Assembly (NCBI GenBank): GCA_902539295.1
Contig: CACBIM010000007.1
Coordinates: 31,837-95,836, forward strand
Source of the DNA: an uncultured SAR116 cluster alpha proteobacterium
GTDB lineage: Bacteria > Pseudomonadota > Alphaproteobacteria > Puniceispirillales > GCA-002684695
Length of the DNA stretch: 64,000 bases
Reading direction: 5' to 3'
In this document: positions 1 to 64,000 of the stretch, piece after piece
Position numbering within the stretch: the first letter of the stretch is position 1
Layout of the letters: each line of letters opens with the position of its first letter
Translations under genes and position numbers: made by a program
The notes under the pieces: generated by a model
What the model saw: the letters and a program-made list of their open reading frames with translations, nothing else
Database searches by the model: none
What the model was told of the DNA's origin: nothing

Positions 1-14
1 TATTATTAATTCAA

Positions 15-89
15 GCGGGCGTAGCTCAGGGGTAGAGCATAACCTTGCCAAGGTTAGGGTCGAGGGTTCGAATCCCTTCGCCCGCTCCA
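15..89 (+). tRNA. tRNA-Gly (anticodon GCC), CCA encoded
   Basis: 75-nt cloverleaf. Acceptor GCGGGCG/CGCCCGC, anticodon stem TAACC/GGTTA with loop TTGCCAA (GCC), T-arm GGTTCGAATCC, 3' TCCA. Confidence 0.95.
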
Positions 90-182
90 AATATAAATAA
101 TTACCAAAAAAATAAACTTTTTAACACATACATTTTCAAGTTTTTGTAACTATATTTATGTTAGAAACAGAAATTAAAAAAA

Positions 183-908
183 ATGACGAATAATTTTGAA
201 AATATTGTTGTTACGGGAGCCAGTGGTGCAATTGGAAAGGCTTTTATTAATAATCTTTCTAAATACCAAGGAGTAAACAAAATTTATGCCTTTTCAAGAA
301 CTAAACAAACATATTATTCATCAAAAGTTACCTCTGAAGTAATAAATTATGAAAATGAAAATGAAATAGAAGATGCCGCAAAATTATCATCCCTAAAAGC
401 TAAAATTAACTTGGTTTTAGTAGCAAATGGTATTCTGCATAATGACGTTGTCTACCCTGAAAAAAAATTAGAGGAGATATCAATTCAAAAATTTCAAGAA
501 ATTTTTTATGTAAATACTATCCTTCCATCTTTGATAGCAAAACATTTTATCCCTTGCCTTTCCAAAGAAATGGCTATCATGGGTTTTATGTCTGCTAGAG
601 TTGGAAGCGTATCCGACAATAAGTTAGGTGGTTGGTATGCTTACAGATCTTCAAAAGCTGCTTTAAATATGATGATTAAAAATCTTTCTATTGAAGTAGG
701 CAGAAGGAACAAAAAAGCTATTTTAGTTGGTCTTCACCCTGGTACCGTCGATAGCAATTTATCTAAACCTTTTCAAAATAATGTCCCAGCAGAAAAATTA
801 TTTTCACCTGAAACTTCAGTAGACCACTTATTAAAAGTTTTATTCAATCTTAAATTGGAGAATACAGGAAAAATTTATGCTTGGGATGGAAGTGAAATTG
901 AACCTTAA
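183..908 (+). CDS. short-chain dehydrogenase/reductase (SDR) family oxidoreductase
   Basis: Rossmann motif VVTGASGAIGKAF and catalytic YxxxK (YRSSKAALN). The 241 aa length is typical of classical SDRs. Confidence 0.85.
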   Translation: MTNNFENIVVTGASGAIGKAFINNLSKYQGVNKIYAFSRTKQTYYSSKVTSEVINYENENEIEDAAKLSSLKAKINLVLVANGILHNDVVYPEKKLEEISIQKFQEIFYVNTILPSLIAKHFIPCLSKEMAIMGFMSARVGSVSDNKLGGWYAYRSSKAALNMMIKNLSIEVGRRNKKAILVGLHPGTVDSNLSKPFQNNVPAEKLFSPETSVDHLLKVLFNLKLENTGKIYAWDGSEIEP

Positions 909-938
909 ATTAAAGGCTATAAATTTGAAAAATTTTCT

Positions 939-1916
939 ATGACCAAAGTTGCAGTGATAGGTGCAGGCATGTGTGGAATTTCATGTGCCAGCTATTTACA
1001 GAAAAATGGTTTTGGTGTTACTGTTTTTGAGAAAAGTCGTGGTATTGGCGGCAGGATGGCATCACGCAGAATAAATGAACAAGTCTCTGTTGATCATGGT
1101 GCTCAGTATATTAAACCCTACAGTAAGAATTTTTTACATTTCTTAGAAGAAACTGTTCGGGCAGGTTTTGCTTCATCATGGTCTCCTTTAGGCATGGAAA
1201 AAAATTATATCCAAGAAAAGAAGATATTTGTAGGCGCACCAAGAATGAATAGCATTTTAAAAAATTCTTCTAATAATTTAGAAATTAATTTTTCATCAAA
1301 AATAAACAAAATATTAAGTAATTTTAATAAATGGAAACTAGTTATTGAAGGAATTGAATATCAAAAAGAATTTGACATAGTTGTATTTGCTATTCCATTT
1401 CATCAGATTTCAGAAATTATTGATGATGCTTGGTCCACTGTAAAAAAAATATCAAAAGTTAAAATGTCACCTTGTTGGACATTAATGTTATTAACAAAAA
1501 ATAAACTTTCTTTTAGTGATTATGAAAAATTAGATAATGAAAAAATTTCTTCAATTACATTTGATACGTCAAAGCCCCAAAGAAATAAAAAATTCAATTC
1601 ATATATTATCCATAGCAATCCAAATTGGTCTGAGAGACATATTTCATATGATCAAAATAAAATTGAAGAAATGCTTATAAATATTTTAACTAAAGATTTT
1701 GGACAAGATCTTAATATAGAATATATCAAAGCTCATAGATGGCTTTACGCACAAACAACTGACCCATTGGGTAAACCATTTATAAAAAATGAGAATAATT
1801 CTTTATATGCTGGAGGGGACTGGTGTCTTGGAACAAATGTAGAATCCGCATTTATAAGTGGTTTTGAAATAGGAAAATCAATAAAATCTTATTGTACAAA
1901 TTTTCATTTAAAATAG
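939..1916 (+). CDS. FAD/NAD(P)-dependent oxidoreductase (amine-oxidase fold, renalase/COG3380-like)
   Basis: N-terminal dinucleotide-binding fold VAVIGAGMCGISCA..VFEKSRGIGGRMASRR. C-terminal GGDW motif typical of the amine-oxidase fold. Confidence 0.75.
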   Translation: MTKVAVIGAGMCGISCASYLQKNGFGVTVFEKSRGIGGRMASRRINEQVSVDHGAQYIKPYSKNFLHFLEETVRAGFASSWSPLGMEKNYIQEKKIFVGAPRMNSILKNSSNNLEINFSSKINKILSNFNKWKLVIEGIEYQKEFDIVVFAIPFHQISEIIDDAWSTVKKISKVKMSPCWTLMLLTKNKLSFSDYEKLDNEKISSITFDTSKPQRNKKFNSYIIHSNPNWSERHISYDQNKIEEMLINILTKDFGQDLNIEYIKAHRWLYAQTTDPLGKPFIKNENNSLYAGGDWCLGTNVESAFISGFEIGKSIKSYCTNFHLK

Positions 1917-3272
1917 TTCATTGCAGTTATTGATACTTTCAATTTGACTAAGCTTTTCATATAGATTTTCAATATTAAAATTGACTTCAGAGTATTGTAT
2001 GCATGATTGAAACTTATTAAATAGTGATTGTTTGTCTAGAGGTTTAATTGCTGACCCAGTAGGGGCGCCAATAAACTTCTCATAGGAATTTCCATTTTTT
2101 AAAATTAGTTTTACATTTGTCCATTCGGGACAGATTAACTTACTTTTCCTATAACTATTTGGGATATTTCCGACAATAATTTTAATTTTTTTCATTAAAA
2201 TTTTTGTCTTTTTATCTAAAATGTACTTTTTATTTAAATGCTCCAATTTAATTGAACCAAATCTTATAATCATAGCAATAGAAAATTGCATACTAAATTG
2301 AGCCTCTTTAACAGTTTGGGGATTATTATATGTTAAGTTAGAGGCTATTACTTTTGGAACAACACAATTGATTTCTTTGATTTCCTCAAGATTAATTTTT
2401 TTTGTTTCCAATATAAATTTTATTCCATCTGAAGCTGAGTGACTTGCATAGCATACTGGATATTTCTTTATATCAACACCTGGATCAAGCAAACTAAATT
2501 TAGTCCCAATATTTTTGATAGGTTTATTATTAAAGCTATTGCCATTTAAAATAGATTTAAGCCCATTTTGGTCTTCAAACACATCTATAGGACCACTGGC
2601 ACCTTGTTGAGCTAAGTTTGAAGAAATTATTCCATTTTCTGCTGATTTCCCACAATAGAAGTGTTTAGCATCAGTTCCTCTAATAGCGCGGATTGCTCCA
2701 ACTCCTGATGCAGAAATAGATAATGCATTCTCGATATCCCTCTGATTTAATCCACTAATTGAAGCAACACCTGCAGTGCTACCAATTGATCCAAATACTG
2801 AAGTTGTCCACCACCCTTTATCATAAATCTCGTTGGTAAAAGCCTTGGCAAGAGCAAATTGAATTTCTAATCCAATAATAAATCCCTTTAATAAATCTTT
2901 ACCTGAGAGCTGCTTATGTTGAGAATATGCTAATACTGCTGGGAAAACCACTGCAGACCCATGAACTATTCCTGCATAGCAGTTGTCATCAAAATCTAAA
3001 GCGTGTCCAGATGCTCCATTTACAAAGGCTGATCCTGAAGGATTGAGAAATTTATTCATTCCGATGATTTTACAATTTCCAGAAGAGTATATTTCTTCAG
3101 CTAATGCATAAAACAATTTTGCTGATTGTGTTGTTGAACCTGCAATGGTTACACCAGATATATCTACAATTAGGTTTTTTGCTATATCTAGAACTTCTTG
3201 TGGGAAATTTGTAGATTTTAAATTTATAATTGAATTTGAAATTTGTTTAATAATGAGACTTTTTTGATGCAT
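1908..3272 (-). CDS. MmgE/PrpD (2-methylcitrate dehydratase) family protein
   Basis: 454 aa with GHALDFDD and the overall pattern of the PrpD family. The 3' end overlaps the convergent upstream gene by 9 nt. Confidence 0.8.
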   Translation of the reverse strand: MHQKSLIIKQISNSIINLKSTNFPQEVLDIAKNLIVDISGVTIAGSTTQSAKLFYALAEEIYSSGNCKIIGMNKFLNPSGSAFVNGASGHALDFDDNCYAGIVHGSAVVFPAVLAYSQHKQLSGKDLLKGFIIGLEIQFALAKAFTNEIYDKGWWTTSVFGSIGSTAGVASISGLNQRDIENALSISASGVGAIRAIRGTDAKHFYCGKSAENGIISSNLAQQGASGPIDVFEDQNGLKSILNGNSFNNKPIKNIGTKFSLLDPGVDIKKYPVCYASHSASDGIKFILETKKINLEEIKEINCVVPKVIASNLTYNNPQTVKEAQFSMQFSIAMIIRFGSIKLEHLNKKYILDKKTKILMKKIKIIVGNIPNSYRKSKLICPEWTNVKLILKNGNSYEKFIGAPTGSAIKPLDKQSLFNKFQSCIQYSEVNFNIENLYEKLSQIESINNCNELF

Positions 3273-3294
3273 TGATTAACAATCTAAAAAGAAT

Positions 3295-4251
3295 TCATTT
3301 TTTAAAGTAACCAGCTCTTACAGCTGTACCAATTAAATTACATATAAATCTTCCAGCTGTTATTGCAGTGATGCCATTAACATCTTTTGCAGGTGTTATC
3401 TCAACTATATCCATGCCTAAGACTTTACCTTTCTTTACTAAACCTTGTATAAGTGTCCTCATTTGTGAATAATTGACACCTCCGGGAGCAGGCCCAGCAA
3501 CAGCGGGCATTATTGTTGGATCAACTCCGTCAGCATCAATGGTTAAGTAATAGTTTTGTCCATCAGGTATTCTCTCCAAAATTGCTTTCATTCCTATTTC
3601 CTGAAGCTCAATATCAGTAATCAAATTTGCCCCGTAATCAATTGCAGCTTGAGCTTCTTCTGGCCTTGCACTCCCAGCAGAACGCAACCCAATTTGAAAA
3701 ATTTCCTTAATATGCTTCATTTCTGAGGCTCTTCTAATTACACTTGATAAACCAAAACTTACCCCATGGAAAACATCACGCCAGTCAATATGTGCATCAA
3801 CTTGAACTAAAGTTATTGGACCATGATTTTCCAAGGCACGGAAAACAGGTATAGGAATTGCGTGATCTCCCCCTAGAATTATTGGCATGGCACCAGATGC
3901 AAGAACTTTTCTTACAGCCTGTTCAGATCTATCATGATTGCCTGCAACATCCTTTGCTTCTCCAATTACATCTCCACAATCAACAACTTTAACGTCTTCA
4001 CCATTTAAAAGGGTTCCGCCAATGTCAAAATCATATCTATCAAGTCCACGTAAAGCTCTTTCACAATATCTTCGGATGTGTGTAGGAGCATTGCATTGAT
4101 CATTACTTGCTTCACCCATTGAGTATGGGTCCCCAAATGGTATCCCCAAAAATGCGATATCAGCTTTAAAATTATCTAAATCTGAAACAATTGGAAAATT
4201 ATGAAAACTTTGAAACTCTTTTTTTGGGGGGCTGGTAAGTGAAGTTGTCAT
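3295..4251 (-). CDS. arginase-family ureohydrolase (agmatinase/guanidino-acid hydrolase type), paralogue 1
   Basis: Mn-ligand motifs GGDHAIPIP, DAHIDWRD and TIDADGVDPTIMPAV. Shares the C-terminal CN(L/F)IG(T/S)AVRAGY with the 9794..10765 product. Confidence 0.9.
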   Translation of the reverse strand: MTTSLTSPPKKEFQSFHNFPIVSDLDNFKADIAFLGIPFGDPYSMGEASNDQCNAPTHIRRYCERALRGLDRYDFDIGGTLLNGEDVKVVDCGDVIGEAKDVAGNHDRSEQAVRKVLASGAMPIILGGDHAIPIPVFRALENHGPITLVQVDAHIDWRDVFHGVSFGLSSVIRRASEMKHIKEIFQIGLRSAGSARPEEAQAAIDYGANLITDIELQEIGMKAILERIPDGQNYYLTIDADGVDPTIMPAVAGPAPGGVNYSQMRTLIQGLVKKGKVLGMDIVEITPAKDVNGITAITAGRFICNLIGTAVRAGYFKK

Positions 4252-4316
4252 AATCTAAATCCTTTCTGTAAAGTTCTTATCATGATTTTAAAATTCCAGT
4301 ATTAACTGAGTGGTTA

Positions 4317-5099
4317 TTAATGTTTTTCCTTTAATGATGTAATATCTAGCTTTTCTAAGAAGAGTTTTAATCTGTCTGTTTTAGGAGATTTGAGAATTAT
4401 ATTTGGAGCGCCTTCTTCAATAATTTCTCCACCATCCATAAAGACTATCCTGTCTCCAAATTTTGACGCAAATCCTAACTCATGAGTTACAATTAACATT
4501 GTCATTCCTTCATTTACTAAGTTTCTTAGAACAGATAGGACCTCTCCTACTAATTCAGGATCAAGGGCTGAAGTCGGCTCATCAAGTAACATTAAAACAG
4601 GATCCATTGCTAATGATCTAGCTATTGCTAATCGTTGTTTCTGGCCACCAGAAAGGTTATCTGGCCATTCATCTATTTTATCTTTTAATCCAACATCGCT
4701 TAATATTTTTATAGCTTTCGGCTCAGCTACTTCTCTAGATCTTTTTGCTACAACTATTTGTGCTTTGATAACATTTTCTAGTACATTTAAGTGTGGCCAT
4801 ACATTGAATTGCTGAAACACCATTCCCATCCTAGCACGAAAATCATTTAGTAATTTAGATTGTTCTATGCTTAATTTTCCATTTTCTGATCCAATTATTT
4901 TTCCTTCCAGTTTAACCATTCCACTATCTGGTGGTGTCAACCAGTTGATAGCTCTTAAGAGAGTGCTCTTACCACAGCCACTTGGTCCAATTATACAAAT
5001 CACTTCACCTTTAGAAATATTTAAAGATACATTTTTCAAAGCATTAATAGGGCCAAATTTTTTATTGAGCTCTTTGATTTCTAAAAACTTTGATTTCAT
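4317..5099 (-). CDS. polar amino acid ABC transporter ATP-binding protein
   Basis: Walker A GPSGCGKST, signature LSGGQKQR, Walker B LMLLDEPTSALD. GlnQ/HisP-like length of 260 aa. Confidence 0.93.
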   Translation of the reverse strand: MKSKFLEIKELNKKFGPINALKNVSLNISKGEVICIIGPSGCGKSTLLRAINWLTPPDSGMVKLEGKIIGSENGKLSIEQSKLLNDFRARMGMVFQQFNVWPHLNVLENVIKAQIVVAKRSREVAEPKAIKILSDVGLKDKIDEWPDNLSGGQKQRLAIARSLAMDPVLMLLDEPTSALDPELVGEVLSVLRNLVNEGMTMLIVTHELGFASKFGDRIVFMDGGEIIEEGAPNIILKSPKTDRLKLFLEKLDITSLKEKH

Positions 5100-5807
5100 C
5101 TAGAGCCCTTTTCTTTGTAAATTTTTAATTGTGGGCTTTGTTGTCTCAGTTTTTTTTCTATCCTTTGAAAATTTCTTTTCTAATTTACGCATTATGGTTG
5201 CGATCGTTTCATTCAGTGCCCAATATAGTAAGGCAACCATGATAAAAACCTCAAATGGTCTAAAAGTCTCGCCTTGGACCATAAGTCCTGTCATAGTCAG
5301 TTCATGGACCGTAATAGTTGATAAAACAGCTGATTCTTTTATAAGTGTCAGTGTTTGGTTTGTAAGTGGTGGCAAAACAATTGAAATTGTTTGAGGTAAA
5401 ATAATATTTTTCATAGCCTGCCAGTCAGTCATGCCTATTGCTCTTGCACTCTCAAGCTGGCCTTTTGGAACTGCGTCGATGCCAGCTCTTATGATTTCTG
5501 CAAAGTATGCGCTACCAAAAGCAGCAAGAGCAAGAATTCCTACATACTCTGCAGAAAGCCTTAGGCCATAGAAAGGCAAAACATAATAAAATAAAAATAC
5601 TTGTATTATAAATGGAGTATTCCTAAACAGTTCGATAAAACTCGTTGATATAAAGCTAATAATTCTAAAATTAGATCGTCTTCCTAGGGCTAAAAACAAA
5701 CCTAATGGAATACCTAATGCAATCGCACAAACTACAATTTTTAAAGTTAGCCAAAAACCTAATAATATCATTGGCCCATAATCAAAAAATATTTGATATT
5801 CTAGCAT
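5100..5807 (-). CDS. amino acid ABC transporter permease (His/Glu/Gln/Arg/opine family)
   Basis: Multi-TM protein with an EAA-like loop (ESARAIGMTDWQAMKNIILPQ). Abuts the ATPase gene with no spacer. Confidence 0.9.
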   Translation of the reverse strand: MLEYQIFFDYGPMILLGFWLTLKIVVCAIALGIPLGLFLALGRRSNFRIISFISTSFIELFRNTPFIIQVFLFYYVLPFYGLRLSAEYVGILALAAFGSAYFAEIIRAGIDAVPKGQLESARAIGMTDWQAMKNIILPQTISIVLPPLTNQTLTLIKESAVLSTITVHELTMTGLMVQGETFRPFEVFIMVALLYWALNETIATIMRKLEKKFSKDRKKTETTKPTIKNLQRKGL

Positions 5808-5814
5808 ATTCTGA

Positions 5815-6477
5815 TCAAGCTCTTTTTACTTTTAATCGTTTTTCAAGGAAAGCAGAACTTCGGCTTACGACAAAACACATTAAAAAATAAATAATAAAAG
5901 TGCCACTTAACACCTCTACTGGATGATAGTTAGCACTGTAAATTTGTTGTGAAACTCGCATTAATTCAACTACAGTTATAAGAGAAAGTAATGCTGTAGC
6001 TTTTAGAACCATTGTAAATTCATTAACTAATGGTGGTATTGATGTTATAAATGTTTGAGGGAGAATTATTTTTCTCCACAATGCAAATCCTGATATTCCT
6101 AATGATTTTGCGGCTTCAAATTGGCCTACTGGCACAGAAGCTAAGCCACCTCTTAAAATTTCTGTTACAAATGCAGCACTGTTGAGTGTTATTGCAAGAA
6201 TGCCAGCAGTAAAAGGGCCTAAATTTAGTCCAAAAACAGGCAAAACATAATATATAAGAAATATTTGAACAAGTATTGGTGTACCTCTAATAAAACTTAT
6301 ATAGAAAGCAATTATGAAGTTTAAAATTTTTGATCGAAGTGAAGTTCTTGCAATGGTTATAATCGTTGCAAGTAATACACTTAGAGTAAAACCTAAAATT
6401 GCAACCTGCATTGTAATGAATGCACCCTCAAGGAGCCTAGGAATAGCATCGAAGGTATAGCTTATGTCAAATTTCAT
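5815..6477 (-). CDS. amino acid ABC transporter permease (second subunit)
   Basis: Paralogous to 5100..5807, with EAAKSLGISGFALWRKIILPQ. Same operon. Confidence 0.9.
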   Translation of the reverse strand: MKFDISYTFDAIPRLLEGAFITMQVAILGFTLSVLLATIITIARTSLRSKILNFIIAFYISFIRGTPILVQIFLIYYVLPVFGLNLGPFTAGILAITLNSAAFVTEILRGGLASVPVGQFEAAKSLGISGFALWRKIILPQTFITSIPPLVNEFTMVLKATALLSLITVVELMRVSQQIYSANYHPVEVLSGTFIIYFLMCFVVSRSSAFLEKRLKVKRA

Positions 6478-6504
6478 TATAATTTAAGTTTGGTTAAATA
6501 TTTC

Positions 6505-6545
6505 ATCATAGGATTGCCTTAAAATTTCTTAAGCAATCCTATGAT
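6505..6545 (-). promoter_or_regulatory. intercistronic stem-loop between the SBP gene and the permease genes
   Basis: Perfect 13-bp arms ATCATAGGATTGC / GCAATCCTATGAT. An inner TTAA/TTAA extension follows after a 1-nt bulge. No U-tract follows on the transcribed (minus) strand. Confidence 0.7.
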
Positions 6546-6556
6546 ATTATATTAGT

Positions 6557-7405
6557 TTAAAGTGCACCCTCTGGAAGATGACCTTCGCTTGGAATAGGCA
6601 TTCTAAAACCAAACCATTTGTCTTGAATTTCATCAATAAGACCCTTATCGCGCATTTCAAGTATTTTTGAACTTATATAATCTCTCAAGTCAGTGTCCTC
6701 TGGTCTTGTAACCCATGCCATATAAGTTTTATCAGTAATTGGGCCAACTAACTCAAATACACCTTTTTGCTTTTTTGCAACAACAGCTAAGTTTGGAACA
6801 GTCTGGGTTTGTGCATCACAAGTTCCATTCGCAAGAGCTAAAGTTGCTTCTGGATGAGCAGTAAATAGTTTTAATTCTTTATAGCCTTTTAAGCCTCTAG
6901 ATTTCATGTCAGCTTCCCACTCTTTAGTAGCTTTTTCGCTGCCAGATGCGAGCTGAGTACATACCACTTTACCCGACAAATCATCTGGGCTCATTATTGA
7001 AGAATCACCACTTCTTTTCATTACCCAGTTAGTGCCTTCAGCTATTGGAACAGTAAAGGCATATTTTTTTGCTCTTTCAGCGCGGATACTCACACTAGTT
7101 GCGACAAAATCAAACTTGCCAGCTAAAACACCTGGAAGAATTCCTTGCCAAGGTAAATCCAATTGGTTTAATTCAACTCCCATATCAGCGATTATATAGT
7201 CAAGAATATCCTTTCCATAACCAACTATCTTGCCATCTTCAACAAATTCGAATGGTGGAAAAGCAGCTTCAGTTCCAACAGTAACTTTCCCAGTTCTCTT
7301 TATCTTTTCAAATGTCGTTTCTGCATAAACATTGGTTCCAGCAAAAATGATGGATAAGGATAAAACTAAGCTTATAAATGCTAATAATTTATTATTATTA
7401 TTCAT
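6557..7405 (-). CDS. periplasmic amino acid-binding protein (SBP family 3)
   Basis: Signal peptide MNNNNKLLAFISLVLSLSIIFAGTNVYA. Family-3 SBP pattern (GTEAAFPPFEF, FDFVATSVSI). First gene of the ABC operon. Confidence 0.9.
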   Translation of the reverse strand: MNNNNKLLAFISLVLSLSIIFAGTNVYAETTFEKIKRTGKVTVGTEAAFPPFEFVEDGKIVGYGKDILDYIIADMGVELNQLDLPWQGILPGVLAGKFDFVATSVSIRAERAKKYAFTVPIAEGTNWVMKRSGDSSIMSPDDLSGKVVCTQLASGSEKATKEWEADMKSRGLKGYKELKLFTAHPEATLALANGTCDAQTQTVPNLAVVAKKQKGVFELVGPITDKTYMAWVTRPEDTDLRDYISSKILEMRDKGLIDEIQDKWFGFRMPIPSEGHLPEGAL

Positions 7406-7504
7406 TTTATTATCTCCCTTATGATTTTAATCAAATTTAAAGTCGTTCTCCCAGATGTTCAGAATTTTTGTTTAAGGCAATTTAAACAATTTTTCACAAA
7501 ACAC

Positions 7505-7534
7505 AGTCAGTAAACGACAGTTACCTTACTGTGA
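7505..7534. promoter_or_regulatory. candidate operator site 1 (AGTCAGTAAAC-N10-TTACTG)
   Basis: Shares the 11-mer AGTCAGTAAAC and the CAGTAA-N12-TTACTG spacing with the perfect palindrome at 7785..7818. Lies about 115 bp upstream of the SBP start. Confidence 0.5.
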
Positions 7535-7784
7535 GCGTTCAAAGACAATAGATAAGAAATATACCTAATTAAATTTTATTTTTAGATATTAAAAAAAATA
7601 GATCCTAACTTTAAATTCACTTTCATTAGAAAATAAACATTTTTTTCATATTAGCGTGTCACATCCACTAACTAGGTCACTAAAAACTTGAGATATTTAT
7701 TTCAAATCTAAAACACCTTTTAACACTCATAATAATAAACTAACATGCTGAAAAAAGAAAAAAACAATTTTTTTATGGCAATGT

Positions 7785-7818
7785 ATAGTCAGTAAACAAA
7801 GATTTGTTTACTGACTAT
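7785..7818. promoter_or_regulatory. 34-bp perfect palindrome; candidate operator site 2 and/or transcript-end hairpin
   Basis: ATAGTCAGTAAACAAA-GA-TTTGTTTACTGACTAT has 16-bp perfect arms. It overlaps the stop codon (7815-7817) of the minus-strand gene 7815..8384. Confidence 0.6.
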
Positions 7819-8384
7819 TCACGAATTTTGAAAGTTTCTTTTGCATTAGGAACGTTATTTATAGCATTTAATTGCGTCAATAGTTTAGTTAATTTTGGAA
7901 TATATGATTTTGCAACTAGCCTTGTATAGCTTAGGTAATACTCAATATATTTATCAGTTGCTCGAAACTCTTTGTCTGAATAATATTCAATAATTCCTAT
8001 TTCTATTGCACTATCAACCATATCGCTGGCAGCTTTTCTAGTTATCATAATTTGATTACTCACTATACTTTTAGTAGTTACCAGGCCACCAAAATAATTA
8101 TAGAAAATAAGGTTCATAAAATAAACTCTAGCATTACTTTTATTACACCAAGTTCCAATATCCTCAAATTCTTTAATCTGACTAGGTTTTCCAATGAATC
8201 TGTGTATCCACATTTCTAATTCCCCTAAAGCAAGACCTGCTAAAATCTCATTATTTTTAATAAAAGATTTGTCTTCTAATGGATTAAATCGAAAATCTGA
8301 ACTTTTTGAACCGTTTCTTAAATGAGGATCTCTTCTTTCGTTATTACTTAGAGATTTAATTTTAATATTATTTGCTTGAGTCAT
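7815..8384 (-). CDS. hypothetical protein, possible DNA-binding regulator
   Basis: 189-aa ORF flanked by long spacers of 409 and 197 bp, between two catabolic operons. The segment ITRKAASDMVDSAIEIGIIEY is helix-turn-helix-like. No family recognised. Confidence 0.55.
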   Translation of the reverse strand: MTQANNIKIKSLSNNERRDPHLRNGSKSSDFRFNPLEDKSFIKNNEILAGLALGELEMWIHRFIGKPSQIKEFEDIGTWCNKSNARVYFMNLIFYNYFGGLVTTKSIVSNQIMITRKAASDMVDSAIEIGIIEYYSDKEFRATDKYIEYYLSYTRLVAKSYIPKLTKLLTQLNAINNVPNAKETFKIRE

Positions 8385-8581
8385 TTTTTCTCCTTACAGG
8401 ATGACCACAAACTTTTAAATCCAAAAAAAAATACAGTTGTAGCGAATTCATAATCAAATTAGTCTATAAATTATAATTTGAGTCAAGTTATTTGAGATAT
8501 GACAAAATTAATTAGCAATTATATTTTCAATCTCTCAAAATTGATTATTAATTACTAAATTTCTAATTAGGGATCTTAAAA

Positions 8582-9715
8582 TTGCAAAATTTAAATGAAT
8601 TATTTACCCCCTGTCTTATTGTTGAAAAAAGCAAGCTGATCAATAATATTGAGCGTTTAAGCTCAAGGATATTCAAAGAAAAAACTAAATTTCGTCCCCA
8701 CTTAAAAACAGCAAAATGTAAAAAAATTACTGAAATCTTTACAAAATATTTTGGATCTCGAGCAATGGTTTCTACAATTGAAGAAATTGAACAACTAAAG
8801 GACTGTGGAATAACAGATTTTCTTTATTCAGTTGCTATTGTTCCAAATAAACTTAAACGTATTGCAAGTTGTTTATCAGATAATTGTCAAGTTACAGTTT
8901 CAATTGATCATATATCGATAGCTAATGAATTAGTTAATTTTTGTAAAGTTGAAGGCTGTAAAATTTCAGCTGTTATTGAATTAGATTTTGATGGACATAG
9001 GTCAGGTGTCAGGCCAAATGCAGAAAAGCAACTTATTGAAATAGGTAAATGTTTGAGTGATGCCGGTTTGTTCAGAGGTGTAATGTCACATGCAGGGGCG
9101 AGCTATAATCTATCAAACAATCAAGATTTACTTAAATGTGCGAAGAATGAAGCAGAGCAGACCTTGGAGGCAGTAAGAATACTTAAAAATGCGTCATTAA
9201 GTTGTAACCTAGTTACGATTGGATCAACACCTACGGTTTTAACAAATTATAATAATGATGCAATTAATGAATTAAGAGCTGGTGTTTTTGTTTTCTTTGA
9301 TTTGGTTCAAACTGGTATTGGTATCTGTAATATTGAAGATATTGCACTTTCTGTATTAACATCAGTAATAAGTGTTAACCGGGAAATTGATGCAATAATA
9401 GTCGACGCTGGTTGGATGGCTTTATCAAGAGATAGAGGCACTTCTTCCCAAAAAACTGATTTTGGATATGGGCAGGTTTGCTTAGAAGATGGGACAATAA
9501 TCGAAGACGTCATTGTCACAGGCGTTCAACAGGAACATGGTATCATACAAGTAAGAAAAGGTAGTGAAGCATTGCTCCCGAATATTAAGCCAGGAGATAT
9601 GCTAAGAATACTACCTAATCATGCTTGCGCTACAGCAGCTGCACATGATCGCTATTATGTAAATGATAAAATAACTGGTGAAATTGAAGTCTGGGATAAA
9701 TTTAACGGCTGGTGA
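8582..9715 (+). CDS. D-threonine aldolase / D-serine dehydratase (DSD1)-like PLP enzyme (alanine-racemase N-terminal fold)
   Basis: TPCLIVEKSKL..FRPHLKTAKC (PLP-Lys context) and C-terminal QEHG..LPNHAC are typical of COG3616 enzymes. The ORF track starts it at TTG. Confidence 0.75.
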   Translation: MQNLNELFTPCLIVEKSKLINNIERLSSRIFKEKTKFRPHLKTAKCKKITEIFTKYFGSRAMVSTIEEIEQLKDCGITDFLYSVAIVPNKLKRIASCLSDNCQVTVSIDHISIANELVNFCKVEGCKISAVIELDFDGHRSGVRPNAEKQLIEIGKCLSDAGLFRGVMSHAGASYNLSNNQDLLKCAKNEAEQTLEAVRILKNASLSCNLVTIGSTPTVLTNYNNDAINELRAGVFVFFDLVQTGIGICNIEDIALSVLTSVISVNREIDAIIVDAGWMALSRDRGTSSQKTDFGYGQVCLEDGTIIEDVIVTGVQQEHGIIQVRKGSEALLPNIKPGDMLRILPNHACATAAAHDRYYVNDKITGEIEVWDKFNGW

Positions 9716-9793
9716 TAGTAACTTATGATTAAATAAAATTTTAATGTCAAAAGTTTGATGGAATAAATTAAAAAACAAAATGAAAGCAAGAAA

Positions 9794-10765
9794 ATGAATA
9801 CTATATTATCTTTAACAGAGTTGCCAAAAGGAAACGCTAAAGGGTTGCTTGGTTTCCCTTTAAATTTGGATTTAGAGAAAATTGATGCCCATATAGCTAT
9901 TCTTGGTGTTCCTTATGGGTTGCCTTATTACCCAAGTGAAATGGCTAATGATCAAAGCAGAGCTCCAGATATCTTAAGACAAAATGCACAAGATGCCGCT
10001 TGGGATGAGCCTAGAACATTACATCATTTTGATTGGGATCTTGGTGGCCCGTTGCTTAATAATAAGGACATTAAAATTGTTGATTTGGGGAACGTAACAG
10101 CAGATTTTAGAGATCCTAGGGAACACTATAACAGGGCAGAGAGAGTGGCTAGTAAGATATTTTCTTCAAATATTACTTTAATATCAATTGGAGGAGATCA
10201 TGGTATTCCAATTCCAATAATGAGGGCAATTCCTGAAAACAAACCAGTTGTTCTAATTCAAATTGACGCTCATATGGATTGGAGAGACGAAGTAAATGGT
10301 GAGAGAGAAGGGTATTCAAGTCCAATAAAAAGAGCTTCAGAATTAAAATCAGTAAACTCTATTTTTCAGATTGGATTAAGAGGAGTAGGCAGCGGAAGGC
10401 AAGAAGAATTTGAACAAGCAAAAGCATATGGTTCTAATTTGATAAGTGCTTATGAGGTTCATGATGTCGGTATACAAAATATTCTTAACAGAATACCTGA
10501 TGGCGTGAATTTTTACTTAACCATTGATGCAGATGGAATGGATCCAACAATAATGCCAGCAGTTAATGCTCCAACACCTGGAGGATTGAATTGGGTTCAA
10601 ATTAGAGAGTTAATTCATGGAATAGTTAAGAAGGGAAAAGTTATTGGATTAGACTTAGTAGAGATTTCACCAAGCTTTGAGAAGGGTAACACAACGCTTA
10701 TTCACGCAGAGAGGCTCATTTGTAATTTTATAGGCTCTGCAGTTAGGGCTGGCTATTATGATTAG
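9794..10765 (+). CDS. arginase-family ureohydrolase, paralogue 2
   Basis: GGDHGIPIP, DAHMDWRD and TIDADGMDPTIMPAV. By eye about half of positions are identical to the 3295..4251 product. Confidence 0.9.
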   Translation: MNTILSLTELPKGNAKGLLGFPLNLDLEKIDAHIAILGVPYGLPYYPSEMANDQSRAPDILRQNAQDAAWDEPRTLHHFDWDLGGPLLNNKDIKIVDLGNVTADFRDPREHYNRAERVASKIFSSNITLISIGGDHGIPIPIMRAIPENKPVVLIQIDAHMDWRDEVNGEREGYSSPIKRASELKSVNSIFQIGLRGVGSGRQEEFEQAKAYGSNLISAYEVHDVGIQNILNRIPDGVNFYLTIDADGMDPTIMPAVNAPTPGGLNWVQIRELIHGIVKKGKVIGLDLVEISPSFEKGNTTLIHAERLICNFIGSAVRAGYYD

Positions 10766-10797
10766 ACATTAATGTTAAAATATCATTTATTTCAGTC

Positions 10798-12060
10798 ATG
10801 GTTGAAACAAAAAAATTAAAAAGAATATTTGAGAATATTGAAAACTATGAAGGATACGTGAAATCCTTTGTTAAAGGTACGTTTAATAAAAACCAAATTT
10901 TGAAATCTCTATCTGATAATCACTCAAAAAATACAAAATTACTGCCCCTCAAAGACATTTTTTTTGGTGTTAAAGATATAATTAATATTGAAGGTTACCC
11001 CACACGTTGTGGATCAAATCTTCCACATGAGCTATTTGGTGGTCAACAAGCAAGTGTAGTAAATAATTTACTAAATGCTGGTGCTAGCTTTATTGCAAAA
11101 ACAGTTACTGCAGAATTTGCAATTTCGGATCCAGGTGAAACAAGAAACCCAAGAAATCTTCTGCACACACCAGGAGGGTCCTCAAGTGGCTCAGGTGCTG
11201 CTGTAGCAGCAGAGTTCTGTGATTTTGCAATTGGAACACAGACATGTGGGTCTGTTATAAGACCTGCAGGATACTGTGGGGTAGTTGGATATAAACCTAG
11301 CTTTGACCGGATCGGAAAAGATGGTGTTTTATTATTTTCAAAATCAATGGATCACATTGGAATTATTGCAAAGAGCATTGAACTACTAGAAATTATTTTA
11401 CCTGTAATTGTAAATAATTGGGAGAATTGTAATGAAAAAAATGATGATCAAATCGTTTTGGCTATTCCTGAAGGGTCTTATTTAAATTTAGCAAAACCTA
11501 AAATTTTAAAACAATTTAATTTAACTACAGAGAAATTGAAAAGTAATTTTGAAGTAATAAAGCTAAAATTGATTAAAAATATTTCTTATTATAATGACTT
11601 GCTTGATAAAATAACATTTGCTGAATTGTTTTCTGTACACTCTCCTTGGTTTGAAAAATATAAAGATTTATATCAGCCTTTAAGTAAAAAAACTTTGATG
11701 CTGGGAAAGAAAATATCTGAAGATGAACTGGCAGCTTATCTTGATGAAGCAAAATTAATTCAGAATTATGTTCAAACATTAATGAAAGATAGTAAAGTTG
11801 ACGCATGGATTGCACCTGTAGCACCTGATTTTGCTCCATTAGGTTTAAATACAACTGGTGATTACAGAATGAATTCAATTTGGAGCCTAACAGGTTTGCC
11901 TGTTATCACAATACCAACTGGAGTAAATAATGAAAACTTGCCATATTCCTTGCAAATAATTGGTAACTTTGGCGAGGATGAAAAATTACTTCAAATTTCA
12001 AGGATGATTGTAAACAATTTAAGTATTTCCAAAATACAAAATGAATGGGATATGAATTAA
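10798..12060 (+). CDS. amidase-signature (AS) family amidase
   Basis: AS core GGSSSGSGAAVAAEFCDFAIGTQTCGSVIRPAGYCGVVGYKPS. Confidence 0.88.
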   Translation: MVETKKLKRIFENIENYEGYVKSFVKGTFNKNQILKSLSDNHSKNTKLLPLKDIFFGVKDIINIEGYPTRCGSNLPHELFGGQQASVVNNLLNAGASFIAKTVTAEFAISDPGETRNPRNLLHTPGGSSSGSGAAVAAEFCDFAIGTQTCGSVIRPAGYCGVVGYKPSFDRIGKDGVLLFSKSMDHIGIIAKSIELLEIILPVIVNNWENCNEKNDDQIVLAIPEGSYLNLAKPKILKQFNLTTEKLKSNFEVIKLKLIKNISYYNDLLDKITFAELFSVHSPWFEKYKDLYQPLSKKTLMLGKKISEDELAAYLDEAKLIQNYVQTLMKDSKVDAWIAPVAPDFAPLGLNTTGDYRMNSIWSLTGLPVITIPTGVNNENLPYSLQIIGNFGEDEKLLQISRMIVNNLSISKIQNEWDMN

Positions 12061-12068
12061 TCTAAAGT

Positions 12069-12887
12069 ATGTCTTATAAAACATTTCAAATTTCTGATGG
12101 TATTTCTCTGATCCAAGAGACACACGTTGCTAATTTTATGCGATGTAATATTTGGCATATTAAGGGTCAAGAATTTGATCTACTAATTGATACTGGTATG
12201 GGATTAAGCTCATTAAAAAAATATATTTTAGAAGAAACATCTAAACCAATAAAAGCAATTGTAACGCACTCTCATTTTGATCATTGTGGTTCCTTACATG
12301 AATTTAATTGCAGGCTTGGTCATAAAAATGAGGAAGATATCCTAGAGAAAACCCTTAATGATAAGATTGTATTTTCAGGTGCATGGAAAGAAATAGAAAT
12401 CATTGATAGAAAACAATTTCCTGAATACTCAGGTGAAAAGTATACTGTAACACCAGCTTCATTGACAGGTTATTTGGATGAAGGTGATGTAATTGATTTA
12501 GGAAGCCGAGCATTTAATATTTTACATTTGCCAGGGCACTCACCAGGTTCCATTGGTTTGTTAGACTTGAAATCTAAAGAACTTTTTAGTGGCGATGCTT
12601 TATATGACGGAGAATTACTTGATAATTTATATCATTCAGACCCAAAACTATATGAAAAAACTCTAAGCAGAATTATTAAACTTGATGTTAACATTTTTCA
12701 TGGAGGACATTTCCCTTCATTTGGAAAGAATAGAGCAAAAGAAATTATTAACAATTATTTTTCAGGTCAGAATAAAATAAAAGATGTTAAATTGTGGTTT
12801 AATAAATCAAAAGGCATGAGCAAAGATATTTTTTCTGACCAAAATTGGGATTCGTCAATAAAATTGATATCTCAAAATGAGATATAA
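12069..12887 (+). CDS. MBL-fold metallo-hydrolase
   Basis: HxHxDH motif (THSHFDHCG), later HLPGHSPG and a distal His. Last gene of the 8582-12887 operon. Confidence 0.85.
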   Translation: MSYKTFQISDGISLIQETHVANFMRCNIWHIKGQEFDLLIDTGMGLSSLKKYILEETSKPIKAIVTHSHFDHCGSLHEFNCRLGHKNEEDILEKTLNDKIVFSGAWKEIEIIDRKQFPEYSGEKYTVTPASLTGYLDEGDVIDLGSRAFNILHLPGHSPGSIGLLDLKSKELFSGDALYDGELLDNLYHSDPKLYEKTLSRIIKLDVNIFHGGHFPSFGKNRAKEIINNYFSGQNKIKDVKLWFNKSKGMSKDIFSDQNWDSSIKLISQNEI

Positions 12888-13006
12888 AAATTTTTACTTG
12901 TTGCAAATTATTTCCTATTTAAATAAAATAATATAATTAATCAGGTCGGTCACAGCCCTGTATAAAAAAAGGCCAATTGAATTGTTAAGACTACTAGGGA
13001 TTTTTA

Positions 13007-13234
13007 ATGGTTTTATTTGGAAACTTTTTCAATGGAAATGCTCTTAAGGGTAAAGATGCTTCTTTTAAAGTGGGTCAAAAAATACAATCAAAATCAAATG
13101 GTTCAATATGCTCTATCAAAAGAGAGATAACTCTTAATAATATTAAACATTTTGAAATTTGTATTGAAAATGATGTTGCTAAAAGAGAAATAATTTTGAG
13201 TGAACACGCACTCAAACTTAATTATCAATTATAG
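13007..13234 (+). CDS. hypothetical small protein
   Basis: 75-aa ORF only, with no recognisable motif. Confidence 0.3.
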   Translation: MVLFGNFFNGNALKGKDASFKVGQKIQSKSNGSICSIKREITLNNIKHFEICIENDVAKREIILSEHALKLNYQL

Positions 13235-13237
13235 TCT

Positions 13238-13750
13238 TTAATTTATATTATTCGCTTTTTCTTCAAGTCTTTTTGTTTCTGCAAGATAGCTGTTTAAGCT
13301 TATAACTTTGCGACTGTATTTATCCTGAAGTTCTAGTAAGTCTATTTCAATTTCAAGAAGTTGTGCTTTTACTGATTTTTGTTTTACATTTTTAGTTTTT
13401 GAAGATGTTTTTTTGCCGCCTGAACTGAAAATTAAAAAAAATATAAAAAATATAATTAATACTAAAATGAACAAAGCTGCTATTTGTCCATTTGCGCTTA
13501 AAGAACTAACAAAAGAATTGTAAATCAATTTAAGATCGTTGAATTCTAAATTAAGTCTTTCGATAACAATTTTGTAAATAATAACAAAAAATTTTGTTAT
13601 TTGATTTATTGATTCATTAATAATGCTGGTGTCAAAATTAAATTTTGAGACTGTTAAATTATATAAAGAGGCAATATAGTTTAAGATTTCAATAATCTTT
13701 TCATATAATAAACTAGTATATTTATTTAACTGGTTATTTATATCTGACAT
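13238..13750 (-). CDS. hypothetical membrane-anchored coiled-coil protein
   Basis: 170 aa with one strong TM helix (IAALFILVLIIFFIFFLIF), then a Lys-rich linker and a heptad-like C-terminus. Confidence 0.5.
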   Translation of the reverse strand: MSDINNQLNKYTSLLYEKIIEILNYIASLYNLTVSKFNFDTSIINESINQITKFFVIIYKIVIERLNLEFNDLKLIYNSFVSSLSANGQIAALFILVLIIFFIFFLIFSSGGKKTSSKTKNVKQKSVKAQLLEIEIDLLELQDKYSRKVISLNSYLAETKRLEEKANNIN

Positions 13751-13929
13751 TTTGTTAAATCTCTAAAAACAAAATTATTATAACTTTTTCGAATTTATAC
13801 CAATTATATTTGGTTGCAATATATATTGCCATGAAAGCGTCTTAATTGTGGCAAGCAAACCTCATTCTTTCACAAAATTACCAACAAAAATTCATTTTGA
13901 TATAAATTTTATTGATTAATTATAGATAC

Positions 13930-14175
13930 ATGAAAGCAATTAAAATAATTTTAAACTTTTTATATTTACTAATATTTATTTATCCTACTTTGTCTTATTC
14001 ATGTAATATTGAAGTGAAAGATTTAGTATTAAAATCTGAAGTTTCAGAGAAATTCACTAATCAAAAATTTCTAATTAAATCTGGTGAAAAATGGTTTCAT
14101 ATATCTCAAGATAAAGAATGCTGGATAAGAATAAGAGAAATTAAAAGTAAAGAAAATAAAATCAATTTGAAATAA
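13930..14175 (+). CDS. hypothetical small secreted protein
   Basis: Signal-peptide-like MKAIKIILNFLYLLIFIYPTLSYSC. I prefer the ATG at 13930 over the TTG at 13912 in the ORF track. Confidence 0.4.
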   Translation: MKAIKIILNFLYLLIFIYPTLSYSCNIEVKDLVLKSEVSEKFTNQKFLIKSGEKWFHISQDKECWIRIREIKSKENKINLK

Positions 14176-14228
14176 ATATACTTTTCTCATTTATAATTAT
14201 AAGAATTTATATTAGATATATTTAATTT

Positions 14229-15158
14229 ATGAGACCTGGTGCATTCTTTAATGATGGTAAATTTTACAAGGGAAACCTTCATACTCATTCAACAAATTCG
14301 GATGGCGTTTTATCGCCTGAAATAGTATGTAAAAAATATAAACAAGAAGGTTATGATTTTTTATGTATTTCAGATCATTTTGTGGGTACTTTTAATTACC
14401 CCGTGACAGATACTACAAAGTTTAGAGATGATCAATTTACTACTCTTTTAGGTGCAGAAGTCCATTCAGGCTCAATGTTAAATGGGCAGCTTTGGCATAT
14501 ACTTGCTGTAGGATTGTCAATGGATTTTACACCTTCTAATTCTCCTAATTTTACCCCTCATGACAATCAGGAAACTGGTCCTGAGCTTGCTAAAAGATGT
14601 TTTGAAAATGGGGCGTTTGTAACAATTGCTCATCCTCAGTGGTCTGGTTTAACTGTTAATGACGCGGAAACTATTCTAGATGCACATGCTGTAGAAATTT
14701 ACAATCATGGTTGTGCGGTTGATAGTGACAGAGGTGATGGGGCTCATTTAATTGATCTTATGCTTTCACAAGGAAGAAAATTGAATGTAATAGCTACAGA
14801 TGACGCACATTTTAGGACAAATGATTTTTTTGGAGGTTGGGTTGAGGTCAAATCTAAATTAAATGAACCTGAGCATCTGCTTAAGTCTTTAAAGGAGGGG
14901 AATTATTACTCCTCTCAAGGACCAAAAATAATTGATTTATCTATTACAAGGGATAAGCTTGAAGTTGAAACTTCACCAGTGGCCTCAATTATACTGGTTG
15001 GCTACGGTTCAGCATCAATTGTCAAACATGGTAATGAAATGAAAAAAACTGTTATAAATTTTCCTAAAGGCGCAAAAAGCCCTTGGGTGAGGGTCATTGT
15101 TATCGATCAAAACGGAAAAAAAGCTTGGACAAATCCTATATGGACCGAAGAACTTTGA
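14229..15158 (+). CDS. PHP-domain metal-dependent phosphoesterase
   Basis: N-terminal GNLHTHSTNSDG, later SDHF, AHP and DDAH metal-ligand motifs of the PHP fold. Confidence 0.8.
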   Translation: MRPGAFFNDGKFYKGNLHTHSTNSDGVLSPEIVCKKYKQEGYDFLCISDHFVGTFNYPVTDTTKFRDDQFTTLLGAEVHSGSMLNGQLWHILAVGLSMDFTPSNSPNFTPHDNQETGPELAKRCFENGAFVTIAHPQWSGLTVNDAETILDAHAVEIYNHGCAVDSDRGDGAHLIDLMLSQGRKLNVIATDDAHFRTNDFFGGWVEVKSKLNEPEHLLKSLKEGNYYSSQGPKIIDLSITRDKLEVETSPVASIILVGYGSASIVKHGNEMKKTVINFPKGAKSPWVRVIVIDQNGKKAWTNPIWTEEL

Positions 15159-15265
15159 TGTATTTAATTATTTGGAGAAAATTAAATAGTTAATTGCATT
15201 AAGTAAAAATTCCAATATTATTAATTTTTAAAAATTTTGTTTGTTGTTTGAGGAAATATTAATTT

Positions 15266-16348
15266 ATGTCCAATAAAAATGATTCGTTTGTAGTATTTGA
15301 CAGGGTTCAAAAAAGTTATGATGGCTTAAGCCTTGTTGTCAAAGATCTAAACTTACATATTAAGAAAGGTGAATTTCTTACTATGCTTGGTCCATCTGGG
15401 TCAGGGAAGACTACATGTTTGTTAATGTTGGCAGGATTTGAAACAGCTACTCATGGTGAAATCCTTTTAGATGGCAAGCCAATCAATAATATTCCTCCTC
15501 ACAAGAGAGGAATTGGGATGGTTTTTCAAAACTATGCTTTATTTCCTCATATGACTGTTGGAGAAAACCTATCATTCCCACTAGAGGTTAGAAAAATTAG
15601 TAAAAATGATAGAGAGGAAAAAGTATTACAAGCTCTTGAAATGGTGCAAATGACAGATTTTATAAACAGGAAACCTGCACAACTGTCTGGAGGACAGCAA
15701 CAGAGAATCGCTTTAGCAAGAAGCCTTGTTTTTAATCCTGATCTTGTGTTGATGGATGAACCGTTAGGTGCTCTTGACAAACAATTAAGAGAACATATGC
15801 AATATGAGATAAAAAATCTACACAAGCAACTAGGTGTTACTGTTGTTTACGTTACTCACGATCAGTCAGAGGCGCTAACAATGTCAGATAGAGTAGCTGT
15901 TTTTAATGATGGACAAATACAACAGTTATCAACACCTGATGGACTTTACGAGAGACCTGAAAATGCCTTTGTTGCTCAATTTATTGGTGAAAACAATAAA
16001 TTAACAGGAAAAGTTAAGAGTGTAAATAATAGTGAAGTGACTGTTAAAACATCTCAAAATATGGAAATTAAAGCGTTAAAAGTAAATTGTGGTGAAGTAG
16101 GAACTAATACAACTTTATCTATAAGACCTGAAAGAATACATCTTAACCGTAAATATAAAAACAAAGTAGATGCTACTATAAAACAACTAATATACCATGG
16201 CGATCATATTAGATGTCTCATAAAAATTGATAAAGATAATGATTTTATTGTAAAAATACCAAATTCAAATATAAAGAGCACTCTTAAAATAGGAGAAAAA
16301 ATACCCATAAGTTGGGATACTATGGATTGTCATGCATTAGATGCATGA
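15266..16348 (+). CDS. ABC transporter ATP-binding protein (PotA/spermidine-putrescine type with C-terminal TOBE-like domain)
   Basis: GPSGSGKTT, LSGGQQQR, LVLMDEPLGALD and VTHDQSEA. 360 aa. Confidence 0.92.
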   Translation: MSNKNDSFVVFDRVQKSYDGLSLVVKDLNLHIKKGEFLTMLGPSGSGKTTCLLMLAGFETATHGEILLDGKPINNIPPHKRGIGMVFQNYALFPHMTVGENLSFPLEVRKISKNDREEKVLQALEMVQMTDFINRKPAQLSGGQQQRIALARSLVFNPDLVLMDEPLGALDKQLREHMQYEIKNLHKQLGVTVVYVTHDQSEALTMSDRVAVFNDGQIQQLSTPDGLYERPENAFVAQFIGENNKLTGKVKSVNNSEVTVKTSQNMEIKALKVNCGEVGTNTTLSIRPERIHLNRKYKNKVDATIKQLIYHGDHIRCLIKIDKDNDFIVKIPNSNIKSTLKIGEKIPISWDTMDCHALDA

Positions 16349-16447
16349 TAAAGTACTGGTAAAACATTGAAAAATTAATGTATTATTAGTAATTAATAAC
16401 TAAAATAAATTAAAAACTTAAATTTTGAGTTCAAAAGGAGAGAATTT

Positions 16448-17527
16448 ATGAAATTAAAATCACTTTTAATTGGTGTTGCAAGTTCAACACTTATTGTAAG
16501 TGCCGCATCTGCAGGTTCAATAACTGCTGTATCTTGGGGTGGCGCTTACACAAAGTCTCAGGTTGAAGCATATCATAAGCCTTGGACTGCCAAAACTGGT
16601 CACCAAGTAGTCTCTGAAGATTATGGAGGGGGTCTCGCTGAAGTTAGATCTCAAGTTGAAGCCGGAAATGTGACTTGGGATATAGTTGATGTTGAGCTTT
16701 CAGATGCTGTTCTAGGATGTGATGAAGGACTTTTTGAAGAAATTGATGCTTCTATGCTGCCAGCAGGTTCTGATGGTACTCCAGCATCTGATGACTTCAT
16801 TCCAAACACAATAACTGATTGTGCTGTAGGAAATATTGTATGGTCAACAATTTTTGCATATGATTTTGAAAAAATGCCTAACGGTCCAAAAACAATGGCT
16901 GATTTTTTTGATCTAGAAAATTTTCCTGGAAAAAGAGGTTTGAGAAGAGGCCCAAAGCCAAATCTAGAAATGGCTCTTATGGCTGACGGTGTTCCAGCTG
17001 ATTATGTTTACATAGTCTTATCAACAGAAGAAGGTGTTGACCGTGCTTTTGCTAAGCTTGATACTATCAAAGATAGCGTTGTTTGGTGGGAAGCAGGAGC
17101 TCAGCCACCACAACTTTTAGCTGACGGTGAAGTTGTTATGACAACAGCTTACAACGGCCGAATTTTTAATGCTGTCGCAGCTGAGGGAAAGCCTTTCACA
17201 ATTGTATGGGATGGTCAGGTTTATGATATAGATTTATGGGCAATTCCAAAAGGCGCTCCTAATAAAGATTTAGCAATGGAGTTTATGGTATTTTCAACTG
17301 AAACAGAACAATTAGCAGCTCAGGCATCATGGATTTCTTATGGTCCAGTGAGACAATCTTCTGCTGCTTTAGTCAGTTCTTACCATAACCAACCGGATCT
17401 AAAAATGGCTCCTCATATGCCTACAGATCCAAAGAACTTTACAAACGCAATTCAAAATAATTTTGCTTGGTGGGCAGATAACCAAGATGAATTGAATGAG
17501 CGTTTTAATGCTTGGTTAGCAAACTAA
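16448..17527 (+). CDS. periplasmic solute-binding protein (family 1, PotD/PotF-like)
   Basis: Signal peptide MKLKSLLIGVASSTLIVSAASAG. Position within the pot-like operon. By eye it is noticeably less AT-rich than its neighbours. Confidence 0.85.
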   Translation: MKLKSLLIGVASSTLIVSAASAGSITAVSWGGAYTKSQVEAYHKPWTAKTGHQVVSEDYGGGLAEVRSQVEAGNVTWDIVDVELSDAVLGCDEGLFEEIDASMLPAGSDGTPASDDFIPNTITDCAVGNIVWSTIFAYDFEKMPNGPKTMADFFDLENFPGKRGLRRGPKPNLEMALMADGVPADYVYIVLSTEEGVDRAFAKLDTIKDSVVWWEAGAQPPQLLADGEVVMTTAYNGRIFNAVAAEGKPFTIVWDGQVYDIDLWAIPKGAPNKDLAMEFMVFSTETEQLAAQASWISYGPVRQSSAALVSSYHNQPDLKMAPHMPTDPKNFTNAIQNNFAWWADNQDELNERFNAWLAN

Positions 17528-17532
17528 TACAG

Positions 17533-17558
17533 TAAGGGAGGGCTATTGCCCTCCCTTA
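17533..17558 (+). promoter_or_regulatory. GC-rich intercistronic stem-loop after the SBP gene
   Basis: TAAGGGAGGGC-TATT-GCCCTCCCTTA: an 11-bp perfect stem starting 6 nt after the SBP stop. No U-tract follows. Confidence 0.75.
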
Positions 17559-17569
17559 ACTTAAATTCA

Positions 17570-18820
17570 ATGGATACTAGTGTTGAAACTCTCAAAACTG
17601 CTGACGGTACGCCTTTAAAAAAGAAACTCCAGCAGTCACTATTTAGAAATAAATTAAGGGCTTTTGGTTTAGTATCTCCGCTGTTAATTTTCTTGTTATT
17701 TTTATTTGTTCTGCCAATAGCGCTATTGCTTTGGCAAGGCGTTTATGATCCTAGATTTAGTAATTTAATGCCTGAAACATCGAATATACTTGAAGATTGG
17801 GATGGTGTGTCTGAGCCTACTGAAGATATGTATGCAGCTTTAGTAGTTGACTTAGTTAATGCAAAAAAAAATAAAACAATTGGTAAGGTTGCTACGCGTG
17901 TTAACAGGGAGCTTTCAGGAACTCGTTCTTTATTTACTTCAACTGCAAGAAAGGCATCAAAGTTAAAGGCACCATATAAAAAATCCCTTAAAAAAGTTAA
18001 AAAGAAATGGGTTGAAATAGAAACTTGGCAGGCAATGAAAGTTGCTTCAAATGTTTATACAGTTGGCTTTGTAGCTGCAGCTTTAGATTATAAATTAAAT
18101 GCTGATGGGACAATTACAAGACAAGAGGAAGATAGACGCATCCATATAAAACTATTTATTAGAACATTAGAAATTTCTCTTATTGTTACTTTAGCATCAC
18201 TATTGTTAGGTTATCCAATTGCCTACTTGATGGCATCTTTACCACTCAGAACTTCAAACCTTTTATTAATTTTAGTATTATTACCATTTTGGACTTCACT
18301 TTTAGTAAGAACTACTGCTTGGATAGCCATGCTTCAGGGTGAGGGGGTTATGAATGATTTATTTGTTGTATTTGGATTTGCTGAGGATGATGATCGTTTT
18401 TCCCTCATATATAATAAGACAGGTGTCCTAATAGCAATGACACATATATTACTGCCTTTTATGGTATTGCCAATTTATTCAGTTATGAAAACAATATCTC
18501 CATCTTATGTAAGAGCGGCCAAGTCTTTAGGTGCAACTAATTGGACTGCTTTTTGGCGAGTTTATGTTCCTCAAACAATCCCTGGGGTCGGCGCTGGTGC
18601 AATTCTAGTTTTTATTTTAGCTATTGGTTATTATATAACGCCAGCATTGGTTGGTGGTCAGGACGGACAGATGATTTCTAACTTTATTGATTTTCATATG
18701 AGAAAATCACTTAATTGGAACCTTGCTGCAGCCATGGGATTGGTTTTGCTTGTAATTATCCTTTTCCTATTTTGGATATATGACCGAGTTGTGGGCATAG
18801 ATAATATGAAGTTAGGTTGA
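17570..18820 (+). CDS. ABC transporter permease (PotB-like) with a large periplasmic insertion
   Basis: C-terminal half has the permease core and EAA-type loop (YVRAAKSLGATNWTAFWRVYVPQ). I prefer the ATG at 17570, because the TTG at 17546 lies inside the hairpin. Confidence 0.85.
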   Translation: MDTSVETLKTADGTPLKKKLQQSLFRNKLRAFGLVSPLLIFLLFLFVLPIALLLWQGVYDPRFSNLMPETSNILEDWDGVSEPTEDMYAALVVDLVNAKKNKTIGKVATRVNRELSGTRSLFTSTARKASKLKAPYKKSLKKVKKKWVEIETWQAMKVASNVYTVGFVAAALDYKLNADGTITRQEEDRRIHIKLFIRTLEISLIVTLASLLLGYPIAYLMASLPLRTSNLLLILVLLPFWTSLLVRTTAWIAMLQGEGVMNDLFVVFGFAEDDDRFSLIYNKTGVLIAMTHILLPFMVLPIYSVMKTISPSYVRAAKSLGATNWTAFWRVYVPQTIPGVGAGAILVFILAIGYYITPALVGGQDGQMISNFIDFHMRKSLNWNLAAAMGLVLLVIILFLFWIYDRVVGIDNMKLG

Positions 18821-20058
18821 TGTCTCAATATAAATATATACCACCAAGTCCACCAATTTATTTTACTATTTTATGGTGTGCTATTTTTGGATCTATTATT
18901 GGATTTTTGACTGCTCGCGGAAATATGCAATTCGCTGTAATAACTACTTTATTAGGAGCGTTGTTATTTTCATTGCTTGCTAGTTTTTCTGTTACTGTTA
19001 TTAAAGAAAAAAATCTTTCCAGAATATTTTGCGGTGCCACTCTTGGGCTAGCTGGTTTTTTGTATATTGGACTATCATATGGTTTGGTTTTAGCAGTACT
19101 AGGTTTTGTTTTAGGCCAAATGTCACTTTGGCTATCATCTGGAAATTATAGATTGCCTCTTCCGCCTTATGCAACATCTAGAGAAGTTCTATGGTTTTAT
19201 ACTTTTAGAGGAATTTGTGCTTTAATATTTTTGTTTTTAATCATCCCTATAATTATTTTAATACCTTTAAGTTTTAATCAAGAACCATATTTTAGTTTTA
19301 CACCTGGAATGTTAGCGCTTGATAAGGAGGCTTTTTCATTTAGATGGTATAAGGATATTTTATTAAATGGAATGGCTGCGCCTGATGCGGTTCAGGGATG
19401 GTGGCAAGATGTTTGGCAGAATGCGCAATGGGTCCGTTCAATTAAAAATAGTTTTATAATTGGAATTGGCGCTACATTATTGGCAACATCTATTGGCACG
19501 CTTGCAGCAATAGGTCTAAGCAGATCTGAAATGCCCTACAGAAGACCTATTATGGCATTATTAATTTCACCAATGATAGTTCCTTTGGTTATCACAGCAT
19601 CAGGTTTATTTTACTTTTACAGTCAAATTGGAATAGCCAAGTCATATACGGGGTTAATTTTATCTCATGCCATATTGGGAACACCTTTTGTTATCATCAC
19701 AGTAACTGCGACTTTGGCAGGTTTTGATAATAATTTAACTAGAGCAGCAGCTAATTTAGGTGCGGGTCCTATTAGAACTTTTTTTAAAGTCCAAATGCCC
19801 TTGATATTGCCGGGTGTAATTTCTGGTGGTCTTTTTGCTTTTATAACATCATTTGATGAGGTTGTGGTTGTTCTTCAGCTGGCAGATGTAAGGCAAAGAA
19901 CAATTCCAAGGCAAATGTTTTCTGGCATTCGTGAACAAATAAGCCCAACAATTTTAGCTGTTGCAACTATACTTGTGATTTTGTCTATTGCAATTTTAAC
20001 TACTGTTGAGCTTCTTAGAAGAAGATCCGAAAGATTAAGAGGTGTGTCACCTAGTTAG
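18820..20058 (+). CDS. ABC transporter permease (PotC-like) with about 120-aa N-terminal membrane extension
   Basis: Permease core with LTRAAANLGAGPIRTFFKVQMPL. ATG overlaps the upstream TGA (TGATG). Confidence 0.85.
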   Translation: MSQYKYIPPSPPIYFTILWCAIFGSIIGFLTARGNMQFAVITTLLGALLFSLLASFSVTVIKEKNLSRIFCGATLGLAGFLYIGLSYGLVLAVLGFVLGQMSLWLSSGNYRLPLPPYATSREVLWFYTFRGICALIFLFLIIPIIILIPLSFNQEPYFSFTPGMLALDKEAFSFRWYKDILLNGMAAPDAVQGWWQDVWQNAQWVRSIKNSFIIGIGATLLATSIGTLAAIGLSRSEMPYRRPIMALLISPMIVPLVITASGLFYFYSQIGIAKSYTGLILSHAILGTPFVIITVTATLAGFDNNLTRAAANLGAGPIRTFFKVQMPLILPGVISGGLFAFITSFDEVVVVLQLADVRQRTIPRQMFSGIREQISPTILAVATILVILSIAILTTVELLRRRSERLRGVSPS

Positions 20059-20146
20059 ATTAGAAAAACATGGAAAATATTAATTTATTTTATATAGTAC
20101 TAAATTAGTACTTTATTAATTTTATAATTTTATTTATGGTATTAGT

Positions 20147-20893
20147 ATGTCTCAGGATAAAATAAAAAATCTTGTTTTAACAGGAGCAAGTAGAGGAATT
20201 GGCCATGCTACTGTTAAAAGGTTTTCAAGTGCTGGCTGGAGAGTTATTACTTGTTCAAGAGAAAAGGTTCCAGAAAAATGTCCTTGGTCTGAAGGTCTGC
20301 ATGATCACGTACAAATCGATTTAGAGTCTGTCGAAAATATTGTCGAAGGTTCAAAAAAAATTGTTGAAAAATTAAATGGAGACCCCTTGCATGCACTCGT
20401 CAATAATGCTGGAATTTCTCCTAAAGGAAATAAGAATAGAAGACTAGATACTATAAACACTCCACTAGAATGCTGGCAGCAAGTTTTTCAAGTCAACTTT
20501 TTTGCACCAATTTTATTAGCAAAAAATTTAAAATCTAGTTTACAAAAAGAGGCAGGAAGTATTGTAAACGTTACTTCAATAGCTGGAAGTAGAGTTCATG
20601 AATTTGCAGGTTCAGCTTATGCAACATCAAAAGCCGCTCTAAGTGCTCTTACGAGGGAGATGGCAGCTGATTTTGGACCATCAGGCATTAGAGTGAATGC
20701 AATTGCACCTGGCGAAATCAAAACAGATATAATAACACCTGAAAGCGAAGAGCTTATTGTTCCTAAAATTCCTCTTGGTAGGTTTGGAACACCAGAAGAA
20801 GTTGCACAAACTATTTACTTTTTATGCAGTGATATGTCACACTATTTAAATGGATCGGAAATTCATATAAATGGTGGACAGCATGTACGATAA
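20147..20893 (+). CDS. SDR family oxidoreductase
   Basis: LTGASRGIGHAT, NNAG and YATSKAALSAL. Confidence 0.88.
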   Translation: MSQDKIKNLVLTGASRGIGHATVKRFSSAGWRVITCSREKVPEKCPWSEGLHDHVQIDLESVENIVEGSKKIVEKLNGDPLHALVNNAGISPKGNKNRRLDTINTPLECWQQVFQVNFFAPILLAKNLKSSLQKEAGSIVNVTSIAGSRVHEFAGSAYATSKAALSALTREMAADFGPSGIRVNAIAPGEIKTDIITPESEELIVPKIPLGRFGTPEEVAQTIYFLCSDMSHYLNGSEIHINGGQHVR

Positions 20894-22271
20894 CGAAAAA
20901 TTTTTAGGTAATTCAGATTACAGCAAGGATATTGAATTTCACTTGCATTCTTATACCCATCCTCAAACTTTAGAGGATGAAGGCCCTCATATCCTGTCCA
21001 AAGGTGATGGAATTTATGTATATGATGAAACTGGAAAAAAATTTATAGAAGGTATGAGTGGCTTATGGTGTACTTCTTTAGGATTTTCAGAAAAGGAATT
21101 AGTAGATACTATTTCAGAACAATTAAAAAAACTACCATACTATCATAGTTTCGCAGGCAAGACAGCCAATCCAGCTATAAATTTGGCAGAGCACCTAATT
21201 AAAATTTCTCCTGTTCCAATGAGTAAAGTTTACTTTGCAAACTCTGGCTCTGAAGCAAATGATTCTGCGATAAAAATGGTATGGTATTATAATTTAGCAA
21301 GAGGTCTCCCAGAAAAAAGAAAAATTATTAGTAGAAAAAAGGGTTACCATGGCGTTACTTTGGCAGCTGCTAGTTTGACAGGGCTACCATATGCACAGAA
21401 TGGATTTTCTCTTCCATTAGAATTTGTTAGGCATACTATGACACCAGACTATTTTAATGAGGCTAATAAAAATGAAAGTGAAGAACAGTTTTCAGATAGA
21501 CTTGCTAGTGAATTAGAAAATTTAATTCTTAAAGAGGGTCCTGAAACTGTTGCAGCTTTTTTCGCTGAGCCTGTTATGGGAGCAGGTGGAGTCATTATTC
21601 CACCTAAATCATACTTTCCAAAAGTCCAAAAAGTTCTTGAAAAGTATGATATTTTACTTGTTGCAGATGAAGTAATTTGTGGTTTTGGTAGAACTGGAAA
21701 TATGTGGGGTTCAGAAACTTTTAACATAAGACCTGACATTGTAACTGCTGCCAAAGCATTATCATCTGCTTATTTGCCAATTTCTGCAGTCATTATTTCT
21801 GAAAAAGTATATGGACCAATTAAAGATCAAGCTAATGAATTAGGAATTTTTGGTCATGGTTATACCTATTCAGCACATCCTGTTTGTGCTGCAGTCGCGA
21901 TGAAGGCACAACAAATTATGATAGACAGGAATATTATTGAAAACGTAAAACAGCTCTCAAAATTATTTAATGAAAGAATTCAAAACATAAAAAATAATTC
22001 TTGGTTTTTAAGTCACTCTCGTTCAGTTGGTCTTATTGGAGCAGTAGAATTTGGTTATGAAGGCAATAAGAAATTCGAAATCAAAAATAAAATAGCTGCA
22101 AAATGTGTAAAAATTATTCAAGAGAATGGTGTTATTTTAAGGGCTTTGCCTGGGGATATTATTGGGTTTTGTCCTCCACTTATTATTAAAGAAAAGCAAA
22201 TTAATGAAATGTTTGATAAGATTGATATTGCTTTTAAAAACTTTGATGAAATGGCATTTAATTTAAAATAG
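20871..22271 (+). CDS. class-III (omega) aminotransferase, amine:pyruvate type
   Basis: DEVICGFGRTG and PLP-Lys context (VTAAKALSS), with SpuC/omega-TA-like length. The start may instead be the ATG at 20883. Confidence 0.88.
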   Translation: MVDSMYDNEKFLGNSDYSKDIEFHLHSYTHPQTLEDEGPHILSKGDGIYVYDETGKKFIEGMSGLWCTSLGFSEKELVDTISEQLKKLPYYHSFAGKTANPAINLAEHLIKISPVPMSKVYFANSGSEANDSAIKMVWYYNLARGLPEKRKIISRKKGYHGVTLAAASLTGLPYAQNGFSLPLEFVRHTMTPDYFNEANKNESEEQFSDRLASELENLILKEGPETVAAFFAEPVMGAGGVIIPPKSYFPKVQKVLEKYDILLVADEVICGFGRTGNMWGSETFNIRPDIVTAAKALSSAYLPISAVIISEKVYGPIKDQANELGIFGHGYTYSAHPVCAAVAMKAQQIMIDRNIIENVKQLSKLFNERIQNIKNNSWFLSHSRSVGLIGAVEFGYEGNKKFEIKNKIAAKCVKIIQENGVILRALPGDIIGFCPPLIIKEKQINEMFDKIDIAFKNFDEMAFNLK

Positions 22272-22272
22272 T

Positions 22273-23418
22273 TTATAAACAATTTTTTAATAACTCTAAG
22301 GTATTTTTGGTGGTTAATTTTATAGGGTTTCCTGATGCAGTAGGGTCTACTACAGCCATTTCAGAAATAAGCTGAAGTTGATTTTCTTTAACTCCTAAAT
22401 CAGAAAGTCTTTTTGGTATTCCTAAATTTTTGCATAATTCATGTATGAAATTTGTAAAGCCATTAAAGCCACCTGAAATGCTTAAAAAATTACAAATTTG
22501 GTCAACTTTTTCAACTATTATTTCTTTATTAAACTTAACTACATTTTCCATTACAACAGCATTTGTTGTGCCGTGGTGAGTATTATAAATTGCACCTATT
22601 GGGTGTGAGAGAGAATGAATGGCGCCTAAACCTTTTTGAAAAGCAGTTGCTCCCATTAGAGCAGCACTTAACATATTAGTTCTCGCTATTAAGTTTTCCC
22701 CATCATTATATGCAATTATTAGGTTCTCTTTAATAAGTTTCATTCCCATTAAGGCTATACCATCAGACATTGGGTGATAACCTGGTGAACAAAATGCCTC
22801 AAGGCAATGGGCAAAGGCGTCCATTCCAGTTCCAGCAGTGAGAAACTTAGGCAAATTGAAAGTCAAATCTGGGTCACAGATAACACTTTTCGGTAGAATT
22901 TCAGGATGAAAAATAACTTTTTTGACTTTGTTTTTTTTATCAGTTAATACGCTGGCTCTGCCAACTTCTGATCCTGTGCCTGCAGTGGTTGGAATGGCGA
23001 TTATTGGTAAAATTCCATTTGTATTTGCTTTTTTCCAGTTATCACCTAAGTCTTCAAAATCCCATACTGGAAGTTTTTGTTGCGCCATAAATGCAATTAA
23101 TTTTCCTAAGTCAATTGCTGATCCACCGCCAAAGGCTATTACGCCATCAAAATTACCATTTTTTAAAAAATCTATACCATCAGCAAGGTTTATGTCGTTG
23201 GGATTGCTGTCTACATTACTATAGATTGAAAATGTAAGATTATTTTTTATGAGTTCATTTTTTAATTTTTGAACTATTCCACTACTAATGAGAGTTTTAT
23301 CTGTTACGATTAAGGGCTGATTAATTTTTAAATCTTTACAACAATTTCCAATTTCGGCCAAAGCTCCCGAGCCGATTTTCACATGAGTTGGAAAATTCCA
23401 ATTTGCATATAATTGCAT
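22273..23418 (-). CDS. iron-containing (group III) alcohol dehydrogenase
   Basis: GGGSAIDLGK and metal-His motifs (AFAHCLEA, AIHSLSHPIG). Its stop lies 1 nt from the convergent aminotransferase stop. Confidence 0.88.
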   Translation of the reverse strand: MQLYANWNFPTHVKIGSGALAEIGNCCKDLKINQPLIVTDKTLISSGIVQKLKNELIKNNLTFSIYSNVDSNPNDINLADGIDFLKNGNFDGVIAFGGGSAIDLGKLIAFMAQQKLPVWDFEDLGDNWKKANTNGILPIIAIPTTAGTGSEVGRASVLTDKKNKVKKVIFHPEILPKSVICDPDLTFNLPKFLTAGTGMDAFAHCLEAFCSPGYHPMSDGIALMGMKLIKENLIIAYNDGENLIARTNMLSAALMGATAFQKGLGAIHSLSHPIGAIYNTHHGTTNAVVMENVVKFNKEIIVEKVDQICNFLSISGGFNGFTNFIHELCKNLGIPKRLSDLGVKENQLQLISEMAVVDPTASGNPIKLTTKNTLELLKNCL

Positions 23419-23525
23419 CTCAATTCCTTAGAATAATTTGTATAACTAGTATTTTATAATTATTTTATATTTTTATAATTAATTTATAATATAATAACTA
23501 GGACTAATCCTAATTATTAAAAAGT

Positions 23526-23993
23526 ATGAAAGAAAAAAACAATCAAATCATCTGGGAGCCTCAAGAACTTATATATGATGTAGGTGACGCATCAAATGAG
23601 GCTTTTTTAGTAATTCAAGGTTTTGTTTATTTGTATACTCAAAATGGATTACTTTTAGGTAGGGTAGGTGAAGGTGAGGTTTTTGGAGAATCCTCATGTA
23701 TTCTTCAAACAAATAGATCTGTTAAAGCAATAGCAGGAGAGCATCAAGTTTTAGCTACTAAAATACCTCATTTTTCTTTAAAGCGAATGGTCAAGGGTGA
23801 TAAAGCTCTTTCAGCAATTTTAAGGAAAACTCAATTAAGACTTATTGATAGCAACAAGCAGAGTCAAGATTTAGCTAGTGACCTAGATACGATCCTTAAA
23901 AAATTAGAGAGTAAATCTTTGAATATGAGCACAATTCAAGACCACTTGAAACTTATAAGAAAAAAATTAGCTTCTATGCATATTATTGACTGA
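23526..23993 (+). CDS. cyclic-nucleotide-binding domain protein (no DNA-binding domain evident)
   Basis: cNMP-binding pattern FLVIQG..GEGEVFGESS..RSVKAIA, followed by a helical tail. 155 aa. Confidence 0.7.
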   Translation: MKEKNNQIIWEPQELIYDVGDASNEAFLVIQGFVYLYTQNGLLLGRVGEGEVFGESSCILQTNRSVKAIAGEHQVLATKIPHFSLKRMVKGDKALSAILRKTQLRLIDSNKQSQDLASDLDTILKKLESKSLNMSTIQDHLKLIRKKLASMHIID

Positions 23994-24004
23994 AATAATT
24001 TTAA

Positions 24005-25654
24005 ATGAAAAAATCTGGTGCCAATATCTTAGTGGAATGTCTCGCCAATCAAGGCACAAGAAAAGTATTTGGAGTTCCAGGAGAAAGCTACCTCTCTGTC
24101 ATTGATTCTTTAATTGACTATTCAAGTCAAATCCAATGGATTGGCGCTAGGCAAGAGGGTGGGGCATCATTTATGGCAGCAGCTTATGCCCAGTTAACTG
24201 GTAAAACAGGTATTTGTTTTGTTACAAGGGCTCCAGGAGCTACAAATGCTTCTATTGGAATTCATACTGCATTTCAAGGTTCTATTCCTTTGATTCTATT
24301 TATAGGGCAAGTTTCATCAAATGTAAGCGGAAGAGAGGCATTTCAAGAATTAGATTATAAAGAAATGTATTCTGGTATGGCCAAATGGGTTTATGAAATT
24401 CAGGATGTTGATAGAATACCAGAAATTTTGTCAAGGGCATTTAATATTGCAAATAATGGAAGACCAGGTCCAGTAGTAATATCACTTCCAGAAGATATTC
24501 TCTCTTTATTAAGTGATGCAAATTCATCGCCAAAGGTGAATATTATTGAACCTTCTGTATCTGAAGAAGTTGTTTTAAATGTTAAAGAAAAATTATTAAA
24601 ATCAAAAAAACCAGTTTTTATTGTGGGGGGTACTCGTTGGAATAAAGAGGGAATAAAACAATTAAATTCTTTTATTGAAAATAATAATTTGCCAGTCATT
24701 TCTTCATTTAGGCGCCAAGATATTTTTGATAATTATTCCAGCTCATTCACTGGTGTTTGTAGTTTTATTAATACTCCAAAACTCAATGAAGCTCTTAATC
24801 AAGCAGACCTTATATTTGCTTTCAATACACTTCTTGGTGATATAACTACCTCAAATTACAACTTATGGATAAATCAAATTGAAAACAGGGTCATTATTCA
24901 AAGTCATGTAAGTTTATTAGAAATTGGAAAAGTATATCAAGTTGATTTAGCAATTAACTCAGGGCCTAATTATTTGGCTTTAAAACTAAATAATCTGGGC
25001 AAAATTGGTGATTGGTCATCACATACAAGGTTATTGAGATCACATTATATAAATGGATTAGCTGTAAAGGATCAGCCTGGTCAAGTTGATATGGGAAAGA
25101 TAATTAACTACCTTCAAGATAAACTCCCAGAGGACGTAATCTTGACAAATGGGGCTGGCAATTTTTCAACTTGGAGCAATCTTCTATTTAAGTTTGGTAA
25201 AAATGCTAGATTGTTAGCGCCTACAAGCGGCGCTATGGGTTTTGGGCTACCTGCAGCGATTTCAGCAAAAATTACTAATCCTAATAAAACAGTCATTTGC
25301 TTTGCAGGTGACGGTGACTTTCAGATGAATATGGCTGAGCTAGGAACAGCACTGCAGTATAAAGCATTTCCAATAATCTTGTTATTAAATAATTCAAGTT
25401 ACGGAACAATAAGAATGCATCAGGAAAAAAGCTATCCAGATAGAGTGTATGGAACAGATATTGAGAATCCAGACTACAACATGATTGCGAAAGCTTATGG
25501 TATCCCATCATATAAAGTAATTAAAACTGAAGAGTTTCAGCAATATTTTGATAAAGCAATCAAATCGGAAAAAGGGGCACTAATAGAAATTATTTTAGAT
25601 ATTCAAAGCATCTCGCCATACAAAACCCTCAATGAAATAAAAAAGAAAACTTGA
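24005..25654 (+). CDS. thiamine-diphosphate-dependent enzyme (acetolactate-synthase-like)
   Basis: N-terminal GVPGESYL and ThDP motif GDGDFQMN..NNSSYG. 549 aa. Confidence 0.85.
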   Translation: MKKSGANILVECLANQGTRKVFGVPGESYLSVIDSLIDYSSQIQWIGARQEGGASFMAAAYAQLTGKTGICFVTRAPGATNASIGIHTAFQGSIPLILFIGQVSSNVSGREAFQELDYKEMYSGMAKWVYEIQDVDRIPEILSRAFNIANNGRPGPVVISLPEDILSLLSDANSSPKVNIIEPSVSEEVVLNVKEKLLKSKKPVFIVGGTRWNKEGIKQLNSFIENNNLPVISSFRRQDIFDNYSSSFTGVCSFINTPKLNEALNQADLIFAFNTLLGDITTSNYNLWINQIENRVIIQSHVSLLEIGKVYQVDLAINSGPNYLALKLNNLGKIGDWSSHTRLLRSHYINGLAVKDQPGQVDMGKIINYLQDKLPEDVILTNGAGNFSTWSNLLFKFGKNARLLAPTSGAMGFGLPAAISAKITNPNKTVICFAGDGDFQMNMAELGTALQYKAFPIILLLNNSSYGTIRMHQEKSYPDRVYGTDIENPDYNMIAKAYGIPSYKVIKTEEFQQYFDKAIKSEKGALIEIILDIQSISPYKTLNEIKKKT

Positions 25655-25686
25655 TATAGTGTATTATTTACACTAATAATTAGCAA

Positions 25687-26319
25687 ATGCTTATTTCAGA
25701 TACATTTAGTATTAAAATTAATATTCTTATTGTAAGAATTATAAATAATAAACTAAATGCTCTTTTTTGGAAAAAAAAAGAAAATGATAGCTGGGAACTT
25801 CCTAGTCAAACTATGTCATACAATCAAAACTTTAAATTTGTATGCAAGAGTATTCTCAGTGAAATAGTGAATAATAAAAGCCTGCAAGAATTTAATTTCA
25901 GATCAGCTGGTTATTTCATCAACGAAAAAACTGTAGAGTTTAATTATTTATGTCTTAGTAAGAAATTTAAATACAGCTTTATATACAATGATAAATTAAA
26001 AGATATAACTTGGGTAAATAGTGAAAAAGTTGCTAAATTTAACTTGTTAGCTGATACTTTAAATAAAAACTTTGAATTTATAAGATTTTTTATTTTAAAC
26101 AACCCAGAACATATCTTTTATTTAATAAAAAATGAATTTACTCTAACCGAACTTCAAGATGCGTTTTTAAGTTTGGATTTAGAAAATAAACAATTTACTG
26201 AAAAAAGAAATTTTAGAAAATGGTTATTTCAGAAAAGTAAATTAAAAAACTTTATTGAAGAAACTGATAAAATAAGAAAAGGACAACATCGCCCTGCAAA
26301 AATTTTTAGATCAGTTTAA
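25687..26319 (+). CDS. NrtR-like protein: degenerate Nudix-like N-domain plus C-terminal winged-helix
   Basis: The C-terminal FTLTELQDAF..EKRNFRKWL..IEETDKIRKGQHRPAKIFR matches the pattern I recall for NrtR-type wHTH domains. No intact Nudix box is seen. Confidence 0.5.
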   Translation: MLISDTFSIKINILIVRIINNKLNALFWKKKENDSWELPSQTMSYNQNFKFVCKSILSEIVNNKSLQEFNFRSAGYFINEKTVEFNYLCLSKKFKYSFIYNDKLKDITWVNSEKVAKFNLLADTLNKNFEFIRFFILNNPEHIFYLIKNEFTLTELQDAFLSLDLENKQFTEKRNFRKWLFQKSKLKNFIEETDKIRKGQHRPAKIFRSV

Positions 26320-26461
26320 TTAATCTAACGAATCAAAAAAATAATTTTAATTAATAAAATTATCTAAAATTAAAAATACCAATAAAAATAGATAGTTAGT
26401 TATTTGTTATTTTATTAATTGCTTCAAAAATATATTCATACTAGTTAAGGATTTACATGAC

Positions 26462-27169
26462 ATGAATAAACTTTCAATAAACAATTATCTCAATGAGATT
26501 AAAAAAATTAAAAATAAAATTGGAAACGAAGAACGTATTCTGAAATTAGATAATCCATTAAAAAAATCTATTCCTATTTCAAAATCTGAGGTAATGATTT
26601 TTACTTTGTCTTCTTTTTTAGCAATTTTTTCATTGGGTATTGTTTTATTTGAATTTATTCTTACTGATAATAAAAAAAACAATTTTGATTATAAAAATAC
26701 TCATTTATATGAGAAAGGCGTTAAAGAGAGCTTTAAGGTTAGTTCAATTAAAAACAATTCTAAATTTAAGAGTTACTATGAAAACCTTAATACATCAAAG
26801 CAAATAATGTTTAATTTCGATTATAAGAATTACGTATTTAAAAAATACGACAATCAAATAACAAATCTAATCGCTGAAAAGAGTGCATTAGAAAAAATTA
26901 TTGTAAAACTTGAAAATCAAAAAAAAGAAATTTTAATAGAAAAAGAAATCCTTGATTACAAAAACATTCTTATTAGTCAGCAATCAGAGCAGAAAATTTT
27001 TATATTAGAGGAAAATCTCGCAGCACTAAATTCAAAAACCGAGATCCAAAATCAAAAATTATCTACAGCTATTGACATGATCGAAAACTTACAGCTAGAG
27101 AGGATTAATCTTTTATCTAAATTAAATTTCTCAAATTCAAATGATGAACAATTAGCACTTCAAAATTAA
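26462..27169 (+). CDS. hypothetical single-pass membrane coiled-coil protein
   Basis: One TM helix (MIFTLSSFLAIFSLGIVLFEFIL) and a long heptad-like C-terminal half. Confidence 0.5.
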   Translation: MNKLSINNYLNEIKKIKNKIGNEERILKLDNPLKKSIPISKSEVMIFTLSSFLAIFSLGIVLFEFILTDNKKNNFDYKNTHLYEKGVKESFKVSSIKNNSKFKSYYENLNTSKQIMFNFDYKNYVFKKYDNQITNLIAEKSALEKIIVKLENQKKEILIEKEILDYKNILISQQSEQKIFILEENLAALNSKTEIQNQKLSTAIDMIENLQLERINLLSKLNFSNSNDEQLALQN

Positions 27170-27176
27170 ATTAAAA

Positions 27177-28100
27177 CTACTCTCTTATTATCTTATTAGA
27201 ATTTATATTTTGCTCATGCTCTCTTAAAAAGACATAAATTCCACACATGATTATAATTGATACACCAATAACAGTAAAAATGTCTGGGATATCATTGAAA
27301 ACAAAATAACCTAGCACAGTAGCAGATACAATTTCCAAATAAAGAATTGGAGCAATTGTAGATGCTGGGCTGAACTTTAGTCCATAAACTACAAATAAAT
27401 GTGATATTGTTGCAGTAATTCCAACAGCCATAAGTAGAAATAATGAATTAAGTGATGGGACTACTAATGACAACTCATTAAATGAAGTATTTTCAAAAAT
27501 TAACAACAGTGGAAATATTATAATAACAGCACAAGAACCTGTAAATGCTTGTAAAGAAACCGGGTGAACATTTTTAGTCATATATTTTGTTATAATCATA
27601 TAAAAAGAGTAAGTTACTGCTGTTCCTAAAGGAAATAAAGCCACTACGCCAAATAAAGCTAAGCTAGGTTTCAATATCATCAAAGAAGCAGAAAATCCTA
27701 TTATACATGCTAAGACTCTTCTCCAACCTATTCTTTCACCTAAAATAAAATAACTTAAGAATGTCATAATGAAGGGATTAACTAAAAATATTGCTATAGC
27801 GTCGGCCATAGGCATATATTTTATAGCTCCAAAAAAAAGGGAGGTTGCGGTTAAGATTAAAAATGCTCGGGCAAAATGAAGAAAAATTTCACTTTTGCGA
27901 GGCAAGTATAAAATCTTTAAATATAAGGCTATTGGGATAATTATCATTGACTGGATAAAAAACCTTGAAAATGAAATCTGGCCAATTGGTATCTCATTTG
28001 CTGCTAGTTTTGCAAATGTATCCATTACTGGTCCCATAATCGTGAAACCAATAACTAATATTATTCCAAAGGTTGTTTGATTGTCTTCATTATTACGCAT
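27177..28100 (-). CDS. DMT-superfamily (EamA-like) transporter
   Basis: About 10 TM segments and a two-fold EamA-like organisation. 307 aa. Confidence 0.8.
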   Translation of the reverse strand: MRNNEDNQTTFGIILVIGFTIMGPVMDTFAKLAANEIPIGQISFSRFFIQSMIIIPIALYLKILYLPRKSEIFLHFARAFLILTATSLFFGAIKYMPMADAIAIFLVNPFIMTFLSYFILGERIGWRRVLACIIGFSASLMILKPSLALFGVVALFPLGTAVTYSFYMIITKYMTKNVHPVSLQAFTGSCAVIIIFPLLLIFENTSFNELSLVVPSLNSLFLLMAVGITATISHLFVVYGLKFSPASTIAPILYLEIVSATVLGYFVFNDIPDIFTVIGVSIIIMCGIYVFLREHEQNINSNKIIRE

Positions 28101-28116
28101 TAATTATAAATTGTTA

Positions 28117-28749
28117 CTAAAGTTCTATATTTTGCCTTAATCCAATAGACAATCTTCCATCAGTAATATCACTAACAAAATGTATTGGTCTAACAAAATC
28201 ATCATTTATCATTTTGTATCCTGTTGCAGGCAAAATAACAATATTACCTGGAGTGTCATCAACAACTTGCGAATTTCTTCTATTTCTATCTTGGCACAGA
28301 TAAAATTTTGATTTTCCTGAAAGAGTAACAATTACGATTACAGATATATATTTTTTATGGTCCTTATGAGGAGAAATGCCAGATGAATAGGGTAAATATT
28401 TTTGAACTGCTATATCATTAAACTGCACTTTATGAATTGGTGGGTCTTTGATTAGCTTGATACTTTTAATAAATAAATTTTCAATAGCATTTGATAAAAT
28501 TTCTATACAGCCTATTTTTGGAGCTGGAAAACATACCTCAAAATCTTGTGATACTGAGTTGCCAACAACTGGCTTTGCTTTTCTATATTCGAAAGTTAAA
28601 ACTTGTTTTATTAATTTTAAAAGGAAGTCATTTGAAATAAATTTAAGTGAAATATAATTTTTTTTATTTTCACTCATTTTAATTAGACCTTGAGCAAGCC
28701 TATTTATAGTTTCCTCATAAATTTTAAATTCTTGATATTGAAGCATCAT
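28117..28749 (-). CDS. AlkB-like 2OG/Fe(II) dioxygenase superfamily protein
   Basis: NDIAVQKYLP..GISPHKD (HxD), VIVIVTLSG, GNIVILP, PIHFV (distal His) and RLSIGLRQ parallel the AlkB core motifs. Confidence 0.6.
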   Translation of the reverse strand: MMLQYQEFKIYEETINRLAQGLIKMSENKKNYISLKFISNDFLLKLIKQVLTFEYRKAKPVVGNSVSQDFEVCFPAPKIGCIEILSNAIENLFIKSIKLIKDPPIHKVQFNDIAVQKYLPYSSGISPHKDHKKYISVIVIVTLSGKSKFYLCQDRNRRNSQVVDDTPGNIVILPATGYKMINDDFVRPIHFVSDITDGRLSIGLRQNIEL

Positions 28750-28810
28750 TAAATTTTAAAATATTAATTGTTTATTAGTAAGAATTAAAACAATTAACTG
28801 TTAATAATTT

Positions 28811-29359
28811 TCATTGTTTTAACAATCTATATATTGTCGATTTTCCTAATGCTAAGGTTAATGATATTTGCGCAATACTCATTCCTCCAGTAAACAATTG
28901 CTTTATTTTCTTCACAACTTTATCGTCAATTGGTTTTCGACCAAATTTTACACCATTATTTTTAGCTTTTTGAATGCCAACAAGTTGTCTCTCTAATCTT
29001 AGATCCATCTCAAATTCAGAAATTAATGACACCATATTATAGAAATCCATCTTCTTATTAGCTGTATTTAAATCCTGTTTTATTACAATAAGATCAACAT
29101 TCTTAACTTCAAGAAAATTTTTGATGTCTTCTAAATGTCTAATACTTCTAGCAAGTTGATTTAATCTTGTGATAACTAATTTATCATTAACTTCTAATGA
29201 TTTAATGCACTCACTTAAGGCAGGTCTATTACCATCAATGCTAGATCTTCTCTCTTTAAATATATTTTCTATATTCAAGCCGTAATCCATTAGACAATGT
29301 ACTTGCTGCTCTAATGTCTCACTAGAGCGACCTTCTCTTGCGTAACCAATTAACTTCAT
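28811..29359 (-). CDS. serine recombinase (resolvase/invertase) homologue with substituted catalytic residues
   Basis: Resolvase N-domain (MKLIGYAR.., LVITRLNQLARS, ERQLVGIQKAKNNGVKFGRKP) plus C-terminal HTH (MSIAQISLTLALGKSTIYRLL). Nucleophile position is Gly; see findings. Confidence 0.8.
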   Translation of the reverse strand: MKLIGYAREGRSSETLEQQVHCLMDYGLNIENIFKERRSSIDGNRPALSECIKSLEVNDKLVITRLNQLARSIRHLEDIKNFLEVKNVDLIVIKQDLNTANKKMDFYNMVSLISEFEMDLRLERQLVGIQKAKNNGVKFGRKPIDDKVVKKIKQLFTGGMSIAQISLTLALGKSTIYRLLKQ

Positions 29360-29428
29360 TTCTTTAAACCTTTTAATAATTTAGAGAATTATTATATAAA
29401 CGAATTAATTTTAATAAATTTTAGTAAT

Positions 29429-29845
29429 TTAAAAGTGTGTAAACATAGTGAGCCTATTAAGAAAAATTATCTGAAAAATCATTGTTATTAAACAAAGCAA
29501 GGAAATATGCCAAGACAATGTCCTAATCCATTTCCAGTTAAAAATGTAACTAGGTGCATGAATAAATCTTGACCACAACCATATAAGTGCTGCGTGCTGT
29601 AGTGGTATTCCCATTGTTATTCCTAATGTACACAGTGTAAGGAAAATAGGGTATGTTTCTTTATAATTTTCAAAAGCCAAGGTAGCAATTTTAGCTTGCA
29701 ATCCTTTTTCAGGTAAATTGTGGCGACCATCAACAAAGTTTAATATAGTTAAATTTTTTTCTGTTATCCAAAAATAGATTGGAAGGTAAGCAAGGAACAA
29801 AAAAAATAACATACTTATAATTAATATTAATAACGTATCTGGCAT
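29429..29845 (-). CDS. MAPEG-like small membrane protein
   Basis: 138 aa, about 4 TM segments. The AFENYKETYPIFL motif resembles the MAPEG N..E..P.F signature. Confidence 0.5.
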   Translation of the reverse strand: MPDTLLILIISMLFFLFLAYLPIYFWITEKNLTILNFVDGRHNLPEKGLQAKIATLAFENYKETYPIFLTLCTLGITMGIPLQHAALIWLWSRFIHAPSYIFNWKWIRTLSWHISLLCLITMIFQIIFLNRLTMFTHF

Positions 29846-29905
29846 TAGCGTCCTCTTGTAAAATTAGGTTTTAATCACCATATTTATATTATATAGGAGG
29901 GTTTT

Positions 29906-30067
29906 ATGAATATTTTTTCAAGTTTAAACCCAGTTTTTATTTTTATCTTATTAATTCTGGGATATCTTACATTTTTAGTGTTGTTTTCATCTCATCAAGT
30001 AGATAATTATCAATATTTTAATCATTTTTTCTGCTCTGGTTGGGCAGGTAATTGCATTACAAAATAA
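29906..30067 (+). CDS. small (53 aa) membrane peptide, hypothetical
   Basis: Not in the ORF track. AGGAGG (29895-29900) sits 5 nt before the ATG. Product: MNIFSSLNPVFIFILLILGYLTFLVLFSSHQVDNYQYFNHFFCSGWAGNCITK. Confidence 0.45.
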   Translation: MNIFSSLNPVFIFILLILGYLTFLVLFSSHQVDNYQYFNHFFCSGWAGNCITK

Positions 30068-30149
30068 TTAGATTTAGATGAATTAAATTTTCTGGATTTT
30101 ATTAAATTTCTAGTAAATAATTAATAATTATTATTGTTAGAGGTTTAAA

Positions 30150-31250
30150 ATGCATCTGAAAAATATTTCGCTTACAACTGAGGGCCTAAATATAGAATTC
30201 CAAAATGGAGCTAAAGACTGTTTTCCTTATCTATGGCTTAGAGATCATTGCAAAGATGTAGAAAATTGGGACGAAAGAAGTCACCAGAGAAAATTATTTA
30301 CAGCTTTAGTAGATCCAAATATTCAAATTGAAGAAACTAAGATCATTGAAGATAATAAAACAGTTGAAGTTAAATGGCCTGATATGAGTAAAACTGTGCA
30401 TTATTCAGGTGATTTCTTATATAAAAATTCTTTAGTAAACACTTCTTTGGTTAGCGACAAAATTTTATGGGATAAGAAAACTATCAATAATGTTGAATTA
30501 GAAATTAAATTTGATGAACTAGCCAAGGATGAAGGATTTAAAAATTTACTTCAAACAATAAAAATCTATGGATTTTCAATTATAAATAACTGTCCTACAG
30601 AAATTAAAACAGTTGAGTATATAGCTAACAAAATCGGATATGTAAGAAATTCAATTTTTGGAGACTTATGGAGCTTTGAATCTAATACAGAAATGGCGGA
30701 CAGTGCTTACACTCAAGAAGAATTGCGTCCGCATACAGACGGAACTTACAATCATGATGCACCAGGGCTGCAACTTCTTTTATGCTGCGAATATGAAGCT
30801 GAGGGGGGTGAGTCAATAATGGTTGATGGTTTCAAAATTGCCCAAATACTAAAAGAAAATGATAAGATCTGTTATGATATATTAAGTGAAATTGATATAC
30901 CCGGAAGATACTATGGCGATGGAGTTGAATTAATTGCAAAAAGGCCTGTCTTTAAATCTAGGAACCAAGAATTAATTCAAGTTAGTTTTAATAATTACGA
31001 TCGAGGCGATTTTAGACTGCCTAATAATAAAATACATGATTTTTATACTGCTATAAGAAAATTTGATAAACTTGCAAATGATAAAGAAATGCAATGGAGA
31101 CAAATTCTAAAGCCAGGGCAACTATTAATTTTTAACAATTGGAGAGTTTTGCATGGGAGAAGTGAATTTAGCGGAAAGAGAAAAATGTCTGGCTGTTATA
31201 TAAATAAAGAAGACTTTGAGAGCGTTTGTAGGATTAATAGTGTATTATAA
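30150..31250 (+). CDS. gamma-butyrobetaine / trimethyllysine dioxygenase family 2OG-Fe(II) oxygenase
   Basis: N-terminal DUF971-like FPYLWLRDHC. Catalytic PHTDGTY (HxD), GGESIMVDGF and FNNWRVLHGR closely parallel human BBOX1 motifs. Confidence 0.85.
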   Translation: MHLKNISLTTEGLNIEFQNGAKDCFPYLWLRDHCKDVENWDERSHQRKLFTALVDPNIQIEETKIIEDNKTVEVKWPDMSKTVHYSGDFLYKNSLVNTSLVSDKILWDKKTINNVELEIKFDELAKDEGFKNLLQTIKIYGFSIINNCPTEIKTVEYIANKIGYVRNSIFGDLWSFESNTEMADSAYTQEELRPHTDGTYNHDAPGLQLLLCCEYEAEGGESIMVDGFKIAQILKENDKICYDILSEIDIPGRYYGDGVELIAKRPVFKSRNQELIQVSFNNYDRGDFRLPNNKIHDFYTAIRKFDKLANDKEMQWRQILKPGQLLIFNNWRVLHGRSEFSGKRKMSGCYINKEDFESVCRINSVL

Positions 31251-31264
31251 ATGTAAACTTTAAA

Positions 31265-32623
31265 TTACGAATAGTAAAACTTTAATATATTTGAATTCTT
31301 TAAATATAGTATTGATAAAATACCAGACAAAATATTTGAGATCATTATCCCTATAAATATTCCGTTTAAACCATAAAAATAGTTTCCAATAATAACTAAA
31401 GGAATGGTTATAATAAACAATCTTGATAAGTATATTAATGTTGCAGTTAAAGGCTTTTGATATCCGTTGAATACTGCGCTAGCTATATTAGACCAACCCC
31501 AGAAAATATAGCTTATTGAAATTATTTTAATATATTCAATTAAATAGCCTTTAACTAAGATATCCGTTGAAAAAAGATTTGAGAATTGCTTTTGAAAAAT
31601 TAATAAAGGTATAGCTACAATTAGGCCCCAAATACCGCTTAGAACTACAGAGTAATTGATTGCGGTATTTATCCTATAGTGTTTGTTAGCTCCAAAATTC
31701 TGTCCTATGAATGGCGTTAATGATGAAGAGATTGCAATAATACCAACGGTGGCAAGAGATTCTATACGCAAACCAACTCCGAATGCTGCAACAGCTTCTG
31801 AACCATGGGATGAAACTATTTTATTTATGTAACCTAAAACAATTGGACTTAACATCATTGTAAATGCAGCTGGTAAACCAATCACAAGAACGGGAAACGA
31901 AAATTTTAATAATTTCATAAATTTAATGCTTGGAAAAGATAAAAGATTTTCATTGCGTATTATCGTAATCATTATATTCATTCCTAGTATATATGAAATG
32001 GTTGTAGCTATTGCTGCACCTTGAATGCCCATGGCGTTCAAAGGTCCCCAACCAAAGATAAATATTGGATCAAGAACAGCATTAGTTAGAGAAGTAATAA
32101 TAATGATACAACTTGGTTTAATGCTATCTCCATTTGCTCTTAAAACTGAATTCCCAATGACTAAACAGGCAAAAAATGGAGAACCTATATACCATATAGA
32201 CATATATTCATTGATAAGTATAAGTGTTTCCCCATTTGCACCAAGAAGAGAAAAGATATAATTATTTAAAAGGAAACTTAAAATTGATAGCAAAACCATA
32301 AGTAAAAAAATTAAAACCATTACATTTGATACGGTTTTTTTTGCTTTATATAAATCACCTTGGCCAATATATTTAGAAACTGTCGCTGAGATTCCAATAG
32401 CTATACCTATATTAAAACTCATGAGTGTAAATAAAACAGGAAAAGCATATGATATTGCTGATAATTCTAAGACACCAAGTTTTCCTATATAATAAGCGTC
32501 AACAAGGTTGATAACTAACAAAGAAAACATACCTATTGACATTGGAATTATCAAAGACAACAAAGCCTTTAATATATTTCCGTTAATAATTAATTCTGAT
32601 TTACTGTTTACTCTATTAACCAC
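31265..32623 (-). CDS. MATE family efflux transporter
   Basis: 452 aa with 12 predicted TM segments and a MATE-like N-terminus (ILKALLSLIIPMSIGMFS..). Confidence 0.85.
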   Translation of the reverse strand: MVNRVNSKSELIINGNILKALLSLIIPMSIGMFSLLVINLVDAYYIGKLGVLELSAISYAFPVLFTLMSFNIGIAIGISATVSKYIGQGDLYKAKKTVSNVMVLIFLLMVLLSILSFLLNNYIFSLLGANGETLILINEYMSIWYIGSPFFACLVIGNSVLRANGDSIKPSCIIIITSLTNAVLDPIFIFGWGPLNAMGIQGAAIATTISYILGMNIMITIIRNENLLSFPSIKFMKLLKFSFPVLVIGLPAAFTMMLSPIVLGYINKIVSSHGSEAVAAFGVGLRIESLATVGIIAISSSLTPFIGQNFGANKHYRINTAINYSVVLSGIWGLIVAIPLLIFQKQFSNLFSTDILVKGYLIEYIKIISISYIFWGWSNIASAVFNGYQKPLTATLIYLSRLFIITIPLVIIGNYFYGLNGIFIGIMISNILSGILSILYLKNSNILKFYYS

Positions 32624-32699
32624 AATATAATTGAATAAGTTGTTTGGAATACATAAAGGTATACCTTAAGATAATTAAAAAAAGAACCATCAAAGTAAA

Positions 32700-34106
32700 A
32701 TGGAATTATATAAATTAACTGCATTAGATACTATTAAATTATTAAAGTCTGAAGAAATTTCTCCATTGGATTGCCTTAAGTCATTGCAGAATAGAATTAC
32801 AGAAGTCGATCAGCACATAAACGCATTACCAACGCTTTGTTTTGATAGGGCAGAAAAAAAAGCTAAAAAAATTATGAGAAAAACAATTGATGACAGGGGA
32901 GAGTTGTATGGTCTGCCCATAGTGGTTAAAGATTTGATTGATGTTTCGGGAGTTAAATGTACTAGCGGCTCACTAATATTTAAAGATAGAGTTGCAGAAC
33001 AATCAGATATATTAGTAGAGAATATTGAAAATAATTCAGGTTTAATTTATGCGATGTCAAATACTCCAGAGTTTGGAGCTGGAGGAAATACTTTCAACGA
33101 AGTGTTTGGTAAAACTCTTAACCCATGGGATTTATCCAAATCTGTAGCTGGATCTTCGGGAGGTTCAGCAGCAGCTCTCGCAACTGGAATGGCCTGGTTA
33201 GCACACGGTTCTGATTATGGAGGGAGTTTGAGAAGCCCTGCAAGTTTTTGTTCAATTGTAGGAATGAGACCGTCACCAGGAAGAATTGCGAGTAATGTTT
33301 CAGGAATTTTGGATCAAACACTAGGTGTAAACGGTCCAATGGCAAGGAATGTGAAAGACCTCGCTTTATTTTTTGATGTTTTATTAGGGCAAACGTATAA
33401 GGACCCTACGTCAATTCCCAAAGAAGAAAAGTCATTTTTAGATAATGTGCTAGAAGCAAAGAAGCCAAGAAAAGTTGCTATAAGCCAAGATTTGGGCATT
33501 CCTCCAGTCGACCCAACAATTAGAGAATTTGTTGTGAAAGCTGGAAAAGAATTAGAAAAGTTAGGTATTGTTGTTGAAGAGGCTACGCCAGATCTATCAG
33601 AGGCGACATATGTATCTCAAATTTTAAGGGCATTTTCATTTTATGTAAACCTAAAATCACAATATTTAGAAAATAAAAAATATCTTAAAGAAGATATAAT
33701 ATGGAACATTGAAAAGGGAATGTCATTGACTGTTGATGATATCGCGAACGCAAACATAAAAAGAGTTCAAATCTTTAATAATATGCAAGACTTTTTTGAT
33801 CAATATGATCTCTTAATTTGCCCTTCTACAATTGTTACTCCATTTCCTGTAGAGCAAACCTATGTCAAATCCTGTGACGGTATTAATTTTTCAAATTATA
33901 TAGAATGGTTGAATATTGTTTCGGCTGTCACTTTAACTGGTTCACCGGCATTATCTTTGCCATATGGCTTCACACCTGATGGCCTTCCTGTTGGTTTGCA
34001 AGTTATATCAAGGTTTAGAAATGAAAGAGATTTGTTGTCAGGAGCAGCATTCATTGAATCAAATATAAATTTTAAAAATTACTTACCTATCGATGTGAAG
34101 TATTAA
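32700..34106 (+). CDS. amidase-signature family amidase (second copy)
   Basis: GSSGGSAAALATGMAWLAHGSDYGGSLRSPASFCSIVGMRPS. Confidence 0.9.
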   Translation: MELYKLTALDTIKLLKSEEISPLDCLKSLQNRITEVDQHINALPTLCFDRAEKKAKKIMRKTIDDRGELYGLPIVVKDLIDVSGVKCTSGSLIFKDRVAEQSDILVENIENNSGLIYAMSNTPEFGAGGNTFNEVFGKTLNPWDLSKSVAGSSGGSAAALATGMAWLAHGSDYGGSLRSPASFCSIVGMRPSPGRIASNVSGILDQTLGVNGPMARNVKDLALFFDVLLGQTYKDPTSIPKEEKSFLDNVLEAKKPRKVAISQDLGIPPVDPTIREFVVKAGKELEKLGIVVEEATPDLSEATYVSQILRAFSFYVNLKSQYLENKKYLKEDIIWNIEKGMSLTVDDIANANIKRVQIFNNMQDFFDQYDLLICPSTIVTPFPVEQTYVKSCDGINFSNYIEWLNIVSAVTLTGSPALSLPYGFTPDGLPVGLQVISRFRNERDLLSGAAFIESNINFKNYLPIDVKY

Positions 34107-35077
34107 AGCTTACCATCCCAGTAAAATTGATATAATAGAGTCTTTTGTAAAAAATTGAAATTTTCATCTGATAATATGAAAATATAATATCCACCATCAT
34201 TAAGTTTTAAAAATGAAATTCCTTCAAAATTATCTACGACCATAGGTGGCTTTAAAGTGTCTAAAGTTAATGGCAATGTCACTGAATTTGGTTCTAAATC
34301 TTCATATTTAATTACAGAAATTCGAGCAGATGCACCCCTTACAGGTGAGAAACTTCTTTCTAGTAAAAGAATGTTCCCATCAGGAAGACTAGACATATCA
34401 GTGGGTTTGAAGGATCCTCTCTTTCTAACATAAACTTTTTTTAGTTTATTATCTGATAGTAAGTATCCTGCAATTTTATCATCAGGATGGATTAAATTTT
34501 CAGAAAGCAAAAAAATTGAATTATTTTTTAGTGGTGCCATCGCTTCAATACCACCATTGTCAGGTAAATCTAGATACTTTATTTTGTCATAAAAAGTTTC
34601 TGAATGTGAATAGATATTATTGAAAATTAAAATTCTGTGTTTCCTCTCAAAGCTAACAACAAATTTATCATTATAAGGTTCTATGGATTCTGCGTCGGTA
34701 TATGATTTTCCAAGCTTGTAAAGAGGATTGTTTTCATTGCCTTTCAAGTGTCCTAATCTCCCATTAATTATTTCAACCAGTTTCCCGTTTTCATTAATTT
34801 TGATTTTCCCTGTAAGCCAAATACCCTGATCACCAACAGCAATTAGGGATTTATCCTCATTTATTATTAGCCCAGATAATCCACCAAAATCAGGATGATT
34901 GCTTTTTATTTCAATTCCTGAAACAAACTTTAATTTATTCAATGAGATATTTTCGAGGTCAGTTGGAAATAAATTAATTTTAGAGTTTTTTAAATCTACA
35001 GGTGTTCCCAGCTCTGTCGCTAATGCATTTGTAAAAAAGGAAAGAAATACAAGAGATAAAAAATATTTTTTAATCAT
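34103..35077 (-). CDS. secreted phytase-like esterase family protein
   Basis: Signal peptide MIKKYFLSLVFLSFFTNALA. The DFGGLSGL motif and beta-propeller-like repeats resemble the esterase-like phytase family. Confidence 0.6.
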   Translation of the reverse strand: MIKKYFLSLVFLSFFTNALATELGTPVDLKNSKINLFPTDLENISLNKLKFVSGIEIKSNHPDFGGLSGLIINEDKSLIAVGDQGIWLTGKIKINENGKLVEIINGRLGHLKGNENNPLYKLGKSYTDAESIEPYNDKFVVSFERKHRILIFNNIYSHSETFYDKIKYLDLPDNGGIEAMAPLKNNSIFLLSENLIHPDDKIAGYLLSDNKLKKVYVRKRGSFKPTDMSSLPDGNILLLERSFSPVRGASARISVIKYEDLEPNSVTLPLTLDTLKPPMVVDNFEGISFLKLNDGGYYIFILSDENFNFLQKTLLYQFYWDGKL

Positions 35078-35144
35078 ATACCATATAGACTTATCATTTT
35101 ATATTTACAATATAATCACTAGCACAAATGTTAAAAAGTATAAT

Positions 35145-35495
35145 ATGGAATTAATTTTTATATACAATGCTCAAAAAGGTCGATTAAACAGTTTAATCGA
35201 TTATATCCACAAAACAGTATCTCCTGGAACATACTCTTGTAATTTATGTGCCATCACGCACAATTTTAAGAAAAAAATAAAATGGGATAATTTTATACAA
35301 AATTTCCCACATAAAATTAAATTTTACTACAAAGATCATCTTAATGATTTAAAATTAAACAATTATAAGAATGAATTGCCCTGTTGTCTAATTTATAAAG
35401 ATGAAAAATACTCCTTATTAATTAATAAAACCACTATGAAAATTTTAAAAAATGAAGAAGAACTAATTGAACTTATAAAATCCAAATTTACTTAA
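35145..35495 (+). CDS. conserved hypothetical CxxC protein
   Basis: MELIFIYNAQKGRLNSLIDYIHKTVSPGTYSCNLCAITH.. The ATG at 35145 avoids overlap with the minus-strand gene. The upstream part of ORF 34899..35495 is antisense to a real gene. Confidence 0.6.
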   Translation: MELIFIYNAQKGRLNSLIDYIHKTVSPGTYSCNLCAITHNFKKKIKWDNFIQNFPHKIKFYYKDHLNDLKLNNYKNELPCCLIYKDEKYSLLINKTTMKILKNEEELIELIKSKFT

Positions 35496-35974
35496 TGTTC
35501 AATATAATATTACATCATCCCCAAATTCCTCCAAACACTGGCAATATAATTAGATTATGTGCCAACACAGGATGTAGATTGCATTTAATAAAACCATTAG
35601 GATTTGACATAGATGAAAAATCCTTCAGGAGAGCAGGGCTAGATTATCATAATGAAAATATTTTAAGATCCTATGATAATCTTAATGTATGCCTAACCGA
35701 ACTTAAAAGTCAAAATGTATATGCGGTGACAAAATTTGGATCAACAAACTTTACTCATGTAAAGTTTAGTATTGGTGATACATTAATTTTTGGATCAGAA
35801 ACGAAAGGGTTGCCAAACGATGTATTAAATAAATTTTTGGAAGGTAATAAACTTTTTATTCCAATGGTAAAAAATTCCAGAAGTCTGAATTTAAGTAATG
35901 CGGTAAGTATTGTTATTTACGAAGCTTGGAGACAGCAAAAATTTAAAAATTCAGAGTTGTTTAATGAAAAATAA
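35495..35974 (+). CDS. trmL: tRNA (cytidine/uridine-2'-O)-methyltransferase TrmL (SpoU family)
   Basis: MFNIILHHPQIPPNTGNIIRLCANTG..LIKPLGF..RAGLDYH and the C-terminal LNLSNAVSIVIYE knot motif. TAATG overlap with the upstream gene. Confidence 0.92.
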   Translation: MFNIILHHPQIPPNTGNIIRLCANTGCRLHLIKPLGFDIDEKSFRRAGLDYHNENILRSYDNLNVCLTELKSQNVYAVTKFGSTNFTHVKFSIGDTLIFGSETKGLPNDVLNKFLEGNKLFIPMVKNSRSLNLSNAVSIVIYEAWRQQKFKNSELFNEK

Positions 35975-36989
35975 AGATTTAAAAGAATATAAAATTAAGC
36001 CACCTTCAAAATATAAATTCACTAAAATAATTGATGACCTTTATTGGGCGAGGTTACCTCTTCCATTTAGATTGGACCATGTAAATATTTTTGCAATACG
36101 TAGCGTCGAAGGGTTAGTCATTGTAGATACAGGCCTAAATAACTTTGAAACAATGACATGCTGGAACAGTATTATAAAAAATTTTGAAAAAAAAATTAAA
36201 GTTTCAAAATTATTAATATCTCATCATCACCCTGATCATATAGGACTTTCTAAATTTTTATCAGAAAAATTGAATATTAAAGTTTATGCTCCAAAGAATG
36301 AAATATTAAGAGCTGAAAAAATTATTAATTTAAGTGATAAAGAATATGGGCAAATGTTATCAAATAAATATGAGGAATTTGGGCTTGCTAGAAAAGCAGT
36401 TTTAAACGCTAAGACAAGAGGAAATTTTTATAGATCAATGATAAAAGAAACTCCTTTTATTAAAGGCATTGATAGAAGTTTTTTTATAGAAACTGAATAT
36501 GGAAAATGGAATGTAAGATTTGATACGGGTCACTCTCCTTCGCAATTAAGTTTATATGATGAAGTAAGAAAAATTTATTTATGCTTTGACTTTCTATTGC
36601 CTAGAATTAGTCCCAATATTTCAGTTGGTATTGAGGATAGTGAAAACAATATTTTAGGTAAATATATTAATTATTTGGAAAATGTAAAAAATAATTTTGA
36701 TGAAGAATGGATTGTTTTTCCTGGGCACGAGTTTCCTTACTTTGATCCTGTTAAAAGGGCATCAAGCTTAATTAATCACCACGAAAATCGTTTAGACCTT
36801 CTTTACAAAAGTATTAAAATAAAATCAATTAATGTAAAAACGGCAATGGATTTATTATTTGGCTCGATAAAAAATGACCATGATTTATTTTTTGCTATAT
36901 GTGAAACAAAAGCACATTTGAACCTCTTACTCAATTATAAGAAAATAAATATGAAAAAAATTAACAACCAAATTATTTATTGTAATTAA
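35964..36989 (+). CDS. MBL-fold metallo-hydrolase
   Basis: ISHHHPDHIG motif. I prefer the ATG at 35964 (MKNKDLKEY..) over 35910, which would run deep into trmL. Confidence 0.8.
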   Translation: MKNKDLKEYKIKPPSKYKFTKIIDDLYWARLPLPFRLDHVNIFAIRSVEGLVIVDTGLNNFETMTCWNSIIKNFEKKIKVSKLLISHHHPDHIGLSKFLSEKLNIKVYAPKNEILRAEKIINLSDKEYGQMLSNKYEEFGLARKAVLNAKTRGNFYRSMIKETPFIKGIDRSFFIETEYGKWNVRFDTGHSPSQLSLYDEVRKIYLCFDFLLPRISPNISVGIEDSENNILGKYINYLENVKNNFDEEWIVFPGHEFPYFDPVKRASSLINHHENRLDLLYKSIKIKSINVKTAMDLLFGSIKNDHDLFFAICETKAHLNLLLNYKKINMKKINNQIIYCN

Positions 36990-37002
36990 ACGTAAACAAT
37001 TT

Positions 37003-37890
37003 ATGAATAAAAAAAATTCAATAGATTTTTTTGGAGCTTCTTTGCTAATAATTTTCTCAGTTTTGCTGGGTTTAAATCAGTCACTTGTTAAAATAGTTAA
37101 TTTGGGAATGCATCCTATTTTTCAGGTTGGAATACGCTCTTTAGTAGCTGCTATACCTGTAATAATATTTTGTTTACTTTTTAAAAAAAAACTTTCCATA
37201 TCAGATGGTAGCCTTATTCCAGGTATAATCTGTGGTTCATTATTTGCCCTTGAATTTGTGCTTTTGTTTTTTGCATTAGAATTAACCTCAGTATCTAGAT
37301 CTTCAATTCTATTTTACTCTATGCCTGTATGGTTAGGTATTTGTGCTCATTTCTTATTTGAAGAAGAAAAACTAAATATAAAAAAAATAATTGGTTTTTT
37401 AATTTCAATAGCTGCTGTTACAATTGCTATGTCATCAAAAGCTAATATATCAAACGGGAGCGTCCTAGGTGATATATTTGCTTTATTGGCTAGCTTTTTA
37501 TGGGCTGCAATCATCTTGATGGTAAGAATGACTAACTTAAAAAAATCAACCCCTGAAATGCAACTTCTTTATCAGCTAGTTGTTTCGGCCATCATTATAC
37601 TTCCGTTAACAGCTTACCTAGGTTTTGGCCTGAGAGACATTACGATATCAATAATATTTATTTTTCTTTTCCAGAGCTTAATTATTGTTGCTGCAGGTTT
37701 TCTTATTTGGTTTTGGGTTTTATCTATTTATCCAGCTTCTCTAATGGCCTCATATAGTTTCTTTGGACCTATATTCGGTGTGTTTTTTGGTTGGTTAATA
37801 TTTAAAGAAGAGATAAGTATAACAATAATATTATCTCTTCTTTTTGTAAGCGTTGGTATTTATTTAATTAACTCAAAAAATATAAATTAG
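37003..37890 (+). CDS. DMT-superfamily (EamA-like) transporter
   Basis: 295 aa with 10 TM-like segments in two repeats. Confidence 0.8.
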   Translation: MNKKNSIDFFGASLLIIFSVLLGLNQSLVKIVNLGMHPIFQVGIRSLVAAIPVIIFCLLFKKKLSISDGSLIPGIICGSLFALEFVLLFFALELTSVSRSSILFYSMPVWLGICAHFLFEEEKLNIKKIIGFLISIAAVTIAMSSKANISNGSVLGDIFALLASFLWAAIILMVRMTNLKKSTPEMQLLYQLVVSAIIILPLTAYLGFGLRDITISIIFIFLFQSLIIVAAGFLIWFWVLSIYPASLMASYSFFGPIFGVFFGWLIFKEEISITIILSLLFVSVGIYLINSKNIN

Positions 37891-37894
37891 TTTT

Positions 37895-38563
37895 TTAAGA
37901 TGAGGGATCAGGTACTTTTCTTAAGTATGGCTTAATTGTTTCCCATCCGTCTGGATATATTTTTTCAGCTTCTTCATTTTTTACAGCCGGTAAAATTACT
38001 ACATCCTCTCCTTTTTGCCAATTTGCTGGAGTTGCAACCTTATGATTAGCAGTCAACTGCATTGAGTCTATTGCTCTAAGTATTTCATGAAAATTTCTAC
38101 CAGTTGCCATAGGATATGTAAGATACAAACCAATCCGTTTATCAGGTCTTACAACAAAAACCGTTCTTACTGTTTCGTTATCTACTGCTGTTCTTCCCAT
38201 TGAAGTGGAACCTGCATCGCCTTCAAGCATATTAAACAATTTAGCTACTTTTAAATCTTCATCAGCAATAATTGGATAATTAGGCCTAGTTCCTGAAACG
38301 TCTTGAATATCATCAAGCCATTTATTATGATCATCCACGCCGTCAACACTTAAGCCAATAACTTTAACATTTCTTTTGTCAAAGTCGTCCTTCATAGAAG
38401 CAAGTGAGCCTAACTCAGTTGTGCAAACAGGTGTGAAATCCTTAGGGTGTGAAAATAAAACACCCCAACTATCTCCAAGCCAATCATGAAAAGATATTTC
38501 ACCTTCAGTAGTGTTTGCAGTAAAATCTGGACACATACTGTTTATTTTTAATGTCATAGTCAC
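37895..38563 (-). CDS. 1-Cys peroxiredoxin (Prx6-type)
   Basis: Peroxidatic motif DFTPVCTTELG. 222 aa with the Prx6-like C-terminal extension. Confidence 0.92.
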   Translation of the reverse strand: MTMTLKINSMCPDFTANTTEGEISFHDWLGDSWGVLFSHPKDFTPVCTTELGSLASMKDDFDKRNVKVIGLSVDGVDDHNKWLDDIQDVSGTRPNYPIIADEDLKVAKLFNMLEGDAGSTSMGRTAVDNETVRTVFVVRPDKRIGLYLTYPMATGRNFHEILRAIDSMQLTANHKVATPANWQKGEDVVILPAVKNEEAEKIYPDGWETIKPYLRKVPDPSS

Positions 38564-38597
38564 CCCCCTTATAAATAAATATACAATATAAAATCTC

Positions 38598-39746
38598 TCA
38601 GTTTTTTATACCTTTTGCAATATTTTTATTAGGATCAATAAATGGTTTTTCAACTATTTTAACTTTTCTTTTATGGTCTTCGAATTTGGTATCAGCTTCA
38701 AATCCTATGTATGAATGTCTTATAGGGAAATAACCAAGGCCAATATTTTTTTTAAGTCTTGGTGAGAAAACTGATGAGGTAATATAGCCAATCTTCTCAG
38801 AGTTATAAGTTATGTCAATATGCTCATCAGATGGGTTTGCTAGTGGAGGTCCATCTATTTCAAATCCACAGAACTTGATAGATACCCCATCATTATTAAT
38901 ATTTTTGAGTGCTTCTTTTCCAATAAAATTCTGATTTAAGTCTACTAGTCTTTCAAGCCCTAGTTCGTAAGGGTTGTTTCTTATATCCATGTCAGCAACG
39001 TAAGAAAGCATAGCTCCTTCAATTCTTCTAATTGTGGAAGTATGACCAACATGCAGTCCCATAGGCCTTCCAATACTCATAATAATGTCCCAAAGTCTGT
39101 CTCCTAAATTATGATTTTTTAAAAAAATTTCATAGCCAAATTCACTACTCCAACCAGTCCTGGAAATCACTAATGGGATATTCTCAAAAATAAAATCCTT
39201 GTGATGGTAATATTTAATATCGTCAATCCAATTTCCAAAAATAGTTCTCATAATTTCATGTGATTTTGGACCTTGAAGTTGTAAAGGCGAAACATCAGGC
39301 TCATTAATTTGAACATCAAAATTAGAGTTTACTTTTACGCCCTTAGCCCATAGTAGGACATCACTATCTCCTATAGACAACCAGTATTCATTTTCGGATA
39401 TTTTCAATAAAACAGGGTCATTAATAACACCTCCTTCATTGCTTATAATAAGGACATACTTACATTGGCCTACTTTCATCTTAGATAAATCTCGGGGGGT
39501 TAAATATTGGATAAATTTTGATGCATCTGGACCTTTGATTTGAACTTGCCTTTCAACAGATACATCACATAAAATTGCATCATTTACTAAATTCCAATAA
39601 TTCTGAACAGGATCACCAAAGCTTCTAGGAATATACATATGATTATATACTGAAAATCCTTTACAACCCTCTCTTAGTGTTGCCCTGAAAAAAGGAGATT
39701 TTCTTATTTGTGTTCCAAATGTTTGTGTGCTCTTATTATTGTTCAT
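38598..39746 (-). CDS. GcvT-family aminomethyltransferase (folate-dependent demethylase; DmdA-like)
   Basis: VYNHMYIP, CDVSVERQVQIKGPDA, LTPRDL..VGQCKY and GGVINDPV: the GcvT fold pattern. It resembles what I recall of DMSP demethylases, but substrate is not assignable from sequence alone. Confidence 0.8.
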   Translation of the reverse strand: MNNNKSTQTFGTQIRKSPFFRATLREGCKGFSVYNHMYIPRSFGDPVQNYWNLVNDAILCDVSVERQVQIKGPDASKFIQYLTPRDLSKMKVGQCKYVLIISNEGGVINDPVLLKISENEYWLSIGDSDVLLWAKGVKVNSNFDVQINEPDVSPLQLQGPKSHEIMRTIFGNWIDDIKYYHHKDFIFENIPLVISRTGWSSEFGYEIFLKNHNLGDRLWDIIMSIGRPMGLHVGHTSTIRRIEGAMLSYVADMDIRNNPYELGLERLVDLNQNFIGKEALKNINNDGVSIKFCGFEIDGPPLANPSDEHIDITYNSEKIGYITSSVFSPRLKKNIGLGYFPIRHSYIGFEADTKFEDHKRKVKIVEKPFIDPNKNIAKGIKN

Positions 39747-39840
39747 AACTAATCTCTATAAACTCACTCATTCTTATATGAAAAAATTTTGAAAAATATT
39801 ATAATAATATAATATTTAATATTATAAAATTTAATTTCTT

Positions 39841-41925
39841 ATGGCAAAATTTATTTCAGTAGATGAACAACTCAAAAAAGCAAAAAATTTTTTAGCGAAA
39901 GGTAATATTATAGAGGCTAAAAATTGCTTTCAAAATATTTTAAATAAATACCCAAAAAATATCAGAGCTCTCGAAGGGTTAGAAAAAATTAGACAAAGTT
40001 CTTCACCTAGTGAAACAAATTTTAATCAATGTGTAAAAAAATTAATTGAATACTATAATACTGGTCAATATTCAGAATTAATTTTATTTGGGAAGAAAGT
40101 TTCTGTTCAATTTCCAGAAAAGGTTATCATCCAAAATATTATTGGAGCAGGTTATACTGCATTAAATCAATTTAGTGATGCTATATATCATTATAAAGCA
40201 GCATTAAAATTAGAACCACAAAATGCAGAAGTTTTGAATAATCTTGGATTAACATATAAAGAAATTGGAGATTTTGAAAAGGCGAATGAATGTTTTGAAA
40301 ATTCAATTTCTATAAAGCCTAATTTTGCAGAAGCATTTAATAATTTAGCTCTCTCTTTAAAAGAAGAAAGAAAATTTGAAAAAGCAATTATATCTCTTGA
40401 AAAAGCTATATCACTTAAAAATAATTATGCAGAAGCACACTACAATTTAGGGAACGTATATAATCTAAAAGGAGAACTAGAAAAGTCTATAAATATGTTC
40501 ACTAAAGCCCTTAATATTAAACCAGATTATTTTGATGCTTTTAATAATTTAGGAGCTGTTTATAACCTAAAAAAAGATTATGATAAAGCCTATCAATATA
40601 TTAAAAAAGCAATAGCTTTAAATCCTAATAATGCAGATGCATATAACAATTTAGGAACATCAGCACTTAACTTAAACAAGGAAGAGGAAGCGATAACACA
40701 CTTTAATAAAGCCTTAAGTATTGATCCTGCATCAATAAACGCATACTCAAATCTTTGTGGATTATTTGAGAAGTCAAACAAAATAGATGAATTTGAAAAT
40801 ATTTTAGAAAAGGCTAAAGAACTTAAGCTCGATCAATTTGACGAAATTAAGTTTCATGAAGCTCAATTATTTTCAAGAAAAAAAGATTTTGATAGATCTA
40901 TTTCATTATTAAAATCTATCGATGACAATAAAATTTCAGAAAAAACAAAAAAAGACAAATATGGATTATTAGGAAAAGATTTTGATAAGGTTCAAAATTA
41001 TAAAGAGGCATTTAAATGTTTTCAAAAAACTAATGAACTTGTAAAAGTGAGTGTAGAATACAATCAGTTTAACCCAAAAATATATCAGGAAGAGATTTCA
41101 GAGCTAATACAGTCATATTCTAAAACTAAAAAAATTTCTTGGGAGAGTTATAATCAAAAGCTAAGCTTTCAACCTGTTTTTTTGGTTGGTTTTCCACGTT
41201 CTGGTACTACACTTTTAGATACTATTTTAAGTTCGCATTCTAATATTACAACCTTAGAAGAAAAACCAATGGTTGCTATGGTTAAAATGCATTTAAATAA
41301 AATAGCTACAATTGAAAACTTATTAAACTTATCGGAAAGAGAAGTAATTAAATTGCAGGATGTATATCATCAGGAATTAATAAAGCATACAAATATAGAA
41401 AAAATTGAAAATAAAATACTTATAGATAAACTTCCTTTAAGTATAATAGATATTGGTCTTATTTTAAGAATTTTTCCTAATGCAAAGTTCATCTTATCTT
41501 TGAGACATCCACTTGATTGTATTTTAAGTTGTTTTATGCAAACATTTAATTTAAATAATGCAATGGTAAATTTTCTTGATCTAAAAAATACAGCTCAATT
41601 ATATAGTAATTCAATGAAATTATTTGATATTTACAGCAAAGTTTTTAAAATTAAATACCATATTGTTAAATATGAGAATTTGATTCATTCTTTTAAAAGT
41701 GAGGCTGTATCCCTATTAAAGTTTTTAGATTTGTCTTGGCAAGATAATATGACTAAATATAGGGAATTAGCTCTAAGAAAGAAGATTAATACACCTAGCT
41801 ACAACCAAGTTACAGAAAAAATATATACAAGAGCGTCAGGAAGATGGAAAAATTATGAAAAAGAACTTGAGTTTATCATTCCTGAAATAAAATTTTGGAT
41901 TGATAGATGGAAATACAAGTTTTAA
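39841..41925 (+). CDS. TPR-repeat protein with C-terminal sulfotransferase domain
   Basis: About 8 TPR units (A..YNLG..Y...G....A...F.KAL.I.P). A PAPS-binding 5'-PSB-like FLVGFPRSGTTLLDTILSSH sits at about residue 450. Confidence 0.85.
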   Translation: MAKFISVDEQLKKAKNFLAKGNIIEAKNCFQNILNKYPKNIRALEGLEKIRQSSSPSETNFNQCVKKLIEYYNTGQYSELILFGKKVSVQFPEKVIIQNIIGAGYTALNQFSDAIYHYKAALKLEPQNAEVLNNLGLTYKEIGDFEKANECFENSISIKPNFAEAFNNLALSLKEERKFEKAIISLEKAISLKNNYAEAHYNLGNVYNLKGELEKSINMFTKALNIKPDYFDAFNNLGAVYNLKKDYDKAYQYIKKAIALNPNNADAYNNLGTSALNLNKEEEAITHFNKALSIDPASINAYSNLCGLFEKSNKIDEFENILEKAKELKLDQFDEIKFHEAQLFSRKKDFDRSISLLKSIDDNKISEKTKKDKYGLLGKDFDKVQNYKEAFKCFQKTNELVKVSVEYNQFNPKIYQEEISELIQSYSKTKKISWESYNQKLSFQPVFLVGFPRSGTTLLDTILSSHSNITTLEEKPMVAMVKMHLNKIATIENLLNLSEREVIKLQDVYHQELIKHTNIEKIENKILIDKLPLSIIDIGLILRIFPNAKFILSLRHPLDCILSCFMQTFNLNNAMVNFLDLKNTAQLYSNSMKLFDIYSKVFKIKYHIVKYENLIHSFKSEAVSLLKFLDLSWQDNMTKYRELALRKKINTPSYNQVTEKIYTRASGRWKNYEKELEFIIPEIKFWIDRWKYKF

Positions 41926-41993
41926 CAACTTAGTTATTCTGTTAAATTATAAATTTGAGTATTGTCTCATTAAATATGAAGAGCTTATAAATT

Positions 41994-42179
41994 ATGAATA
42001 CTGAATTTGGTAAAAAAGATGATGAAACATTCGTATATGAGGAACGTGTCTCATGTGATGGTGGTCAATATGGGCACCCAAAAATCTTTTTATCTGTTAA
42101 TAAACATGAAATTACAGTATGTCCTTATTGCTCTCATAAATTTCTTTTGGCTGATAAAATAAATAATAAAAATGGGTAG
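41994..42179 (+). CDS. zinc-finger (zf-CHCC/NDUFS6-like) small protein
   Basis: VSCDGG..GHPKIFLS...ITVCPYCSHKF. Overlaps the polA start by 8 nt. Confidence 0.75.
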   Translation: MNTEFGKKDDETFVYEERVSCDGGQYGHPKIFLSVNKHEITVCPYCSHKFLLADKINNKNG

Positions 42180-44931
42180 TCAACGACTTATCCTTGTTGA
42201 TGGTTCAGGATACATTTTCAGGGCTTTTTATGCTCTTCCTCCTATGTCTCGAGAGGATGGTACTCCAGTTAATGCTGTTTTTGGATTTACCTCAATGCTT
42301 CTTAAACTATCAGAAGATATGGAAGGAGAAAATATACTTGTTGTCTTTGACGCTGCGAGAACAACCTTTAGAAATGAAATTTATAAAGAATATAAAGCAA
42401 ACAGATCTGAACCGCCTGAAGAATTAGTACCTCAATTTGATTTGATTAAAAAGGCAACTACAGCAATAGGATTAAAATCTCTTGAAGTTGAAAATTATGA
42501 GGCTGATGACATAATTGCAACTTATGTAAAAATAGCAAAAAAAGAAAATATAGAAACATTGGTCATTTCTTCTGATAAAGATTTGATGCAATTAATTCAA
42601 GATCATGTGTCACTATATGATCCAATGAAAAATATTAAAATTGGACCAGAGGCAGTATTTGAAAAATTTGGAGTTTCGCCTGATAAGGTAATAGATGTTC
42701 AAGCATTAGCTGGAGATTCTTCGGATAATGTTCCAGGTGTTCCTGGTATAGGTGTTAAGACTGCATCTCAATTAATTAATGAATACGGATCTCTCGAAAA
42801 ACTTCTAGATAATGCGAGTTCAATCAAGCAAGAGAAAAGAAGAGAAAGCCTTATTAATAATGCTGAACTTGCAATAGTATCAAAAAAATTAGTTTCACTG
42901 TTTTCAGATGTACCAATTCCGTATAAAATAAGTGATTTAAAATGGACGCCAAGGAACGATGATAATTTATTGGCTTTTTTGAAAGAAAACAATTTTAAGA
43001 GGCTTGAAAATAGATACTTTTATCCGGAACAAGCAGGTAATTCTCAGCCCGAAAGTAAAAATATAGAGCAAAATTATAATCTCATAACCAAATTATCTGA
43101 TTTACAAAATTTAATTGATGAAAGCATTAAATGTGGTGTTATAGCAGTTGACACGGAAACTGATTCTATTAATGCAGTGCAAGCTAATTTAGTTGGTGTT
43201 TCAATTTCTACCAAACCAGGAACTGCTTACTATATTCCTTTGAGGCATATAGAAAATTCAGTACCTTTATTGATCGATGAAAAGTTGGACCAAAAGGATA
43301 AAATTAAACAAATAAATTTTGATAGTGCAACCAACTTGTTAAAAAAAGTATTAGAAGACCCCTCAATAATTAAAGTAGGTCATAATATTAAGTATGATAT
43401 ATTGGTATTTTCTCAGAAGAGAAATGGAAGTATCAATTTGTATCCAGTACATGATACAATGTGTATGTCATATGTAAATGACGCTAATAGGTACAGTCAT
43501 AAACTTGATAGTTTGGCAAAGGATTTTTTTGATCATGAAACAATAAAATATGATGATGTTTGTGGGAAAGGGTCCAAACAGGTCACATTTGATAAAATTC
43601 ATCCAAATGATGCGCTAAATTACGCAGCCGAAGATGCAGACTTCTGCTTAAGAATATTTACGTCCTTAAAAGAAGAGCTTTTTATTTCAAAGTTAAATTC
43701 AGTATATGAAAGGATAGAGAGACCTCTGATAAATGTAATTGCTAATATGGAGAAAGAGGGCATTTTAATTGATAAAGGCAAATTAAACGCTTTATCAATT
43801 GAATTTCAGGATAAATTAACCCTAATTCAAAAGAAAATTTATGAATTATGTGGTGAGGAATTTAATATTGCCTCACCAAAGCAGTTAGGAGAAATTTTAT
43901 TTGAGAAATTAAATTTACCTCAAGATAAAAAATCAAAAACTGGAAATTATAGCACTTCTATTTCAGTTTTGGAGGAGCTTTCAACTAAAGGGTTTGAGAT
44001 TGCAGATTTAATTATTGAATGGAGAACCCTTTCAAAATTAAAGTCAACTTATACTGATGCTCTTCAAGAAAGTATTAATAAACAAACAAAAAGAGTACAT
44101 ACATCTTACTCAATGGCTTCGGCTTCTACAGGAAGGCTTGCTTCAACAAACCCAAATCTTCAGAACATCCCTATTAGAACTTCTGATGGAAGAAGAATTA
44201 GGGAAGCTTTTATTGCAAGAGACGGATATAAATTAATATCTGCTGATTATAGTCAAATTGAACTCAGGTTGATTGCGCATGCTGCAAATGAAACAGAAAT
44301 GATAAAAGCATTTAATGAAAATGTAGATATTCATTCTCAAACTGCTTCAAAGGTTTTTGGAATTCCTATTGAAGATCTTGATTCTGAAATTAGAAGAAGC
44401 GCTAAAGCTATTAATTTTGGAATAATTTACGGGATCTCAGCTTTTGGACTATCAAAACAACTTTCATGTTCTCAAAGTGAAGCTAAGAACTTCATAGAGT
44501 CATATTTTGATCAATTTCCAAAAATTAAAAGTTATATGGATGCAATGATAGAAAATGCTAAAATGAATGGCTATGTTGAGACATTTTTTGGAAGAAGAAT
44601 ACCAATAAAAGGCATTAATTCTAAAAACTTTCAGGAAAGATCATTTGCTGAGAGACAATCTATAAACGCTCCTATTCAAGGTAGTGCAGCAGATATTATT
44701 AAGCGAGCCATGATAAAAATACACAATGTTTTTCAAGGAAAAAACATTGAATCAAAAATGTTACTTCAGGTGCACGATGAATTAGTTTTTGAATGTCCAA
44801 AAGATGAGATAAAAGCTGTTTCACATTTGATTCAAAAAGAGATGGAACAGGCAAATTTACCTTTATTCCCATTAAATATACCAATAGTAGTTGATTTTGG
44901 TGAAGCAGATAATTGGTCTGAAGCCCATTAA
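42172..44931 (+). CDS. polA: DNA polymerase I
   Basis: 5'-nuclease N-terminus, 3'-5' exo motif IAVDTETDS, and pol motifs DYSQIELR, RRSAKAINFGIIYG and QVHDELVFE. 919 aa. Confidence 0.98.
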   Translation: MGSQRLILVDGSGYIFRAFYALPPMSREDGTPVNAVFGFTSMLLKLSEDMEGENILVVFDAARTTFRNEIYKEYKANRSEPPEELVPQFDLIKKATTAIGLKSLEVENYEADDIIATYVKIAKKENIETLVISSDKDLMQLIQDHVSLYDPMKNIKIGPEAVFEKFGVSPDKVIDVQALAGDSSDNVPGVPGIGVKTASQLINEYGSLEKLLDNASSIKQEKRRESLINNAELAIVSKKLVSLFSDVPIPYKISDLKWTPRNDDNLLAFLKENNFKRLENRYFYPEQAGNSQPESKNIEQNYNLITKLSDLQNLIDESIKCGVIAVDTETDSINAVQANLVGVSISTKPGTAYYIPLRHIENSVPLLIDEKLDQKDKIKQINFDSATNLLKKVLEDPSIIKVGHNIKYDILVFSQKRNGSINLYPVHDTMCMSYVNDANRYSHKLDSLAKDFFDHETIKYDDVCGKGSKQVTFDKIHPNDALNYAAEDADFCLRIFTSLKEELFISKLNSVYERIERPLINVIANMEKEGILIDKGKLNALSIEFQDKLTLIQKKIYELCGEEFNIASPKQLGEILFEKLNLPQDKKSKTGNYSTSISVLEELSTKGFEIADLIIEWRTLSKLKSTYTDALQESINKQTKRVHTSYSMASASTGRLASTNPNLQNIPIRTSDGRRIREAFIARDGYKLISADYSQIELRLIAHAANETEMIKAFNENVDIHSQTASKVFGIPIEDLDSEIRRSAKAINFGIIYGISAFGLSKQLSCSQSEAKNFIESYFDQFPKIKSYMDAMIENAKMNGYVETFFGRRIPIKGINSKNFQERSFAERQSINAPIQGSAADIIKRAMIKIHNVFQGKNIESKMLLQVHDELVFECPKDEIKAVSHLIQKEMEQANLPLFPLNIPIVVDFGEADNWSEAH

Positions 44932-45022
44932 ATTCTTAATTGACCAACTTCTTGCCACTTATTTGCCTCAAATTTGTTTAAGTCTTTAAAAAATAGTATT
45001 GTTTAAACTCTAGGAGGGTTAT

Positions 45023-45709
45023 ATGGCTAATAAAATCGCCTTAGTAGACGATGACCAAAATATTTTAACATCAGTCTCCTTAGCATTAGAAGCAGAAGGT
45101 TTTAGTGTCGATAAATATTTAGATGGTGAGCAAGGCTTAAATGGTATTAATAGACGGCCACCAGATTTATTAGTCTTAGATATCAAAATGCCAAGATTAG
45201 ATGGCATGGAAGTTCTTGAAAGATTGAGAAAAACATCAAATTTGCCCGTAATTTTCTTAACTAGTAAAGATGACGAAGTTGATGAGGCGCTTGGATTGCG
45301 AATTGGTGCTGATGATTATATTAAAAAGCCTTTTTCCCAAAGGTTACTAATTGAAAGAATTAAAGCCTTACTAAGAAGGGTCAATAACAGCAATGAAACT
45401 GATCCAGATGCAATTCTTGCTCGTGGAGATCTTACAATGGATACATCTAGGCACTCATCCAAATGGAAAGGTGATGATGTCAGGCTTACTGTAACTGAGT
45501 TTTTAATTTTGAAAGATCTTGCTCAAAGAACAGGCATTGTTAAAACCAGAGACCAATTAATGGATGCAGCTTACGGTGAAACAATATATGTTGATGATAG
45601 AACTATAGATTCTCATATAAAAAGATTAAGGAAAAAATTTCGCTTAATAGATAAAAAATTTGATCAAATTGAAACACTTTATGGTGTAGGATACAGGTAT
45701 CGTGAATAA
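45023..45709 (+). CDS. chvI: OmpR-family response regulator ChvI
   Basis: [69 protein letters not shown] closely tracks alphaproteobacterial ChvI/BvrR. Strong RBS (AGGAGGG). Confidence 0.92.
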
Positions 45710-47281
45710 TAAAAAAAATTTAAAAAAAAAAGATTTTTTTCAAGGCTTTCTACAACTCTTTATTTAATAATATTACTTCCTGTATTTATTACTTTTATTG
45801 GAATTCTCTTTCTCGATCAATATACCAAAACCTTAGTATTACATGAATTATCTGGTTTAAAAAGACAAGCTGAGACGTTAGCTGTTATGATTAATAGACT
45901 AGAGGGAGACTCTGAAAAAGTAATTAGACGATCACTTTCAAAAGAAACTAAGGAATTACTCTTGCCCCTTGCAGGAAGAGATAACCAGGTAAGAATACGA
46001 TTATTTCAGCCAAATGGATTATTATATGCAGATACAAAGTCACTTTCGCAATTATCACCTAAAGTTGAAGTCTTAAGACTTCCTAAGTTAACTGATAATA
46101 AACAATTTGAAAAAATTAATGATTTTATCAAAAGTTTTTTCTCAATTTTTCAACTTAAAACAAATTATCCACTTTATGAAGATTATTTGAATACAACTGC
46201 CAAAAATTATAATGAAGTGTTAGAAGCTTTAAAAGGCTTTAATGCTCATGAAATCAGACAGGATAAAAATGGCAAACTTGTACTAAGTGTTGCAGCTCCT
46301 ATTGGAAATGAGAGAAGAGTAAGGGGGGCTATAATGCTTTCTATGGATGGTATAATCATTCAGAATAATATTGCTGATTTACAATATTCTTTTCTGAATA
46401 TTTTTGGATTTGTGATTTTTTTGACTATTTTCTTAAGTTTTATTTTTTCAAACAGAATTACTTTGCCAATTAGCAGGTTGGCTGCGGCAGCTGATAATGT
46501 AAGGAATAAAAAAGGAATGGAGATTAAAAGCTTAATTAAAAGAAAGGATGAGATTGGAGAACTGGCATTATCCTTAGATGAAATGACAAAAGATCTATTT
46601 GATAGAATGGATGCAATTGCTTCTTTTGCTGCAGATGTTTCTCATGAAATTAAAAACCCTCTGACATCTTTGAGAAGTGCTGTGGAAACTTTATCAATAA
46701 TTAAAGATGAAAGAAAAAAAACAAAACTAATGAAGATTATTCTAGAGGACATAAATAGGCTAGATAGGCTTATCACTGATATATCTGATGCAAGTAGACT
46801 GGACGCTGACTTATCTAGAGATGAGATGAAATTAATAAACCTTTCAAAATTAATTAATGGTTTCATTAATATTAAAGAAGAAACAAATAAAGAAATTACT
46901 TTTATTAACAATGTTGAAGATGGTTTAGTAATTTTTGGAAACCAGTCACGGCTTTTGCAAGTGTTAGATAATCTGATAGGTAATTCGATCTCATTTTCGC
47001 CTAAAAAGGGGAAAATTACAATTGAAGGTTATTCAAGCAATGGAAAAGTAAAAATTTCAATTGCAGATCAGGGAAAAGGGATTTCTGAGAAAAAGAAAGA
47101 AACTATATTCGAAAGGTTTTATTCTGACAGACCATCAGATGAAAAATTTGGCAAGCATTCAGGTCTTGGTTTATCAATCGTGAAGCAAATATTAGAAAAG
47201 CACAATGCAAAAATTGTAGCTGATAATATATATAATGAAAATCAAGGTATCGCAGGCGCTAAATTCACAATTGAGTTTTGA
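45702..47281 (+). CDS. chvG: sensor histidine kinase ChvG; N-terminus requires a one-A (-1) shift at the A10 tract 45722-45731
   Basis: HAMP, H-box ([16 protein letters not shown]), N, G1 (DQGKGI) and G2 (GLGLSIV) boxes lie in the ATG-ORF 45887..47281. The same frame is open from 45713 and encodes TM1 but has no start. A GTG at 45702 lies in another frame. Confidence 0.8.
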
Positions 47282-47368
47282 TACGTGATTAATTTGATTG
47301 TTGCACTTGCCGAAATACATTTTAGCTGATATTTAGCTTTTAAGTTTCATTTTTTAAGGAAAATAATT

Positions 47369-48769
47369 ATGTCATCTAAAGTAGATTATGTAGTAGCTGA
47401 TATTTCATTAGCTGATTGGGGTAGAAAAGAATTAGACATAGCAGAGACTGAAATGCCTGGGCTAATGTCATTAAGAGAAGAATATTCTAAATCAAAAGAT
47501 TTAAAGGGAGCGAGAATAGCAGGATGTCTTCATATGACTATTCAAACTGCAGTTTTAATCGAAACTCTGAAAGAATTAGGTGCTGATATCAGATGGGCTA
47601 GTTGTAATATATTCTCAACCCAGGATCATGCTGCAGCTGTAATTGCTAAGGCTGGTATTCCTGTGTTTGCAAAAAAAGGTGAAACTGTACAAGAATATTG
47701 GGAATATGTAGATAAGATCTTTGACTGGAGTGATGGTGGATATCCAAATATGATCTTGGATGATGGTGGTGATGCAACTTCTTACATTATTTTTGGTGCT
47801 AAAATGGAAGCTGGAGATGAGGTTCTTAAAAATCCAGAGAATGAAGAAGAAGAAGCAATGAAAGCCCAAATTTTAAAGAGAATGGCTTCCAATCCAGGTT
47901 GGTTTACTGAGGTTAAAAATAGCCTTAAAGGAGTTTCTGAAGAAACTACAACAGGGGTTTTAAGATTACATCAAATGTCAGAGAAAGGTGACCTTCCATT
48001 TCCAGCGATAAACGTTAATGATAGTGTAACAAAATCTAAATTTGATAATGTTTATGGATGTAGAGAAAGCCTTGTAGATAGTATAAAAAGAGCTACCGAC
48101 GTTATGTTAGCTGGTAAAGTTGCAGTGGTTTGTGGTTTTGGAGATGTTGGTAAAGGTTCTGCAGCTTCCCTTAGACAAGGCGGTGCAAGAGTAATGGTTA
48201 CTGAAATAGATCCAATTTGTGCACTACAAGCTTCCATGGAAGGTTATGAAGTGGTTACAATGGAACAGGCTGCATCAAAAGCAGATATTTTTGTAACAGC
48301 AACAGGTAATAAAGACGTAATTACTGTTGATCATATGAGAGATATGAAAGATAGAGCGGTGGTTTGCAATATTGGTCACTTTGATTCTGAAATTCAAATA
48401 AGTGGTTTAAATAATATGGTTTGGGACGAAATCAAACCACAGGTTGATGAAGTAAAGTTTCCAGATGGAAAAAAAATTATTATGCTTGCTAAAGGAAGAT
48501 TAGTTAACCTCGGGTGTGGCACAGGCCATCCAAGCTTTGTTATGTCGGCTTCTTTTACAAATCAGGTTCTGGCTCAAATGGAAATTTTTAATAATACTTC
48601 AGCTTATGAAAACAAAGTTTATACTTTGCCAAGAAAATTAGATGAGAAAGTTGCTGAGCTTCATTTGGCTAAAGTTGGAGCAACGCTTACAAAACTTAGT
48701 GATGAGCAAGCTAGCTATATTGGAATTTCCTCTGACAGTGCCTTTAAATCTGATGAATATAGATATTAA
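47369..48769 (+). CDS. ahcY: adenosylhomocysteinase
   Basis: 466 aa with [16 protein letters not shown].., NAD-binding GFGDVGKG and the conserved C-terminal tail ending ..YRY. Confidence 0.97.
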
Positions 48770-49201
48770 AAGAGATAAAAAATAAAAGATTACTACAATC
48801 TTGTTGGATTAAAGCTCTTAGCAAAAAAAATATCAATAAGCTGTACAGAAGGGGATGTAATAACCCTTTCTGGACCTCTTGGTGTTGGAAAAACTACATT
48901 TGCTAAATATCTCATACAGTATTTAGTTGATGAGAATATTGAAGTTACTTCTCCAACATATAATATTATCCAATCCTATAGAAGATTTGATGAAATCGAG
49001 ATTCTACATATGGATTTCTACCGATTAAATGACAAAACAAATATTTATGATTTGGATATCATCGAGTCATTTGAAAATGCTATATCTATTATTGAATGGC
49101 CGGAAAAATTAATTGAAATTATACCAGAAAAAAGGTTGAATATTAAATTAAGTTTTGTTGATGATGATGATGATCTTCGTAAGATAATATTAGCTGACTA
49201 G
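48753..49201 (+). CDS. tsaE: tRNA t6A37 biosynthesis ATPase TsaE; start unresolved (no in-frame canonical start before the P-loop)
   Basis: Frame open from 48779 encodes ..[46 protein letters not shown], the YjeE/TsaE hallmarks. The first in-frame ATG (49010) is downstream of the Walker A. The ATG at 48753 is in the adjacent frame. Confidence 0.8.
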
Positions 49202-49202
49202 T

Positions 49203-50642
49203 ATGATTAATAATAATTCAAATGAAACATCTAGATACGTTATCTATGATTTTGAAACTACAGGTAGAAATTCAAACTGGGATCAAATTATTCAAGTTGG
49301 TGCAATTTTAGTAGACGATAAACTAACTGAATTAGATCGACTTGAGATGAGGTCATCACTAAAACCTGGATTAATTCCTGAACCAGGCGCCCTTTTGGTT
49401 AATAATACTTCGCCAGAAATGTTGTCCAAATCAAACTTATCTCATTATTCCATGATTAAGGAGTTATCAAAAAAATTTACTGAATGGTCACCTGCTATTT
49501 TTATGGGTTACAATTCTATTGATTTTGATGAGGAATTCTTTCGTAAAACATTATTCAAAACACTATATAACCCGTATTTTACACAACTAAATGGAAACAA
49601 ACGATGTGATATCCTTAATATGGTTCGTAGCGCATCTATTTTCCTTCCTGAGACTATAAAATACGAAAAAAATAATAAAGGTAATCCAATTCTAAAACTT
49701 GATCAGATTGCTCCTTTAAATAATATTAATCATGAAGCTCACGATGCGTTAGGAGATGTCCTTGCTACAAATGAGATAGCAAAAATTTTGCGTCTAAAGG
49801 CTAAGAATATCTGGAATTCTGCCTTAATCAGTTCAACGAGATCTGAGGTTAACGCAAAGATCAAAAATGAACTTTTATTTTGTTTCAGCGAATTTATTTA
49901 TGGTAAAACCAAACCCTTTTTAGTCTCTTTTGTTTGCGAACACCCTGTTTTTAAGTGGCCCCAGTGTTTTGACCTATCAAAAGACCCAAAAGAATATTTT
50001 AATATGTCAAAAAATGAATTAAGTATTGAAATTAAAAAATCACCAAAAGTTATCAGGACAATTAAAGATAACAAAAATCCTATAATAATGGATTACAATG
50101 ATTATTTAAAAAATAGTGAATTTGTTGAATTTAGTGAAGATGAATATATAAAAAGAGCAAAAAATTTGCAGGAAAATAATTTATTTCGTTCAACAATTTT
50201 GCATATCCTTCAAGAGGAATTTGATAAAAATAATAGTTTTGATTCTCAAGAGGAAATTTTAGCTGAGGAAAGTCTATATAAAGGTGGTTTCTTTTCAAAC
50301 GCTGATAAACAGTTAATGGACAAATTTCATAAATCTGACTGGTCGGAAAAACTTAAAATATGTGATGATTTTGATGATGAAAGATTATTTTACTTTGGAA
50401 TGAGGCTTATATATGAAGAACAGCCTTCTATTCTTCCAAAAGAAATTTTTAATAATATTCATTCATCAATAGCTAATCAAGTACTGAGTATGAATAATGA
50501 AAAGTGGTATACTATTCCGAAAGCTTATAAAGATTCAGATGATTTAAAAGTTAAATATGATAATGAAAATAACAAAGAAATATTGGAAAAACTTAGAAAA
50601 TTTGATTTACTAATCGACGATATACAGAGAAATTTTCAGTAA
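49203..50642 (+). CDS. sbcB: exodeoxyribonuclease I
   Basis: DEDDh motifs YDFETTG, GYNSIDFDEEF and HEAHDALGDV, collinear with E. coli ExoI including the long C-terminal domains. Confidence 0.88.
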   Translation: MINNNSNETSRYVIYDFETTGRNSNWDQIIQVGAILVDDKLTELDRLEMRSSLKPGLIPEPGALLVNNTSPEMLSKSNLSHYSMIKELSKKFTEWSPAIFMGYNSIDFDEEFFRKTLFKTLYNPYFTQLNGNKRCDILNMVRSASIFLPETIKYEKNNKGNPILKLDQIAPLNNINHEAHDALGDVLATNEIAKILRLKAKNIWNSALISSTRSEVNAKIKNELLFCFSEFIYGKTKPFLVSFVCEHPVFKWPQCFDLSKDPKEYFNMSKNELSIEIKKSPKVIRTIKDNKNPIIMDYNDYLKNSEFVEFSEDEYIKRAKNLQENNLFRSTILHILQEEFDKNNSFDSQEEILAEESLYKGGFFSNADKQLMDKFHKSDWSEKLKICDDFDDERLFYFGMRLIYEEQPSILPKEIFNNIHSSIANQVLSMNNEKWYTIPKAYKDSDDLKVKYDNENNKEILEKLRKFDLLIDDIQRNFQ

Positions 50643-50713
50643 TAAATTTAATTAATCTATCTTGACCAAATTAAAACTCATAATTACATTAGATAAAAAA
50701 AGAGGTTACTTAT

Positions 50714-51043
50714 ATGGCATCAATAATAATAAGCGATAATAATTTTGAAAAAGAAGTGCTTAAATCTGAAAACCTTACTTTAGTTGATTTTTGGGCTGAG
50801 TGGTGTGGTCCATGTAAGATGATAGGACCTGCGTTAGAAGAAATTTCTGAAGAAATGAAGGGTGATGTCAGGATTACAAAATTAAATATTGACGAAAACC
50901 CTGCAACACCACAAAAATATAATGTAAGGGGTATACCGACTTTACTTCTTTTTAAAAATGGTGAAGTAGTTGCAGAGAAAGTTGGTGCCCTACCAAAAGC
51001 ACAATTGCAAGAATGGATCAGCAGTAACGTTAATTCGGAATAG
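50714..51043 (+). CDS. trxA: thioredoxin
   Basis: WAEWCGPCK active site. 109 aa. Confidence 0.97.
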
Positions 51044-52322
51044 TTTGATTGTTTTTTAAAAACTCACCAGCAAGATATAAGGATCCACAAATACAGACAT
51101 TTAATTTATTTTGAGAGGCAATTTCAATAGCTTCATAAAGATTTTTGGATTTATCTACTGATATGTCTTTTTTTTGAATGATCTCAAAAAGTTCGTTTGA
51201 TGAAAAACTGTTATCTTGTCCAGTGATTTCAGTTGTTATGATTTTTTGAGTTATAGATTTTAATTCATTTAAGAATTCAGTAGGTTGTCTGGTTTTTAAA
51301 TATCCAAAAATCAATTGCCACTTGGTATCTATAGAAGATAACACTTTACTTAAAGCTTTTGCACCTGAAACATTATGAGCTCCATCTAATATTATAACAT
51401 AATCTTTATCAATTTTGTTTGCTAATTTTCCTTTTTTTATGAATTGTGATCTGGCTGGCCAATTGACATTTTTTACTCCGTTTAGGGATTTTTTAAATTC
51501 AAATCTATTAAAATTTTTTGAAATTACTTTTAAACAAGAAGTAGATAAGGCACAATTATCCAACTGATGATCACCTTTCAAAGCAGGTATAGGGAGATCA
51601 ATATTTTCTCTGTTTAACCAAAAAGAAAAACTATTAGAGCTTAACTTATAATTCTTTTTTTCAATCACATATAGGGGGGCATTTTTATTTAGGCAATTTT
51701 CCTTGATTACTCTCATTATTTCATTTTTTTGACTTATAGTAATAACGGGTATCCCATTTTTGATAATTCCACATTTTTCTCTAGAAATTTTTGAAAGTGT
51801 TGAGCCTAAAAAATGCTCGTGGTCAAAAGAAATTTCAGTAATTATTGAAGCTATTACATTTGGTACTACATTTGTTGCATCTAGTCTTCCACCAAGACCT
51901 ACTTCTAGAAGGAGAATATCAGCTTTAATTTTAGAGAATGCTAAAAATGCAGCTGCTGTAGTAAATTCGAAAAATGTTATTTCTTGATTTTTATTAACCT
52001 TGTCAGTTATGTTTAAAATTTCCAATAAAAATTTATTTGAAATTAACTGGTCTTCAATTCTTATTCTTTCATTAAAATTAACTAGGTGTGGAGAAGTGTA
52101 TGAGTGAACAGTAAGACCACTTTCTTTTAACATTGATCTTAAAATTGAAAGCGTTGAACCTTTTCCATTAGTACCTGCTATATGAATTGTTGGTGGTAAA
52201 CATTGATGAGGATTACCTAAATCTTCTAATAGTCGATTAATTCGTTTTAAATTTAAATCAATATATTTTGGATGATACTCTTGAATTTTAATTAAAATAT
52301 CATCTAATTCTTTTAAACTCAT
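51030..52322 (-). CDS. folC: bifunctional folylpolyglutamate synthase / dihydrofolate synthase
   Basis: [12 protein letters not shown]-loop and Mur-ligase fold. 430 aa. The 3' end overlaps convergent trxA by 14 nt. Confidence 0.92.
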
Positions 52323-52327
52323 GCAAT

Positions 52328-53182
52328 TTAATTTTTATTAGATAAAGTTATATCTAATATATTGGACAGTATTTCTCTATGTTTTTTTCTATCTGCTACA
52401 ATGTCAACCATTCCATGTTCTAAAAGGTATTCAGAAGTTTGAAAATTTTCAGGTAATTTTTCCTTCACAGTTTCTTCAATTACTCTTTTTCCAGCAAAAC
52501 CTATAGTTGCACCTGGTTCTGCAATATGGATATCTCCTAGCATTGCAAAACTTGCTGTAACTCCTCCAGTAGTTGGATTTGTTAGTATAACAATATGAGG
52601 CAATTTTGCATCTTCTATCATTTGCAAAGCAGCAATGGTTCTTGGCATCTGCATTAGTGAAATTATACCTTCTTGCATTCTTGCACCTCCTGATGAAGGA
52701 ATGGTTACAAAAGCACATTTCTGATCTAAAGCAATATTGGCTCCTTTGATGAATGCATTTCCTACAGATCTTCCCATTGAACCACCCATAAATCTAAAGT
52801 CAAATGCAGCAATAACTACTGGGAAGCTCTCAATTTTACCTTTTACAAGTAATATACAGTCATCTTGTTCAGTTTTTCTTTTGGAATCTTTCAGCCTATC
52901 AGAATATTTTTTCAAATCTTTAAAACCTAAAATATCTTGATTTTCTGTTGAATAGTCAATTTGTTCAAAAGTATTATCATCAAGTAGAAATTTCATTCTT
53001 TCCTTTGGATAAAGAGGCATATGGAAATTACAGGTCGTACAAATATTGAAATTTTTATTTAGATCTTTTTCAAATATCATTTGATCACAAGATTTACATT
53101 TAATCCAAAGATTTTGTTTTGTTTCCTCTTTGTTAACAAATGCTTTTATTTTAGGAAGTACTGATTTTGTTAACCAATTCAT
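52328..53182 (-). CDS. accD: acetyl-CoA carboxylase carboxyltransferase beta subunit
   Basis: N-terminal Zn ribbon CKSC..CTTCNFH and the carboxyltransferase core (FRFMGGSMG, GGARMQEG). Confidence 0.96.
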   Translation of the reverse strand: MNWLTKSVLPKIKAFVNKEETKQNLWIKCKSCDQMIFEKDLNKNFNICTTCNFHMPLYPKERMKFLLDDNTFEQIDYSTENQDILGFKDLKKYSDRLKDSKRKTEQDDCILLVKGKIESFPVVIAAFDFRFMGGSMGRSVGNAFIKGANIALDQKCAFVTIPSSGGARMQEGIISLMQMPRTIAALQMIEDAKLPHIVILTNPTTGGVTASFAMLGDIHIAEPGATIGFAGKRVIEETVKEKLPENFQTSEYLLEHGMVDIVADRKKHREILSNILDITLSNKN

Positions 53183-53194
53183 ATGTTCGCCCTT

Positions 53195-54007
53195 TTAGTT
53201 TAGACCTGATGAAAGTGTTCTAACTTCATTTAATACTTTTTCTACATTAAAAAGATTATTTTTTTTATTTGTATATTCATTTTCAATGATTTTGACAATA
53301 TGACTACCTACCACTGCTGCATTTGCAACATTAGATATTTCTTTAATTTGCTTTTGAGTTCTAATACCAAATCCCACAGCAATTGGAAGTTTAGTGAATA
53401 TCTTAATTCTATTTAATGATTTTTCTATTTCTTCTATAGAAGCCTTTTTGGTACCTGTTATACCTGTCACAGATACGTAGTATAAAAAACCAGATGAGTT
53501 TTCTAAAACCTTTTGTAATCTTTCTTCGTCAGTTGTTGGGGTAAGAAGTTTTACTAAATCCATATTTGTGTTTTTTAAATACTTTACAAATTCTTTATCT
53601 TCTTCTGGTGGCATGTCTACAATAATAAAGCCATCAACTCCAAAATTATGTGAGTCTGTAATAAATTTCTTTACACCATATTGGTAAATAGGATTATAAT
53701 AACCCATCAAAATTACAGGTGTTTTTATATCTTTTTTTCTGAAGTTTTTAACCATCAAAAGAGTTTTTTTAAGGTTCATTCCTTGATTAAGTGCCCTTAA
53801 AGATGACGCCTGAATGGCAGGGCCATCAGCCATAGGGTCTGAGAAGGGCATCCCAAGCTCAATGAAATCAGCACCAAAGTCAGGTAAGCTGTCAAAAATT
53901 TTTTGTGAAGTATTTAAATTCGGGTCACCTGCAGTTATAAAAATACCCAAACCTGCTCTTTTATTTTCTATTAAATTAATAAAAAGCTGTGAAATCCTAT
54001 TTTTCAT
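53195..54007 (-). CDS. trpA: tryptophan synthase alpha chain
   Basis: ELGMPFSDPMADGPAIQ and GFGI motifs. Lies downstream of trpB. Confidence 0.96.
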   Translation of the reverse strand: MKNRISQLFINLIENKRAGLGIFITAGDPNLNTSQKIFDSLPDFGADFIELGMPFSDPMADGPAIQASSLRALNQGMNLKKTLLMVKNFRKKDIKTPVILMGYYNPIYQYGVKKFITDSHNFGVDGFIIVDMPPEEDKEFVKYLKNTNMDLVKLLTPTTDEERLQKVLENSSGFLYYVSVTGITGTKKASIEEIEKSLNRIKIFTKLPIAVGFGIRTQKQIKEISNVANAAVVGSHIVKIIENEYTNKKNNLFNVEKVLNEVRTLSSGLN

Positions 54008-54010
54008 TTG

Positions 54011-55240
54011 TTATATTTTGCCCATCGCTTTTAATTTTGGCAAAACAGCACTTAAATCTTTATCACCGCGACCACACATATTCATAATTATAATATCATC
54101 TTTTTTCATTTTTTTTGCTTCTTGAATTGTAATATGTAAAGCATGTGCAGGTTCAAGAGCAGGTATAATTCCTTCAAGTTTTGAACATAAATGAAAAGCT
54201 TCAAGCGCTTCATCATCAGTACAAGCTTTATACTGCACTCTACCAATATCATTAAGCCAGGAATGTTCAGGACCTATTCCTGGGTAGTCTAACCCAGCAG
54301 ATATTGAATGTGCATCTATAATTTGTCCGTCAAAGTCTTGAAGTAAATAGGTTTTGTTTCCGTGTAAAATGCCAGGTTTTCCACCTGTTAAAGAAGCTGC
54401 ATGAAGTTTGGAATTTACACCTTTTCCACCTGCCTCAACACCAATTATCTCAACTTTATCATCATCTAAAAAACTATGAAATAAGCCCATAGCATTTGAC
54501 CCGCCTCCAATACATGCAATAATTTTTGAAGGTAATTTTTTTTCTATTTCCAAGATTTGATCTCTTGCTTCTTCTCCAATAACAGACTGAAAATCACGCA
54601 CCATCATAGGATAAGGGTGTGGACCAGCAACTGTTCCAATTATATAAAAGTGAGATTTAGCATTAGACACCCAATGCCTAAGAGCCTCATTCATTGCATC
54701 TTTAAGTGTTCCTGTACCAGATGATACTGGAATAATTTTTGCACCTAGTAATTGCATTCTTTCTACATTTGGTTTTTGTCTTTCTATGTCTTCTTCACCC
54801 ATAAAAACTTCGCAATCCATATCAAAAAGAGCGCAAACTGTAGCAGTAGCAACTCCATGTTGTCCTGCGCCTGTTTCAGCAATAATTTTATTTTTACCCA
54901 TTTCTTTTGCTAGTAATGCTTGTCCAATAACATTATTTATTTTATGTGCGCCAGTATGATTTAATTCATCTCTTTTGAAGAAAATCTTAGCACCACCACA
55001 ATAGTCAGTAATTCTATTTGCAAAATAAAGGGGAGATGGTCTTCCTATATAGTTTTTTTGATAGTATTTTAATTTTTCTTGAAATGACGAACTTTTTTTT
55101 AACTTGTTATAGTTTTTTGATAAACTTAATATAAGGGGCATAAGAGTTTCTGCAACAAACATACCTCCATATTCTCCAAACTTACCATCGTCAGAAGGCT
55201 GATTTTTAAGTGAATTAAAGTTTATTTTTTTATTGTCCAT
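54011..55240 (-). CDS. trpB: tryptophan synthase beta chain
   Basis: [11 protein letters not shown] (PLP-Lys), GGGSNAMG and the overall TrpB pattern. 409 aa. Confidence 0.98.
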
Positions 55241-55251
55241 TTTTTAAATAA

Positions 55252-55890
55252 TTAAGAGTTTAGACTTCTCACTTTATTAATAAATTTATTTAGTAATACT
55301 TTACTTTTTACACCAGGTGAACTTTCAACTCCACTTGAAACATCAACATTTTTCGAATTACTTTTCTTTATTGCTTCTATGATATTTCTATGATTTAAAC
55401 CACCTGCCAGCATCCATTTCCTATCACCTCTGTATTGCTTTAAAATATCCCAGTTTATTTTATTAGTTTTCTTTCCTTGTAATTTTTGCTTAGTTAATTT
55501 GGAATCAAACAAAAATTTATCAACTATTTCTTCATATTTATAGACTTGTTTTAAACTTTCAGAATTTTTAACTTCTATAGCTTTCATTATAGGTATTCCA
55601 AACATTTTTTTTATTTCATTACATCTACTAGGCGTTTCAAATCCATGTAATTGGATCAAATCAGGTTTAACTGTTTTTACAATTTTTGAAATAAATTCAT
55701 TTCTAGGGTTAACAAAAAGGGATACTATTCCAATTTTATTCCTTGCTATTTCAAAAAGACTATCATGATTATAATCAACATTTCTGATCGAATCTTTATA
55801 AAATACAAAACCTGCCCATGTAACATTCAAGTCAATTAATCTTAATAAATCATCTTCTTTTTTAATGCCGCAAACCTTAATTTCAGTCAT
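55252..55890 (-). CDS. trpF: phosphoribosylanthranilate isomerase
   Basis: IKVCGI.., QLHG and VDVSSGVE motifs. Immediately upstream of trpB. Confidence 0.9.
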   Translation of the reverse strand: MTEIKVCGIKKEDDLLRLIDLNVTWAGFVFYKDSIRNVDYNHDSLFEIARNKIGIVSLFVNPRNEFISKIVKTVKPDLIQLHGFETPSRCNEIKKMFGIPIMKAIEVKNSESLKQVYKYEEIVDKFLFDSKLTKQKLQGKKTNKINWDILKQYRGDRKWMLAGGLNHRNIIEAIKKSNSKNVDVSSGVESSPGVKSKVLLNKFINKVRSLNS

Positions 55891-55901
55891 AAGCTAATTA
55901 T

Positions 55902-56129
55902 CTATTTAAAGTAATTATTTAATTTGTGCACAAACATTAATGCACAGCCTAAAAATAAACCTATAACAAAAAATCCTATACACAAAGACCAAGTAGGAAG
56001 AAAAATTTTATAGTCAAATGGCCAAAGGGAGATAAAAGTTAAGTTTGAATTAGATAAAGTAAATATTGAAAAAAATAATAGCGTAGGTAGAGTTAGTGTA
56101 AAAGCTAAGATTTTATAAATAATATTCAT
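55902..56129 (-). CDS. LapA/DUF1049-like small inner-membrane protein
   Basis: 75 aa with two TM helices. It occupies the conserved position downstream of ihfB. Confidence 0.55.
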   Translation of the reverse strand: MNIIYKILAFTLTLPTLLFFSIFTLSNSNLTFISLWPFDYKIFLPTWSLCIGFFVIGLFLGCALMFVHKLNNYFK

Positions 56130-56137
56130 TAATTATT

Positions 56138-56416
56138 TTATCTGTTAATTCGTTCTTTTAGTTTTTTTCCCATTCTAAAATACGGTATACGTTTGTTTTC
56201 AACAAAAACTGTATCTCCAGTCCTTGGATTTCTGCTCTTCCTTGCTTTTAACTCTTTAAGGCCAAAGGTCCCAAAACCTCGCAATTCAACCCTATTACCT
56301 TTAGAAATGTTCTCAGATACTACATTAATTATAGTAAAAACTATTTTTTCAATATCACTTAAATATAATGTAGGATATCTACTTGCTATCTTAGATATTA
56401 ATTCTGATTTAGTCAT
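56138..56416 (-). CDS. ihfB: integration host factor beta subunit
   Basis: MTKSELI.., VELRGFGTF and SRNPRTGD parallel E. coli IHF-beta. I prefer the ATG at 56416 over 56440. Confidence 0.92.
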   Translation of the reverse strand: MTKSELISKIASRYPTLYLSDIEKIVFTIINVVSENISKGNRVELRGFGTFGLKELKARKSRNPRTGDTVFVENKRIPYFRMGKKLKERINR

Positions 56417-56485
56417 TAAATAATTAACCTTTAAATTCAAATTATAATAACATATAAATTCTAGTCTAAAAGTATAGATATTTTT

Positions 56486-58180
56486 TTATTTTTTATCAGC
56501 ATTAAGAGCAACACCGAGTATATCTCCCAATGTAGCACCACTATCAGAAGAGCCATAATCTTTCATTGCTTTTTTCTCTTCTAGTATTTCTCTAGCCTTT
56601 ATAGAAAGAGTTATTTTTCTTGATTTTTTATCAATATTCGTTATTTGTGCATCAACTTTATCTCCTTTTGCAAATCTATCAGGTCTTTGTTCTTCTCTAT
56701 CTCTAGAAAGTTCTGATTTGCGGATAAATCCTTTTAGGCCATCAACTATTTCAACATCTAGACCTTGATCCAGAACGTCTTCAACAACACAAGTAATAAT
56801 CATACCTCTTTTTAATTTCAAAGAACCATCGGCGAAAGGGTCAGGTTCAAGTTGCTTGATACCAAGAGATATTCTTTCGTTATCAACACTTACATCTAAA
56901 ACTTTAGTTTTTATAAGATCGCCTTTCTTGAAGTTTGAAATTATTTCCTCAGCATTTCCTTCCCATGAAATATCTGATAGATGAATTAAACCGTCAATTT
57001 GGTCTGATGCAGCTACAAAAATACCAAATTCAGTGATATTTCTAATCTCTCCTTCTAGTACAGAGCCATTAGGGTGATTATTTAAAAATTCTTGCCAAGG
57101 ATTTTCAACACACTGTTTTAAACCAAGTGATATTCTTCTTTTTTCTTCTTCAATATCTAAAACCATTACTTCGACTTGTTCGCTTGTAGAAACAATTTTT
57201 CCTGGGTGAATATTTTTTTTGGTCCAGCTAATTTCAGTGACATGAACAAGTCCTTCAATACCAGCATCAAGTTCAACAAAAGCGCCATAATCGGTTATAT
57301 TTGTTATTCTTCCTGTGGTTTTTGAACCAATTGGATATTTCTTTTCTATAGATGTCCATGGGTCCTCCTCTAATTGTTTCATTCCTAAAGATATTCTTTG
57401 TGTTTCGTTATTAAATTTAATTACTTGTACAGTTATCGTATCTCCAAGTTTCAAAACTTCAGATGGGTGTAAAACTCTTTTCCAAGCAATATCAGTCACA
57501 TGAAGCAAACCATCAACACCACCTAAATCAATGAATGCACCATAGTCAGTAATATTTTTAACAATACCTTTTAAAACTTGACCTTCACTTAAATTAGATA
57601 CAAGTTCAGTTTTTGCTTCTGCTCTAGATTCTTCTAAAACAGCTCTTCTGGATACAACTATATTTCCTCTTTTTCTATCCATTTTCAAAATCATGAATGA
57701 TTGAGGGCCACCCATAATAGAATTTAAATCTTTTATTGGCCTTATATCAACTTGACTACCAGGAAGAAATGCTGTAGCGCCTTCAAGGTCTACTGTAAAT
57801 CCTCCTTTAACTTTGCCAAAAATAATACCAGTTACACGTTCTTGTTTTTTATGTGCAATTTCTAAAATTGACCAAGATTCTTCCCTTTTTGCTTTCTCTC
57901 TACTTAGAACTGTATCTCCATTTCGCCCTTCAATTTTTTCAATGAAAACATCAACTAAATCACCAGCTTGAATTTCAGATTTAGCTCCGTAAGATCCAAA
58001 TTCCTTCATTGAAATTCTTCCTTCGGATTTCAAACCCACATCTACTAAAGCAATATCATTTTCTATGCTTACAACTTTACCTTTTACAACACTGCCCTCA
58101 ATTTTTAAGTTTTTTGCAAAACTTTCTTCAAGCAGATCTGCAAATGACTCATTTTTTTTGCTATTGTTCGCATTTTCCAT
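56486..58180 (-). CDS. rpsA: 30S ribosomal protein S1
   Basis: Six S1/OB repeats (G..V.G.V....D.GAF(V/I)(D/E)L). 564 aa. Confidence 0.98.
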   Translation of the reverse strand: MENANNSKKNESFADLLEESFAKNLKIEGSVVKGKVVSIENDIALVDVGLKSEGRISMKEFGSYGAKSEIQAGDLVDVFIEKIEGRNGDTVLSREKAKREESWSILEIAHKKQERVTGIIFGKVKGGFTVDLEGATAFLPGSQVDIRPIKDLNSIMGGPQSFMILKMDRKRGNIVVSRRAVLEESRAEAKTELVSNLSEGQVLKGIVKNITDYGAFIDLGGVDGLLHVTDIAWKRVLHPSEVLKLGDTITVQVIKFNNETQRISLGMKQLEEDPWTSIEKKYPIGSKTTGRITNITDYGAFVELDAGIEGLVHVTEISWTKKNIHPGKIVSTSEQVEVMVLDIEEEKRRISLGLKQCVENPWQEFLNNHPNGSVLEGEIRNITEFGIFVAASDQIDGLIHLSDISWEGNAEEIISNFKKGDLIKTKVLDVSVDNERISLGIKQLEPDPFADGSLKLKRGMIITCVVEDVLDQGLDVEIVDGLKGFIRKSELSRDREEQRPDRFAKGDKVDAQITNIDKKSRKITLSIKAREILEEKKAMKDYGSSDSGATLGDILGVALNADKK

Positions 58181-58321
58181 AATATTTAATTTACCTCAAT
58201 ATATATATACAACCAAACAAGTTGTATACCCATGCTGGTTAATGGGTAACCATGGGCTTATAAAAATAATGGTTTTTTTACCAGCTTAATTAATAAACAA
58301 TATTAGATTTAAGCCCAAAAT

Positions 58322-58963
58322 CTAAAAACTTTTAATAATGTTTAATGCCTTTTGCAAAACAATTTCTTCAGATATATTCCCAGTATCAATGTAAAAAGCG
58401 TCTTTTGCTTTTTTCAATGGGCCTTCAATCCTATTTTTATCTCTTTTATCTCTACATATAAGGTCATTTAATACATCAAGGTATATAACCTCATAATTTA
58501 AATGAATCAACTGTTGTGTTCGTCTTTCTGCTCTAATTTTAATATCAGCGTCTAAATAAAATTTAAAACTTGCATCTGGAAAAACGATTGTACCAATGTC
58601 CCTTCCATCAATTACTACACCATCATGAGAAATTAGAAATTGGTTTACATATTCTCTCTGAAGCTTAATTAGCGCTTCTCTAATATTCTTTTCGGGAGCA
58701 ATTTGTGAAGATTTTTTGCTTACCAGTGTTGATCTTAAATTTTCACCTGCCAATTTTTTGATTTTTATAATTTTTTTTATTGAAAGTTTTTTTGAAAGTT
58801 CAATCAAATCGATTTTCCTCTCTATTCCCATTTTTATAGCTTGATAAGCTAAAACTCTATAAAACAAACCTGAGTCTAGGTGGTGTAAATTTAGCGATAA
58901 AGATAGATTTTTTGCTAGTGACCCTTTGCCTGATGATGCTGTTCCATCAATTGCTATAATCAT
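58322..58963 (-). CDS. cmk: cytidylate kinase
   Basis: IIAIDGTASSGKGSLAK P-loop. The ATG at 58963 directly abuts the aroA stop, and the longer ORF start at 58996 would overlap aroA. Confidence 0.93.
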   Translation of the reverse strand: MIIAIDGTASSGKGSLAKNLSLSLNLHHLDSGLFYRVLAYQAIKMGIERKIDLIELSKKLSIKKIIKIKKLAGENLRSTLVSKKSSQIAPEKNIREALIKLQREYVNQFLISHDGVVIDGRDIGTIVFPDASFKFYLDADIKIRAERRTQQLIHLNYEVIYLDVLNDLICRDKRDKNRIEGPLKKAKDAFYIDTGNISEEIVLQKALNIIKSF

Positions 58964-58964
58964 T

Positions 58965-60281
58965 TTATGCTTTAACAAAGTTAGCCCCAAGTTCAATCAT
59001 TGTTTTAAAAAAATTTGGAAAACTTGACTGAATTGTTGACGGTCTTAGAACCTTTATTGGTTTTTTTGATATTAGGCCTAAAATCAAGAATGACATTGCA
59101 ATCCTATGATCTAGTTCACTATCTATTGTACAACCTCCAGCTACCTCACTGCCATAAATTGTTAAGCTTTCAGGTTTCTCGATAGTTTTAACACCAGCTT
59201 TAACCAAGCCATTTGACATTATTTTTATTCTATCAGATTCTTTTACCCTTAGTTCAGAAATGCCATGCATGGTTGTTTTACCATTTGCACACGAGGCAGC
59301 AATCGAAAGAATTGGATATTCATCAATCATGCTAGGTGCTCTTTTTGATGAAACCGAGATACCTTTAAGTTGACTATATTCAGCGATTATAGTGGCTATT
59401 TCCTCTCCCCCAATATTTTTTTTATTAAAGATTTTAATTTTTGCTCCCATCTCTTTTAGAGTTTTAAACAAACCGTCTCTACCTTTATTGATCATAATAT
59501 TATGAAGTTCAATTTTGCTTTCAGGGCAAATAACTGCGGCTACAATTAAAAAAGCAGCAGACGAGGGGTCACAAGGGACAAATATATTGCCACCTTTTAA
59601 AACAGGGTTCCCCTTTAATTCTACTCTATATCCTCCAAATTTTAACGTTTTTGATTGAATGTTTGCACCTAAATATGAGAGCATTTTTTCTGTATGGTTT
59701 CTACTCTCATTTGGCTCTTTAAATACTGTTGTCCCAGAAGCTGCTAAACCAGATAATAAAATTGACGACTTTATTTGAGCAGATGATATCTTTGAAGAAT
59801 AATTTATTGGAAAAACCTCTTTTGGCCCTTTAATTGTTAATGGTAGTTTTTCATTATTGCTTGAGATTAGTTTTGCGCCCATCATTTTTAATGGGGTCAG
59901 GATTCTATCCATTGGTCTTTTGCTTAAAGATATATCCCCTTTTAAATTGGCAATTATATTTGAGCCCATTATAGCTCCTAAAATAAGTCTTGCTCCGGTT
60001 CCAGAATTGCCAAGGTCTAAATAATCTATTGGCTCTTTAAACCCAAAGAGGCCCACACCATTTACAAACCAATACTCATTTGATTTCTCAATTTTTACAC
60101 CTAACTTTTTCAGTGCGTTCATTGTGGCAAAAACATCTTCACTCTCAAGCAGACCTTTTATTTTGGATTGGCCGATACACATGCTTGTTATTATAAGCGC
60201 TCTGTGTGAAATTGATTTATCCCCAGGCACTTTTGAACTACCAACTAGTCTAAATGACTTTTTTGATATTATATGTTTCAT
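58965..60281 (-). CDS. aroA: 3-phosphoshikimate 1-carboxyvinyltransferase (EPSP synthase)
   Basis: PGDKSISHRAL, LGNSGTGARL and LRVKESDRI motifs. 438 aa. Confidence 0.97.
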   Translation of the reverse strand: MKHIISKKSFRLVGSSKVPGDKSISHRALIITSMCIGQSKIKGLLESEDVFATMNALKKLGVKIEKSNEYWFVNGVGLFGFKEPIDYLDLGNSGTGARLILGAIMGSNIIANLKGDISLSKRPMDRILTPLKMMGAKLISSNNEKLPLTIKGPKEVFPINYSSKISSAQIKSSILLSGLAASGTTVFKEPNESRNHTEKMLSYLGANIQSKTLKFGGYRVELKGNPVLKGGNIFVPCDPSSAAFLIVAAVICPESKIELHNIMINKGRDGLFKTLKEMGAKIKIFNKKNIGGEEIATIIAEYSQLKGISVSSKRAPSMIDEYPILSIAASCANGKTTMHGISELRVKESDRIKIMSNGLVKAGVKTIEKPESLTIYGSEVAGGCTIDSELDHRIAMSFLILGLISKKPIKVLRPSTIQSSFPNFFKTMIELGANFVKA

Positions 60282-60387
60282 TTAAAAATATTTATAACAT
60301 AAATTTAAAAAAACCCTTTGACACTTTTAAAGAAATAAGTCAAATCCCTTTTATAATTTTATTTTTATGAATTATGGAGATACTTAT

Positions 60388-60753
60388 ATGGCTAAGCCTG
60401 AGTGGGGTACAAAAAGAACTGGTCCATGTGGCACAAAGTTTTATGACTTTAATAAAAATCCTATTATATGCCCTAGTTGTGGGGGTGAAGTTATTATTAA
60501 TGAAGTAAAAACAAAAACCAAAAAAAATGAGGCAGAAGAAAATCTCAAAAAAAATACTGAAGAACAATCTTTAAGTGAAGATAATTCAAACGGCCCTGAT
60601 ATTCTAGATAATGATCTTCTCGATGATGAAGTTAGTTTAGATGAAGCAGTAGACAATGAACTCAAGGAAAATATATCTGATGATGATATTAATTTAATTG
60701 ACGGTGAAAATGATATTGTTTTAGATGTTGAAATAGATGACGATGAAAAATAA
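60388..60753 (+). CDS. TIGR02300 (FYDLN_acid) family zinc-ribbon protein with acidic tail
   Basis: KPEWGTKR.CP.CGTKFYDFNKNPIICPSCG followed by a D/E-rich C-terminus. GGAGA sits 7 nt upstream of the ATG at 60388. Confidence 0.8.
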   Translation: MAKPEWGTKRTGPCGTKFYDFNKNPIICPSCGGEVIINEVKTKTKKNEAEENLKKNTEEQSLSEDNSNGPDILDNDLLDDEVSLDEAVDNELKENISDDDINLIDGENDIVLDVEIDDDEK

Positions 60754-60770
60754 ATAGTTTTCACTTTTTT

Positions 60771-60846
60771 GGGGCTGTAGCTCAGTTGGGAGAGCGCTTC
60801 AATGGCATTGAAGAGGTCGTCGGTTCGATCCCGATCAGCTCCACCA
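60771..60846 (+). tRNA. tRNA-Ala (anticodon GGC), CCA encoded
   Basis: 76-nt cloverleaf. Acceptor GGGGCTG/CAGCTCC with the G3:U70 Ala identity pair. Anticodon loop ATGGCAT. Confidence 0.95.
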
Positions 60847-60855
60847 GATGTTTAA

Positions 60856-61320
60856 TTAAGCAGCAGAGCTTAAATTAAAATTTAATAAAACAGCAAACAA
60901 AGAATCTGAGTTTTCACATCCCCTGAGTTGAGTTGCAATATGTTTGTTTTTCAAAAGCCTAGAGAAGTTAGATAATATATATAAATGTTTTGATTTAGAG
61001 GATGTAGGTGACACTACTAAACAGACTAAATCTACTAGTTTTTTGTCTGCAGATCCATAATCAATAGGGTTTGATAATGTAGTAAATAACACAAAAGATT
61101 TTTCAATTTGATCTATTAAAGCGGATGGCATTGCAATCCCATTAGATATACTTGTATTTCCAAGCTTTTCTCTTTGGATAATTTTTTCAAAAAGTATTTT
61201 TTGGTTTATTAATTTGTTAAAATTTTCGGACTTTAAAGATAGTTCTTGAAATAAATGTTTCTTATTTTTTACATTTATACCAAATAAAATGTGGTTTGTA
61301 TTAAGTAGATCTGATAACAT
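60856..61320 (-). CDS. ptsN: PtsN (EIIA-Ntr)-like protein lacking the phospho-acceptor histidine
   Basis: Collinear with E. coli PtsN (REKLGNTSISNGIAMPSA vs REKMGSTGIGNGIAIPHG; HLYILSNFSRLL vs HLHTLSLVAKRL). Located downstream of lptB. Confidence 0.8.
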   Translation of the reverse strand: MLSDLLNTNHILFGINVKNKKHLFQELSLKSENFNKLINQKILFEKIIQREKLGNTSISNGIAMPSALIDQIEKSFVLFTTLSNPIDYGSADKKLVDLVCLVVSPTSSKSKHLYILSNFSRLLKNKHIATQLRGCENSDSLFAVLLNFNLSSAA

Positions 61321-61376
61321 ATGAAACTCGTTTGAAAAAAGGTAATTAGAATATCAACGAATTTTTGTCAATAGCT

Positions 61377-62147
61377 TTATAATTTAAATTTTTCACCCAA
61401 GTATACTCTTCTTACATCACTATCATTTAATAAAAGTTCAGAAGAGCCAGATGAAATTATTTTTCCATCATGAAGTATGTAGCTTCTATCTACTATATTA
61501 AGTGTTTCTCTTACATTATGGTCTGTAATTAATATGCCAATATTTTTCTCTTTAAGTTTAAATATGATATTTTTAATTTCAATTAAAGCTATAGGGTCAA
61601 TACCAGCAAGAGGTTCATCTAAAAGTAAAAATTTTGGTTTAGACGCCAAAGCTCTAGCTATTTCAACTCTCCTTCTTTCACCGCCTGACAAAGTCAAAGC
61701 AGACGCATTCCTTATATGATCCAATGAAAATTCATTTAGTAATTCATTTAAAAATTCATTATTTTCATTATTATTTTTTAATTTGTTTAATTGTATTATT
61801 GAAAAAATATTTTGTTCAACAGTTAGTCCGCGAAAGATTGATGTTTCTTGTGGAAGGTAATTTAACCCAAGTTTTGCTCTTTTATAAATAGGCAAGTTGG
61901 TAATGTTAAAATCATTTAGTTTGATATTGCCATGGCTGATGTTTTGTAGACCTGCAATGCAATGAAAACAAGTTGTTTTGCCTGCTCCATTAGGTCCTAA
62001 GAGTCCAACAATCTCACCTTCTTTTACATTAATGCTAATGTCATTGAGAGTTTTCTTTTTTTTATAAAAAGAACTTAGATTTTTTACTTTCAAACAATTT
62101 CTGTCTTTAACTAGTTTTGTTTGATTAAAATTTTTAATTTCCATCAT
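61377..62147 (-). CDS. lptB: LPS export ABC transporter ATP-binding protein
   Basis: GPNGAGKTT, YLPQETSIFRGLTV, LSGGERRRVEIARAL and LLLDEPLAGIDP. Confidence 0.95.
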   Translation of the reverse strand: MMEIKNFNQTKLVKDRNCLKVKNLSSFYKKKKTLNDISINVKEGEIVGLLGPNGAGKTTCFHCIAGLQNISHGNIKLNDFNITNLPIYKRAKLGLNYLPQETSIFRGLTVEQNIFSIIQLNKLKNNNENNEFLNELLNEFSLDHIRNASALTLSGGERRRVEIARALASKPKFLLLDEPLAGIDPIALIEIKNIIFKLKEKNIGILITDHNVRETLNIVDRSYILHDGKIISSGSSELLLNDSDVRRVYLGEKFKL

Positions 62148-62166
62148 TTAAATTACTAAATATTTA

Positions 62167-62985
62167 TTAATAAAAAACTCCAGTTACTGAATTTTTTTTA
62201 TTTGAAGTTATACTACTCAAGCCTTTTTCAAAGTCAATTACAGCACTATTCCCTTTTATGAAGCTCTCATTTTGTTTTATTATTACATTGCCTTTGAAAT
62301 TTATTTTCCGTTCAAGATTAAAAAATTCAGCCTCATTTGATGAAATATTTTGTTGCAAGCTATCAATGGTGACATTAACATTATCAATTGCTTTGACGTA
62401 TATTATATTTTCATTTTTATCAATTTTTATTGTTAATTTATTAGCATTTATTTTAGCCTCAGGGTTTTTTGAAATTATCAAAACATTCCCAACTAATAAA
62501 ATTTTTTTTTCACCTTTGATGTATAGTAGTCTATTTTGAGAATAAACAGTACCTAAATTTGAAATCATCGAAATATTATCACCTTCAACTAGTAATGTTT
62601 CTTTTGCTAAGTTATAATTCATAAAATTTGAATTGATTGTTATTTGAGATGTCTTAAATGTCGCTTTTTCACTTGCTATGAGATTTTGTATTTTACCCTT
62701 TCCTATTAACCCTTCATAGGACCCAATAATTTCATTAGCATTTATTGAAAAAAGACTTGATTTAACCTCAGCGTCGCCTAAAGCAACAATTTTATTTTCC
62801 AACTGATACCATTCAAGTTTTTCAGAAGCCTTTATTTCAATCTTGTTTTCTGCATTAAGCTCAGTTGCGGTTGCCACATATAAGGAAAAACTAGTAAGTA
62901 TGGAAATAAAAAATATTTTTTTTAAATTACAGATGCTTAAAAACATAACAACTTTTATTAAATTATAATTATTTAAAAAAAACAA
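62167..62985 (-). CDS. lptA: LptA/OstA-family periplasmic LPS transport protein
   Basis: Signal-like N-terminus and a repetitive beta-jellyroll-like sequence. Sits between lptC and lptB. Longer than typical LptA, and the start is uncertain. Confidence 0.65.
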   Translation of the reverse strand: MFFLNNYNLIKVVMFLSICNLKKIFFISILTSFSLYVATATELNAENKIEIKASEKLEWYQLENKIVALGDAEVKSSLFSINANEIIGSYEGLIGKGKIQNLIASEKATFKTSQITINSNFMNYNLAKETLLVEGDNISMISNLGTVYSQNRLLYIKGEKKILLVGNVLIISKNPEAKINANKLTIKIDKNENIIYVKAIDNVNVTIDSLQQNISSNEAEFFNLERKINFKGNVIIKQNESFIKGNSAVIDFEKGLSSITSNKKNSVTGVFY

Positions 62986-63529
62986 GTTTTGTTCTACCGA
63001 TGAATATTACTTTATTTTCATTTTGATTATAAAAGAAATTCTCCGATCTTAAAAAACCAGAATTTAAATTAAATTGAACAGGCTGTGTTGAATAAAACTC
63101 ACCTTTAACTAGGATGCCATTAAGTTCATTTGATGTAAGCGTAAAGTTTGAATTTTCATCTATAAATGAAACATTGTCTGAAAGAAATAAATGTTTATTT
63201 TTCAAATCAAACTCACCTATATTTGAAGAAATAGTTATTAAACTTTTCTTTGTTTCAAAAATAGCGTTTGGATTAATTAAATTTAAAACATTAATTTTTG
63301 ATTGGTTTTCAGTAATTAATTTGGCGGAGACAGAAAATTTTTGTCCATTTTGAGAAAAACCAGAATATTTAGCCCCTTCTATGTTTAAGGATGGATTGCT
63401 CTTATTGTCATTTAAATCGATTAAGATCTTTTTTGTTGAAAATTTTGCTTGCCACCAAAAAAAACTTAAAAGTATCATTAGAAATAATGATACCCCGATC
63501 AGAGTTGATAATTTACTTAAATATTTCAT
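62969..63529 (-). CDS. lptC: LPS export system protein LptC
   Basis: N-terminal TM anchor (LSTLIGVSLFLMILLSFFWW) plus a periplasmic beta-rich domain. Lies upstream of lptA. Confidence 0.65.
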   Translation of the reverse strand: MKYLSKLSTLIGVSLFLMILLSFFWWQAKFSTKKILIDLNDNKSNPSLNIEGAKYSGFSQNGQKFSVSAKLITENQSKINVLNLINPNAIFETKKSLITISSNIGEFDLKNKHLFLSDNVSFIDENSNFTLTSNELNGILVKGEFYSTQPVQFNLNSGFLRSENFFYNQNENKVIFIGRTKLVFFK

Positions 63530-63552
63530 ATATTAATTTAATAATTTGTTAA

Positions 63553-64000
63553 TTAATGTGCAAAAATATCTAAATCTTCAAATCCAGCTAGATCAAGCTC
63601 AACTCTGACTTTTAGAAAAGCAAAAACTTTTTCAGCTAATTCAATCCTATTTTCTTGTAAAAGAAGGGCTTCTAATTTTTCTTTTAATTTATGCAAGTAT
63701 AAAACGTCATTTGCAGCATAACTTTTCTGCTCTTTTGAAATTATTTTGCTTCCCCAATTAGAACTTTGTTGTTCTTTTGAAATTTCAATTGAAAGTAATT
63801 CTCTTGTTAAATCACTTAATCCATGTTTGTTGGTATAGGTTCTAGAAAGCTTACTGGCAATTTTGGTACACCAAATATTTCCTTCTACTTTGCAAACATA
63901 AAAATTTAATGCAGCTAAATCAAATCGAGCAAAATGAAATATTTTTAAAATATTTTTATTTTGTAAAATTTTTTTAAGATTTTTATACTTTTGCTTTGAA
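63553..64000 (-). CDS. RNase D-like 3'-5' exonuclease (partial; N-terminus beyond the window)
   Basis: Manual minus-strand translation: ..ILKIFHFARFDLAALNFY..IWCTKIASKL..HGLSDLTRELLSIEISKEQQSSNWG..YAANDVLYLHKL..FAH*. These are DEDDy Exo II/III-type motifs. Stop at 63553-63555. Confidence 0.75.
   Translation of the reverse strand, partial: SKQKYKNLKKILQNKNILKIFHFARFDLAALNFYVCKVEGNIWCTKIASKLSRTYTNKHGLSDLTRELLSIEISKEQQSSNWGSKIISKEQKSYAANDVLYLHKLKEKLEALLLQENRIELAEKVFAFLKVRVELDLAGFEDLDIFAH

Follow-up and report, generated by a model that had tools for sequence, protein, structure and literature searches.

Out-of-frame start of the chvG-like sensor kinase gene in SAR11-type bacteria, with a candidate slippage site in its poly(A) tract

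In Buchnera and Blochmannia, poly(A) frameshifts are conserved between species and are rescued by transcriptional slippage, with about 30% of the transcripts being full-length (PMC3017870). For these endosymbiont frameshifts, PMC3017870 and PMC5009743 cite Tamas et al. 2008 and Wernegreen et al. 2010. Programmed transcriptional realignment has been described for dnaX of Thermus thermophilus (A9), mxiE of Shigella flexneri (T9) and many IS-element transposases, and the Atkins review gives reports of bacterial slippage at a run length of 9 (PMC5009743). Up to now, recoding by slippage has mainly concerned mobile elements, single genes of the dnaX and mxiE kind, which are few, and endosymbionts dominated by drift. 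The SAR11 bacteria (Pelagibacter), the most abundant free-living bacteria of the ocean, have very few regulators; four two-component systems are given in PMC13198564, and chvG is one of three or four sensor kinases. The ChvG protein has been detected in cultured HTCC1062, a strain whose own junction may or may not be frameshifted (PMC13198564). We describe here a site at the start of chvG which, by analogy, would be of the kind known from the poly(A) frameshifts of Buchnera and Blochmannia, placed in a free-living bacterium. No report of this chvG site was found in the open-access literature.

The site lies in the window, i.e. the whole stretch of 64,000 nucleotides that was analysed, and its features are collected in Table 1. 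The GTG frame is +1 relative to both chvI and the kinase body. It had been predicted originally that the N-terminus of chvG is out of frame and that a one-A shift at the A10 tract is needed for a full-length kinase, and the elements of this layout were all recovered from the sequence: from 45713 onwards the kinase frame has no stop, but also no ATG, GTG or TTG before ATG 45887; the tandem TAA TAA after chvI lies upstream of it; the GTG opens the adjacent frame, which runs to its TAA; and one A added to A10 fuses both frames into a conceptual protein of 526 amino acids. The ATG at 45887 is the first of the kinase frame, and gene callers start there (464 aa). The 177-nt gap left by such a start had been called atypically long, which holds in part only. 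Among the 59 gaps of a crude ORF set (median 53 nt) it ranks 9th in length, and 5 of the 42 same-strand gaps are at least as long. Upstream of the GTG, the remnant ATG of the window reads MV and is followed by TAG, which closes the frame two codons on.

Table 1. Features of the chvI-chvG junction in the window.
Feature	Position	Strand	Evidence
chvI, OmpR-family response regulator gene	45023..45709	+	ORF list; Pfam Response_reg + Trans_reg_C
Remnant of ancestral chvG start, ATG GTG TAG, in the frame of GTG 45702	45681..45689	+	Outgroup comparison
GTG, likely start codon of chvG, overlapping the final chvI codons (GTGAATAA)	45702..45704	+	
Short Lys/Asn-rich leader in the GTG frame, ending with the tract	45702..45731	+	
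chvI stop TAA	45707-45709	+	
Second in-frame TAA 3' of chvI, closing the kinase frame upstream	45710..45712	+	
A10 tract, slippery-site candidate; net -1 shift needed (one extra A in the mRNA)	45722..45731	+	
chvG body in the -1 frame (the chvI frame): Stimulus_sens_1 (periplasmic), TM2, HAMP, HisKA, HATPase_c	45732..47281	+	
T7 run just 3' of the A10 tract, coding the conserved Phe-Phe; possible secondary slip site	45734..45740	+	
Kinase TM1 in the -1 frame, without a start codon of its own	45746..45814	+	Weak Pfam Sensor_TM1; outgroup protein conservation; dN/dS
TAA closing the non-shifted GTG-frame product (21-aa peptide)	45765..45767	+	

In Pfam, the conceptual A11 protein contains Sensor_TM1, Stimulus_sens_1, HAMP, HisKA and HATPase_c in this order, which is that of ChvG/ExoS/BvrS-type kinases, with TM1 included only after the frame shift. 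The Sensor_TM1 match is weak (E 2e-4, below the cut-off). Among the NCBIfam models, NF058527 (ChvG) was the best by far (E 2e-110; residues 12-525 on profile positions 27-530 of 535), and its score of 370 bits is under the equivalog cut-off of 740 bits. Judged by these profile matches, the kinase may be called ChvG-like, strict equivalog status being beyond the score obtained. For the regulator, NCBIfam gave no ChvI-specific top match. chvI stands directly upstream of the kinase gene with overlapping or coupled starts, the JGI names of the pair are ChvI and ChvG, and the ChvI protein is identical in 144 blocks of public assemblies.

The same out-of-frame layout was found in 31 independent SAR11-type contigs of six lineages, with kinase identities of 69-97%; the contigs come from Illumina Tara assemblies, single-cell genomes and polished long-read contigs. 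When metagenomes were searched with a DNA pattern of the chvI 3' end, 16 of the 82 matches were SAR11-type and the remainder were mostly high-GC soil response regulators. A profile search of genome contigs with SAR11 ChvG proteins gave no SAR11 among the matches listed, which were distant Alphaproteobacteria of 33-41% identity (L011-L090). The tract is A10 in most of the contigs; with a substitution, it has become A9G in L152, L153 and L157, and A11 in L132, L155 and L096. The frame offset is constant across these variants and the run is never shorter than 9, so that an A/T run of at least nine (A9-A11) stands at the two-frame junction in 31/31 contigs of the clade. The possibility that A11 might be the norm, and the gene an ordinary one, did not hold among the orthologues, whose tract is mostly A10.

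The GTG, the likely start, is likewise conserved in all 31 contigs of the frameshift clade. It survives an Arg to Cys change in ChvI (TGT GAG in L097 and L152), and its frame is open from start to tract in every lineage; the outgroup L099, using the upstream ATG, has CGA GAG where the window has the GTG. An A-to-G variant at 45716 is synonymous in the GTG frame. Changes in leader length across lineages are multiples of 3, and in three lineage types the GTG and the Phe-Phe codons lie 32, 32 and 35 nt apart, i.e. always 2 mod 3. The frameshifted lineages are monophyletic and the layout has a single origin. In deeper relatives the gene runs in a single frame, its A9 or A10 included; in the outgroups L099, L139 and L126 this A9/A10 is read through in the frame of the window's GTG, and translation from the ATG at the window's remnant site gives MVLDID... 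and leads straight into TM1. The frame of the remnant ATG is open again in L093-96, L125 and L155.

The limits of the two frames restrict the place of the shift. In four contigs (L092, L093, L097 and L101) the kinase frame begins at a TAA built from the T before the tract and the first two A's of the tract, and in three of these (L092, L093 and L101) the GTG frame terminates directly after the T-run. In all four, the overlap of the two frames extends solely from the tract to the T-run, and a shift is therefore possible only within one or the other. Relative to the zero frame, the tract has no fixed phase; its first A is at codon position 3 in L091 and the window, and at position 1 in L092, L093, L097 and L101. 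The base 3' of the tract may be G, C, T or A. The stop of the non-shifted product also differs in position between lineages. Since it is not conserved, this peptide is probably a by-product.

The A10 tract is the longest homopolymer of the window and its sole A10/T10 run, against 13.5 +/- 5.8 expected from dinucleotide-preserving shuffles. Such runs are thus strongly depleted in the window (1 vs about 13.5). None of the 12 other A/T runs of at least 7 in chvG is kept in all ten lineage representatives, while the tract at the A10 site is kept in 10/10. Part of this conservation is to be expected, because the tract codes Lys-Lys-Lys in a genome that prefers AAA (83% of its Lys codons). The following T-run is T7-T9 in nearly all lineages and T5 in L097, and a T-run is present in the in-frame outgroup L099/L139 too.

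The start-less stretch aligns with the single-frame N-termini of deeper SAR11 relatives. Over its 51 TM1-containing codons dN/dS is 0.03-0.15, compared with 0.08-0.14 for the kinase body, so that it is under purifying selection as strong as that on the body; dS is 0.6 to saturation between lineages and 0.12-0.36 in the closest pair. The frameshift has been kept between diverged lineages with this purifying selection downstream of it and, upstream, with a leader that is always open and changes in length by multiples of 3. No further disruption was found in the chvG gene of about 520 codons in any lineage. On the relatives' N-termini and this selection, the TM1-coding N-terminus is genuine, out of frame, and joined to the GTG-initiated leader by the one-A shift, as had been proposed; the conservation of 45713-45886 as protein, whose absence from orthologues would have spoken for a later start, is present.

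A simple possibility is that the true genome has A11, and the gene is an ordinary one that was misread in sequencing or assembly. Long homopolymers are error-prone, and three long-read contigs (L002, L006 and L010) do have many split genes, with the tract of L006 miscounted. However, the count agrees among Illumina metagenomes, single-cell genomes and polished long-read assemblies, the in-frame A9/A10 tracts of L099, L100, L139 and L126 are read correctly by like data, substitution variants (A9G, A11T8) retain the offset, and gene calls are truncated almost without exception in the clusters sampled, which together hold several hundred sequences. With the same layout in 31 independent assemblies from several platforms and six diverged lineages, the homopolymer miscall named in the original prediction seems very improbable. 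Equally improbable is that the kinase truly begins at Met 45887, as a protein of 464 aa that lacks TM1, or is decaying, with 45713-45886 as a non-coding remnant. This Met is the sole canonical start in frame, and gene callers all pick it or another internal start; but the internal starts chosen differ by lineage, the 51-codon stretch has many synonymous changes at its low dN/dS and aligns residue for residue with TM1 of the in-frame relatives and with the ChvG model, and a periplasmic sensor domain would not be exported without TM1. The decaying kinase that had also been considered is very unlikely at a dN/dS of about 0.1 and with no other disruption of the gene. Two other routes into the kinase frame were rejected. 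Read-through from chvI, whose frame the kinase body shares, would have to pass two stops in the window and up to four in relatives. Non-canonical initiation in the kinase frame finds no ATG, GTG or TTG before 45887 in the window; the TTG and other called starts of relatives lie inside or 3' of TM1 and are not conserved, the frame opens only within the tract in four lineages, and upstream of the conserved FFxKLSTT motif the lineages have no near-cognate codon in common.

The shift might instead be made by the ribosome, through -1 frameshifting or sliding on A_AAA_AAA or T_TTT_TTT of an unedited A10 mRNA. The zero frame holds a -1 slippery heptamer of the X_XXY_YYZ type, and A_AAA_AAA is present in the GTG frame of every lineage. 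Ribosomes are known to slide on long poly(A), and a stop just after a slippery run, such as the zero-frame stop directly 3' of the T-run in L092, L093 and L101, could favour frameshifting. Against this, no hairpin was found 5-9 nt downstream; the downstream folds are weak (70 nt, -1.9 to -7.5 kcal/mol) and non-homologous between lineages, without a conserved stimulator, and RNAalifold gave only pairing of the A-run with the U-run (covariation term -0.14). The search for an SD-like element upstream, made by eye only, gave none. Moreover, A_AAA_AAA without a stimulator is a weak shifter in E. coli, and the codon phase of the tract and the base that follows vary while the conserved feature, a run length of no less than 9, agrees better with slippage of the polymerase. 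The absence of stimulatory structure and covariation at the site favours a mechanism depending on run length only. As A10 holds A_AAA_AAA in any phase, the two kinds of slippage cannot be told apart from sequence alone, and we regard the ribosomal one as unlikely. We would give a similarly small chance to phase variation at the DNA level, in which most cells are OFF (A10), replication slippage turns some ON (A11), and selection on ON cells keeps the gene intact. Here the ORF carries the tract at its 5' end, where classical contingency genes also have theirs, and, to our knowledge, SAR11 Ia is without mutLS mismatch repair, so that such tracts would be unstable. Furthermore, three junction alleles coexist in one population of more than 99% DNA identity (lineage D): A10T9 (L093-95), A11T8 (L096) and the in-frame A11T9 (L177 and L186). 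The last occurs on two good contigs from different samples, i.e. 2/6 contigs of that population, and suggests that switching at the DNA level may also occur. However, OFF is the consensus in 31/33 decent contigs and all six lineages, and outside that population in-frame good contigs number 0 of about 25. A protein search with the N-terminus only gave two more in-frame alleles, both discounted for their poor contigs (L184, with 1.9x coverage and a nonsense change; L185, 614 bp long with several odd substitutions). No A9 or A8 deletion and no larger insertion was seen among the alleles, whereas typical contingency loci vary in length, and a dN/dS of about 0.1 at saturating divergence would be hard to keep in a gene that is mostly silent.

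The reading we prefer, with a probability of roughly 60%, is that an ancient one-base frameshift in Lys-coding poly(A) has been retained and is compensated by slippage, most likely transcriptional, which would lower the kinase relative to ChvI. Given its retention throughout the clade under strong selection on the protein, the split has the look of a built-in slippage site rather than of an error or a dying gene. According to this proposal, one base would have been lost, once, from an in-frame Lys-coding A9/A10 tract, and selection would have retained the resulting layout. Translation would start at the GTG, coupled to the end of chvI, or in some lineages at an ATG 21 nt upstream of the GTG; a Lys-rich leader of about 10 codons would be read, and a move to the -1 frame inside A10 would yield the full-length, TM1-containing sensor kinase. 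RNA polymerase may reiterate on the A10/T10 template and so produce a share of A11 transcripts carrying a single-frame chvG, while unslipped transcripts would give the by-product of 13-21 aa. Kinase output may in this way be held at a fixed low ratio to ChvI. We suggest, tentatively, that selection and not drift or error keeps the kinase permanently out of frame, with the poly(A) site setting an output that may be tuned by conditions, together with a rare heritable switch to ON; the tuning conditions for polymerase slippage might possibly be nucleotide pools, temperature or growth rate. It is conceivable, if somewhat doubtful, that the site thereby puts transcriptional slippage to adaptive use, setting the dosage of a core regulatory gene on the chromosome of a bacterium whose genome is streamlined.

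If slippage does take place at chvG, recoding of this kind would also occur under very effective selection in a free-living bacterium, and it would offer a testable way of setting the kinase-to-regulator ratio under minimal transcriptional control. In an account by Giovannoni and co-workers from 2005, the SAR11 genome is said to be without pseudogenes. Current chvG annotations are wrong; in the clusters sampled, which amount together to several hundred database entries, they give proteins of 464-510 aa depending on the lineage, with TM1 missing or cut within. Pipelines that treat homopolymer frameshifts of Pelagibacter as assembly artefacts would conceal the chvG site.

Compared with known systems, the chvG site resembles the contingency genes of Neisseria, Haemophilus, Campylobacter and Helicobacter in that the homopolymer falls among the first few codons and that in-frame and out-of-frame alleles occur together in at least one population. 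It differs from them in that one OFF length dominates overwhelmingly across deep divergence, and in that chvG is a core two-component sensor whereas contingency genes are of the surface-antigen or restriction-modification type. As in -1 programmed ribosomal frameshifting at A_AAA_AAG or A_AAA_AAA (E. coli dnaX, IS1/IS3), there is a heptamer of Lys codons and a net -1 shift; unlike in those cases, the search gave no stimulator of the SD-like or hairpin kind, the tract extends beyond a heptamer, and its codon phase is not conserved. With the transcriptional realignment of dnaX, mxiE and IS elements it would share an A/T run of at least 9 as sole cis element and a full-length or fusion product from two overlapping frames, but in those systems both products are often functional (tau/gamma of dnaX, OrfA/OrfAB of IS elements), while the non-shifted product of chvG would be a non-conserved peptide of 13-21 aa.

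The likeness is closest to the frameshifts of Buchnera and Blochmannia. Common to both are an AT-rich reduced genome and a one-base indel within nine or more consecutive A's, with a frameshift kept across species, no other decay of the gene and purifying selection; a mixed transcript pool and lowered effective expression, as in the endosymbionts, would be expected for chvG. Slippage has been demonstrated by experiment in the endosymbionts and is inferred from sequence for chvG. A housekeeping gene is affected in the endosymbionts, in contrast to a signalling kinase at its extreme 5' end in SAR11. Moreover, unlike the endosymbionts, SAR11 is free-living, with a very large population and a streamlined genome, and drift is therefore a less natural explanation for the retention of the frameshift. 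The depth of conservation, with saturated synonymous sites in six lineages, appears to be greater in SAR11 chvG than in the endosymbionts.

Rechecking on the window sequence (G+C 30.9%) showed that the coordinates and translations of the original prediction at the chvI-chvG junction were all correct. Between 45713 and the ATG at 45887, the kinase frame in the window contains no ATG, GTG or TTG, and its product passes through a basic stretch, a hydrophobic helix and LDQY into Stimulus_sens_1, HAMP, HisKA and HATPase_c. The GTG frame reads GTG AAT AAT AAA AAA AAT TTA AAA AAA AAA GAT and, as had been claimed, one A added to the A10 run joins it to the kinase; the uninterrupted protein has 526 aa. 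The apparent 177-nt gap, which had been called atypically long, is indeed long (ninth of 59 gaps, median 53 nt) but not unique. The window is otherwise tightly packed with genes; its largest stretches without an ORF of at least 80 aa, 35078-35909 (832 nt) and 48770-49202 (433 nt), followed by 7406-7814 (409 nt) and 12888-13237 (350 nt), may hold RNA genes, small genes or regulatory regions.

Features of the chvI-chvG junction in the window
Feature	Position	Strand	Remark
chvI, OmpR-family response regulator gene	45023-45709	+	stop TAA
GTG overlapping the chvI end (GTGAATAA)	45702	+	opens the adjacent frame
Second TAA	45710-45712	+	directly after the chvI stop
chvG kinase frame	45713-47281	+	open; same reading frame as chvI
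A10 run	45722-45731	+	one added A here joins the two frames
Stop of the GTG frame	45765-45767	+	
ATG	45887	+	first canonical start in the kinase frame

Among NCBIfam models, ChvG was by far the best match of this conceptual protein; the alignment starts at residue 12, taking in the start-less TM1, and its score of 370 bits lies below the 740-bit equivalog cut-off. By sequence, the kinase is ChvG-like. When the conceptual full-length kinase served as protein query, the SAR11-type relatives fell into two groups. At 69-97% identity, every gene call begins at an arbitrary internal start (464-510 aa); at 53-61%, the N-termini are complete and lie in one frame with the rest (530-544 aa). The latter N-termini match the start-less translation of the window residue for residue, so that the protein conservation of 45713-45886 in orthologues, on which the prediction depended, is present. 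Two close relatives differ elsewhere: P0002 (497 aa) runs on for 33 C-terminal residues after ...FTIEF, where the protein usually ends, which suggests that a stop codon was lost, and P0003 (448 aa) is without 16 residues in the TM2 region, where an 18-residue segment is cut to FL. In both cases the difference may be genuine or may come from the assembly.

A homopolymer miscall, one of the explanations offered originally, would make the gene ordinary. The exact ChvI protein is encoded by many public assemblies, and the A10 and the frame layout are identical in nine of the 10 such contigs compared (Illumina Tara scaffolds, two single-cell genomes and polished long-read contigs), which makes assembly error a very unlikely cause of the frameshift. 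The exception is a long-read contig, L006, that has clear homopolymer errors in other places. Just 5' of the tract these close relatives show a single substitution, A to G at 45716: the GTG frame keeps its Lys (AAA to AAG), but in the kinase frame Lys would become Glu. The leader contains another long run, A8 at 45711-45718, just 5' of the A10; it differs among near-identical relatives (AAAAAGAA in L001, L003, L004, L007-L009, L141 and L142) and is therefore not itself conserved.

Junction DNA was then collected by exact-protein look-ups and a metagenome scan for the chvI 3' end, giving 38 SAR11-type contigs in total. The comparison of tract length and frame proposed at the outset bore the prediction out: 31 contigs share the out-of-frame layout, although these may include the same population in different samples, so that 31 is an overcount of independent observations, and the six lineages that they represent are the safer unit. 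In this layout a GTG on the chvI end is followed by a short variable leader open in the GTG frame, the A tract, and the kinase in the -1 frame. The tract is A10 in most of the 31 contigs and never shorter than 9; substitutions have produced A9G (L152, L153, L157) and A11 (L132, L155, L096), with total length and frame offset as in the A10 contigs. From the GTG to the conserved Phe-Phe codons the distance is 32, 32 and 35 nt in three lineage types, always 2 mod 3, the one lineage-specific length change being a multiple of three. Moreover, in L092, L093, L097 and L101 the kinase frame is closed by a TAA that consists of the T immediately 5' of the tract plus the tract's first two A's, and in L092, L093 and L101 the GTG frame stops directly 3' of the T-run after the tract; with these stops the two frames overlap only across the A-run and T-run. 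The GTG is retained in L097 and L152 although the overlapping ChvI codon went from Arg to Cys, and is missing in an outgroup with another start. The same CGT to TGT change at the penultimate ChvI residue (...YRYCE versus ...YRYRE elsewhere) occurs in L097, L115, L152, L153 and L157, which belong to one lineage. That it alters ChvI yet spares the GTG is consistent with selection of the GTG as chvG start.

In codon-aligned comparisons among eight lineage representatives, the 51 start-less codons lying 3' of the tract and before the Met of 45887 had dN/dS of 0.03-0.15, and the remainder of the kinase had 0.08-0.14. In most pairs dS was about 0.6 or more, up to saturation; in the closest pair (L097 and L152) it was 0.12-0.36. 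These sequence comparisons indicate that the start-less stretch is translated and that chvG is not decaying, contrary to the decaying kinase originally considered.

The A10 is the longest homopolymer of the window and its sole A10/T10 run, against 13.5 +/- 5.8 expected from dinucleotide-preserving shuffles. Such runs are therefore avoided in the window, with the junction as the single exception. The tract is at least 9 long in 10 of 10 lineage representatives, whereas none of 12 other chvG positions with an A/T run of at least 7 in any lineage is kept in all ten; since the tract codes for Lys-Lys-Lys and 83% of Lys codons in the window are AAA, part of this conservation is expected anyway. Four of the six Lys-Lys-Lys triplets in the window's genes are written AAA AAG AAA, and the sole four-Lys run also has an AAG, which is consistent with avoidance of long runs, although the counts are small. 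Runs of A9 at 17863-17871, 25771-25779, 36187-36195 and 37183-37191 and of T9 at 62502-62510 lie within long ORFs of unbroken frame; another A9 (8423-8431) is intergenic.

In a neighbour-joining tree of the kinase body the frameshifted lineages form one clade, with the in-frame lineages L099 and L098 outside. In the outgroups L099, L139 and L126, the chvG start is an ATG within the chvI end, at the position corresponding to 45681, from which MVLDID...KKK...FFSKL is encoded across an A9 or A10 that keeps the frame. Because this frame is the GTG frame of the window, the simplest history would be that a single base was lost at, or immediately 3' of, an ancestral poly(A) tract coding for Lys, that the kinase body thereby came to lie in the -1 frame, and that this state was then retained. 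The ancestral ATG frame is closed in the window by TAG 45687-45689, which arose when the overlapping ChvI Val codon changed synonymously (GTT in outgroups, GTA here), and the first available start is GTG 45702. In L093-96, L125 and L155 the ATG frame is open, so that lineages of the same clade probably do not all start chvG at the same codon.

How the two frames are joined is judged here from sequence. What is conserved is a start codon, a leader without stops, a homopolymer no shorter than 9 and an unvarying need for a net -1 shift. Bacterial RNA polymerases slip at about 9 A or T in a row (PMC5009743), and since such slippage depends on run length alone, the conserved pattern fits it best. 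We give transcriptional slippage a probability of roughly 0.6, including the dosage interpretation that kinase output would be a reduced, fixed fraction of ChvI; the GTG frame would yield a non-conserved by-product peptide of 13-21 aa. If slippage is appreciable at A9, the genes with the five A9/T9 runs would also give some frameshifted transcripts. ChvG protein was detected in cultured HTCC1062 (PMC13198564), so at least this SAR11 strain, frameshift-bearing or not, produces the kinase.

Ribosomal -1 slippage or sliding on A_AAA_AAA ranks next but seems improbable: the tract's codon phase and the following base both vary between lineages, no stable or conserved RNA structure was found near the junction at the distance typical of ribosomal frameshift stimulators, and the consensus fold shows trivial A-run:U-run pairing alone (covariation term -0.14). 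The tract is mutable in DNA, as L177 and L186, from two different samples, have an in-frame A11T9 (538-aa single-frame protein) and are >99% DNA-identical to A10T9 (L093-95) and A11T8 (L096) contigs. A phase-variation component therefore keeps a low probability; as the main expression route it is opposed by the out-of-frame state of 31 of 33 good contigs in all six lineages, by the absence of other indel lengths among the contigs compared, and by strong, uniform purifying selection along chvG. Two further in-frame A11 contigs (L184, L185) were discounted as short, low-coverage and error-laden.

Full-text searches of open-access papers found no report of this junction site, nor any of slippage in Pelagibacter. 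A 2026 preprint that covers 135 complete Pelagibacter genomes attributes frameshifts to Nanopore homopolymer artefacts; there is no mention of chvG or of slippage in it. In the pilon-polished long-read contigs L002, L006 and L010 (0.46-0.99 Mb, near-identical relatives), homopolymer indel errors have apparently broken polA, chvG and ahcY into two or three ORFs; assemblies of this kind are unusable for judging tract lengths, and they illustrate why genuine homopolymer frameshifts get written off. By its run length and its conservation under selection, the junction is a sequence-based candidate for a known class, homopolymer frameshifts rescued by slippage. In Buchnera and Blochmannia, poly(A) frameshifts are conserved between species without gene decay and rescued by slippage, with about 30% full-length transcripts (PMC3017870). 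In contrast to the known cases, the target here is one of very few sensor kinases, and the host is free-living and streamlined, with an enormous population, which makes drift a poor explanation for retention of the frameshift.

Follow-up and report, generated by a model that had tools for sequence, protein, structure and literature searches.

A tsaE gene with a probable near-cognate AUA start behind ahcY in a marine SAR116 genome

The ahcY–tsaE junction and its product

The window analysed here is a stretch of 64,000 nucleotides on contig 7 of the genome of an uncultured alphaproteobacterium of the SAR116 cluster. This genome (G000 below) is a draft of 68 contigs and 2.16 Mb with 32% G+C and is 88% complete. 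The following features lie around the junction between ahcY and tsaE, all of them on the plus strand and numbered from the first letter of the window:

47369..48769, plus: ahcY (S-adenosylhomocysteine hydrolase), from the open reading frame list; Pfam AdoHcyase at E 4.5e-142; stop TAA at 48767-69
48753..48785, plus: short open reading frame in another frame, ATG to TAA, overlapping the ahcY 3' end; homologue of the tsaE start of a sister lineage, disconnected here
48770..48774, plus: Shine-Dalgarno-like AAGAG, read from the sequence, 7 nt 5' of the ATA at 48782
48777..48782, plus: run of six A's; its last base opens the ATA and the others belong to the A-rich spacer; not conserved as an unbroken run
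48782..48784, plus: proposed tsaE start ATA (near-cognate AUA), from the comparison of relatives
48782..49201, plus: tsaE coding sequence as proposed, 139 amino acids and stop TAG, based on Pfam TsaE, structure matches and dN/dS
48872..48895, plus: Walker A motif (P-loop) GPLGVGKT, from the translation
49010..49201, plus: open reading frame from the first canonical ATG, 63 amino acids, C-terminal tsaE fragment, from the open reading frame list
49203..50642, plus: exonuclease I-like gene (Pfam RNase_T and Exonuc_X-T_C), starting 1 nt past the tsaE stop in the same operon

The TsaE frame is also the frame of ahcY. A second TAA closes it at 48776-78, and it reopens at 48779 with AAA ATA AAA GAT TAC TAC AAT (KIKDYYN...), after which a translation scan up to 49010 finds no ATG, GTG or TTG. 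The reading frames thus agree with a preliminary description of this DNA, according to which the TsaE frame is open only from 48779 and holds no canonical start before 49010. The same description had called the open reading frame at 49010..49201 a mere C-terminal fragment, and this is correct given that its ATG lies downstream of the Walker A motif. Also present as described are the six A's at 48777-48782 and, in the adjacent frame, the ATG at 48753, whose frame overlaps the ahcY 3' end and stops past the run at TAA 48783-85. The ATA at 48782 is the second codon of the open TsaE frame and the only AUG-like codon between the in-frame stop at 48776-78 and the conserved TsaE domain. Counted from this codon, tsaE follows ahcY at +12 nt and the exonuclease gene follows tsaE at +1 nt. 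No terminator or promoter-like site was found at the junctions of the three genes, an Rfam search of the ahcY–tsaE junction gave no match, and RNA folding predicts the tsaE initiation region to be unpaired. A readthrough fusion of AhcY and TsaE was considered and rejected: two stops intervene in G000, and the genes lie in different frames in the related genomes G002 and G005.

TsaE (YjeE) is the ATPase subunit of the t6A threonylcarbamoyl-transfer complex, and tsaE is an essential tRNA-modification gene. The open frame matches PF02367 (TsaE) at E 1.1e-32 with a score of 113.1 bits, the curated cut-off being 26.6, and residues 13-126 are aligned to profile positions 9-120. Matches to the solved TsaE structures 5np9, 6n9a and 1htw have E values from 1e-13 to 1e-16; they begin at query residue 10-12, corresponding to chain residue 14-19, and hence within the N-terminus that starts at the ATA. 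The Walker A pattern G-x-x-G-x-GK[ST] is found as GPLGVGKT, and a start at the ATA places 30 residues ahead of it, compared with 29 in the TsaE of Pelagibacter (MQQITEKDL...). The N-terminal peptide KIKDYYNL.. is conserved among relatives, and about 15 tsaE sequences were found to contain no extra stops or frameshifts. Among the lineages that lack a canonical start, pairwise dN/dS of tsaE amounts to 0.13-0.31 with dS up to 0.65, calculated over the whole frame with the N-terminal 30 codons included. These values mean that the gene has long been maintained in working order although it has no canonical start. TsaD is encoded in G000 as well, so the t6A pathway is in use.

Start-less tsaE in relatives and the history of the junction

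A canonical start before the P-loop is missing in all six genus genomes that carry tsaE (G000 and five others), and likewise in nine further metagenome and single-cell contigs (L085-L092 and L094). The position of the ATA at 48782 is occupied by ATA in G000, G001, G002, G005, G006, G007 and L085-L091, and by ATT in L092 and L094; it lies 12-14 nt past the ahcY stop across the start-less relatives (12 nt in G000). The junction ...GATATTAAAAGAGATAAAAAATAAAAGATTAC... is identical in G000, G001, L085 (JGI 3300020405), L086 (a GOS sample) and L088 (a Tara run). Elsewhere the run of A's varies at unchanged length, reading AAAAGA in the single-cell genome G007 and GAAAAA in L087, L089-L092 and L094; in G006 it is CAAAAA. 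Other parts of the junction vary as well. The ATG at 48753 is replaced by ACG in L087 (single-cell genome GCA_902535325.1) and in the Tara contigs L089 and L090, and by ATC in G006, in which the run is only A5. The stop after the run is replaced by TTA in L092 and L094, and G002 and G005 contain TTG and A6 in the same frame relation as the ATG at 48753 and its A6. One low-coverage, error-rich contig (L095) was left out of the comparison.

Between 48776 and 48784 the substitutions found are TAA to TGA, AAA to AAG and ATA to ATT, all of them silent in the TsaE frame. The change from AAA to AAG, located 5' of the proposed start, could hint that this codon is read, though three sites are too few for such a conclusion. 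The ATA/ATT variation would be equally expected of a plain internal isoleucine codon. Moreover, ATA makes up 35% of the isoleucine codons in G000, so an in-frame ATA is not rare by itself.

The purine-rich, Shine-Dalgarno-like block located 7 nt 5' of the ATA is AAGAG in the G000 group and in G006, GAGGA in G005 and GGGGA in G002. As a Shine-Dalgarno sequence AAGAG-N7 is weak in G000, whereas GAGGA-N7 and GGGGA-N7 are good, as is the GGAG-N7 of L036 and L039 (see below). G000 has the normal anti-Shine-Dalgarno sequence CCUCC, with a genome-wide GGAG-to-ATG spacing of 5-9 nt. Nonetheless, only 8% of its ATG genes have a full GGAG, and Shine-Dalgarno evidence therefore weighs little in this organism.

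Two unrelated low-G+C marine alphaproteobacterial metagenome-assembled genomes, L036 (PTLN01000001, MarineAlpha2_Bin1) and L039 (PBKD01000014, SP279), also carry tsaE without a canonical start, here as GGAG-N7-ATA and without any A run. AUA-started tsaE may thus recur in several lineages. In both assemblies an out-of-frame ATG stands just before the Shine-Dalgarno sequence and overlaps it (ATGGAG). In four proteins from short metagenome contigs (P0004, P0006, P0008 and P0010), the TsaE body of the genus is preceded by an N-terminus that is Pelagibacter-like or of unrelated sequence; the two parts meet at the conserved P-loop (GVGKTTFA) or shortly before it, and these proteins are probably assembly chimeras.

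Alignment of ahcY–tsaE junctions from related genomes had been proposed in the preliminary description. It yields an ordinary in-frame ATG in the sister-lineage contigs L079-L084, and variants lacking the run or the ATG elsewhere. L079-L084 carry the protein P0025, which is 60% identical to the TsaE of G000, and read ATG AGT ATA GAT ATT AAA GAG ATT AAA AAT AAA GAT TAC in a single frame, translated as MSIDIKEIKNKDYY. At the site of 48782 this lineage, with its canonical ATG, has AAT and not ATA. Compared with it, G000 has two single-A insertions (ATTAAA-A-GAG and AATAAA-A-GAT), which put the ATG at 48753 out of frame and bring the ATA into frame. The use of this ATG as a tsaE start, as considered earlier, is therefore real in the sister lineage, where the frame is continuous, but in G000 the codon is disconnected from the gene. 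A more distant member (L096) has a TTG overlapping the ahcY stop as tsaE start. Taken as a history, these junctions suggest that the lineage of G000 lost its canonical start when single-A insertions in an A-rich junction cut off the ATG and framed the ATA. Start codons have turned over within one genus: at this junction tsaE has an ATG that overlaps ahcY, a TTG that overlaps the stop of ahcY or, as proposed for G000, a near-cognate ATA, and single-A indels in an A-rich tract link these forms.

Possible origins of the TsaE N-terminus

The reading that we favour, with a probability of roughly 0.8, is that tsaE is intact and functional and that its translation begins at the near-cognate AUA at 48782-84, with neither slippage nor an artefact involved. 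It relies on sequence comparison. In the preliminary description an ATA start was only the third option; it now ranks first, as an in-frame ATA or ATT is kept in every start-less variant. The codon lies 12 nt past the ahcY stop on the same mRNA, and its product would be a protein of 139 amino acids with 30 residues ahead of the P-loop. A weak Shine-Dalgarno-like AAGAG 7 nt upstream and an unstructured A-rich spacer would assist initiation, the A6 run being merely part of this spacer. In addition, ribosomes terminating on the well-expressed ahcY may account for part of the initiation (termination-reinitiation). The weak codon would presumably keep the amount of TsaE small, this being a regulatory ATPase of low abundance, and might be tolerated for that reason. 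Among the 29 tRNAs that aragorn detects in this 88% complete genome are a normal initiator (CAU), an elongator Met tRNA and a CAU tRNA of the Ile2 type, one of each, and none has a UAU anticodon. A dedicated initiator tRNA for AUA was rejected on these grounds, even though its absence is not proven by 29 tRNAs from an incomplete genome. With only the ordinary initiator at hand, AUA would be read by tRNA-fMet (anticodon CAU) with a mismatch at the third position.

Near-cognate starts belong to the standard bacterial code table. In E. coli, initiation at AUA, AUU, AUC and CUG reaches about 1-2% of that at AUG, and infC and pcnB are named as the only confirmed cases in that species (Hecht et al., 10.1101/063800). 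Huber et al. (2023, PMC10666635) show that reinitiation persists in part when stop and start are about 13-14 nt apart.

The preliminary description had instead emphasized the A run, either as a site of slippage or as a miscalled homopolymer. According to the former idea, translation would start at the ATG at 48753 and enter the TsaE frame by a programmed -1 frameshift (slipping of the P-site tRNA-Lys on the A6 at the TAA) or by transcriptional slippage to A7. The required arrangement of ATG, A6 and stop is indeed present in G000, G001, L085, L086 and L088, G002 and G005 hold TTG and A6 in a like frame relation, the homologue of the ATG is a real start in the sister lineage, and a one-base offset across an A10 is conserved in five of six genus genomes at chvG, 3 kb upstream. 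Still, each element is missing in one or another start-less relative: the run is broken in G007 (AAA AGA TAA) at 97% protein identity and with unchanged frames, the ATG is ACG in L087, L089 and L090 and ATC in G006 (with A5 only), the stop after the run is lost in L092 and L094, and L036 and L039 have no canonical start and no A run at all. The only candidate for a slippery sequence of the dnaX type is T AAA AAA, which apart from the break in G007 is shortened to A5 in several relatives, and the replacements of the ATG show that there is no conserved zero-frame open reading frame with a start of its own. Neither is there a long conserved poly(A) tract. The run of six A's, which is reduced to A4 in G007 and to A5 in relatives, falls below the tracts of about nine or more that are useful for transcriptional slippage, as known from dnaX and from endosymbionts. 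No Shine-Dalgarno sequence precedes the ATG at 48753, itself inside ahcY, and no stimulatory structure follows (the predicted fold of 48783-48860 has -7.7 kcal/mol, with z = +0.40 relative to shuffled sequences). Poly(A) slippage from this ATG is thereby contradicted as a general explanation, and we consider it unlikely for the locus. A frame that needs one more A at a short run does not, taken alone, point to slippage. There is a slim chance that in G000, G001, L085, L086 and L088 a minor, N-terminally extended TsaE is made beside the AUA-started form by a tRNA-Lys P-site slip at a 'shifty stop'. If so, it might be argued, together with the A10 offset of chvG, that slippage on A runs sets the dose of low-abundance proteins throughout the lineage.

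An error of sequencing or assembly, with a true A7 (or A5) and an ordinary ATG-started gene, might be suspected in a draft of 68 contigs, the more so as G000 has at least one private homopolymer difference, in an ABC permease (T8, against T7 in G001, G007, G003 and G005). A database protein of 145 amino acids (P0003, MLKEIKIKDYFNL...) would also fit an A5 variant with an ATG; it is a protein record only, with no DNA on record, and hints at yet another start variant. Against this, the identical A6 junction occurs in four other independent assemblies (G001, L085, L086 and L088), and two single-cell genomes and several Tara contigs carry the site at equal length but with bases substituted within the run. 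The length is fixed even where the run is only 4-5, as in G007 with its internal G, so a homopolymer miscall cannot explain the junction. The under-calling at 48777-48782 that had been suspected is therefore contradicted, and the chance of an artefact is close to negligible. It might further be supposed that tsaE is not made at full length, being either a decaying pseudogene or truncated from the ATA at 48830, the ATA at 48836 or the ATG at 49010: gene callers do choose internal starts (92-114 amino acids for the database products) and the open reading frame in the window has 63 amino acids. This is very improbable in view of the purifying dN/dS over the whole frame and its N-terminal 30 codons, the conserved KIKDYYNL.. 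peptide, the lack of further stops and frameshifts in about 15 sequences and the t6A pathway indicated by TsaD; moreover, a protein begun at 49010 or further downstream would lack the P-loop.

The description of chvG is correct as to the sequence, but the signature that it had been said to share with tsaE does not hold. At chvG the body of the gene is open from 45713, and no canonical start follows until 45887. A GTG at 45702 overlaps the chvI stop and lies one base out of the chvG frame; between it and the body are an A8 (45711-18) and an A10 (45722-31). The one-base offset with A10 is found in G000, G007, G002, G005 and G006, only G004 being in frame. At chvG both the A10 and the offset are thus conserved, while the run at tsaE is short and not conserved. 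The missing N-terminus of chvG shows a weak match to Pfam Sensor_TM1 from profile position 6, at 22 bits and hence below the cut-off of 26.6. A genome-wide scan for shifts at homopolymers, suggested along with this signature, returned besides chvG only the ABC permease, with rough counts owing to a dicodon score that separates antisense open reading frames poorly. This permease, of the BMP family and located outside the window (C1, about 44050-44110), is split by T8 at about 44089 in G000 only; in G001, G007, G003 and G005 T7 gives a continuous frame of 334-376 amino acids. The T8 reflects a frameshift mutation private to G000 or else a homopolymer error in its assembly.

Near-cognate starts elsewhere, annotation and known systems

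The whole G000 draft was scanned for long frames with good scores whose opening region holds no canonical start. These are the genes found, with contig and position:

C22:6197: infC, GGAG-N7-ATA, genome scan
C13:25430: betA-like GMC oxidoreductase, AAGGAG-N7-ATA AAT ACT TTT GAT TAC, giving MNTFDYIIIGAGSAG, genome scan
C3:2244: lipB, AGGA-N7-ATA, genome scan
C17:10485, minus: dctQ-like gene, GGAG-N6-ATT, genome scan
C30:13268: era, GAGAG-N7-ATT, overlapping the rnc stop, genome scan
C1:62153, minus: birA, no ATG, GTG or TTG before the conserved N-terminus, an ATG of another frame nearby

The GGAG-N7-ATA of infC is kept in all seven genomes (7/7), and that of the betA-like gene is kept in relatives. 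In G003 an in-frame TAA directly precedes the ATA of the betA-like gene, which leaves no other choice of start. A YjbH-like gene (..TYGVPGIIDMPTAG.., C15:42880-43050) likewise has no canonical start before its conserved N-terminus in G000 and in G007 (locus L113). The T10 upstream of C15:42942 in G000 belongs to a hairpin terminator (TCCAGGGAAATA..TATTTTCCCTGGA-T10) as its U-tract, and was for this reason rejected as a frame-shifting homopolymer.

For annotation the consequences are practical. Gene callers in the protein database shorten start-less tsaE to 92-114 amino acids. Across this whole marine genus standard gene finders cut this essential gene to a fragment of 63-114 amino acids without the P-loop, which concerns dozens of database entries. 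Consequently, calls of t6A completeness and of the pathway in these metagenome-assembled genomes will be wrong unless ATA and ATT starts are allowed. Apart from annotation, start-codon turnover and the points of method, a near-cognate start of tsaE is ordinary and of a known kind.

Frameshifting by -1 of the dnaX type takes place on A AAA AAG, and poly(A) transcriptional slippage is known from insect endosymbionts. These systems, and the A10 of chvG, resemble tsaE in that a run of A's lies between the frame of a start and a gene body in the -1 frame. They differ in that the run at tsaE is short and not conserved, the upstream start is not conserved either, and a stimulatory structure is absent.

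The natural AUU starts of infC (IF3) and pcnB in E. coli come closer, these being, like tsaE, conserved genes without AUG, GUG or UUG. In this genus infC itself starts at AUA. In both cases an AUH codon stands at normal Shine-Dalgarno spacing (for tsaE, from a putative Shine-Dalgarno sequence), and initiation is weak (1-2% of AUG; for tsaE by analogy). In infC, however, the weak codon senses IF3 in an autoregulatory loop, and no such logic is known or shown for tsaE. Furthermore, the Shine-Dalgarno-like sequence of tsaE is weak (AAGAG), and the highly conserved gene ahead of tsaE ends 12 nt before the proposed start codon. The packing of ahcY, tsaE and the exonuclease gene at +12 and +1 nt is reminiscent of coupling by termination-reinitiation (PMC10666635), which is putative here. 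In L036 and L039, whose tsaE has a strong GGAG and no co-directional gene immediately ahead of it, such coupling is not required.
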